Below, one piece after another: positions 1 through 64,000 of a DNA stretch of 64,000 bases (position 1 is its first letter; each line of letters starts with the position of its first letter). The position numbers and the translations under genes are program-made. The stretch spans positions 5,828,001 through 5,892,000 of the forward strand of contig OZ176056.1 in NCBI GenBank assembly GCA_964247055.1. The letters are read 5' to 3'. The notes below the pieces were generated by a model that worked only from the letters and a program-made list of their open reading frames with translations, was not told the DNA's origin and ran no database searches. Source of the stretch: Paragordius varius. Its lineage: Eukaryota > Animalia > Nematomorpha.

Positions 1-1470
1 AACGCTTTAATTACTTACTGGATCTAATGCGGTTTCTTTTCGAATATCATCTCTGCTTAACCGCACGTTATGACAATTCAAAATCTCAGATATCTGGTAA
101 CCACATAATCTTCATCGTAGGCAACGATCTCGTTAATCGGTTATCTCGGTAAATAATCAGCTCTATTTTGAGCCCCCTTTTGATGAATTATTTCAAAGTC
201 GTATTCATTTATCATATTAATCCATCTTATTACTTTAGTATGAATTTTTTTTATATTTTGATCTGTACTAAGGGTAAATGGTCAGTAAATATTATGAATT
301 TTCTACCATATACGATGAAACTTTCTTAAAGCAAAAAATATTGCTTTCGATTCCTTCTCAATAGTGGAATAATTCCTTTCGGCGTTGCAACACTTTTGTG
401 AGGCATATGCGATCGGTATCCTTTCACTATTAACCTCATGACTTAAAATAACTCGAATCCTAAATCTGACGCATCAATTTCTATTATCAATTTCCTATTC
501 GGGTTATATGGTGTTAAAAACACTTTTCGCTTAACAAATTCTTAGCTGCAAACCAGCTTTTCTCATGTTTATCGGTCCAAGATCATCTCGTATTTTTACT
601 AGGTAACTCATTTAAGGGACCGATCATTTATTTTGGTATAAAACGTTCATGAAACGTCAAAAAACCTAAAAAACCACGTAATAACTTTTTATCTACCGGC
701 CTTTTTAGTTTTTTAATTGCCTTGATTTTGCTTTTACATGGGTTTATACCCTTTTCGGTTCAAACCTTAAATAATTTACTGATTCTGCACCTATCATTAT
801 TTTATCTTGTCTTAATTTGAACGGCTTTATCAAGACGACTTAATACGTTATTTAAATTGTTAAAGTGCTCATTTTCCGTCCTACCAGTCACTAGGAGGTC
901 ATTAAAATACGCAAACTCCCGGTCTTTCAGCCAGCACCTGTTCCATCACCCGTTGAAAGATGATGGGTGCCGTGGCCAGTCCAAACGGCATGCGTTTGTA
1001 TCTAAAATAAGTTTATGTGTTGAGATAGTTAACAAATCTTGCCACTCCTCTGCCACTGGCATTTGGAGGTAAGCATTTTTTAAATCAATATGTGAGACCT
1101 TCGCTTATTTTCGACAACTCGTCAAACGTGGGGTTATATAAGAGTCTTCTTGCAACCACTTATTAATCGTTACCCGAAAATCACTGCATATGTTTAATTC
1201 GCCATTCGGTTTAAGTACATTAACCGTAGGCGTGGCCCATGTCACAGGTGTTATGTTAGGATCAACTGGTTCTAAAAGCCTAACTTTTCTAGCCTCGTCA
1301 GCTCTTTCTCCATCTTTTCTCTCAATGGAAAAGGCATCCGACATGATAATGCTTTCGGGATCGCATTCGCTGCAATGGAATTTTTACAGGGTCTTTATAA
1401 CACCCCTGCTTATTTTCGAATAAGTTTTTATAATTTTCGAAAATCTCATTTAATTTTAAATAATAATTTT
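1..1470 (-). mobile_element. Degenerate Ty3/Gypsy LTR-retrotransposon pol fragment (RT - RNase H - linker), truncated by the window edge
   Basis: The minus strand gives the RT N-terminal motif VTWATPTVNVLKPNGELNICSDFRVTIN (ORF 1105-1344). It also gives a decayed catalytic motif AYFNDLLVTG (~885-915), an RNase H end VIRWINMINEYDFEIIHQ..ADYL (~150-240) and LSRDDIRKETALDP (~20-60). Frameshifts and stops occur throughout. Confidence 0.9.
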
Positions 1471-1989
1471 AATTTAACCCTTTAACTCTCCAACTTTTTA
1501 CATTCATGTTTGTTATTCTATAATTTGTGATTTTAGGCTCTCAATCAAACAAATTTTTCGCATTAATTACAAAATTAAATAATTTAAAAAGCTATTAAAA
1601 AAATATTTTGATTTGTGCCCTGTTTTATCAAGGTAATTACACGATAATTGTTTTACCAAAAATTACCAAATTAAAAAACCACCTATATTTTTATTATTTA
1701 TATTTAAATATAATACGTTAAACAAAAAATGGCAAATCTTAAAAAGATAAACAATTTAACCGATAATTAAAAATAATGTAGTGGAAACGGTATATAATTA
1801 AATATTTATAAAAAAAACTACATGTTTGCCGTTCGTCTGTGTCACCCCACACAAGGACATCACAAATATAAAGGCATAAATATTGCATAAAACGTTAGGG
1901 TTGTCTAGAACCATTCAACATTAAATTATTATCAAAGGACATGATGGCTAAATTTATATAAAACATTAAAATTTCAGTCAAAAAATGCA

Positions 1990-2222
1990 TTAATATTACG
2001 ATCATGTATCCTTTATTTTATCAAAAATTTATTTTTTTCATTGAATGGGTAATATTTGGTATAGAATAGAAAAAACACGAGCTCTATGTTGATTATACTT
2101 TTGATGAATATGATATTGGTACAATAGAGCTCTTGCTTTTTCCATTCTTTACCAAATATTTATCCCCATTTAAACAAAAAAAATAAATTTTTGATAAAAT
2201 TAAGGATACATGACTGTAATTA
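1990..2222. repeat. Foldback (palindromic) MITE-like element
   Basis: Arms 1990-2087 and 2124-2222 are reverse complements of each other, e.g. catgtatcctttattttatcaaaaatttattttttt vs aaaaaaataaatttttgataaaattaaggatacatg, and gagctctat vs atagagctc. The spacer is ~36 nt. Confidence 0.8.
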
Positions 2223-2633
2223 ATATTCCAGTTTATAATGTACTGCTTAGGTTATTTGATAATAATTTTATATATTACATTTAAAGGATAATATGTCAAA
2301 ATACATAGAAAAACTATATTTTAAAATATTCATATTTCATAGGTTATTATATGTCCCTTTAACATACTGTATTGTAAGTTAACCGATTGATTCATTTACA
2401 TATATAATGTATAATAGTTCTAATAATTTGAAAAAATTTGTAGAAAAGGTAGTTGTCATGTAAATACTTGTAACAGACCAAATAATTATATAATCGAATC
2501 GAACTCCATTCATATAACATATATTCAATTTGTCAAAAAAACTTTTAATAATAATTTGAAATAGTTTTCCTCACACAAGTTTTATAAAACCAAATTTTTT
2601 ATTATATTTCGTTGTAAAAAATATTTTATCGCC

Positions 2634-5600
2634 ATGACTAAATTTGGAATATTCGTTTTTTTAGCCTGCTTATGTATGTTATTCGTAGATTGTCAGGGTA
2701 AAAGACATTTTATAAAATGTTTGGGGTTCCCAGGCCCAGCCGTATGCGGCCCTATAAAAATGTTATTCAGCCCACGAGATAATGATAGAAAACTCTATGA
2801 CATTTAAATAAATTCTTTATTAATAAAATTGTCTTAATAAATCTTTCCGCGGCAATAAACTAGAAAAACTCTTAAAATATATAGCCTTTTTTACAGTTTA
2901 ATGTTTGAAATCTAAATAAACATTTATAAAAGCCCATATGTTTCGTGAATGCTGCCCGCCGGGTTTTAGAAAATGCGCCGCGAAGCCACTTATGTTGGAT
3001 ACCCGTGATATAAAGCAAATAAACCGAAAAAATTTTAATAGCCAATTATAAAAATATATTTTTTTATTAATCAATTTTTCAAGAAAATCTAATATTTATT
3101 TTAAGATGAGCCAAATACTTAGACATTATAAATAAATTATTTTGTAGTATTTTAAACATATTAATTAATGTAAAATTTGAGAATGTTTTAAAAAGCTAGT
3201 TTTAATTTTTTGCGATATAAAACATCCGATTAAACAATCGACATTTGATAAAAAGCTTTTTTAATATGTAAACTTGTTCTTTATGCTATATATAATTTTC
3301 TATTTTATTATAAAAATAATTAGAATTAAATCACAGTTTTATTATATGCATATCAGAAAATTTTGTCAAATCTACATTAATATGGCACATTAGGGTAAAA
3401 TGATGATTGCTTTCATTGACAATACTAGCGTAAATCTCGTGCTGCTACGGAGCACGAAAAAGTCCTTCGAACTTCTGGGGGGGTTTGAAGTTTGGATTTG
3501 AATGGGTCTACCGGTTTTCCGGAAAGTTACATGAGGAATCAGTATTTAGCGGGTAGCTCCTTACCCAGCAGCTATCATCAAAGAAACGGACTAAAATTTT
3601 TGCCTTTCAACAGGGAATACGTGGAATCCATAATGAATTTCGGTCTCATACCTAGGGCGAAAAATAGATTTAAAAAATTATTTTTGTGGAGTTTGTTTTT
3701 TGAAAAAATTGGCATTTTAAGGGGGTAGCGGGTAAAAAGAGGGCCTAAATCAAAAATGTGAGTCGACGATGTTCGGCGCGATCAAAAATAAGTAAACAAA
3801 AATCATATTTGAAATTGAATGGTCCAACACGTTCTCCAAAAAATTGATTTAACCCATTTTTCACGGGGTAGGCCCGAACTGGGGACCTAATTCCAAAAAA
3901 GGGCGAAGCTATTGTCGGGACATTTATTAATGATTATATTTTTTCGATATTTGGATTTGATTGGGTTCACCGGTTTTCCGGAAACAGATCACAAAGTTAC
4001 ATGAGGAATCAGTTTTTAGCGGGTAGCTCCTTACCCATCAGCTATCATAAAACGCCTGGCTAAAATTTTTGCCTTTTAACAGGGAATACGTGGAATCCAT
4101 ATTGAATTTTACGGTCTCATACCTAGGGCGAAAAATAGATTTAAAAAATTATTTTTGTGGACTTTGTTTTTTGAAAAAAATGGCATTTTAAGTGGGTAGC
4201 GGGTAAAAAGAGGGCCAAAATCAAAAATGTGAGTCGACGATGTTCGGCGCGATCAAAAATAAGTAAACAAAAATCATATTTGAAATTGAATGGTCCAACA
4301 CGTTCTCCAAAAAATTGATTTAACCCATTTTTCACGGGGTAGGCCCGAACTGGGGACCTAATTCCAAAAAAGGGCGAAGCTATTGTCGGGACATTTATTA
4401 ATGATTATATTTTTTCGATATTTGGATTTGATTGGGTTCACCGGTTTTCCGGAAACAGATCACAAAGTTACATGAGGAATCAGTTTTTAGCGGGTAGCTC
4501 CTTACCCAGCATCATCAAAGAAACGCGTGACTAAAATTTTTGCCTTTTAACAAAGAATACGTGGAATCCATATTGAATTTTACGGTCTCATACCTAGGGC
4601 GAAAAATAGATTTAAAAAATTATTTTTGTGGACTTTATTTTTTAAAAAAGGTGGCATTTTACGGGGGGAGCAGGGAAAAAGAGGGCCTAAGTTAAAAAGC
4701 GAGACGACTATGTTCGGCGCAATCGATTTATAAATAAAAAAAATCATATTTGAAATTGAATGGTCCAACACGTTCTCCGGAAAATTGTCTCAAAGACACG
4801 ATTTGTGTGGACTTCTGTTTTAAAAAAAAACGTTTTTCACACGGGGTGGGCCCGAATTGGGGGCCTATTTCAAAAAAAGGGCGAAGTTAGTGTCGGGGCA
4901 TTCATTAATGATTATATTTTTTCGTAGTTTAGATTTGAATGGGTCTACCGGTTTTCCTGTACCAGATCACAAAGCCAGCATTTTCCATTTTTATAAATAT
5001 AAAGATTATGATTAAAATTTTAGCCATTTGATTTATAAATAAAAATTTTACAAAATTTGTGAGATTTAATTTCTTTATATGACCAGTTATGTGTGGGTGC
5101 CAATCCTGCTTTATTCCAAAATTTTAAAATCTATAAAAAAGGCTCAAATCAAAAAATGCTACGAAAATTATATATATATACACTGTGTGCAATAAATTTT
5201 TTTTTCATGAGATACTATCACCAGCGTATTCATTTGTCGCAAAAATTGTTGACAACCTAGTTTTTGAAATATTGAGAGAAAATCGAAATCGGCAAAAAGT
5301 GAAAATTAAGGATAATTAGGGATAATTCAAAAAATAATTATAAAGTGTTTATTATCATTTTAGGAGATGATTTCAATATATAAATAGCCTAAACTCATAT
5401 AGTTAGGATGTCTAAAAATTTCAGGTCAAAAATGGCGTTTTTCTTTTATCACACTTGAAACTATATTAAAATAATTTTTTTGATTTACTACCGAAACTCA
5501 CTATTAAAATCTTAACATATATATTTTATTCAGGAAATAAAACTAAAAATATTGTTTTTTATTTTTGTATTTTTTGTCATCTGGTTTATGAGTGTATAAA

Positions 5601-7063
5601 AAATTTATACTATTTTATTTTCGATTCTTACATGAGTGGGAAGTATTAAGTATATAATTTATGCAAAATAGGTTTTTAGTGGAATATCAACCAACAATCC
5701 GTACAAATCCCAATACAAATATTAATTTGCCATGAAACAGACTTGTTACAAGAAATTGTAAGGATTGTTGATTGATATCCACTAATTTTCAATCCTATTT
5801 TGCATAAATTATATAATTAATAATTCCCCTTATGTAAGAATCCAAAATAAAATAGTAAAATTTTTTTATACACTCATAAAACAGATGATAAAAAAATGCA
5901 AAAATCAAAAACAATATTTTTGGTTTTATTTTGATATAGAAGTTTATTTTCCTGAATAAAATATGAATGTTAAGATTTTAATAGTGAGTTTAGGTAGTAG
6001 ATAATTAAAAAAAATTATTTTATATAGTTTCATTTTTGTCTTTTAAGTGTGCTAAAAGAAAAACGCCATCTTTTGACCTGGAATTTTATAGAAACCTAAT
6101 GATCTTAAGCTCTTTATATATCGATATTTCCTAAAATTATAATAAACGATAATGTTTCAGATTTTATCATTATTTTTTGAATTATCCTTAATTATCCATA
6201 ATTTTCGCTTTTTGCCCGATTTCGATTTTCTCTCAATATTTCATAGGTTGTCAACAAATAAAAATTTTTGCGGAAAATGAATACGCTGGTCATAAGCTAT
6301 CCTATGAAAAAAAAATTATCGTTAAATCAAAATGACCCTCTTTTTTGCACACAGTGTATGTATATATATATATCATATACACAATATTAGTTCGAAGTGG
6401 TAGTGTGGCTGAATTAAAGGAGCTGGAAAGAAAATTTTATGAATTGCAACGTGAACAAACCAAATATATAAATCTGCATGGTAAATATTATTTTTGTTGA
6501 AAATCCCCGATTTAAAATTATTCACAAATTTAAGACTTCGATTCTAATATTAAAATTTGATTCAAAAGTTGAACAGTATTTAGGTTTCGACAATTATTAT
6601 CATTCATAAGTTTTTCGTATTTAAAATTCTGTGTTATCGATAAATTTATCAGTTTATTCGTGAAAAACTGATTCAATTAGTATAAAAAAGAAAAAAAATT
6701 CAGTTTATGTGAGAAAAATGCACATGCAAATTTTATTCGGGGACGTATTTTTTAATTGCAAGAGATGTTTAAAAGGTTTTTTAGGGTTTCATTTTTTAAT
6801 TATTTTTACATTGGCCTTTTATGAGCTGGGTACAACTTTTTTCGACAAATTTAACAAATGTCAGCCAGAAAAACTATAAAAAAATAGTGATATTTCTTTG
6901 GTACAAGAAATTATTTGTTTTAAATTCCCACACATTTTTTTAAGGTATCAAAGAATTTTGCAAGCAAAAATGTGATGATTATCAGTATAGTCGATGTGGT
7001 GAATGCAAGGAATATTTGGATCAAATTTATGGTACTAATCCACCAACTTTATCCCCACAATAG
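2634..7063 (+). CDS. Small secreted cysteine-containing protein, 90 aa; join(2634..2697,6391..6480,6945..7063)
   Basis: The ATG sits in an ATCGCCATG context. Both introns are GT-AG and phase 1 (G|gtaaaa..attag|TT and G|gtaaat..ttaag|GT). The spliced frame is open to TAG at 7061-7063, with AATAAA just downstream (~7076). Protein: MTKFGIFVFLACLCMLFVDCQVRSGSVAELKELERKFYELQREQTKYINLHGIKEFCKQKCDDYQYSRCGECKEYLDQIYGTNPPTLSPQ. The N-terminus is a typical hydrophobic signal peptide. Confidence 0.75.
2720..3007. mobile_element. Decayed hAT-type MITE remnant
   Basis: The GC-rich ends (ggggttcccaggccc..gcggccc / gccgcgaagccacttatgttggatacccgtg) resemble those at 9311-9567, ~12455-12490 and ~57770-57990. 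No clear TSD. Confidence 0.4.
3425..5005 (-). mobile_element. Non-autonomous Helitron with internal tandem repeats
   Basis: On the minus strand it starts A|TC (5006/5005) and ends CTAG|T (3428-3425/3424). A hairpin TCGTGCT-7nt-AGCACGA (3437-3457) lies 8 nt before the CTAG. These are canonical Helitron termini at an A^T insertion site. The 5' ~500 bp are shared with 44830-45322. Confidence 0.85.
3492..4980. repeat. Tandem array of ~460-510 bp units (3 full + 1 partial) inside the Helitron
   Basis: The unit start tt(g/a)gatttga..gggt..accggttttcc recurs at 3492, 3951, 4422 and 4929. Units are nearly identical apart from small indels. Confidence 0.95.
5181..6356. mobile_element. Large foldback MITE (~1.18 kb), TA target site
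   Basis: Termini are TA|CACTGTGTGCAA ... TTGCACACAGTG|TA. Arms ~5181-5700 and ~5762-6356 are reverse complements over most of their length. A second copy lies at 15384-16637. Confidence 0.9.
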
Positions 7064-7387
7064 ATATATATGTGAAATAAATAATAAATTTATTATTATA
7101 AAAACAAATAAATGTGTTAATTTTTAATTACATCAATATGAAAATGCTGCAATAATGATTTTTTAGTAAAATAACGAAAGAACTAAAATGTGTGAAATGA
7201 TTATACTTTAAAGATATATCTATACATATTTATATAAACTTAAATAAGTAACATGACTTTCGTTGGTTATTTCATGATAAATAGCGGCTTTAACTGATTT
7301 TCTAGGAATCTACAAGAATGAGCTATAACATTCTAAAATTTTTTAAAAATTGTAAAATAAATGGGTATTAATCTCAATTTTAGGAAA

Positions 7388-10300
7388 TTATAAATCAAAT
7401 AAATTGATTGGGACAGATTCAAGCTTTATATCATCAAACTTTTCCAATGACCCATAGATTTGGTTTAAGGTTTTTTGGTTACGGAAATAGGCATAATCTT
7501 CGTAAACTGAAACACACAATGGTGTTTGAGCCAACAACCGAACATAATGATGTAATAAATGAAATCTAGATTGGGTACAATTAAATTTATTAAGATTATA
7601 GGAAAATGTGATTTCAAATTAATTTTATTCTAAATTACCATTTATACACTTTAAGTCCCCTAACTTAGCATATTTCTTTTTAATATTAATTTAAGATTCC
7701 TAATTAATTAAACATTGAAACATTTCTCATATTCGATTAAATCATATATATCATTCTGGGATAAATTTCATATAGGATTAATTTTTTGCTAAATTATATA
7801 ATTTTTTATAAAAATTTATTTTTTTGCTAAGTGCTGTGTTAAAATAATAAATATATTTTTCTCACGACTAAAAAAATATTAAATTTTTTTTATTTAATTT
7901 AATCAAAATATGTTAAATAGGAAAATAGAAATAATAAATATTATATACAGTAAAATTTAAATTATACGGACAAAATGTACATTATAAAGACAATTATTTT
8001 AAAGGACAACTATACTTTCTACTTGAATTTTTAAAATATTACAGATTTTTTTAAAAGTATGGTTGTCTTTTAGAAAAAAAATTTGTCCTTATATTTTTAC
8101 GTTTTATCCGTAGAATTTAAATTTTTAATGTTAGTTTACTTTAATAAAAAGTTATTTAATAGAAATTTTGATATAGAGTAAAATTAATTAAGGAGATTTT
8201 AAGGGTAAAATTGGAAATAAAAAAATAAACTTACCTAAATAGCTGTATTATGAAGGCCCTAACCATATCGATAGAGGTGATATTATTCACATTACTACAA
8301 GATTCATCTATATGACAAAAATGATCGGCATCATTTATAGCTTTATATTTGGTACCATTACGATTGTTGTGAATGACTTCCCCTTTAATAATATGCGCGT
8401 TGGTAATATTATGATTTGGGGCAAAATTGATTGCTGAACCCTTTAAACAAAACGTTTTTTTAATTTTTGAAAATAATGCTAGGATTGAATTTATATTCCG
8501 AATGGTTACATCATCCCAACCTTGACTGTGGAAACAAAGGAGTTTGCGCAAAAAATCATTAACATAACCTATTGTAGAATAGAAATATTGTGACTCTAAA
8601 TATTATTCTAGTCAAAAGTAAAATTACATAAAGAAAGTAAAAGATATATATGTTAGGACAATTATATTTTGCTAAATATTAATTTTTTAACCAATTGTTT
8701 TGGTGTTTTGCTATAAATTGGTCACCTATTATAATTTTAAAATCAAAATAATCAAGGATAAAAAAATGTGTTTCATAAAAAAGTATTATCGTTTTAACAT
8801 TTTATCATTAAAATTCACTTTTTCTTTGAATTAAAAATGTAAAATGGTGTAAAATATAACCCAAGAAAGTCCATAGGTTTTCATCCTTGGAAGAGTCAAA
8901 AAATTTTGAACGAGGATACCTTCGATATGCCATAAAAAAGCGTTCCATATAACTGAGTAAACCATCGTTAGGATTGCAAATTAGTATGATTATTTGAGTG
9001 TTTAGCTAAATATAAAAAATTTTAAAGCTAAAATAAAATTTTGAATTAAATCGTTTGAGAAAGAGCTTAAATTGTTATTATTATTAAATATGTGCTGTTA
9101 AAATAAGAGAAAATAATGTTAAAAAGTGTGTTTAATAAAAACTATTTGGCCCTAAAATAATTTTTTTGACTAAAAATCCTTATACTACAATTAAAAATGT
9201 TTGAATCTTTTAATAAAATAATTTGTTTTTACATTTATCCATACGCAATATTTCGCATTGAAGCAATAATGTATATTGTATGCTCATTTAATAATAACAT
9301 TAGTCTAAAGGAGGGATGCCCAACATAAATGGTTTCGCAGGCCGCATTTGAAATTTATATATGGGCATTAATTTACAATTTATTTTATTTTAAAAATATA
9401 AAATTCATATACATTGCAATTTTTTCTGATTCTCGCCGATTGGTTAGAATTGGGTAAGAAATATTAATTTTAATTAAATTTTATTGGCTTATTTGGAAAT
9501 TATAGATTTCCATAATTTTCGCGGGCCGCACATAAAGTTTCATAGAACCGCCTTTTAGACACTCCTAGTCTAATAAAGTATTAAACTTTGCATCGCAAAT
9601 ACTTTTAAAAAACTAATTTTGTTTAAATAAATTGAGTTGGTTGAACATATTAAGTCAAATCTTATTTTAAGTAACAACAAAATATAATATACGGTTTATA
9701 TCCAATTTATTTTGCAAACATAAATTCTAAAAAGTACATTTTTTCTATTTTTCAAATTATTTAAATGGTAATTTAAAAAAATATATTTCTATATTTTTTG
9801 ATTAAATACCAAATATAATTAGTATGGACAATAAATTATTTACATTTTTAATGTTCACATCATATTCGTTAGGATTATTTCCTTTGAATTTTGCCAGGAA
9901 CCCAATCTTTTCCCGCAAAGAAGTTAAACAAACCTGATATTGTTCCAACAATATCTTTTGTTGATCATATATTTGAGTTAGGGTTAATTCGGTATTTAAG
10001 TTGGTAGAATTGTCAACTTTTTCATTTAACACATCTATATTGCAAATATTTTTGAAAGTTAACGATTGCCACAAAATAGTGCAGCTATAAAATTCTAATA
10101 ATAGATGTAAAAACTTTAATATGTAATAAATAATGTAGGATATTCACAAATATAGCAATATCTTAATTTTAAAATAACATGAATAAAAGTCTTACCATGA
10201 GATTTAATTTTGGAATTTTTGGAGATTGTGTCATATAGAGTACGAATATCTTAATTATAAAATAAAACACATAATTAATTGTACAAAAATAAATAAATAT

Positions 10301-13300
10301 AATATAAAAATTTATACCCTTGGCCAAATCAAAATTATAGGGTAGGATTTCGCTCAGAAAAACACAAAAGTCCAAAGGAGATGCTATATTCTGTGATCCA
10401 TCCTTTCGATTTCCAGGTATTTTCATTTGTCCCGCATTAAATATATTGTCAAATCTGTATTGAGTAGAAGAAAAAAAATTCATATCAAATCTTATGAAAG
10501 AAAAATGAGAAGATTATAATATATCTTAATATTTTCGCACTTAAATATACGACCAGTTAATTCATTGCGGACGTAAATGGCTTTAATATTCATAGGGGTA
10601 TCCGTAGGAGACGATGCCTTATTGGAGTAGGATAAATATATAGCTTGTAGCACACCAAGGTTTGGATGCTATAAGGTAATATTAACAAAATATTTATTTG
10701 TACCATTTAGTTAACCTAATAATTAATCGACGGTACATTACATTTCAGACCATTAAAACAATAGCAGGATGACCTGGTTCACAATTTTAATAGTAAATTG
10801 TAATGGTTTTGTAAAAAAGCATTTTATATGCCTATTTTAATTCTTTGCTTTGTATAAAATATTATACCATTTACACACCTCAAATTCATGAAGCACTTCA
10901 AATTAACCCATGATTTCAAATTCCCCGTTGAACATTCGAAATTCACCCAAAAATATATTAAGTGTTTTTTGATCTAACTAGCTCATCATTTATATGAAGT
11001 ATTTATGGCATTATCATTATTTTCTGGATGTTAATTTTAAACAATTTTTTATATTTAAATAGATGTATTACTGATTTTAAAAACAATTTTTAGGGTAAAT
11101 TCTGAAAATGTGAATTTTAAATAATCAAGGGTGAATTGAAGTGTAAATTGCATACACCGGTTAAATATTAAATAAAGAGTACTTTTCTAATTAACCAACA
11201 ATCAATATCGGCTTTATAACCATTTGCATTACGTTTACTTTAAAAACAGAAAATTAAATGGTTCTTTTATTGATGTAAATCTCTTATGGCAGAACATGAG
11301 CGATGAATTTTCCTGCTTCAAAAAAAATATTAAAATTAAAACAAAATTTTTGAAAGAATGCCAGAACATATCATTTAAAACTGTAATGACTAAGCAGAAA
11401 GCAAAGAAAAAGTCATTTGGTTGCCATATTAAAACCTACATTTAAATCTAATTTAATTAAATACATTTCAGTTAAATACATTATCAATTAATAACTACGT
11501 TTCGGCTGAAACTTAGGTGTAATTGTTAAATTTTATAAGAAACTAGAGACGCATCTGCCTAAAATAAAATTTAGGTTGAAATATCATTAATTTACGAGAA
11601 CCTTAAATTCGAATTCCAACGAATTTTCCGAGGGTAAAAGGATTGGTGTCTTCTTTAGATGACCCATGAGAGTAAAACCAGGCAATTTAAAGACGGTATA
11701 AAATGTGATGGGTTTAATTGGGCAAAACACCATTTTATACGGTATTTCTATCATAATGATATAATTATTATTAATAAAATTTCGTGTAAAATTTAAAACA
11801 TAAAATTCAATTAATATTGAATAATGTATGATTTTATCGAATTATAAATTTTTTAAGAATTCACAATTACTAGTCGAAAAACCCATGCATTTAATATTTC
11901 CAGCTTCTTATCTTTGATTGTAATATTTTTAATTGAAACTTGCATATATATTATATATTCATTCTATTTTAACGAAAAGATTAAACAGTATGCATTTTAA
12001 AGCTGGCTTATTGACATTGGAGTTAGTCAATTGACACACAGAAACAAATCCCAATAATCTTACCTATATTGATGTAAGTGTTTGTAAAGCAAAAGTAATC
12101 CACGGTACCCAAAGTTTGAATGTAATGTAAAAATTGTTCACATTCGTCAGCACATCGGATAAAAGCATAGCGTTTATAATATTTTCTATGCCGAACAAAA
12201 AAATGCATAAATTATTATTGAATCAATATACAGTATGAGTAAGTATATATTGGAAAGTAAAATATTGCCAAATAATAGTATATTAAACAAAGAGAATTAT
12301 TGACAAATAATAATAAAAAGTGAAAAAATAACGCGAAAATTGTCAAAATACATAATGGTTTTTACAATCTTATGTTTAAAATCTAATAAAATATTTGTGA
12401 ATCCCATATATTTTTCGAATGCGATCCGTCGGATTTTTCGTTCCAAAAATGCGGCCTGCGAAGCCGTTTATGTTGAAAACCCATACTAGAGCTAAATTTT
12501 ATTATTTTTTTTATAGTTTTTTTTTCAGAATCACGTGAAACGTTTATAATTAAAACTTTTGTATGAATTATGTAATTTAATAAATAAATTATAGTGCTTA
12601 TAAATTTTAAATTTTTAGTAATAGCATAAGACATTCGTATATAGGTCATGAATAAGGCAGAAAATATTGATATTTATATACAGTTTAGAGTTCCTTTTTC
12701 CTTTTAAAAGGTAGGACTTAAATTATAACCGAACTCGCCTGCTCAGGGCTGACAGCGATGATTGAAAAATTGCGTATTTCTACCTCCAGTAAAAAAAATA
12801 TTAATAACTTTATTAGAAGCTCGAATTGTCGCACAAAAGCATCATCAGGAGTTGTTTAAAAAATAAGTGGAACCAAATAAATAAATTTTAATATGTGACT
12901 AATTAATATTTTCTTTAATTGCTATAACTATAATGGATAAAGAAAAATATCACAAAGGAAATCATTACAATCTAGTAGGTGCGTGTGGAACAAATTTTAT
13001 ATAACACATATATGTATATATATTAAGGTATCTAAATAATAAAAAATATAAATATTTAATATCAATACTTTATAAAGGATTGAGAATAAAAACTGTGGGT
13101 GCATGTGCCGCCTTCTCTTCGCGACTATTAGTAGATTCTAAGGACTGTATGAATAAGGATTCTTTGGTGAGTCTGGATTTGAGCTTCTTTGATTGCTAAG
13201 ATATCTACCGAAATAGAAGGTGGTCATTGTCCAAACAATGTAAGAATATGGCTGAATGCTTCTTACATGCTCTTTAAACTTCACCTTTAAGTCTCTTTTC

Positions 13301-15186
13301 TTGTCACAGCCTAACAATCATTGCAGTTTAACCTGTATGTATTCTCAGATTCGATATCGAGAGTTAAGAGAACGTTTGCTGTAGGTTTGTAGTAAACTTT
13401 TAAACCATTTTTTCTTTTTAGAATTTTGACAAGGTTGGTAGAATGTAGGGTAGGAATATATATTTACTTGCGATTATAATAGTAGACGATTGTGATTAAT
13501 TTGCAAAATACATGTCCGGTAGTGTTACAATTACACCGTGCCATTAGCAGAAGCGATTAACAATGATATATTGGATACTATGGCTAGGCAAAACCAGAAT
13601 ATGAAAGATATTCTGGACCAGATTGATGACCAAACTAGAAACGATTTGTAAAAAACATTAAAACGACCATACATATGTAACCCATCAATAATAAAGAAGA
13701 CATCAAAACGCTAAAGACGCACAAAGATCATAATGGCTTTAGATAAATTTGAATGCGAAAAAAATGTAAAAGAAATATTTCTAGATGAACTCACAAATAT
13801 TCCTTTTCCAATAACCTAAATCCTATATTAAATATAAGTCTTCAATTTTGTTAAGACCAATTGTTGGTTATAGAACAGCTTCTACCTATATAAAAAGTAG
13901 ATGTCTAACAAATCTATTCAATCTACTACGCAGTTATGTACATAGTGTTAAAAATTTGTTTGAATTGGCACAAAAAATATGCAACTTCATGTCAACAGAG
14001 AAAAAGTTATCGTTAATGTAACATCATCCACAAGTATTCAGCTTGACTAGAAGTTCTAGAGGAATTCGCTTAAAGACATAGGGACTTTTTTGAAAAGGAT
14101 TACCACATTAATTCAAGCCTCCTCTTAATCTAGAAAATTTTGTATACTCTTTTAGTTTTAAAAATAAATCTTATAAACTAAAAAAATGTATTCCTATAGG
14201 TAGCAGTTTTTCATTGGTGAACTGTGTCGTAGTACATTGAGAGGGTTTTAGCAAACAACGAAATAAAATTTTATAAAGGATATGGTGAGATGAGATATTA
14301 GTAAGTCTCAGAAATGAAATAAAATAAATTATTTATAGCGCTGAACAACTAATCGGAACTAACTTAATAAAGAAGAGAACATCGAAAATTCAATATGATT
14401 TTTAGCCATTGTCAAGCTAAAGTCCGCAATGACAGCCATATATCCATCGCCACAAAAGTTAATTATAGAAAATTTACAATTTCACTTTTCTATCTTTGGA
14501 GTGAATTCACCAACCATTCACCTACAAATGCACAGTATCCTGCTACATAAAGCGCACACTGCCGCTACCAAACACATTGGAAATGCAGATAAAGCAAACA
14601 AGTGAAATCGTGCAGTATCCTCTACACCAGAGAGATCACCAAGAGTGGAACACATCGGCTGTCAAAGCTGTCCTATCAGTGCCGATCAGTTCTGCTAATA
14701 ACTAGGTGCACACTGCAATACTACTGGACTGTGTTATACACACAATCGTCTACTATCATTGCCCCGATTAGTCGTAAAAATGTATGCCTACCCTACAACG
14801 GAACTTCTACCAACCTTAAATGCCGAAATTCTAAAAAAACAAAATAGTTTAAAAGTTTACAACAAACCTACAACAAAAGTTCTCTTAATGTTGTGAACTC
14901 GCGATATCGAATCAGAATACATTATACAGGTTATGCAATGACAGTCAAGAGATGGGACAGTTCAAAAGAGACATAAAGGTGTGAAATTTAAAGAGCATGT
15001 AAGAATTAGCCATTGTTTGGACATTATCCTTATTTATACAGTGCACAAAAGTATGGCTACCATATAGGCGTGAAGAGAAGCGGGACATATATCTCAGACT
15101 AAAATTATAATAAAAACCATAGCATTTTTGTTCCCATATCTTTGTATAGTATTGATATTAAATTTTTATTTATTATTTAGGTATCT

Positions 15187-15217
<31 letters not shown>

Positions 15218-18200
15218 TAGCGTTTGGAATAAAATATTATTAGTCCATAATAGAAATTTTTTTTTTAAAAAAAACAAGGGGATATTATAGACATGTGTAT
15301 TTACAACTAGGATTGTTTTTTTAAAAAAATAATTTTTATTCTTCTATGGACTAATATTGTTTTACTCCATACGCTACTGTATACACTGTGTGCAAAAAAA
15401 TTTTTAACGAAAAAAATTTTTTTTCATGAGATATGTGACCAGTGTATTCATTTGCCGCAAAATGTTATATTTGTTGACAACCTAGTTTTTGAAATATTGA
15501 GATAAAATTGAAATCGGGCAAAAGTGAAAATTAAGGAAATTCAAAAAAGAATAATAAAATTTGAAATATTATGGTTTATTATCATTTTAGGAGATAATTT
15601 TAATATATAAATAGCCTAAAATCATATAGTTTAAGTTTCTATGAAATTTCAGGTCAAAAGATGGCGTTTTTCTTTTGTCACACCTAAAAGACAAAATAAA
15701 TTCAATAAAACTATATTAAAATAATTTTTTTTAATTATTTACTACCTAAACTCACTATTAAAATCTTAAAATTCATATTTTATTCAGTAAAATAAACTTC
15801 TATATCAAAAATAAAACCAAAAATATTGTTTTTTATTTTTGCATTTTTTTGTCATCTGGTTTATGATTGTATAAAAAATTTATTCTGTTTTATTTTGGAT
15901 TCTCACATGATTAGGAATTATTAAGTATATAATTTATGCAAAATAGGAATTTAAAAGTAGTGAAATATCAACCAACAATCCGTTCACCAATACATAATTT
16001 GTCATAAAACAGACTTGTTAGAGGAAATCGTAAGGATTTTATGGTTGATACACTACTTTTAAATTTTATTTTGCATGAAATTTACACTTAATAATTCCTA
16101 ATCATGTGAGAATCCAAAATAAAACAGAATAAATTTTTTATACACTCATTAACCAGATGACAAAAAAATGCAAAAATAAAAAACAATATTTTTGGTTTAT
16201 TTTTGATATAGAAGTTTATTTCACTGAAATATGAATGTTAAGTTTTTAATAGTGAGTTTAGGTAGTAAATAATAAATAAAATAATTTTAATATAGTTTCA
16301 TTGATTTTATTTTGTCTTTTAGGACAAAAGAAAAACGCCATCTTTTGACCTGAAATTTTATCGAAGCCCAAACTATATGATTTTAGGCTATTTACATATT
16401 AAAATTATCTCCTAAAATGATAATAAACCATAATATTTCAGATTTTATCATGTTTTTTGAATTATCCTTAATTATCCTTAATTTTCACTTTTTGCCCGAT
16501 TTCGATTTTCTCTCAATATTTTAAAAACTAGGTTGTCAACAAAAAAAATTTTGCGGCAAATGACATTGGTCATAAGCTATCTCATGAAAAAAATTTTTTT
16601 CGTTAAATCAAAATGACCCTCTTTTTTGCACACAGTGCATATATATAAGAGTGCTGTGTGTTGGTATTAATTACATTTATACCATATGCGCCTACTAGAT
16701 TGTAACCTTCGTGATAATTTTCTTTATCCATTTAACCAATTAAAAATTTATTGATTAAGTCACATAATTTATATCAATGCATTTACATTATTTTAAGTTC
16801 GAGTTTTTATTTTAATATTTTTTTTTATCTTCTACATTATTCACGACGTATATATTTTTATACTATCAGATATTGAATCATTAAGAAGAGAAAATATGTA
16901 AACGTTTTTTTCTGGCGTAATTTGAAAAAAAGTTTTTCCAAGCCCATATTTTCGAAATCAACCAAATTAATAGAAGGCTTTTTTTCATGTATTATTAAAA
17001 ATGAGTTTGATAATTAAGGGATGGTAAGAAGGTTAGTTAGGCAAATTAAATGTGTAAATGATTAAAAGGTTAAATTTGTAGGGTTTTAATTTAATTCCAA
17101 TAAAATTTTGCTTAATGGTGTGAATATTTAAAGAAAAATCAAACCTTATATATTTGTCATTTTGATGATTGCTTTTGTCCAATAATTCCTTGATTCCATC
17201 ATATAATGTTTGACGCTCCAATTGCAATTTTATCCAACAACGTAAAAATCCGATGGGAGATTTCGTGATATCTCTAACTATTTTATGCTTCAATATGTTT
17301 CTAAAAAATTATTGATATAACATTTTTCAAAAAAAGTTATGTAACACAAAAAAGGTTACATTGCTATAAAACTTTAAGCCAGTTACGAATTATGACGATA
17401 AAAATATTTATATAATCGATAAATTCAAAGAATATAGGTAATATAATAAAAATTATTAAAGTTTAAAAAACACATCTAATAACACAACATCATTGGCATA
17501 TAAATAGTTTATAATTCCTATTTTTATACTCTAGCCCTTGTTAATCGATTTCGCCTGATATTAGCAAACAATGTATTCACTATCCAAATTTATATATAGG
17601 GGCATTTTAAATAAGAATTATTTGGTTAAATTATATAATGTAACAAACTCTAAATCATAGAGTAAAGTAGTAGGCATTTGGGATTGTTGAAGTAAAGAAG
17701 ATTGCAACACATCTCTCACATACAACTCCTTTGGCCAAATTGATTTGCTGATTAAGTTAAAGAAATTTGTTACAAACGGCATTTGTTTTGAAGTCGTCGA
17801 TAAAGTTTCGGCCTTTTTTAGTTTTTGTCCTTCATCTTTATGATTCAATTTTACATGTGATGTTTCATTTTCTGGTTTTATCATGTGATGATCATTAATT
17901 TTTAAAGAGCCCGTTGGTTTAAAAAGCTTTGTATTGGTATTATTAATTTCATCCTTCCTTTTTGGAATCTTCAAAGAAAAAGTTGACTTTTGAAACTTGC
18001 CCTTCTCAGGATTTTTATTTATGCAATTTTTTTCGCCGTTTATATTATGTTGAGGGTTAAGAGGTGTTGAGGTTAGTAATGTTGGACCATTTGACTCTTT
18101 GCATTTTTGATCATTATGCTTATACTTATGATTGGGATGTAAAAAATCAGTGTTTGTCTCTGATTTAAATAAATAGTATGATATTTGAATTAATAGATAA

Positions 18201-21200
18201 ATGCTTAACGTTATTTATATTACAGCAAATGACTACAAAAGAAATTGTCTAAAAGCGTTAATTTCTTAACCTATACAAACGCCTAAGCTATCATGTTTGG
18301 AAAAAAAAACGTTAACAATACTTGGATCGACTAGTAAGAGTATAGCATATTATTTATATACTTCATCTTTTGGCGTAGTTTTATATATATAAGGGCCATT
18401 TAAAATTTAAATATCTTAAAAAATATTTTTATGAATGGGCCAAATTTAAAAATATGCTTTCTTTTATTTTTTAAGCGAAAAATAAAAAAATTATATAAAA
18501 ATAAATCTTCCTCTGACTTTGCGCCCCCATTGTTTTCTGTAAATATTTTAAATCCCGAATACAACAGTAAATGTAAATTATGGTTAAAAAATATATCTAA
18601 TTAACTTTAGAGATCTTTCAAATTATTAATTATTAGCAAAATTTTCAAATTCATTGATTATAATATCATCCGTTCGTTTATATTGTATTTTAAAGCTATA
18701 ATTTGGGAATTTAGGAAACTGTAAAAAATCTAAGTTTTCCTCATCTAGAAAACAATATTTAATAATTGTATTTATACCAAAACAAATTTCAAAATAATAT
18801 ATGTTTAAACTTCCAGCTAGGGGTTAAAAACTACCCAAAAATGTCATCGTAAACAAAAAAATGAAAAGATTATAAATTGTTAATGTAAAGTTACAGTTGA
18901 AGTAAAATTATTATTCATTTTCATTATTGACAGATATAAGTAATAATACTTTTAGGAAAAGCGAGTTGTCTATACATCTATTAAATAATATTTTTCTTCT
19001 TTGTAGATTTTAACCTCAAAGTACAATTGTTAGATAATACTGTAAATGAGTTAGAAGTTAAATATGATTTTTCTACCGTCTTCATCTAATATAGGTGATA
19101 GAGTTGTATGCGTATCATTGGAAGCCACAGTTTCAAACTTAAATCTATAGGACGCTTTTTTGGTACTGATATTATGGGGTATTTTTTCAGTGTCATTTTT
19201 CGCCAACACTATAAAATATAAAAATAATTTACACATCCGTCAACACAAAATGACAAATTTCGTAATCAATATAAAAAACCTTTGGACACAACGCTATCGA
19301 TATTATCAGGAATTAGAAAATTTGCGTTTGTGAGCTTATTGGTTTTAACATCTACCGATGTATTTGATAATTGAGATTGGTTAAATAACTTTGTTGGCGA
19401 ATGAGGTATATGACGCAGTAAATGGTGCAACAATGCACATGAACGGTATAAGGAATGATTTTTGCGAGGAGAAGTTTCTTTCGAAATATTTTTTGTTTTT
19501 GGTGAAGTTTTGGAATTTGTGGCACTGGTGGGTATCATTGCATGATAATAATAATTAGAATTGAATTTATAACCATGACTCCATACTCGACACAATAGGT
19601 CACAAAACATGCCTAGGTAATTTATAATATATCTTAAATTTCATTAAAAAACACTAAATAATAAAATAAAATACATCGAACTATAGTAAATCAAGAAAAT
19701 TAAATATAACTACCAATTAAAGTATTTTCTGCAACAAAGCCAGGGAAATCACTCGTGAATGAGTCGATTAGATCATTATTTTGTGCTAATTGTGATATTT
19801 CTTTATAACTATTATCGATGTTGTATGTTTTTAAATTAAGATCACATAATTTATCATTGATTAACTTGTCGTTATATTTGTGTTCCTTGCATAATTTTTC
19901 TTTCAACATTCGTTTTGTCTAAAATATTCATTATTTACGATATAAAACTATTGTGTAAAATTATAATGATTAAAAAATACATTTATATAGAGTATGACTA
20001 AGTATACATTGTTAGAAAGTTTTTAATTATTGCCAAATAGTAAATAAAACAAAGGACAGTATTATTGGCTTATAGTTATATTTTCACTTTATATTTTTAT
20101 TAACCAATAATACTGCCCTTAGTTGTATATACTATTTGGCAATCATTAATAACATTCTATCAATGCATACTTACTCATACTGTAAAATCTAATACTAGGT
20201 TAGTAGGGAAACCATTGTGTCGCTTAAAAATACTTAAATAAATTACAATTTTGAACAAAAATATTGTCTTAGCAACTGTATATTAAATGACAATTGAGAA
20301 TACCATACACATTGGAATCAAAAAAATCTAACTAGTTCCAGTTCTAAAAAAGATGGTTACCCCATTATTGAGAACTTATTAACAAAATTATTGGCCTTGA
20401 TAGGTATTTTAATATTTTAATATACGTTGGCAAATGGATATTTAGTTATAACCTGTTTAAAAACTTAATTCATCGAACAAATATGATAAAACATAACGTT
20501 TGCGTATACTCTAATTTTAGTTTCATGTAACAAAGCACCGACAAATTTCCAATGGGCATTTGATATTTGGGTTGGTGATAATACGGGAATGTGTTCCACA
20601 TTATCGACTTTTTGAGAATTTGTGGGTATTTGAATTTTATTAGTGACCACATTTAAATTTGTATTGATTTGACCTTCTTCGATCTATATCATCATATAAA
20701 TTTGTTTTATTGATCAAAAGTGAATAAAAAATTATTTTACCTGATCTGCTTGATGACTGATAGAATTCCTTGATAAAATACATATTTTATAAAAAAAAAT
20801 TAATTAACAGATATATGTAAAACGGTATACCCAATTATCAACTCATTGATCAATATAAAATCTATTGGTATGTTTGTTTCAGATAATTGATATTGTTGAT
20901 TTTTTATGGAGCTCTTTACCGAGTGAATAAAATCTACAAAAAATATATTAAATTTTAGTGATCGCTTCAAAAATGCAAAACAGCAAATAAGATTAAAACA
21001 CAATTGCTATTTTGGTTATTAGTGGAAAAGTTTAATGCATCTTTTGACAGATTAAAAATAAAAAAGATCAATTTATACCATATATTTCAAAGACATTAAA
21101 GAATGCGTATTAATAACACAATCTTTAAAAGCGTATAAAACTTACGACAGAAAATCAATAATTTTATATTTAATTAATATAAATGGGGCGTTTTAATTAA

Positions 21201-21726
21201 ATTTGAATCAAACCGAAAATTACATACCTTTTTCACATATATTAATTGTGATGACATTCTTGAAGGCTTCAGCGGATGCAATAATTTTATCATTATTAAA
21301 TATTGAAACATCCATTTTTTCTACTGTAACAATCAATATCAAGATTAATAAATTATATTACATCCAGATAAAATAAAAAAAAATCAATGTAATTACAAAA
21401 GTTGGAAAGGTATCGCCTTAATACAACGGGTTCCAATAATTGTTGATTTGAAAGCAACATATGTAGGGATGAGAATTTCTATGCATAGAAAATGAAAATA
21501 AAATCAATTTTCGATTGTATTTTGTTGATAAATTACTGTAACATAAAAATGGTAAATATTTTACGGAAAAGTCTATATTTTCCATAATATGGTGAGATAT
21601 AAGAGATTGATTAATTGCCGGCGAATGAAATGGTGAATTTGTTTCTTGATGACATAACTTCATCATTTTCATAAAAAAGGATAAATAGTTTTAACTATTG
21701 CCATCTTGTTGATCTAAATTATTAAA

Positions 21727-21757
<31 letters not shown>

Positions 21758-24700
21758 ATAATTTTTGACGATTTAATCGGTCGTACCAAAAATGATTTCA
21801 TTGGTAATTCGATTGGTGTAAATGCATGTTGCCTAATCAGTGTCAAACAAATAGAGGTAACCATACTTAGTTCAAATATATAATCCCATATTTATTGCTA
21901 AGTTGCATAGCAAATGGGAAATAGGCTTTCAATTCGGGAGGATCCGGGGAAGGATTGGTATCATCATTATTAATATTTTTATCATTAGGACCATGAGAGG
22001 GGTGGTTATGATATTATCATTAGTATCGTTCTGTTGTTCCGATCACAACACTTCTGGTCAGATAGCTTAAATTCATCTGGACCTTCTTTTCGCGCTCTTA
22101 ATTAATCAGTATGTTTTCGTAAAAACTTACCTCTATCTTCGATATTGTATGACAATAATCCAGTCCGCTTTACTACTTTTCCTTCTCGCCATCCGGCTTC
22201 TGACACATTCTTTATAAATACTTTCTCACCTGAAACGAACTCAAGCATACAATCTGAGGTACGATCAATATAATCCGTTGGTTTTCCTTTCATCCAGGAC
22301 AGCAGTGTCGGTAAATTTCGCTTTTGAAATAGTCGTGCAGGTGTCTCATTTATACCAGTGTGATGTGATCTGAGCCTAGAATACCTGGTTTAACCGGCGT
22401 TCTGGATCTGCTACTTCAGAATTACACATATAATAGTGCGTTTTCAAGGTTTGAATAACCCTTTCGACCAAACCATTTCGAATGTGGTACGGCAGTTACA
22501 TGCTTCATATTAGAGGAACTTAATATTCTTTCAATATTATCGGACTTAAAATACAACGCATTATCAGTTGCAATCATCTCTGGGGTTCCATATCGTTCAA
22601 ACCAACTTTCATAATAGTGAGAGTGTTTACTGTTTTAAGCTGTGCCACTTCCACCCATCGGGTACAGTGATTTATAATGACCCAAAGTAGAGGTTATATA
22701 TACTGCCCCGCTATATCGAGATGCAACCATTCCCAAATGGTGGTGTTCGGGTTCCATTTATAAGTCGGGATTATTGCAATGTTGAACCGTGACTTTTGAC
22801 AACTTGAACATCTTACCCATTTTTCGATATCCTGGTTCAATTTGGACCAAAACACACTAGTCTTATCTATTGCTTTCATGGAGTGGATACGGGTGACCTT
22901 TATGAAGATAAGTAAGATCGACCCTCATGCTTTAAGGAACAATAAGACGGTCACCTAAATATAGAGGGCCGTCTTATTGTTCGATATTATATTTCATTGG
23001 TTTTGATTAGAGGTTAATGGTCTGTTATGATATCGATTTTCTACCATATAAAAATGTTTTAAATTTCTCTAGGGACAATAAAATGGCTTTTGCCTCTTTT
23101 TCTATAACCGAAGAATTTTTTTCAGCTGGGGAACATTTTTTTGAAAAATATGCAATAAGTCGTTTACTTTCCGACGTCTTGTGCGACAGGATGGCTCACG
23201 AACCCCTCACCAGATGCACCTGTTTCTAATATAAGGTAGAGCCTTGGGTTAAAAGAAAAAGAGACGGGTGTTATTTCCTATTAAGAACTTAGCCCTTTCA
23301 AAAATATTTTGATTTACGTAGGTCCAACACCATTTGTTTTGGGAACGAGCTAGCTGAGGAAGTACGTTGTCAATATGAAGTATAACGTGAATGAAAGTTT
23401 AAAAAGCCCAAAAACAATCGGAGACTTGTTTTATCTTTAGGGGCTGAACACTTCGAACGGCCTTATTATAAATGCTCGCAGGTTTTATACTTTTTTTCTG
23501 ATATAGTAAGCCCCAAATATTCAACTTCCTGTTGAAAAAGAATTTACCCATTCGTTTTATTCCTTCAAATTGTGTTAGGTTTCTATAATAGTCCTCATTA
23601 TTTCCGTAACAATTCGCTGTTCCCTTACAATCCCCTAATAACTTATCCATGATCTGTTGGAATATACTAGGCGCACACGACAGAAGGGAGCCTAGTCTGT
23701 TTAATTAAGATTCCGGGTGCACTGTAATTTGAAGATTAACATCTTTTAAATTTAATGATGAAAACGTCTTATGTAAAATTTTAAAAAATCATCAAATGTG
23801 GGTATAATATATTGAATTGTTAATATAAATTTTATTGACACTTTAAAATCTCCGCACATTCTTAACTCATTATTCGACTTTAAAATGTTTACTACTAAAC
23901 CAACAAATTTTAGACTGCTAAGGGTCTACTGGTTCAATAATTTTTAAGGATAGTATCCTTTTCTCTTCACCTAATTTTTTTTATAGGCTAAGAGAACCTT
24001 TCTAGCCGGAAATTCCCGGCCCCTACTATTGTTTTCTAAAAATATCTTTATCGGTTCCCCTTTCCAACAACCTAATTTGTATTCAAATAACTTAAATTCT
24101 TTTGTATATATCGGTTGTGTGATATAATTTATTAATAAATAATTCATTAGGCAATGGGATATTGAATAGCTGGATCCCATCCATGCCAAATATTAGAGGA
24201 TGATGTCTTTTTGTAATTAAGCACTTTGTTATCTTTGTTACTTTATAATTCAAGAGTTAGTTGTTTATTCTATTACATGCAAAGGATTATTATCATATGT
24301 GTTGTCTTAAAATTAATGGGTTTTATTTTAGGCTTCTCTATGCTAAAATTTATTAACGATATGTCGGCCATTGGGTGTTCGACGTGGGTTGAGTTTATTT
24401 TTACATTTATTTAATTTTACTATATTATTCACAGGCATATTTGTTATGGCATTGGATGCCACAATGATTTCTGCCGTGACTCTTGAAGCATTCCTTCCCA
24501 AAAGCTGGGCAGCATCCGTATTTGTGGATGCGACCACTTTTGAAACACGGTTTTACAATAGATTTGCGTTTAACCAGATATTTCATTATTCATTTTAATA
24601 ATACCATCATTATAGCTCTCATTATTATTACCATCATTATAGCTTTCATTATTATGACCATTATTATTACTTTCTATACTATCATTATTTTATATCGCTC

Positions 24701-27700
24701 TCACTGAGTTCGCTTAGGCGAGAATTTGCTTATGCTAAAGCCAAATTTAGAACCTTATTTAACCCTAATGGTGTATCATTGTCTAATGTCTTCGGGTAAC
24801 TGCCAAGTAATTTTTCATCTAGTTGTTTTTCCATCAAACCACATATGAATATTTCCCGTATTAGCTCGTCGATGTAACCTTTGAATTGGCATGCGGCAGC
24901 TAAATTCTTGAGTTCTATTTGGCTTTAGCACAAAAAATTTCGACTGGAAGCGAACTCAGTGAGAGCGATATATAATAAAGATAATATAGAAAGTAATAAA
25001 ATGGTAATAATAATCAAAGCTATAATGATGGTAATATTAATATGACAGATAATAATGAAACATCTGGTAAATCGCAAATCTAGCGTAAAACCGTGTTTCA
25101 AAAGCGGTTGCATCTACGGATGCTGCCCAGGTTTTGGCAAGGAATGCTCCAAATGTCACGGCAAAAATCATTTTGGCAGCCAATGCCAGAATAAATAGCC
25201 AGCAATAACTGCTATTTGAATAATGAAGTAAAAAAACCTAAAATAAATGTAAAAACAAACTCGACCCATGTCGAAATGTTATTCGACACGAAGGCCGACA
25301 TATCGTTAATAAGTTTTAGCACATTTAAGATAGGAAAACCTAAAATAAAACCCATTACTTTTAAGACAAACATATATGATAATAATCCTTTACACGTAAT
25401 AGAAGAGACACTTGAATTATAAAGTAACAAAGATAACAAAGTGCTTTATTACAAAAAGACATCTTCCTCTAATATTTATGGATGGAATCCAGCTATTCAA
25501 TATCCATTGCCTAATAAATTATATATTAATTAATTATATCACACAACCGATATTTACAAAAAATTTAAGTCAATATTTGAATACAAATTGGGTTGTTGGA
25601 AAGGGGAACCGATAAAGATATTTTTAGAAAACAATAATGGGGGCCGGGAATTTCAGGCTAGAAAGGTTCTCTTAGCCTTACAAAAAATTTAAGTGAAAAG
25701 AAATAGATAGTATCCTTAAAAATTATTGAACCTGTAGACCCTAAGCATTCTAAAATTTGTTGGTCCAGTTAGTAAACATATTAAAGTCGAATAATGAGTT
25801 AAGAATGTGCGGAGATTTTAAAATGTCAATATATATATTAACAATTCAATATATAATACCCACATTTGATGATTTGATTTCCAAAATTTCACATGACGTT
25901 TTCAACAATAGATTTAAAAGGTGCTTATCTTCAAATTCCAGTGCACCAATCTCAAAATCTTCTTACAACAAATACAAATCTTGGTTTTTTTAAATATACT
26001 AGGCTCCCTTCTGTCGTGTGCACCTAGTATTTTACAACAGATCATGGATGAGCTATTAGAAGATTTAAGGGAACAGCGGTCTACTTAGATGATGTAATTG
26101 TTACGGGGAACGGACGAGAAGCATTAGAGAAACCTAACACAAGTATTTGAAAGAATAGAACGAATGGGTCTTAAATTCTTTTTCAATAGGAAGTAAAATA
26201 TCTGGGGTTTACTATATCAGAAAAAATATAAAACCTTCGAGCAGTAAGATTAAGACCATGTGCCCAGCCCCTAAAGATAAAACAAGCTTCCGATCGTTTT
26301 TGGGCCTTTTTAACTTTGATTCACGATTTACACCTTCGCTAAATACAATTGTCAACGAACTTCATCAGCTAGAGCTGGTTCCCAAAAGAAATGGTGTTGG
26401 ACAGATGTACATCAAAATATTTTTGAAAGCTAAGTTCTTAATAGGGAATAACACCCGTCTCTTTCCTTTTAACTCAAGACTCTCCTTATCTGAGAAAGGG
26501 TTCGGGGCCATCCTGTCGCACAAGACGTTGGAAGGTAAAGGACCCATTGTATATTTTTCAAAAAAATGTTACCCTGCTGAAAAAAAATATTCGGTTATAG
26601 AAAAAAGGCAAAAGCCATTGTATTGGCCCTAGAGAAATTCAAATGTATGGTAGAAAATTCGATATCAGAACAGACCATAAACCTATTATCAAATTATTCG
26701 GGCATCAACGTATATTAAGCGAGCTAAACAATAGTACTTTACTAAAAACATCCATTTTCGACTTCAAAATAATGTACTACCCGGGAACCGAAAAAGCAGG
26801 CTCACTATCAAGACTACCAACTGAGATAACTGAAGGTTGTGACGAGGATATAGCGCAGGAGGGCCGGTTGCTATGGTGTCAGGAGTTAAATTAAAACACG
26901 GACAGGGTGCTTAAGGAAACTATGAGCGATGAAGTGTGTAAACAGATTAAAGCAGCCCGAAAGACCAATGTGGGGTACAGTCCTATAAACTACTAAGAAA
27001 TGATATCGAACAATAAGACAGCCTTTTTATATCTAGGTGATTGTCTTATTGTTTCTTAAAGCATGAGGGTTGATATTCTTACTCATCTTTAAAAAGGTCA
27101 CCCTGGTATCCAGTCCATGAAAGCGTTAGGTAAGACTGGTGTGTATTGGCCCAAATTGAACCAGATAAAATGGGTGCAAAGATGTTCAAATTGTCAAAAA
27201 TCACCGTTCAAAATTGCATTAAGCCCGACTTATAAATGGAAGCCGAATACCACCGTTTGGGAGCGGTTGCATCTCGATAGGGCGGGCTGTATATAACCTC
27301 TACTGGGTCATACTTCTAGATCACTGTACCCGTTGGGTTGAAGAAAACACATCTTAAAGTAAAATCATTCAGTATTTTGAAAATTTTAGAAAGGTTTGCA
27401 CGATATGGAATGCCATAGATGATTGTAACTGATAATGCGTCGTATTTTAAGTCCGGTGATTTTAAAAGAATATTATGCTCTAATATCAAGCATGTAACTT
27501 ATGCGCCATACCACCCTCAGGCAAATGGTTTAGTGGAAAGGGTTAAAACCTTGAAAACGCACTATTATATGTGTAATTCTGAATTAGCAGATCCAGAACG
27601 CCGGTTAAACCAGGTACCGTGGGCTACATGTCTGCGCATCACAATAGTATAAATGCACCTGCATGACTATTTTTAAAAGAAATTTACCGACACCGCTGTC

Positions 27701-30700
27701 CTGGATGAAAGGAAAACCAAAGGATTATATTGATGGTACCTCAGATAGTATACGTTTCGTTCCAATTGAGAAAAGTATTTTTAAAGAATGAGTCAGAAGC
27801 CGGTTGGCGAGAAGAAAAAGTAGTAGAGCGGACTGTATTACTGTCATACAATATCGAAGATAGAGGTAAGGTGTTACTAAAACACACTGATTAATTAAGA
27901 GGGTGAAAAGAAAGTCCAAATGAACTTAATACAAGAAAGAATTGGAATCGGAACAACAGAATAATATAATGAGAATATCATAGCTAACCCCTATCATAGT
28001 CCTCTTATTGATAACAATATCAATAATTGAGATGCCAATCCCTCCCCGGACATTTATCAAAAATTCCACAATAATCAACAAACTCCTTACGGCGATAAGA
28101 TTGCGGAACTTCCAAGCCTGGAAGTACCAATCGAGAGACGCTATCCCACAGAAGCCAAAAAGCCCGTGACAGATACACGAATCACTTTTAAATTTAGATA
28201 GGTGATAAGTTATGTATCATAACTTAATAGTTTTTGTTAACTTAACTCAATTTAGTTAACTTATTTGACCTTATATATGCTTTAGTTAATTTAGAATAAA
28301 ATATAAAGTTATCCTTCACTCTTACCTTAATGCATACATTTTTGTCCTTGTTACGTTAAATATGTATATTACCTTGGTAGTATATGCTTTCACCAAATTA
28401 CTGTAATATTTAACCTTATGCAAAAATGCAACCTTGCTTTAAAACTAAATAATGGATTATATTTACACTATATATTTTTTATACTACAATGAATTTTGCT
28501 ATTCAGATTATCAAAGCGAAAAAATATTAATACATTCGAATATGTTTTTATAAATATGGTTTAAAAATAAATTGGCCTCGTTCAAGTTCCATAAATTTAA
28601 AATGACTAAATATGGCATTTTTTACATTAAAATAAAAAATCAAATTATAACAATTAAGAAGTGCTTTCCACATCGCATTTCGGCCACGTTCGACTGTAAA
28701 CTGTTCAAAAACAGACGGTTTGAAAGTAAATATTAAAACGGTGTGGTTGTTTAAATAAGTTAATAATGCTTATTCATGTGAATATTTTATTATATGGATT
28801 AAAAATTTTAGTTGCTGTTGTTGTTTAACAATGAGTTTTTATGGTACATCGTAAACTATCCAGCTATACCAACAACTAAAAGTTTAGAAAAAACTTAGTG
28901 GTGAATTGCCTGTTTTAATAACCAAGGAAAGGTTTTAAGCTTTATTTTAATAAAATATTTTAAATATATATAAATATATATAATACTAAAAACTACGAAT
29001 TCATAGATAAAATTTGTTGAGAAACGTGGTAAATAATTGCGTTTCAAACAAAGCCGAATAAAATGGTTGATCTTCAACGGATTGTTCCAACAAAAAAGCT
29101 TCCTTATCAAAGAGCATATCTGAAGCAGGTACAGGAATTGGCCTAATAACAATACTAGAATTCGCTTGTTTTTCCAATCCAAGTATGTTATCATTATTTT
29201 CCTTATCTAATTTAAGATATAAAAAAATATTTAACAATTATTATTTTTAAACATAAAATCATAAAATAATAAGATTTCTCGAAATTGACTATGGGAATTC
29301 TATGATACTATCGATTAAAATTATTTGTAAACCTTAAAATAGGTATATTGACACGCTAATGATTAAATTCAATATGCACATAATCATTAACTTTTTTAAT
29401 CAATATTACCATCTAAAAAATAAGAAATCAAAATATTTGTAATAAACTGCTTTTAACCAAAAATATACACTTAAAAAGTAGAAATAAACTATCATAATTA
29501 AATATACTTACATGCATTCAATTGAGAAAATGAAAAATCTATGTTAGATGATAATTCATTCGATAAAAGGCCCTCAGAGTAAGATTGAAGCTGCACGGGT
29601 TTAACTACACTTGATTTAACTGGATGGCCCAATAAAAAATTTGGTAAATTGCGAAAACATTGAGCAAAATGGTATGCAAATATGGATCTTATCATAAAAT
29701 TTACTGCGGTTTGAATAGCCAACATAGATGGTAAATCTATAAAATTAGTGTAATAATTTTTTAACAAAACCAAAATAAAGAATATAATTTGCATTTTCAA
29801 TATACTACTCATGTTCACCTTAAACATATCGAATTCGCCTTTAATTTCAAATCTTAAACAATTCAAATGTACCCAAAAATAATTAGTGCGTTTCTAAAAA
29901 TGATCTATATTACTTAATATATTAAAAAAATATAATTTTGTTTAAGATCAACATAATAGAAAAAATAACAAAATATGGCACAAAACATATTTCATATAAA
30001 TAAAAAATTAAATTAGCCTGAAAATTCAAAATTTTGTTCGAGGGTTTATAAATTATTATAAACTCACATTTATTGAGGGTTAAATTGGGGCGTAAATGGT
30101 ATTTATAACATCGCTTTATATTAAAATATTTTTTCCAATTATAATTAATCTGATTAAAGTTTTGAATTAAAGTAAACCTCAAGTTATATAAATTTACTTT
30201 TATTGTCAGGAGCGGGTTTGGGCAAATTCGTTAAAATTTGCAACACATTTTTGGCTAATGCATTGTGATTAGGCAAATGTAATTCAAACCTACAAGAATT
30301 GTCAAGGGTTGACCAATTTGTCGTTTGACATGAAGAATATTTTTGATAGCTACCAATATTCTTTTGTAAAGAAAAATTGGGTTGTTTCCAACTCTCATTC
30401 GTGCTAGAGTTATTGTCAATCCTTATATCATTTCCTGCAGGTTCCATAACAAAACTGTTTGGGAAAAATATTTGACCCGTATCGAGATTGGCATAGAAAA
30501 ATGGATGGTACTATATTTTTTTAAAAAATAAGATTAGTTAATATTGAATCTAAGATTTTTTGTCCTTTAGGCTATGCCTATATTTATGGTTAGGTTTGAA
30601 CGGAAAATTTATTTTATCTATTATTCTTAATTTTAATTATGATTTAAGGTGTGCCAAATTTTATATAATTCTTAAATCTTTAAATATTTGAAGTGTAAAA

Positions 30701-32462
30701 ACTATGGTTGATAAAGACAATTATTTTAAATAAAATAAATGATCAATGTTGCGAGCGCAATAACTAGAAAATATTAACTTAATTTCAAAAGTGTAATTTA
30801 TAGATTATATAATATCGTTTTTTATATTTGTGATTTATCAAAAATAATAAAAATTTTTGTAACCCAGGAATGCTTTAAAATTTGGCCAGATTTGCAAATT
30901 GCATTTGAGTTTAAAATTAAATGAGTTAAAAATATTTTATTAATCTTATCAATTGCGTTTACATGTATAAAACGATAATTACACTGTTAAAACGTTATGA
31001 CAGATTGAAACTAAATTTTAAACCAATTGATATTTAATATATTAAACCATAAAAATATTTTAGATATTTATTTACTCCTATTTAATTTCAAAAAAAATGT
31101 ACGAATCTCCATTTTAAACTTATTTAACAGTTTTAACCAGGATTGCCTCAAAGCTATAGCTAAACGGCATTTTCGAACTAAAAAATACGACGAGCCGCAT
31201 TAAAATCTAAAAACAACATCGAAACTTTATATAATCTGTACAATTAATAGTGAATGCCAAAACACAACCTATAGTGTTTGTAAAATTGAAGCAATAATAT
31301 TTCAAACAAGTCATTTATAACACTTCAAAAAAGTTTTTGAGGAATAAATTAATTATATTTATATTTTGTATTTTACCAATATTTCACAAATGAAAAATAA
31401 ATTATACAATTTTAATTTTATTGAGCACAGAATATAGCTAATGACCGTATCTTGAGTACCCTTGATTTAAAACTGTCACTCACTAATTAACTAGCTAGTG
31501 TATACCAGACTGAAATTTACTAATTGTATTGTACCATTCCTTCCAAATAACTAAGGACACTGCTGTGCGCAGCAACATTAAAATCTTTTTTCGATACATC
31601 CTCATTACAATTATAGCTTGAGGCTATGGTAGTTGATTGAAGTAATAAGCCCATACAAAATGGAACGGGCGCTTGAATAAAATTAATCAAAGAGAGTGGT
31701 AACAGTGGGACATACACATGATTATATTCAAATGGATATATTAAACAACGCAGTGTTTCACAAAATGCCACAAGCTTTTCTCCATCTAATGATATACCAA
31801 AATAGATATACAGTAAAAATTAAAGTTATCCGTAGAAAAAACGTACGTAAAAATATAAAAAAAAATTTTTAAAACACAGTCAACCACACTTTTTAGACTA
31901 TATTATATATTGTTATGCAATATATAAAATAGAGAAGAATTTTTGTTTTTATAAAATAAGTCATATAGGAAAAATTAACGTTCGAATATGGCTATCTTTT
32001 GAAAATAATTACTTATCATTATATTTTTACATTCGTCTGTATAATTACAATTTTTACTGTAAATATATAGTTAGAAACTTTTAAATGCGGATAAAGTCAA
32101 CTCCATAAATGTAAAATATATGTTATAATTAAATAAAAGTTACCCGTTAAAAATGATATTGCGCAAAAAGCCTACAGACTATTGCTGTACTAAAAGTACA
32201 CCTTATGTTTTAAACTTATTTTACTAATTTAAATTGCCAAATAACCAGCACAAGTTTATGTTTATTGGCGCTTTCTTTCTAAAAAAAGGCCTCTAAAAGT
32301 TAGTCTACATAAAGTCGAGTTATATAATGCATTAAATTCAAACCTTTTGAAACAATCAACAATTGTTTCTCTAACAGAAGGTATACCATAATGTACAGAA
32401 AAAGATCAATGTTATCAAAGATGCCCAATACCCAAGCTATATCGTATTGAAAGATTGGTAAA

Positions 32463-32511
<49 letters not shown>

Positions 32512-35500
32512 TAATAAAATATAAAAATATGGGATATGAAACAAATAATAATTAGGAATTTCTGAAAGAGTTTAAAATTCAGAGGACAAGGTGAGGCAGT
32601 GTGTCAATTAAAGAAGTCGTATAAATTACATCAAAGTTTTTTGATTTTTAGATATAATTAACTTAATACACTGATTTTTTAAGTCTATTTAAGCATATAA
32701 AACCCTTGTATGCATAGCCTTTTATAGATTTATGGATTACTGGGACATCTTAATTGTTGAAATTTTTAAATGTAGTTATAATTGTTAAGTCATGTTGATA
32801 ATATATAATATGCATTCTTTTACTATGAAAATTAAAAAAAACAAAATATGATAGTAAATTTTTGCATATAATTGCAATCAAATTATTGATTCGATAAATA
32901 AAAAAGCGTTAATAAAAATAATTATCTATTACCTTTGTGAAGGACGTTGTGGATTTTAGCTTTAAGTATACTGCAATCATTATTTTCCGGTGCCTTAGCC
33001 CAAAAATCATTTATATTGATAGTTAGGAAACGGTAATATAAAGAATATTCTGTTTTAATGTCGCTGTTGCTATACAAATTTTTAAAGGAAGTTTCTTGTT
33101 GAAAATGGGTAATTTTTCGAATAAATTGAGATATAATGTGTGCTTTCCAGCCCATACATAAGATATTGGGTGATTTTCTATATTAAATAATTTAATAAAA
33201 TATATATTCTGTAAAATTTTCCTTAACAAAGCTCAATAAGCCTTACAATATATTTTAATCAATTAAACAAAAAAAAACTTTTCAAAATCACGGGTGATTG
33301 TTTCGTTCGGATTGATTTCATCCTATTATAAAAAAAAATCCAAACTTATTATATATATATATATATATATATATATCATAATGTGCTAAATTTATGGTAA
33401 AAAAATGTTAATCGTATTTATGGATCAAAAAACTTACCAGCTTCCGAACCGATTTAAATACTCAACCTAAATGTTTGTGTTTCAATAATCTTTGAATTTA
33501 ATAAAAAGCGCGTAAAATTCCAATAATTAAATTTTAATAAAATCAAAATTATTTATATTTAGTAAAAAATTTGATATAAAAATTCTAAAATTGAAAAATT
33601 TTTAAATATCAGTTTTGTTTAAAAAACGCTTAATTTTCACACATTAGCGTCCTAATTTTAATGGTAAAAACATATGATATACATATTTGGCATGTAAGAT
33701 ATACAGGAATAAAAATAGGCTATTTTTATAAAATTTATAATAAAATTATAAAATATTTATACTTTGAATAAAATTTAAAATGTGTCTTCGGAAATCAGAT
33801 AATGTTAAATAAAAGTGGTTAATTACGTCGCGAAAGTATGAGCCCTAGGTTTAGGTTTACAATTAACTAAAATGTGACTTTTTTAAAATGCCAATGTTTG
33901 CAGGGCACATCATCATGGGTAGGATTTTACGTAACACATGCCCTTTTGTACAACTAAGGATTTTACAGATCAATAAAAACTGGCCTTTTCCCTTAACGCA
34001 TTTTCATGCCCCGGTCAACACCGCATGATGGCAATGTAAAACATAAATTGCTATTTAATCAAATGTACCTACCTACCTACCTTGATAAAATTTAACACAA
34101 TTTGTTTAAATTGAACCATATCTATGCTGTTTGAATACATTGTATCCAATGTAACCAAAAGTTGAAACATAGTATCAAGCAATTGACGATAAATTTGGGT
34201 GTAAAATGAATCCGTTATAATACACATGGTTTCAGTAGCATATATATCGTGGATTTTTTCATCGTAAATAACATCTATGGCACAAGTTGATTGGAATTTA
34301 AATTATTGTATTATATATATATATATATATATACCATTTCCACCTCGTACTCACCCATGAACGATTTCAAATCACCTTAAATGAATTATGTGAATATCAA
34401 AAATTACTTAAAAAATTAATATAAAATAGAATAAATAATACTATGGCATGAAATATTTCATATTAATGATGAGATAGTTATATTAGCTCAAAAACGCATG
34501 CTAGGGCAAAAGAACTGCTTAATGATGATTTTGAATTGTTTAAGGGTGAATTAGAGGTGTAAATAGTATTTGGTTTTCTCTTAAATAATAATATACCATT
34601 ATTCATATCATACAGCTTATCCGTTATATGTAAACTATCCATGGCATAATTCTAAAAAAAATGAAAAAAAACAAATATTAAATTGCACACAATAGTTTTT
34701 CGAATATTTGAGTCAAAAACTTACGAATTGTGAGGTTAAAGAATCTAATAAATCTGGTGGTTTAACCGTAAAGGGTGTCTTATTTTCCCTAATGTGCGGT
34801 AATGAAAATGACCAAGACACCGATTTTGGGTTTGATACTGATATAGATTGTGTCAAGACATTAGATGTGGTCTAGATTATATTTGGAAATATTAAAATAT
34901 GGTGGTTATATATATATATATAATTCTGTATGATTTTTATTTGTACAATTAATTATAATATAGAATGTGTACGCACTGTTTAGTTTGATATTAGCTTTAA
35001 TTTAAAAAAGTATAATTTAAAACATTTTAGCATATACCTTAAAATTTAGGGTCAAAATTTAGTTATTCTATTTTAGTGTTTTTATTTGGTGAAACCAAGG
35101 ATTTATTAATCACAAATAAATCGTCAAAAGAATATATACGTTACCTGTTATAAAAAAATTTGATAAATTTTGATGATGAATTATTTTATATTGAATTTGC
35201 TGCTAATTGAAAATTAACACATTCTAGTGTTATACATATTTTTTAAACTTTTTTAAATAAGTTTTAACATTTATACAGTAATTAAAAATCGTTTAAAATG
35301 CAAAAATCACATTCTCAAAAATCTGATAAAACAATTTTAATCTAAAAAGTTGAAAGAAAAAAAAACTTGTATGTACAGAATTACCGTATTATTTTGGCTC
35401 ATAAACATATTTCGATCCTTTTTACTGTTATTATTATTGGATTCAGTTAAAATATTTGGTTCATTGGATATAATGTTTTGTTGAGGAGTAGTTACATATT

Positions 35501-38500
35501 CATTATTTTCTGTGGTCGAATTATCATCAATAAAAGTACATCTAAAAAAAATAGCACATACTGTTTAGTTCTTTTTTCCTTTTTTATTAAAGGGTAAGAA
35601 CTTAAATTGTATCCGGATTTGTCAAGGCTTTAGCACTCGCCTGCCCAGGGCTGACAGTGATGATGTAAAAACTGCACATTTTAGGGGTTCGAACTCTGGC
35701 ACGCAGTGTAAGAGTCCGGCGCCCTACCTACTATACCATCACAAGAATATATTCCATTTACAATTGAAATTCATCCTCGCAAACAATTTAAATTCCCCTC
35801 CGAACAATTCAAATTCACTCTGTAACAATTCAAAATAAATTAGATGTTTTCGAGAACTGAAATATATCTTTATGATTTATTATTTTTTCAGTATTATTTT
35901 AATTGTGAACAAAATTTCATTTTTTTAAAATAAAGGTAATTTTTAATTTTAAAAACCATATATTTTATTAAAATTGAAAAAAGGTTTAAAATATTTTGAA
36001 ACAAAAACAATATGTACCGATAAAAATCCAGGGGAACTGGATTACCATATTCCTTGCTAGCTAAAAAAATATTTGGATAAAAATACAAAAATAAAAAATA
36101 TATATAATAATTTATGAAAATGTTATATTTATAGTCTGTTTTAGCTAATAAAATCAAAATATTTTCGTTTTCTATTTGATTTATTTTTATGGAGTATTTT
36201 TTTCCAAAGCGGATAGATATAATATATTAAAAATATATATCTCTACCTTTTAACATAATTTATATCTAGGATTTAGCATTAATATCTAATTTTTGGGGAT
36301 AATTATGTTTACTAGATAATAGTGAGTATTTTAAATGGAATTTGAAAAGGTTAGGACTCATTCGGAGTTTTGTGTCCAAGAAGTAATTCCCGCCATAACT
36401 TACGATCTTAATACTTTGATTCAAGTCCATTTTAATATTATCATTATAAGAGTGGTCGCCCCTTTCTTCTTTTGCCATCAACATTAATGTTTTCAACAGT
36501 TTTTAAAGGATGGGTGGCGTCTCTTCTCTGAGTATGACCGTAGACACGCAATCTATTAGTTTGGATGATATAATCGATTCCATCGGTTTTTTTAATAAAA
36601 GTTGGTGATTCTGGTGTACAAAAGCATTTAAGTATTCTTCGGCTTTCACTAGTTAGGAAATTTGTTTAATTAGTTCTTTTGTTTTATGCCCAAGTTTCAG
36701 AACCATAGGTAAGAGCTGGTCTTATTCCTGCTTTGTAAAGATACCATTTATTATTATTGTTAACATTTTTTTTGGAAAACATATTTTAACTGATTATATT
36801 TTCTCCAACCTTGTTGTATTCTTCTTTTAATAGCCTTTTGTAGGCTGCCCTGAGATGATATGACATCTCCTAAGTAAACAAAAGAGTCTATCAATTCGAT
36901 ATTACCATCAATGTTAAGTAACTTTAGTGGATTAAAAATATTATTACTATCAAACAATTTAAACATTAAAAATTTATTGCATTTGTTAACTTGCCTTTTA
37001 TGTTAGAGTAGTTTTTATGTACCCATATTGGACATGATATGCATTTAATGGAATCCGAACGTAGTTTTTTCCTGCAGATGGAGCAAGGGTATCTGGGTGT
37101 TTCACTTTCACCCGTTATCATTATTTTTGTTTTTGTCGGGTTTGTAATTATTCCATATTGCTCTAGGCATTTTTTCTAGTTATTTGCCAATTGATCCCAT
37201 GATCGTGTCGTTCAAGGTCGTTGGCGAATAACATTTCCCAAGAGCACTCGGTTCTTATCTCTTCTGTTGCTGCATCCATTATTGAAGAGGAGTGGGCTTA
37301 GAATTGAACCTTGATGCAGTCCAGCGTTGGTTGGGAAATTGCTTGTATTGCCGACATTGGTTCTAATGTTGTATTTTTATAAAGTAGTAATATGATTCGT
37401 ATAGTAAGTTCCTCTATTTCGTTCTTAGGCAATACCCATTGAATTGTGGGAGCGTGGTATTTGATCAAACGCACGTTCAAGATCTACAAAGACATGATAT
37501 AGCTTTTGTTTCTTTTCCAAATATTTTTCTTGTAAGCGTCTTGCAAACTGATTTGAATCTATGTTTATATGTTTTCTCAGCCTGTTTTCTAATATAATTT
37601 CGAATAACTTAAATGTATGTTCCAGAAGTTTCAAAAATCTGTAGGACGATATTTTTAGTCGATCGTCTTTATTTTTATAAATGGGGATTATTATGCTGTG
37701 ACAATCGCTGGGAGTTTGGTTTGTTATTATTATTTGGTAAAAGAGTTTAGTCAGATACTCTGCAGTATCTTTGATGGGTCGGATGAGGTCGATTGAAAGG
37801 CTGCTTGGGCATGGAGCTTTGTTGCTTTCTAATTTATTGATTGCAGTTGTGACTTCATATATGGTGATTTCTTGTATGGGACCAGCTACTAATGTAACTG
37901 TGCTAAAATATTTGGTAGGATTTTTTTGGTTGACTTGTTTTTTTAAGTTTGTTTTCCAAATTTCTTTGACTTTCGAATCATCTTTGACACATTTTATGGT
38001 TTTAACATCTTTATTACTATTGTTAAGGTTTTTGAGTCTTTTTAAGATCGCTTGGTTTTTAAAATCTTTTTCTAAACTTTCTGCGATTTTAACAGATTTT
38101 TAATTAATGGCGCGTCGAATGGCCTTTTGAACATCTCGTTTTTTATCATTATAAACTTTTTACCATCATTATTTTTGGCTTTTCCATTTTTTATAGGCTT
38201 CGCATTTTTCGCACAACAATGGTTTTATATCATTTTTCCACCACCAATTTTTTCGATGTCTCATAGTTTTAGTAAAGCCGCAATGTTTTTTGGCAGATGT
38301 AAGAGTTGTGGATTTAAAGTTTTTCCATAAAATTTCGACATTGTTTTGTTCCGGTAAATTTAAATCTGTGTTTGAGTATAATAGGATAATCATTTTGGAT
38401 GCTTTAATAGCTATATTTATTTTTTGTGGTTGAAATACGGTCTTACGAATTTTCTCAATAATTATAGATGCTGTAGTTAGCTTGTGTTGGTAAGAGGATT

Positions 38501-41500
38501 GATGGTAAGTTTTGATGTTTGTTAGATGTTTCCTAATGTTTTTCTATCAAAGATGAGTGGTCACCAGAATTATATGTTATATGCTGATTGGTTTTTTCCT
38601 TAAAATGGGTATTTACAACTTAACTTGATTTGCATTACAAAATTCTAGTAAACTCTCACCCATCTTATCGAGAGTTTATATACCATTTCCGCCATGAACG
38701 CCATAGTAATCATTGCTATCATTACTTATATGGCAATTAAAATCACCATCAACAAAAGTTTGTTCGCTAGAAGAAGTTTTGTTCATCAAATCATAGAGGT
38801 CTTCCCAATATTCGTTTTGTTTCGCTTAGACCAGATTGAGGTGTGTAAGTTGAAACAATATTTATTTCATTATCATTCATCAATTTGTTTGAATCATTCT
38901 TGGATTTAGTCTTAATACATCAATTATGTTATCACGCTAGTTGTTTTCATGAAAATCGCAACACCACCTAGACCCTTGTCGTTTCCTTTATAGAATAATG
39001 TATATCTAAGTTTTTCAATCCCTCTCCTTTCATTCTGGCCTCTTGGATGCAACATATATCTATATTGTTTTGGCTAAGAATGTTTGTTACCATTAACATT
39101 TTGTTTACTAAGGCACCCACATTCCATGCGGCGAATTTCAGAACTGTTTTATTATTATTACTGAGGGTATTATTTATACCAATAGTTATTTTGGTAATTA
39201 TTATTATTCAAAGTATATATCATTTAACCTATGCTAGAGTTTTGTGTCTTCTAAAATCTAAAATTGGGACAGCACCAAAACACGATTGAAACGAACAGCT
39301 GTCATTAAAATCAAAAATATAGTTTTTGTTGGAAAATGTAAGTCTGAAAGATTTTTAAAGTTAATTATTTACATTTTCTAACCATATTATATATATTTAT
39401 ATATATATTCTGCAGTTTTAAAGGATTTAACAAAAGATATGGTATAATGCGCCTAAAAGGCCAAAGAAAGCACATTTTTAAATTAAGCTTCCATCCATCC
39501 TTTCGTTTTAGGTCCCAGGGTATCTGGGGTTTGTATGCACTAACTTTGTGAACAATGTTCTATCACAGACTTGTTCGTGTTCAATATTGAATTGTGATAG
39601 ATCTTGGGTCTGTTTGGACCATGTGAGTTTAGGGCGGTCTTTTCTGTTTAAGCCGGGTATGTTTATATATTTTGTATTTTTTGTACCCGGTTATCGGAAT
39701 TCATACGTTGAATATGCCTATAATATCGCAATCATTTGATAGTTTTATTATGCCTATAATATCGCAATCATTTGATAGTTTTATGCACATCTCCTGTGAT
39801 TTGAATCATGATTGTTTGTATTGATATTAAGACCGTATTTATATAACTGTTTTGACCATATTAGATAATTTTGGAGCTTCTGCAGTAATTATAAAGTCGT
39901 CTGCGTAGACCTTCTCTAATATCTTGTGTTTTGTAGTCAAATATAGATATGAAAAGAAGTGGGCTTAGGACACCCTGATGCAGCCCAGTATTCATACTAA
40001 AACACTTTCAATTCATAACATGCAAGAACACAACTGATTGAGTTATGTAGATTAACATAATTAACCTAATGGATATTCATCTACGTTGTTGTAGCGCAGT
40101 GATTTTATTATTAGTGCTCTAGGTACTGAGTCGTAAGCCTTTTCTAAATCGACAGAAAGGTGGAATAGTTTAAGACCTTTTTGCTAGGTAATTATCTTTT
40201 AATTGTCTGAGTAAGAAAATTGGATCGATTGTGCTTTTACCCGCTGAAAAGGCCAATTGCATTGGATTAATTGATATGAGTTGGACGATACGATATTTAA
40301 GGGATATTTCAAAGATTTTTAACCCATGTTCAACAAGTTATAAGGGTCTGTATGAGGAACAGGTTAGGATATATCCTTTATTTTTAAAGATGGGAAATAA
40401 AATGCTTTTTTCCCAGTCTGTGGGTATTTTCATTTCAACTATTATTTTGTTAAATAAATTTGTTAGAAGCATGGAAATATTGGGTATTAATTTTATGATA
40501 GAAAAACATAGTTCACTAGGGCCCGAAGCCTTTTTTGATTTCATTTGGTCTAAGGCAATTTCAATTTTTTGTATTGTTAATGTCCTTTTAGGACCACAAC
40601 AGGGATCTCTGCCAGAATTTATGATGGGTGTTAAAGGGTTGTTTAAATTTTGATTTATAATTATTGAGAAAATTCGGAAGACCGTATTTCAACCACAACA
40701 AATAATTATAGCAAAATTAAAGCATCCAAAATTATTATCTGAATATACTCAAAACACAGATTTACATTTACCGTAACAAAACGATGTCGAAATTTTATGG
40801 AAAAAATTTAAATCCACAATTCTTACATCTGCCAAAAAACTTTGCGGCTTTACAAAACCTATGAGACATAGAAAAAGTTGGTGGTGGAAAAATGATATAA
40901 AACCATTGTTTCGCGAAATATGCGAAGCCTATAAAAAATGGATCTTAAATTTTAAGATATTCAAATTTTAAATAGCTCTAGGATATAAAATTACCCCAAA
41001 AGGTAATGGAGTGTTAAAAAACTAAATAAGTAAAAATTAAGATTTTAGGTAGGTTAAATTTACCTTCCACGTTGTTATCAGAGAGTATAGATATTGGCTC
41101 GCTATCACGATTCTATATATCATTATTAAATAAAAGGCTTTGTAATTGTTATCAAAAATTGATTTTTTTTAAACAAAATGTAAACTTACAGGATGATTAA
41201 GACTTCTTTGGATAATACTACGACTGAGTTGGGCCATATGCAAAGTATTTAACTTGGAAAACGATTCCAAAATTAGGGGATTTATAATTTTTTTATAATA
41301 GGACAAAGCATAGCCGTAAAATTGAATCCCGTCTTCCTGGGTTAAAATAAAGGGATGAAAATGGCTTGCGCCTTCTATTCTAGTTTTGGATTTGATGTTG
41401 AAAACTATATATTTTTTAAAAAAATACTTTTTTCCTTTATGAATAACTTTAATTTTATACCATATGGACAACATAACTATGGATTAAAAAATGAATATAC

Positions 41501-41680
41501 AGAGACTATTGTATCATCATATTTAATATTAGTGGAATTGTGTTCGCAAATAATTGATGGTTGAAAATTATTATTTATAGGATTTGTATATTTATCTAAA
41601 TAAAATAATATTATACCATGGTTTACAAGTTTTAGCTCATTATTGGGGTTTAGACCTAAAACCAAAAAATTTAAAACCAT
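7388..41680 (-). CDS. DENND5: DENN domain-containing protein 5-like (Rab6-interacting protein 1): uDENN-DENN-dDENN-RUN-PLAT-RUN
   Basis: Motifs: uDENN LCCPYG and FHPFILTQEDGIQFYGYAL; DENN LPIFQYD..LLLEKQLLIVS and [29 protein letters not shown]; dDENN FDKEAFL..FETQLFTTF; HWKFVGALLHETKIRTKRML; RUN1 ENTLIGSMFCDLLCRVWSHG and YKRYAFIRCADECEQFL..VDYFCFTN; PLAT HPNLGVL..VRNELTG; RUN2 end FHLLHHYVRLLA..YEDYA; stop at 7388-7390. Inferred exons (minus): 41680-41501, 41476-41428, 41404-41190, 41112-41064, 36060-36018, 35541-35385, 35202-35145, 34274-34073, 33177-32933, 32463-32344, 31785-31598, 30510-30198, 29736-29512, 29206-~29004 (3' end unresolved), ~21690-21537 (5' end unresolved), 21323-21228, 21040-21002, 20933-20831, 20768-20741, 20683-20510, 19918-19711, 19612-19280, 19208-19077, 18159-17649, 17300-17145, 12185-12064, 11747-11602, 10668-10541, 10454-10318, 10249-10196, 10094-9844, 9726-9693, 8568-8235, 7565-7388. 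Phases agree except across 29004/21690. Confidence 0.9.
7948..8130. mobile_element. Tc1/mariner-type palindromic MITE (CAGTAAAA family)
   Basis: It starts TA|CAGTAAAATTTAAATTATACGGA. Arms ~7960-8020 and ~8053-8120 are reverse complements and the right end is decayed. Same family as 31811-32059. Confidence 0.6.
9311..9567. mobile_element. hAT-type MITE
   Basis: Imperfect TIRs gagggatgcccaa / ttagacactccta, subterminal gcggcc-type motifs, and near-TSD gtctaaag / gtctaata. Confidence 0.6.
10865..11154. mobile_element. MITE with TACCATTTACAC..AATTCA termini
   Basis: Left end taccatttacacacctcaaattca, right end gggtgaattgaagtgtaaattgcata. Same terminal family as 34332-34568. Confidence 0.5.
12231..12310. 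mobile_element. One-armed fragment of a Tc1-type MITE
   Basis: TA|CAGTATGAGTAAGTAT..ttgccaaata matches the TIR of the element at 19990-20182. Confidence 0.5.
12734..12785 (-). mobile_element. SINE body fragment
   Basis: ctcgcctgctcagggctgacagcgatgat closely matches ctcgcctgcccagggctgacagtgatgat at 35636-35664. Confidence 0.55.
15215..15379. mobile_element. Tc1/mariner-type MITE (165 bp)
   Basis: TA|CAGTAGCGTTTGGAATAAAA ... TTTTACTCCATACGCTACTG|TA, with an internal inverted symmetry (tagtccata/tatggacta). Inserted in a (TA)n tract. Confidence 0.85.
15384..16637. mobile_element. Large foldback MITE, second copy (~1.25 kb)
   Basis: TA|CACTGTGTGCAA ... TTGCACACAGTG termini; colinear with 5181-6356 along its length. 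Confidence 0.9.
19990..20182. mobile_element. Tc1/mariner-type palindromic MITE (193 bp)
   Basis: Arms gagtatgactaagtata..aaggacagtattattgg and ccaataatactgccctt..atacttactcatactg; TA on both flanks. Confidence 0.8.
21940..24910 (-). mobile_element. Degenerate Ty3/Gypsy element (gag-PR-RT-RNaseH-IN), left arm of a palindrome
   Basis: Gag LKNLAAACQFKGYIDELIREIFICG (~24840-24910) and integrase IWEWLHLDIAG (ORF 22694-22879). The RT lacks the YLDD codons seen in the right arm, and ~300 bp of the RNase H-integrase linker are deleted. Confidence 0.9.
24910..28340 (+). mobile_element. Degenerate Ty3/Gypsy element, right arm, with possible 3' LTR remnant
   Basis: Zinc knuckle CPGFGKECSKCHGKNHFGSQC (~25123-25185), protease MLFDTKADISLIS, RT YLDDVIVTG (26082-), RNase H DIRTDHKP, integrase IVTDNASYF and YAPYHPQANGLVER, and tail ERRYP. 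A tentative LTR (TG..AATAAA..CA) lies at ~28202-28338. Confidence 0.9.
31811..32059. mobile_element. Tc1/mariner-type MITE (CAGTAAAA family)
   Basis: TA|CAGTAAAAATT ... AATTTTTACTG|TA. Confidence 0.7.
32465..32503. repeat. (TA)n microsatellite
   Basis: Pure TA run. Other runs lie at ~15187-15214, ~21733-21757, ~33350-33376, ~34311-34333 and ~41770-41793. Confidence 0.95.
34332..34568. mobile_element. MITE with TACCATTT.CACCTC termini
   Basis: taccatttccacctcgtactcaccc / gggtgaattagaggtgtaaatagta are imperfect inverted repeats; adjacent to a (TA)n tract. Confidence 0.55.
35632..35745 (-). mobile_element. tRNA-related SINE
   Basis: The minus-strand head has an A-box-like TGGTATAGTAGGTAGG and a B-box GTTCGAACCC, followed by a non-tRNA body also found at 12734. 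There is no complete cloverleaf or acceptor stem. Confidence 0.65.
36400..39300 (-). mobile_element. Near full-length but degenerate RTE-type LINE (APE endonuclease + RT)
   Basis: APE start KFAAWNVGALVNK..IDICCIQEAR (~39030-39140), WWWKNDIK (ORF 38169-38393), HVFVDLERAFDQIPR, GLHQGSILSPLL, decayed FAND (FADD), VYLGDVIS and C-terminal RGDHSYNDNIKMDL. Multiple frameshifts. Confidence 0.9.
39440..40645 (-). mobile_element. 5'-truncated RTE-type LINE RT fragment of a second subfamily
   Basis: MKSKKASGPSEL..IPTDWEKSILFPIFKNKG (ORF 40338-40544), GLHQG.LSPLLF (~39950-39990) and VYADD (~39898-39912). Clearly diverged from the 36400-39300 copy. Confidence 0.85.
39714..39785. repeat. 36-bp direct tandem duplication
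   Basis: atgcctataatatcgcaatcatttgatagttttat occurs twice in succession. Confidence 0.95.
40648..40942 (+). mobile_element. RTE LINE fragment, inverted near-copy of ~38165-38465
   Basis: Sequence such as gtcgaaattttatggaaaaaatttaaatccacaa..ggtggtggaaaaatgatataaaaccattg matches the reverse complement of the 38170-38400 region at high identity. Confidence 0.9.
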
Positions 41681-43860
41681 TCTCAATTTAAAAATTTAAA
41701 TAATAACTTAAAATGGTAACAGATGTTAAATACACTGCGTCCAAAATTAGGGGTATAAAAATATTCATAGAAATATATATATATATATATATATAAATTC
41801 TAAGAGGATAATTATTAAAAATATTATAGTGCTTTTGGTGTTGGCGCTTACAATTGATATAAGAAATATTATCACTATTATTGTAACTGGTCCATATCAG
41901 AAAATAACAAAATTTGCGCACCTTTACACAAAATATTTTTAAAGAAAGGAGAATATTAACATTATGATTTATGTAACCTACATAACAATATATTCAAAAA
42001 ATTAATTTATGGATTTAAGCCCTGAAAGTCCCAAATTATCTCGCTTTTGTAAAATGGGCTAGTTCTCTTAATATAAACGCAAAAATAAGGATATTGTGCG
42101 ATAAAGATTTGAATGTTAAATATCAACTAAAAATATATTTTGTAATGCATACTTTTTTTAACAATTTATTTTTATCATTTTTGTTGAGGTTTACTTTCTA
42201 CTCTTTTGAGGGATGATGGAAATGGTATTAGAACGCTTTAAGGTATTATAAAAAAATATATTTATATAATTCTTAGTTTCTCAACATATCACATCTGAAA
42301 CAAAAATATTCGTTTCAAATGAAAAAATTTGTTTTTTTACAGATATTTACTATTTAAAAACAAACGAACCTTTAAATTAATGATGAAGCGATGAAAATGT
42401 TGAGTATTATCCAATTTATAGAAGTAGTGTTTTTATAATATCTTATCGCGTGTTTATGCCGTTTTTATCATCTTTTATTGGGGGTAGTATCTTAGAGCTT
42501 TTATTGTTATGAAAATTGTTTTGGTACATATTCCCATGTATTAGATAAAAATTATATATTTCACCACTGGTCCCAAATTCTGGTAGCCCCAAAACACGAA
42601 TGAAGATGCACCGTGATATTTAAATCGATAAAAATCACATATTTTCTGGTGAATTGTAACATAAAAGCCATCCAAAGTTAATTATATATATATATTTTTA
42701 ACCATCGTATACATTTATATGCTTGTTGTCATGATTTAAAATGTTTAAAAAGAAAAAGCGTCGAAATGGTTAATGAGGATTTTTTACAATATTTTTAAAA
42801 AAAAATCATTCACTTAAAACAGTAAGTAAATCATATTTTTAAATTTACCCAGCTCTATAAATATTTATAAATATTTATATTTTAAATGACCGTGAGATCA
42901 CCACAATAGTGTAGTAAGATGGGGGCCGATTAGACTTAAATGTCTTAACAAATTGGAGATATACTCAATCCGTAAATTAGTATATTTCTTAAGCAAATTT
43001 TCTGATTAAAATCTTTCAACTGGCAACGAAAATAAAAAATTGGTGAAAGGGAAAAAATTGTAGTTATATAGTATTTTAAAGTTCTATGTTTGATATTTGC
43101 GGCCAGTGGTATCTATTTGGTGGATACTCCTGTTAAAGTAATTTTGTATGACATATTTAAAAGATTTATGAGTTTTGGTAAGTTATTTATATAACTTCCT
43201 AATGTACACAGTACTGAAAACCTAAAATATTTGAATTCGATCATGTAAAGAAATAATTTATTAAAAATTAAAACGATTATCGCGCATTTACAAAATCTAT
43301 ATTTATGTACTTAAGGACAAACATATATAATTTAATTTATAATGATGTTATAATTAAAGAATAAAATTATGATATTACCGATATTTTAATTACTTATGAT
43401 AATTGATATTAATTTATGCCATAAAAACTTTGGGAAAAAGCAATTTAGATTTTTCTCATTCAGCCAAATTCCAAAAATAGCCAAGCATTGCTTTTACAAA
43501 TTATTTTTTAGAAAAAAATATATCTTAAAATTTTGTAAATATTTATATTACATTTCAAACTCAAAGATTTTCATTCTAATCATTATGCATGGGCCTTAAA
43601 AATATTTAACTTTGAAAAATATATGCCAATGGTAGTAAATTGTATAAGGTGTAGCAATAAAAATAAACCAAATTAATGGGTATTTAAAAAATAGATTATA
43701 AGATTCTGGATACGGCAATACCGTTTATGATATTTAAACATTAATAAAACTTTCTCTAAAATTGTTTCCCTCAATATTGATTATGCAATTTAGGCAATAT
43801 TTAAAAAGTAATATTAATTATTAAAACTTTTGGCACAGATTCGTTGTGACACCTTTAGAA

Positions 43861-45490
43861 CATGGCTTCTTAAACTTTTATACCCGATCCCATTTATGAT
43901 TGCGAGTTTCTTAACGACCCCAACAAATATAAAAGAAAATAAATAGTTTCGAATGTTGATAATATTTATCAGGATTATTTCGGTTTTGAGAGGTTGACAA
44001 AAATAAATCTACATTTTTTAAAATTTCTATAACATTTTCTGATTAATAGTAAATTTATACAAGATACTAGCTGACCCTGTCTTTCGGTGTGGCGTAGTCT
44101 CATTGATAAATATTTTTAATAATTTGCAATAAATAGTTTATGGAGATAAAAAATAATAATAAACATATTTAATAAAAAGAATGACTTTAATTATTTTTTT
44201 ACGGATTTTTCATATGATGAAATATTGTTCACTCGAAATTGACCATATTTAATCTGTCCCTTATTAAAGATATTCAACTATCATTGGATTTATTTTAAAA
44301 TTTTCGTTTTACGAAATCATGGTTAAAAGTTTTAATTTGAAATTGTGTTCAAACAGCGGGGATCAAGGGAATAAAAAGTAAATCATTTGTGGTCCCTTTT
44401 TAAAGGAAAGTATGAAATAATACAAATTCCCCAGAAATGTGTTTAACTGAACTCGAATGGCTTCTTAAGTTTTTTGAAAATTAGCTCCAAAACTACACTT
44501 ATTTTGTATGGCGTCTCAGTTTTAGGCTTGTAGACCCCTACCCATAGACCTATATGGAAAAAGCGCAGAGTTAAATTCTTTGCCTTTATAGGGGAAACAT
44601 TTGGAATCATCGTTGATACCATCGTCTCATGGGTTATTCGAAAAAATACCTCAACACTAAATAATCGTTATATGATGGCGTTTTAGGGCATAATAGCCTC
44701 ATATGAACGACTAATAAAAAAATCCAACCTTAATTTTTACCTAGTTACGGGTAATATTTCGAGCTTTTAATGAGCTCCTATGGCTTCATAAATTTCCTGT
44801 AAATTAGCTCCAAAACAACGCAATTTCTATATAGTGGCGCACTTTTAGCGGCTATCGTTTACCCAGCACCCAATGTTAAAAACGCAAAACTAAAATTTGT
44901 GCCTTTTAACAGAAAATAACTCGAATCCTCAGCAATTTTAACGGTCTCATACCCTGGGAATATTTAGTTTTTTTAAAAAATGGGATATTAAGGGGGAAAC
45001 GGGTAAAAAGAGAGCCTAAATTGAAAATGTAAGCCCATAAGGTTCGGGCAATCGAAAAAAAGTAAAAATAATCATATTTAAAATCGAAAGGTACAACACG
45101 TTTTTCGGAAAATTGTCTCATAGACACGATTTTTCTGGACTTCTGTTGTCAAAAAACCCGTTATTTACACGGGGCGGGCTTTAACTGGGAGCCTAATTCA
45201 ATAAAAGGGCGGAGCTATTGTCGGGGCAATGTTATATTTTTTTGACATTTGGATTTCAATGGATCTACCCGTTTTTCGGAAACAGATCAAAGCCAGCATT
45301 TTCCATTTTTATAATATATAGATATAAATGATCGGAAATGGTGATATAAACATCCGAACCAAAAGATTTTATGATAATAACAATAATTTTACAAGTATTT
45401 TTTGTTAAAATGTATTTTTATCACTCGTGACCCCATAATTTCGCTACGCTACTCCGAATGGGGTCGCGACCCATAGTTTAGGAAGCCCTG
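43861..45490. mobile_element. hAT-type MITE with a nested Helitron
   Basis: TIRs catggcttcttaaact / agtttaggaagccctg, with a perfect 8-bp TSD CTTTAGAA at 43853-43860 and 45491-45498. Confidence 0.85.
44067..45322 (-). mobile_element. Non-autonomous Helitron, same family as 3425-5005
   Basis: On the minus strand it starts A|TC at 45323/45322 and has a CTAG|T end at 44070-44067/44066. Region 44830-45322 aligns with ~4480-5005. The 3' hairpin is degenerate, so the 3' boundary is less certain. Confidence 0.7.
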
Positions 45491-45828
45491 CTTTAGAATG
45501 TTCTACCATAAAAAGAAGTTTTTTATATAAAAACAAAATCTTTTTGGGATATTATAAATAATTTTGACATAATATTTGTTTTAATACATTTGCATTTTTT
45601 AACAAAATTTAAGCTATAAACGATGATTTGGTTTTATTGGCTGATTTGGAAAATAGAAAACATATCAGTCCCTATAAATTGTCTAAATCAAAATCTTATT
45701 AAAAGATTTATCCAATAATTATTTAAATATATGAGAGTTATGTTTTTTACCCTCCTAAAAGCGGTCACATCATGATACAATTGATCAAGACATCTAAAAA
45801 TGTTACTTACCTATACATAGGAATATAC

Positions 45829-46837
45829 CAAGGCTTGTAACCCGAGCCTAAATTTGGAATCGGTTCCAAAACGGTTTTCAAAATTTTACCTTCTTAGATT
45901 TTCCATTCGGTTTTAGAACTGGTTCTCAATAGGATAAAACCGATTCTTAAAATGGTCCCGATCGTATATCCAAATATCTGTTAATTAATCTGAAAACATC
46001 CATATCTAAGCACCTATTTTATTAAATTAGATATGTAAGGGTTAATTCATTTATTTCGAATCAGCTTTTTGCAGTTTCATCTCACAAATTCCTTTAGTCA
46101 TAATATCCAAAGTTTCTTCCCTGCAGAAATAAATTATTAATTGGTTGTTTTTGGACGAATTGAACATTAATTAGTAGTAATGTTTTGTTGAAAATTTTTA
46201 TATATTTTCATACTTACTATTTTTTCTTTTAAAAATGAAATAATTTTTGTTTGCCGTCGCCATAACTCTGGTGCCTTTGAGATTCGATTTAATAAATTTG
46301 TGGTTAAATCTTTTTAATAATGGTTGAATGATTATTTTAACCAGAATCATTAAAAATGCTTACTGTAACCATTTTAAAAATACCTTTTTTAAAATTTTAA
46401 ACTTAATGGTTAAAGGTTTCTTTTCTTAAAATTAATAAAGTTTGTTGTGAACCACTAATAGAAATCTCGTTGATTATCCTGCAAATTTGGAAAAAACGTT
46501 CTAAGTGTAACTTTTAATGTTTAAAATAAGCGTTATGTGATCTTTTACTTTATAATTCCCATTTATAGCATTAATGGTATTCTTGTACTTCAAAATACTT
46601 TACATAAAGTGTTTTTTATCCTCAATTGCAAAAATAATGTTTTAAAGGATCTGACAAAAAAAGGCATACAGATGCATTTTAAATCATTATATAAGCGTGT
46701 AAACAGAACCGGTTAAAGTGCTTGAAAATTTCTCCTTCCAGTTCCTGTTCTTTATATTTTTTGGTTTCAAAACCGTTTTTTAAATTGGATATTCTAAAAT
46801 GGTTTTAAATTGTTAAAACTGTTTTGGTTTAGCCCTG
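45829..46837. mobile_element. Non-autonomous hAT-type element (~1 kb)
   Basis: TIRs caaggcttgtaacc / ggtttagccctg, near-perfect 8-bp TSD gaatatac / gaaaatac, and repeated aaccg/cggtt subterminal motifs at both ends. Confidence 0.7.
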
Positions 46838-46930
46838 GAAAATACATAATATTTCGCATAAAATTTCCGTGTGTAAAAACCTTTATTGATAAATTAACAG
46901 TAAATGCAAAATGTAGATCATAACTGATAT

Positions 46931-53232
<6,302 letters not shown>

Positions 53233-56200
53233 CTAAAATGATAAATATCATAAATTTAGCGTTAAATATCTATCTTATAGATTTATCTGGTATCATATTT
53301 TGTTATCAGATTAACTAATTAATTTTTCTTTTTCCCAACAAAAATACTTTATTGATTTTATTTATTTCTTAATTTGTCAAGGATTTACAGAATTCCGTGA
53401 CTTATTTAATATATCTACACAATCGGTGTAAATTTTAGAGAGAAAAACTATTTATAATTATTAAAACAATTATTGCTTTTTAAAAATATATTAATTTTTT
53501 TTTTGACTAAACTTTTTGCCATTATCACCAGAAACCAGAATAAGTAGACTCTCGATCAATATTTAACCCAAATTTTAGCGGTTTTATTTTTATTAATTAA
53601 TCAACCAGATCTTAACAATTGTTAGCCGGTCAAGCGGTTTTAATGGCATGGTTATATTAATGCCTGCCACCTGAAATCATTTCAACGGCTTCGATTTAGT
53701 TTTGAAGAAAATGAAATTAAGTGGAATAAGTTTATGTTTGCTAAATTTAAGCTTTACAGGTAAAAAAACCGCTTTGGGAGAGCGAACGTTATTTTTCTAA
53801 ACGTTTCAAACTTAGAACTGACAAACTTTAAATTTTCAAACCAAGTTTTATTTTTTTGTAATATAGTTTTATTTTTTAAAAGAATTTTCCAAAAGTATTT
53901 ATTTTTTATTATTCCCAATCAGGGTAAAAATGAAATTCAAAAATAATCAAGTATTACTATTAGTACTAATAATATGGTTTGCAAAAAGGATCTCTGGTGC
54001 CCAATAATTACTTTAATTCCGTTTTCAAATATAAAAAATTACCCAACCAGCTCGGTTTTGGTTACCTTATTGGTCTAATTAAATGGGTTAAATAATAATC
54101 TTTGTTTAACACTTAATGACCTATTGGGGTGGTTATATCATATTTAAAATTTCAAAACAATAAGCATTGCACCATTAATATATGTTTTTAGCCTTTTAGG
54201 CGGATAGAAAATATTTTCTAAATATAAAATTGAGAATAATCAATTCCAACATTTTTGCCGCCATTTTTTATATCGTATATACAACAGGCGATAATGTATA
54301 TTTTGGAACATTCAAATTGAATACCAGCAAAATGATATTTAATTTTAATATCAGCTGTTGGTTTCGATCGTGTTTAATGTGGGCTCTAAAAGTTAAAAAA
54401 CTGTGGAAAATAGTTTTTTTCTTATGCACTAAGAGAGAGTTTGATAATAATTTTTAACCAAAACAACGCGTAAATGAGTAGTTTCTTTACCAAGCTCTGG
54501 GAATAAAAATATGTGGTGAAATGTTAAAAATATATATCTAACACGAATATTATTTAATTTAAAAAACACGGTGCACAGCAAAAAATAATTGTAAATGAAT
54601 ATATCATTCGATAGCTAAAAACTTGATATGATAGAAAAGAGTTATTTGATTTTCCTGTAATTAACAAAAAAAATCGCATATTAGGTCTTAAAATTATAAA
54701 CAATAGATGAAAACGTGTCTACAAAATTTAATGGTTTAAATATAACATAATGATAAATATAAACGCAAAACATTATCAAAAAAGATTTTAAATTTTTACG
54801 AGGGATAGCCCTTTGAATTTGATCATAGAAACTTGTTAATATGCGGTAAGAGATTTTAATTTTTATTAAAATAATCATATAATATATATATGGAGAGTGT
54901 TTATACAATATATCGGCTTCTAAAAAATTAAGATTTATATAAAGAAATTTAGATAATTTGAAAGCGGAAGTTTACTTTTGATGTCAAAATTTAGTTATAT
55001 ATTTAAAATTTTTATAGCGCAATCCGCCATTTTCGCGTATATATTTAGAGAACTAGCCTATTTAAGAAGGGCAAAAAATTTACGACTTTTGAAGCTTAGA
55101 TACAAAATTTGAAATTTAAAAATGTAGCTTTGCTTTATGTAGGTAGTTTGATATATTATAGTGGTATTTTTTGGAGCAAAGCATTTAGCTTTCACCAAAA
55201 AGTTTTTATAAAATGTTCGCAAATTTTGCCATTTTTACAGAGGACTTACCACAAAAGTGTAATAACTTTCATATATCTCGTAAGGAACCTAACCAAAACC
55301 ACCACGATAATCCTGATACATTATTTAGTTATTTATTTATATCCCCAGATTTTGGACGCAGTGTTATTCTATATAATTCGTTGATCTAAAGATGTTAAAC
55401 ACACATCAGTATTTAAATTTAATTTGTTTGTTTTTTGAATTTAAATTAAATTAAAATGTGTTTTTACAAATAATCCACTTTGGGATGAAGACAAACGAAT
55501 GTTTTGAACAGAATTATATTATACCAATAATGTGTCTTTTAATACCATAAAATAATACGCAACACAATTTTCATAACTAACTTTTTAAAAAATGCATTTT
55601 TCATAATATCTTTTTGGTGTCATAAATCAGCAGCCATATATTAAAAATTATCTTTACAAAACATTTGCCTTTATTTGAAAAAAACTAGCCCATTTTAGTT
55701 AAGACCAAAAATTTGGGATATTCGTAAAAGTAGAAATATATTTCTTAGACGACTTGTTAGGCCCAAAACGAAGAGTTTGATCACAATGCTGATGTTTCGA
55801 TCAGAAAATATATATTTGATATTGCACATATAAAATTCAAAATGTCTAATTTTTTATTTCATTATTTTAATTTATTTTAGAAATATAAGAAAAAACTGAT
55901 TTCAAAACAAAAATGAGGCTAATTTAATATCGATTTTCTTAAATTAAATACGGTACATTAAGTTTTAATAAATACTCCATATTTAATATTTTTTAACTTA
56001 TATAAAAATTTTCAAATTAATTTTTGATGATCATATTCAACGAGCTAATAAATCTGTGGAGTTCGAACTTAAAAACCTAGAGTACAAATTCATGAGATTT
56101 AATGGTTTTAAATATTTATTTGTATTGAATATTACCCGTTACCGGACGGTTCACACATACTCATATTAACACCCCATATCAAGTATAGGAATCGCATTTA

Positions 56201-59200
56201 AAATGGATTCAGTGGTATAAATTATATAAGCTTTTGCAATTAAATTAGAGTAATGCTTAAATTAAACCAAAATTATTTTATAATATATAATATAAAATTA
56301 AAAACACAAGTCCGAGTAAAACGGAACGGAAACATCCAAATTTAAATTGCATAAACTATTTATTATACAATTAGAAAAATAAATCTGCCAATTATAGATT
56401 AATATATGATCGCTATAAAATTAATCATTACAGATAAATAGGGTCTTATATGTTTTATTATTAAAATACCGATTGGAATTTTGAATAATCCTTTTAGGGG
56501 TGGTCGTTGAGTTGAATTGGCCCTCAAAAAGGCCAAAAGTGGGATAATGATATAATAAATCCAGAAAAATAAATTCATAAATAATTTGTATAATTAAAAT
56601 TTTATTTTGTGCATAACATATTTAAAGGACAAATAAATACTTCATGTTTTTTGGTAATTGTATGTTTGAAGAAAAAAAATAAATTTTAAAAAAAAACTAC
56701 AAATTCAATGTTTTATCAACTTTGTGCATTATGTGTATTAATATTATTGGTCCATATTAACGTTATGTCACATCACATTTAATAAAAGATATCTTTTGAA
56801 CGTAATGTGTGCTAATGCAAAAAAGCAAACTGGACATCATAAGCTCCAACTTTTATCTATCAATGCCATCATTCAAATAATAAAAACAGTTAAGAAATTT
56901 ACTAACATATCTATAGAAATACATATATTTATAAAAACTATGCGATTTTTAATGTTTTGTTGTCTATAAAAAATGGTAGTTTGGGAACAGGTATAAATAA
57001 CATACAATATAATTTTTATTGGTTTTTTCTATGGAAATATTTTATTACTTTTAATTAAAATAAAAATATGTAAAATATTTAATATAAGGAGCTTGGTAAT
57101 ATTTTTAACGTTTTTTTCATTCATGTATGTATATTTTAAATTTACATTTAAATGAAAAATTTTACATCTTGATTCCTTGGCTAGTTACTTATTCCCTGTA
57201 GTATAAATTCAATGTCATATTTTAAATCCAAGATAGAATCTGCAATGGTAATATATTGACCACAATTGTAAAATTGTATAATACAGAATTAAATTTTCAT
57301 TTTATCAGGATGAAACATATAATCTATAGGGGTGGCTTTTGGACAAAATATATAACTATTCTAAAAAATAGAGCTAATTGCACTCAACTAACAAATAATA
57401 AAAGTTTTTTTTGTTGTCGTCATTTTAATAGTGTCCGCTTAAGGTTCAAAAAAGTACACAGTTATTAAATATTGGAATAAATTAAGGATATTTTTTGATT
57501 AAATATTTACACAGTCACCACATCTTCATTAATATTCAGTGTAAAAAATACAAAAGCATTTGCAGTTATGTGATATATTTTTTTGATATAGCTTCATTTT
57601 TAGGATTTTTTTGTTTTTAAAACGGAAATCCAACGAAAATGCTTTAAAACAAAATTAGCCCCTTAAACACTTCATAATGCCATATAATATATAATCGTTC
57701 AATTTATATTCTGCAATTTATAGTAAAGGATAGCAAATAATTTCATGACAATAAATTAATCATTGCAGGACGCTTTGCAGGCCGCATTTACATATATGGA
57801 TATTAACAAATATTTTGGATTTCAAACATAAGTCTGTAAAAACTACTATTTGTTTTAACAATTTCCGCAAGTTCATTCCCAAAATTCATAAGACATATTC
57901 AGAAAATTTGTTTAAAAAAATTTTAAGTTATTGTAAAATTTTGTTTTTGAAATTTCTCGCAGGCTACAAAAATATTTTGGGGCCGCACGATATTTTATTC
58001 TTTATTATCTTGAGTAGTAACTATAAAGTTTTATTTACAATATCAATCATTGGATTTAAGATTCTGACAATGTTAAGGATTTATGTATTGTGCATCTTTT
58101 GAGATAATATGCTAAATTTTTAGTAATAATTTAAATAAAAAATAATCATAAATTACAATTTATATATTGTCTAAGCAAAATTTAAATTCATTTTCATTAA
58201 AGACTCTATTAAATAACTAAAGCCCAATTAGTAGGATGATATATTGGAGAAATAGTCTACCCTATCATATGATATATAGCTCTTTTACTTTTTAAAAATC
58301 TGAGGTACGGTTAAATTAGGTCGGCTATAAAACTAAAAAGATATAAAATAGGGTCATGGATCTTTCATAGCTAGTGAAGTTGTAAAATTTGAATAAGCGT
58401 ACAAATTTATTATTTGTTGTCCAAAAAGTTAAATGAATATAGTAAATATTTATCTTAAATATGGTAAATTATATAAGTATATATATATATAACCAAAATG
58501 AAAATCTATTGCATTAGGGTCGATAGAACCTAAAAATCATGGATAATAAATCTTAAAATTGGCTAGAATGCCAATTATATTATATTTTAATTATTTACTT
58601 TTTAAAGATAAAGTCAAATAGTGCTTATTTAAAGGTCATTCCATATGATATTTTTAAAAGCTAACATGTGTTTTTATATTTTAACACCGAAAATTCTGGA
58701 ATAGAATCATATGATTTGTTTTCGCAATACTAACATGCCATTGATGAAAATCATTTTTCTCCAATAATACAATATAGCCCTCCTGTGTTTTAGTTTTATA
58801 TGATTATATGAAATGCAAAATTTATTATATATAATAAACAGAGACGTGTTTATATTATACAGGTTAGCACTAACCGGGAATTTTTTGGAAAGAATTAAAT
58901 TGGCAACAGTAAAACTGGAACTAGGTGTTGCAAAGCAAGAAAAAAGCTAGTTTAGAATGATTCTTTTAATATATAATTATACACAAGACAAACATTTATG
59001 GTTATATAAAATCATCGCTAAAATAAACATCATATTCGTAGAGTGAATATACATTATAGTGCCCACAAAAAATATTAAAAATATGTGCAGGATTATCTTT
59101 TGGTATAAAGGCTTACGAGTGTATCTTAAAATCACAAAATTTTTGCACGTTTTGTTAAATAAAGATTTTTTGGTGAAAACTAAATGCTACCTTTCAAAAA

Positions 59201-60379
59201 AATATCATTAAAGTATATGATATACTATATTTAAGAATCAAATTTAAAATTGATATGAGCTCAGAATTATTATTGTGACCAGTCCGAAATGTTAGGAAAC
59301 GGTAAAAAAACATATTAATTTATATAATATAATTTGATTATACTAAAGATGAATCACCTCAAAATTGCAATTAAAAGGTAAGGTTTAAAATTTGGGGGAT
59401 TCTAAAAAATATGTGAAAAAATTAATAGGAATATTTAGCAGAATTATATAAAAAATGCAAATTTATGATTGCAAGCGTTTTTTGACAGTTTCCATAATGC
59501 CTCCATATGGTATAAAGTAAGCTTCAACAAAATATTGCTATAAATTCAATCTTTACGCATTTTTTGATACAGAAATTTTTGATGATACAATTTGGCCTAT
59601 ATTAAAACTTTATTGCGCAATCTCGGCCCTTTCGTGTTCTTTAAGAATTTCTTATTAAATCTCGCAATTTTGATTTGAAAACGTAATTGTAGGTTTAACA
59701 TAATTTTGATATGTATATATGACTTTTTGTTGTCATGACAAAAATATTTGCCATTGATTCTGAGCAACAAAGAATTATTTATTCATGAATAAATATTAAA
59801 CCACCTACGTTGGGCTAATGGACTATACCGAAACTTGGCTGGTATTTTTTAAACCTAAACCAGATTGATTCAATCTTGTAGTTTTATTAATCTTTCTGAT
59901 AAAAAGTTTAAAACTCAATAAACCTTATAATTTTAAATTATATGTTTAAGAAACCCCTTTTCAAAACTAATTTTTTCTTTTTAAACATTACAAAAAACTT
60001 ATTAATTGCAGAAATAAAAACGGTCCATTCTTCATTACAACAGTTCCATTTGATTTCATTATAAAATATTCTGAAATCAAAGTGGGTAATACACTTTTAA
60101 ATAATTAAAAAATATAACCCAGACCATATTCACTTATATAACTGCTTTGAAATCGGTAATCTTTGGATAGGGTTTGAGTTTTAAATAAACAAATTAGGGG
60201 CCGTTAATTTATAATTAAAACAGTTACTTATGTCTTTAATATATGGCCTATTATTTTGTTACCTCTTTTTTAATTCGGTAGAAATTATAATGGTAAAAAG
60301 TGTATTCTAGAAAAAAACATGGAATGATTTTTATAATAGGTAATTTAAAATATCAAATTTATTTTTATCTGTTTTCACT

Positions 60380-62770
60380 TTACGTACAATGTCCGATTAT
60401 GTAGATATTAAGTCACGGAATATGATAGATAATCCTTAAAACAAATTTAAGGATAACTAAAATCAATAAACTGTTACCTATGGAAAGAATAAGTTAATTA
60501 GTTAATCTCATAACTTAATATGATACTAGATACAATGATAAAATGTGTCTGTATTCAATTTTAAGCGCGTTGTTTAAGGCCAAAAAGTATGAAAATGTAA
60601 ATGCTCTTAGTAGGGGTTAACGCGCAGCTAAAAAAAATTTTACGGCCCACGAAAAATTAAATAAAAAACAAATAAAAAATATCTCTGTGAAAATTATATC
60701 AATTACTTTAAATATTATTTTTACTTAGTAATTAATTCAAAATCATATCCATTTAATTATTAAAATAATTAATTGTTCGGTAAAGAGTTATTTTAATGCC
60801 GTTTAAATTATATGTAACACATATCACCCTTAATTGGAATTGGTAAAATACTATGAGTTAATTTCAAAAATTATTAAATTTTTTTAGTCGTAAACTGTAA
60901 AATTAGGTATACTTTTTATTGAAGAACGTAACTTCCTAAATAAATATTATATCATACCAAAATTTGCCAAGGCAATATACAATAAATAAAAAATTTGGGA
61001 GAAACATTGTCGTATTACAGTAGAGGATAGAAAAACAACAAAATGTATTTTGTTGTCCATTTGTTTTATTTGCTCAATGGGGCCAGTCTATTTTTTGAGC
61101 TGAAAATTCGGCCCTTAACGCTATTTGTATTGAGCACCCCTGCTATAAAGCATGCCCTAACTCTTCACACAATTCCCATTTATATTAGTTGATAGGATCC
61201 AGTTAATCTAATCATATAACGCTATAATATAATCAACTACTATTGTAATTTATTGATACATAATAAATGACATACTAATATTTTTGTGTTTATGTAATGT
61301 GTCAAATACTAGAAAATGGCCGATCATCAGTATTTATTTGGGTTTTTCTAGCAAAATTTAATTTATCCTATAACCGCGGTATATGCTGAATTAAATTTTC
61401 GAATATTGGCTTCAGAGCTTACTAAGACGACACAATTAATGCAGATGCCATATTAGATTTAGTACAATATTACGATTGGGAGCAAATCCTATATGAGTGT
61501 GAGAAAGGTTTATATTTTTATTTTACCATATCTTTTTTGATCTTATGCGTTTTGTTTTGGCCCAAATTGGAAATAAGATTTTTTATACAAATTTATGTTT
61601 TCATGGAATCATAAACTTACAACACTCGTCAAAGAAAGAGCGGATGATTACATAAATACGTTTGCAGCTAATAATTGTTTAATAGACCCTAAAATTCAAA
61701 ATAAAAATGCAAAAATAGAGATGAGGTTGCTTAGATACATACAGTTATAAGTTGATACAAAAAATGGGCATGAATCGACTTCGTTATCATTTTGATTATA
61801 CAATGATTAAATTTAATTTTGAAGAGTATAAAATAAAAATTTTATTGATTTTTTCACACAGTTATTCGCTGTGTTTACCATTTTGTGATGATATGCTACC
61901 AAATATTTGTTATATTCAACAAATATTTAATTCAATTAGTTTTTTCTTTAAGAAAAATGATATTAAATTTTTTGCGTAGGATTTATTTAGTGCATCATGC
62001 TATATCCCAACCAATTATCGAATTATTACATTATATTTCCGTATTTAGGATATAAGAATTTAGATTTCACTGACTTCCGTGGAGCCAATGTATTTGGATT
62101 TTCTTTCTTTCGTCAACTGATAATTATAAGAAATGCCATAGTAATGCAATAAATAGCTATCACAATATCACTTAAATTATAAAACATTAACATGACCTCA
62201 AAAGTCTGATTGTTTTAATATATTAAAATTTTTGATAAGAGTCAATTCTAATAAATGAGATAGTATTAAAAAATGAGTACTTAATTGACATAACAGTTGA
62301 AATAGTTGATTTTACATTTCGCTTGCATTCGCCAATAAAAGAATTTATATATCTGAAGATAAACTTGAATTGCCTCAGCCAATGAAAAGAAAGCTGTGCA
62401 AATATCAATATACACTTCTTATTCAACGACACTCCAACAGCACGCAAAGCCTGGTTAAAGCATTTACGACTGCAAGAAATTATACTTTAACAGTAAAAAT
62501 TTTCTTTTTTTATATAAATGATAGATATGTCCAAAAATAATTAAATGTATTGATAAAAACGAAAAAAGTAGACCTTTTTTCCTGTAAATTTATGGTGTTA
62601 TCTATCAAATATAATTAAATTAGAAAAAACTATTTAATCTCTCTTCTTTATGTGTTTTTTAAACTGTTTTTATAATTAAAAATTTGACATGACACCAAAA
62701 AAACGGTGTTTTCTTTTTGGCAAATTTTTCCTGGCTTATAAATACGTCATAGAATCAAGCAAGATGTTTA
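60380..62770 (+). pseudogene. Degenerate inverted duplicate of the 5' (amino-terminal domain) part of the glutamate receptor gene, including introns
   Basis: Colinear matches to the reverse complement of ~53430-51450: gcgcgttgtttaaggcc (60565) to exon 53232; aatattggcttcagagctt (~61402) to 52890-52910; aaacttacaacactcgtcaaagaaaga (61612) to ~52637-52663; atgggcatgaatcgac (~61765); ttgcattcgccaataaaagaattt (~62323); tagaatcaagcaagatgttt (~62750). It carries deletions and stops. Confidence 0.9.
60611..61142. mobile_element. hAT-type MITE inserted in the first duplicated receptor exon
   Basis: Ends taggggtt.. / ..ttgagcacccctg. The receptor homology stops at 60610 and resumes at 61143. The flanks (gctcttag / ctataaag) correspond to the parental site ctttaaag, i.e. 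a decayed TSD. Confidence 0.65.
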
Positions 62771-64000
62771 TCCTCATAAATGTGAAAATAAGTTTAAAAA
62801 TAACTTTAGAAAAGTTATTTTTACATCAAAATATATTAAAAAAACCACTGAAAAAAAATTAAAACTTTTTTCCTTTATGTTAAATTAATAATCTACCATT
62901 TGTAGAGTTATGGAAATTAAGCTCACCTGATTCACTCTTATTTTCTTTTGATACTAATTTTATTTTAAATAAGGTCTTAAATTTATATAATTATATTTAT
63001 GAAATATATCTATGAGGTTTCAATTTTTCTGTAGAATGCCCATTACCTCTAAGTATAGAATTAAGCAATTACGCATGATTGAGATAAATAGGCCGTTAAA
63101 GATTCATGTATAATTTGTATACTTTTTTGAACAAAACACCGAATCCAGCATGTTAAAATTTAAGAAGAAAATAATTAAAGACAAAACATAAAAATATTTT
63201 ACAAAAAAACCAATTTTATAAATATCCTTTAACGATAAAATTAAAATAGCCTACTGAAATTTTTTCATAGTGCCACACCGCTAATGATTCAAACGAATTT
63301 TGACATTATTGCGCCATCAATAATCAAATATGTATTTTGGCGAATAACTTCTTAAAAAACTCTAAAGTATTAGTTCTTAGAATCTGTTGAATTCAATGTA
63401 TATTAAGTAAATTTAGTGCCTCAACATATCTCAAATCATAAATAGTGACCTTTAAGTCACTCTAATTACTGATGATTTTAGTTGCAATCCTTTTAAAAGA
63501 AAATTTATTGAGAATACAAAATCTTGGCAAAATCAATTAAAAATAAATCCCAGCCATAGTATTTGATTTTCCACTTTCTTTAGCTTCCATCCTAGATCCA
63601 TTATTTGCTACTTCTGCATATTATAAAATACATACTATATAATTGCTATATCTAAGTTAATATATATTGCTAAGTTGATCATAAATGTAGTTATTATAAT
63701 TTAGAGACAACCCACTATATCTCTTAATCGGTAAATATATAATCTCAAAATAATAATTTTTAGCAATCGGCTATTTTTAAATAATTTGATATAATTTTTT
63801 ACAACATGTAAGTAAAGTGGTGAACATCAGATGGTTAAATAATTCACATTTTTTAATTTAATAATTTGGCTAATTTTGTTGAAAAAGCTTTCATATAATA
63901 TATAAAATAAAGTGTAATATCCATCAGATTGAAATAATTAAAAATTAAATTTTATTTTTTGAATATAATCGAACTTTCATCAAAATTATTTAAAGAATTT

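Follow-up and report, generated by a model that had tools for sequence, protein, structure and literature searches.

The analyzed window is the whole 64,000-nt stretch of Paragordius varius DNA, in which three short exons with GT/AG borders, joined in phase 1, were read directly from the sequence on the forward strand. The locus contains the following features.

2583–2589, forward strand: TATAAAA motif read directly 45–51 nt 5' of the ATG, a possible core promoter element (weak, the genome being AT-rich)
2634–2697, forward strand: exon 1 (64 nt), with the ATG and the predicted signal peptide MTKFGIFVFLACLCMLFVDCQ, ending in phase 1
2698–6390, forward strand: intron 1 (3693 nt, phase 1)
3405–6361, no strand assigned: repeat insertions in intron 1, found in this copy only and absent from the loci L004 and L005
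6391–6480, forward strand: exon 2 (90 nt, phase 1 to phase 1), a linker and one long predicted amphipathic helix, VAELKELERKFYELQREQTKYINL
6481–6944, forward strand: intron 2 (464 nt, phase 1)
6945–7063, forward strand: exon 3 (119 nt), a predicted C-x3-C-x7-C-x2-C helix-loop-helix, a Pro-rich tail, and the stop codon
7076–7081 and 7083–7088, forward strand: two AATAAA polyadenylation-signal motifs, read directly 13 and 20 nt past the stop

Translation of the exon pieces gave a spliced frame of 90 aa, MTKFGIFVFLACLCMLFVDCQ / (V)RSGSVAELKELERKFYELQREQTKYINLH / (G)IKEFCKQKCDDYQYSRCGECKEYLDQIYGTNPPTLSPQ, followed by the stop codon, with a putative signal peptide, a predicted helix, four cysteines (C57-x3-C61-x7-C69-x2-C72), and a Pro-rich tail. 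The ATG at 2634 (context atcgccATGa) has no other ATG ahead of it in its open frame, which an upstream stop closes at 2562–2564, and the frame ends with TAG at 7061–7063. The exon borders (marked by a slash) were CAGG/gtaaaaga, i.e., G/GTAAAA, at the donor of exon 1; attag/TTCG and GCATG/gtaaatat at the acceptor and donor sides of exon 2; and tttaag/GTATC at the acceptor of exon 3. The donors GTAAAA and GTAAAT resemble GTAAAT and GTAATT, the donors found at introns of kinase genes in this genome. Thus, the in-phase three-exon frame, the strong start context (GCCATG), the AATAAA past the stop, and the four-cysteine motif with its Pro-rich tail, all claimed in a preliminary description of this DNA, were found in the sequence as described. 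The same description had called the exons hidden and absent from the track of open reading frames (ORFs); this holds solely in the sense that they fall below a length threshold, as an ATG ORF of 57 aa covers exon 1 and a TTG ORF of 51 aa covers exon 2. A scan for bacterial promoters and terminators, which is irrelevant to this genome, revealed no enrichment.

The codon usage of the exons is coding-like. According to a codon log-likelihood score trained on 12.2 kb of kinase exons from the same genome, the proposed exons reached +10.2 bits, whereas random open frames averaged −8.8 ± 7.4 bits (P = 0.007), and real coding pieces scored 14.4 ± 6.4 bits. By exon, the score was slightly negative in exon 1 (−2.2 bits) and positive in exons 2 and 3 (+6.3 and +6.2 bits, respectively). 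The competing frames and strands were all negative, with −8.7 bits for the ORF antisense to exon 2 and −9.8 and −4.8 bits for the other frame and the other strand of exon 3, respectively. The GC content of the exons was 0.31–0.34 versus 0.21–0.25 in the flanks.

The search for paralogues suggested in the preliminary description revealed three intact loci in the genome, with exactly three copies of each exon, located within a segmental triplication that spans at least 56 kb of a single contig; queries with the exon 1 peptide and with exon 1 plus promoter DNA returned the same three loci and no others. The ATG, the splice sites, and the frame are retained in all three copies, including the AG acceptor of intron 1, which is kept despite substitutions close by. 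The exons differ among the copies at 7 of 273 nt (2.6%) and contain no indels, whereas 15% of the positions in intron 2 are variable, its length in the paralogues being 471 and 455 nt. Over the 60 nt 5' of the ATG, one paralogue matches this copy exactly and the other has a single base difference, and the 150 nt upstream are 4% variable versus a background of about 10%. An unspliced exon 1 product of 57 aa was rejected, since the paralogues are frameshifted in this read-through.

Intron 1 is 901 and 936 nt long in the paralogues versus 3693 nt here. The insertions found in this copy comprise a repeat of about 1.5 kb that occurs both dispersed and in tandem (~3485–5015) and a self-complementary (foldback) element with a 77% reverse-complement self-match (~5195–6317). 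A genome search with the intron 1 repeat gave more than 3000 first-look candidates, with copies of about 90% identity on many contigs.

The exons are less variable than their flanks, GC-matched flank segments having on average 24 variable sites versus 7 in the exons (P = 0.03, or P = 0.017 when the absence of indels was also required; P = 0.008 against random segments of equal lengths), although these P values, like that of the codon score, overstate the significance because the gene model had been chosen in the preliminary description out of many possible exon combinations. Moreover, the copies are young, with a background identity of 92–95% (divergence of about 5–8%), and some non-coding 100-nt windows are 98–100% identical, matching the exons, so that conservation tests the gene model only modestly. 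Of the seven exon changes, four are non-synonymous, one shifts the stop one codon earlier, and two are synonymous, a pattern that does not demonstrate purifying selection at the protein level. The only change in exon 1 is F9L, and residues 52–87, which include all four cysteines, show no amino-acid change across the copies.

Such values suit a reading without any gene, in which chance open segments of AT-rich DNA would owe their conserved look to a recent duplication of the whole segment: the copies are highly identical in the background, the non-synonymous/synonymous ratio is not low, and none of the searches described below (Pfam, Atlas, word-index, phmmer, and PDB) produced a homologue. This reading is nevertheless considered unlikely, since several independent features coincide at the locus. 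Canonical in-phase splice sites are retained in three copies; the 273 nt are free of indels, as are only 8% of GC-matched triplets; the codon score is reached by only 0.7% of random open frames, and positive scores are confined to the proposed frames; the exons are GC-rich islands; the start is of a rare, signal-peptide-like type; and the exon pieces yield confident helical predictions.

The 600 nt 3' of the stop are 4–5% variable, which is below average and suggests that the transcript may extend further. A transcribed locus with another product is accordingly conceivable, be it through extra or alternative exons, membership of a larger gene, an alternative end, or a non-coding transcript, but it is regarded as improbable: the in-frame stop is followed after 13 nt by an AATAAA that is kept in all copies, as is the second AATAAA motif, the ATG is the first in an open frame closed upstream by a stop, ORFs of at least 70 aa within 16 kb carry no Pfam domain, and an Rfam search over positions 1–12000 of the window gave no RNA family.

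By inspection and a hydropathy rule, the N-terminus consists of MTK, a 15-residue uncharged hydrophobic core (mean Kyte–Doolittle hydropathy of 2.9 for residues 4–18), and then VDC/Q. Cleavage after VDC would place V at −3 and C at −1, which satisfies the −3/−1 rule, and would expose the Gln whose possible cyclization to pyroglutamate was suggested in the preliminary description. Signal-peptide-like starts occurred in only 2 of the 573 ATG frames in the window, exon 1 being one of them, and the signal peptide claimed in the preliminary description is thus supported by this rule. Alternatively, the product would not be secreted: the hydrophobic N-terminus would anchor it in a membrane, or metal would be bound inside the cell by the four cysteines in the manner of a zinc knuckle. 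Zinc ligation is possible for both the Cx3C and the CxxC pair, and the Pfam search gave a zinc-ribbon match (PF23546, Zn_ribbon_TOP3B) around CGEC at a sub-threshold 16.8 bits (cut-off 27). However, this match spans one cysteine pair only, and a single CxxC is present where a zinc ribbon has two CxxC knuckles. The 15-residue core is short for a membrane span and is followed by a −3/−1 site typical of cleaved signal peptides, and in a protein entering the endoplasmic reticulum (ER) disulfides would form. A non-secreted product is accordingly held to be highly improbable.

The sole paired basic residues, R35-K36, lie within the predicted helix; KR, RR, and GKR do not occur in the spliced frame, which has neither dibasic sites flanking a peptide nor an amidation signal. 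The net charge of the mature protein is about 0. Taken together, the charge and the lack of flanking dibasic sites argue against a classical processed neuropeptide and a cationic antimicrobial peptide and for a folded mini-protein.

Structure was modeled with AF2 as single-sequence predictions of separate exons, so the models describe the exon pieces individually. For exon 2 alone (window:6390-6479), one helix was predicted at residues 6–29 with pLDDT 91.7, in agreement with the helical stretch described earlier. For exon 3 alone (window:6944-7060), helices at residues 2–13 and 20–29 formed a predicted helix-loop-helix (pLDDT 76), which is consistent with the proposed four-cysteine module. The exon 3 model had no match in the PDB according to Foldseek, and a wide VIA-align search with it gave generic hairpins at most (Z ≤ 3.1).

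The homology queries were exon pieces of 29–39 aa. Apart from the above sub-threshold match, Pfam searches with each exon (E up to 10) revealed nothing; the ESM Atlas queried with exon 3 gave no usable match, and a PDB sequence search found no relative. Protein searches by word index used the open frame surrounding exon 3 (60 aa, taken from paralogue L003) and that surrounding exon 2 (54 aa); these queries, whose lengths were picked to bring proteins of about 90 aa into the length range, gave 0 candidates. In a phmmer search with exon 3 against all 1.84 billion representatives, the single match (E = 6.7e-4) was judged spurious, having 24% identity and no aligned cysteine. This blank result is weak because the databases contain no close relative of the organism, the nearest relative of a control kinase, from a Gordionus hairworm, reaching a mere 40% identity. 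The preliminary claim that the protein belongs to no recognizable family agrees with the sequence and fold searches, although "unrecognized" here denotes a protein with no detectable relative and falls short of a proven orphan.

The locus very probably represents a real three-exon gene that occurs as three near-identical copies and whose product is a small, secreted, helical, four-cysteine protein. The fuller reading, namely, a lineage-restricted protein-coding gene that is one of three near-identical paralogues derived from a large segmental triplication and that encodes a 90-aa secreted precursor, is considered probable. Under this reading, the locus would be transcribed and its two phase-1 introns spliced out, and a 20-residue N-terminal signal peptide would direct the precursor to the ER and be cut after V-D-C20, with alternative cleavage after S26 possible. 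The mature product of about 70 aa would fold as a compact helical domain, in which the exon 2 amphipathic helix may pack against the exon 3 helix-loop-helix to give three packed helices. Two putative disulfides would staple the hairpin, joining the Cx3C on one helix to the CxxC with which the following helix begins, while the Pro-rich C-terminal tail would remain flexible. The protein would presumably function extracellularly as a folded mini-protein, either a binder or a ligand, rather than as a processed neuropeptide or a cationic antimicrobial peptide.

Horsehair worms are parasites that manipulate their insect hosts through unknown molecules, and short multi-exon secreted genes are of a type overlooked by annotation pipelines. 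A much bolder proposal, to which little probability is assigned, is a hairworm-specific secreted mini-protein with an undescribed three-helix framework stapled by Cx3C/CxxC, acting on another organism or tissue (e.g., as an effector passed from parasite to host or as a hormone of the worm), the recent triplication having been selected for dosage. It should be noted that orphan small secreted cysteine proteins are commonplace in animal genomes, and the value of this gene hinges on its expression and on its presence in other hairworms. If expressed, it would represent an unannotated small secreted protein family in an animal lineage that has barely been studied, and short multi-exon secreted genes such as this one are candidate signaling or host-interaction molecules.

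Among known peptide classes, the protein shares with insulin/relaxin, CHH/ITP, eclosion hormone, and bursicon a short precursor, a predicted signal peptide, and conserved cysteines; however, those hormones have at least six cysteines, whereas there are four here with another spacing, and none of their Pfam domains was matched, in keeping with the mismatch to insulin, CHH/ITP, eclosion hormone, and bursicon noted earlier. Of the characters of neuropeptide precursors and prohormones, the signal peptide was found (by the hydropathy rule), whereas the mono- or dibasic flanking sites were absent. The CS-alpha/alpha group includes scorpion kappa-hefutoxins, framework-XIV conotoxins, and plant alpha-hairpinins, and its families carry Cx3C...Cx3C, with two inter-helix disulfides pairing C1 with C4 and C2 with C3. 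A test for the motif Cx3C-(n)-Cx3C was negative for the C57–C72 segment, in which CxxC forms the second pair and only 7 residues make up the loop. The protein also differs from these families in its additional long helix at the N-terminus, in its Pro-rich tail, in being about twice their size, and in coming from an unrelated organism, and no sequence or fold match to them was found. What it may have in common with them is a small predicted secreted peptide with a predicted two-helix hairpin carrying two cysteine pairs and possibly two disulfides; the likeness to the CS-alpha/alpha group is one of design rather than of membership.

The three exons of the gene model lie exactly where the preliminary description had placed them, and exon-by-exon translation bore out their in-phase joining, the reading of 90 aa, the cysteine spacing and the AATAAA after the stop codon. 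The elements of the gene and its product (window positions) are as follows:

2634-2697 (+), exon 1, with ATG at its start and 3' border CAGG/gtaaaaga
6391-6480 (+), exon 2, with borders attag/TTCG and GCATG/gtaaatat
6945-7063 (+), exon 3, with acceptor side tttaag/GTATC and stop codon TAG at 7061-7063
7076-7081 and 7083-7088 (+), AATAAA motifs 3' of the stop codon
N-terminus of the product, signal-peptide-like start MTKFGIFVFLACLCMLFVDC
after this start, linker QVRSGS
after the linker, amphipathic helix VAELKELERKFYELQREQTKYINL
cysteine module, C57-x3-C61-x7-C69-x2-C72
C-terminal tail, GTNPPTLSPQ

Both introns were of phase 1, and the G completing each junction codon coincidentally matched the last intron base, so that window:6390-6479 and window:6944-7060 translate as residues 22-51 and 52-90. 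Single exons, rather than the spliced 90-aa sequence, were the units of all searches, folds and scores. The window (G000:C7:5828001-5892000) is animal DNA rich in A+T, with a GC content of about 27%; the exons had a GC content of 0.31-0.34, and the introns and flanks one of 0.21-0.25. The donors GTAAAA and GTAAAT were similar to the GTAAAT and GTAATT of kinase introns of the same genome, a likeness that is anecdotal.

Coding potential was evaluated using a codon model whose training set was 12.2 kb of kinase exons of the same genome, supported by homology and free of stops. The in-frame pieces of exons 1, 2 and 3 scored -2.2, +6.3 and +6.2 bits (sum +10.2), a value reached by 0.7% of random stop-free window segments of equal lengths (-8.8 ± 7.4 bits) and corresponding to the 26th percentile of real coding pieces (14.4 ± 6.4 bits). 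Over exons 2 and 3, scores of -4.8 to -9.8 were obtained for ORFs on the antisense strand and for the alternative sense frame, and the intronic stretch of open frame ahead of exon 2 scored -6.3. A simple signal-peptide rule, which asked for a basic residue among positions 1-5 and then a run of 14 uncharged residues averaging ≥2.3 in hydropathy, was passed by only two of the 573 ATG-initiated open frames of the window, the gene's own among them. The other, at 8312-8434 (+), 1.2 kb downstream of the gene, also starts with MTK; it has 41 codons and a codon score of about 0, and its signal-peptide-like character is probably due to chance.

The search for paralogues proposed in the preliminary description yielded two further copies: each exon had exactly three matches in the genome, all on contig C7 at about 5.60, 5.83 (window) and 6.03 Mb and with similar exon spacing, and this per-exon genome search revealed no similarity to other loci. 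The copies belong to a collinear segmental triplication with about 92-95% identity, which runs from some 9 kb outside the 5' end of the window to window position 47,000 or beyond (a length of 56 kb or more); its copies are separated by 195-234 kb on this single contig:

C7:5.819-5.875 Mb (window about -9000 to 47000 or beyond), window copy
C7:5.587-5.643 Mb and C7:6.018-6.072 Mb, the other two copies

The upstream edge of the triplication lies within a region of inverted self-matches. The ATG, two GT donors, two AG acceptors, frame, stop codon and AATAAA were kept in all three copies, the stop being one codon earlier in one of them. Intron 1 was 3.7 kb in the window copy versus 0.9 kb in the other two, and the extra DNA (3405-6361) was repeat DNA. 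Two elements were found, among the gene copies, in this intron only. The first, at 3485-5015, is a repeat of about 1.5 kb whose copies are about 90% identical and occur on many contigs (more than 3000 first-look candidates), frequently as tandem arrays (C2:10.408-10.415, C6:0.670-0.677, C4:9.924-9.930 and C7:9.184-9.191 Mb, among others). The second, at 5195-6317, is a foldback or palindromic element of 1.1 kb with a 77% match to its own reverse complement.

Across the three copies, the exons contained seven variable positions per 273 nt and no indels, whereas outside the exons 6% of aligned positions carried substitutions and 3-4% fell in indels; intron 2 was 15% variable. Among triplets of random exon-length segments, 0.8% had no more than seven variable sites. 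For GC-matched segments (30 kb of alignment; null mean 24 variable sites), the probability of seven or fewer was 0.03, and that of no indel together with seven or fewer was 0.017. Since the duplication is young, this contrast between exons and flanks is modest evidence, short of decisive. The amino acid changes were F9L (signal peptide), S26I, K46E, S88P and Q90stop, and synonymous changes were found at I79 and T86, a mixture that does not establish selection on the protein; the four cysteines and the rest of residues 52-87 were identical. Reading through exon 1 without splicing, as a 57-aa ORF, was rejected: in both paralogues, indels shift this frame right after the donor, as expected if that DNA is intron. 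On the combined evidence from copies, conservation, codon usage, composition and signals, we consider it likely, though well short of certain, that the three-exon model is a real protein-coding gene; the P values given here are somewhat optimistic, since the model had been picked in the preliminary description from many possible exon combinations.

Other features of the window included, at 26258-26632 (+), an ORF whose RNase H domains are of the reverse-transcriptase-associated type (PF17919, PF17917) and which is enclosed by two inverted repeats, each about 1 kb long (21944-22990 and 27003-28050; 82-85% identity), together a degraded retroelement within the triplicated segment, and an ionotropic glutamate receptor exon (Lig_chan, Lig_chan-Glu_bd; E = 1.5e-17) at 48458-48796 (-). 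The source assembly comprises 110.6 Mb in 44 contigs, against 200-300 Mb for the hairworm genomes so far studied, according to a preprint. In its mitochondrial contig (region L009, G000:C44:5980-10320), very large perfect or near-perfect palindromes were found, including zero-spacer palindromes with arms of 131 and 97 nt and, just upstream of COX1, tandem 72-nt units with a 49-52-nt palindrome in each; COX1 contained six in-frame TGA codons. Large mitogenome palindromes are a published trait of Nematomorpha (PMC6649704), with which those of L009 are consistent.

The predicted N-terminus had the layout of a signal peptide, with a charged n-region (K3), an uncharged core of 15 residues (F4-V18) and a c-region (D19-C20). 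Read by rule, cleavage before Q21 would fit the -3/-1 pattern (V at -3, C at -1) and release the mature chain; cleavage after S24-G25-S26 would be a weaker alternative. Folded alone, exon 2 was predicted to form one helix (residues 6-29 of 30, pLDDT 92) with a hydrophobic face of L30, L33, F37, L40, Y47 and I48, and exon 3 a helix-loop-helix (residues 2-13 and 20-29 of 39 helical, pLDDT 76). In the latter model, a single turn of the first helix separates C57 from C61, and C69 and C72 are at the entry of the second, a geometry that would suit two disulfides, C57-C72 and C61-C69, stapling this hairpin. The mature part contains 11 Lys/Arg, 11 Asp/Glu and six Tyr; the spliced frame is free of KR, RR and GKR sites. 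Because of this balanced charge and lack of processing sites, a folded three-helix mini-protein that may bind a partner outside the cell is favoured, and a neuropeptide released by processing or an antimicrobial peptide of cationic type is considered less likely.

Searches with the exon pieces revealed no detectable relative, in agreement with the earlier view that the product belongs to no recognised family. Pfam, searched exon by exon, gave a single zinc-ribbon match, which was sub-threshold; ESM Atlas, PDB sequences and Rfam gave no match; word-index protein searches gave no candidate for the open frames around exon 3 (60 aa) and exon 2 (54 aa); and a full phmmer pass with exon 3 over 1.84 billion representatives gave one spurious match. 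The exon 3 model gave nothing specific in fold searches, as expected of a 39-residue hairpin. As a control, an intact 628-aa single-exon ULK3-like kinase from contig C3 (L025:424-2307, (-) strand) was used. Its top match was from the horsehair worm Gordionus sp. (40% identity over 89% of its length), followed far below by crustacean and insect ULK3, in the kinase half only. Since even this best relative was only 40% identical, the searched collections hold no close relative's proteins. From the kinase match and the mitochondrial palindromes, the source organism is probably related to hairworms, though very remote from every species represented by proteins in the database; the small assembly size noted above is a caution here. 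A fast-evolving 38-aa module could not be recognised at such a distance, so that "orphan" is to be read as undetectable, without proof of absence. The observations behind the gene model of the preliminary description were confirmed, and its interpretation as a secreted two-disulfide peptide, which is a prediction by rule and model, was partly supported.

As judged from sequence, the gene is probably real and without relationship to any described family. A small orphan secreted cysteine protein is an ordinary kind of find, which would gain significance if RNA data showed expression of the gene in a secretory tissue during parasitic life, or if it were retained in other hairworms. The product lies outside the frameworks of insulin, CHH/ITP, eclosion hormone and bursicon, whose exclusion in the preliminary description was upheld. 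Kappa-hefutoxins, framework-XIV conotoxins and plant alpha-hairpinins are cysteine-stabilised helical hairpins defined by the motif Cx3C...Cx3C. The product lacks this motif and carries one helix more, as well as a tail; nevertheless, its predicted design, a helical hairpin stabilised by cysteines, is like theirs.
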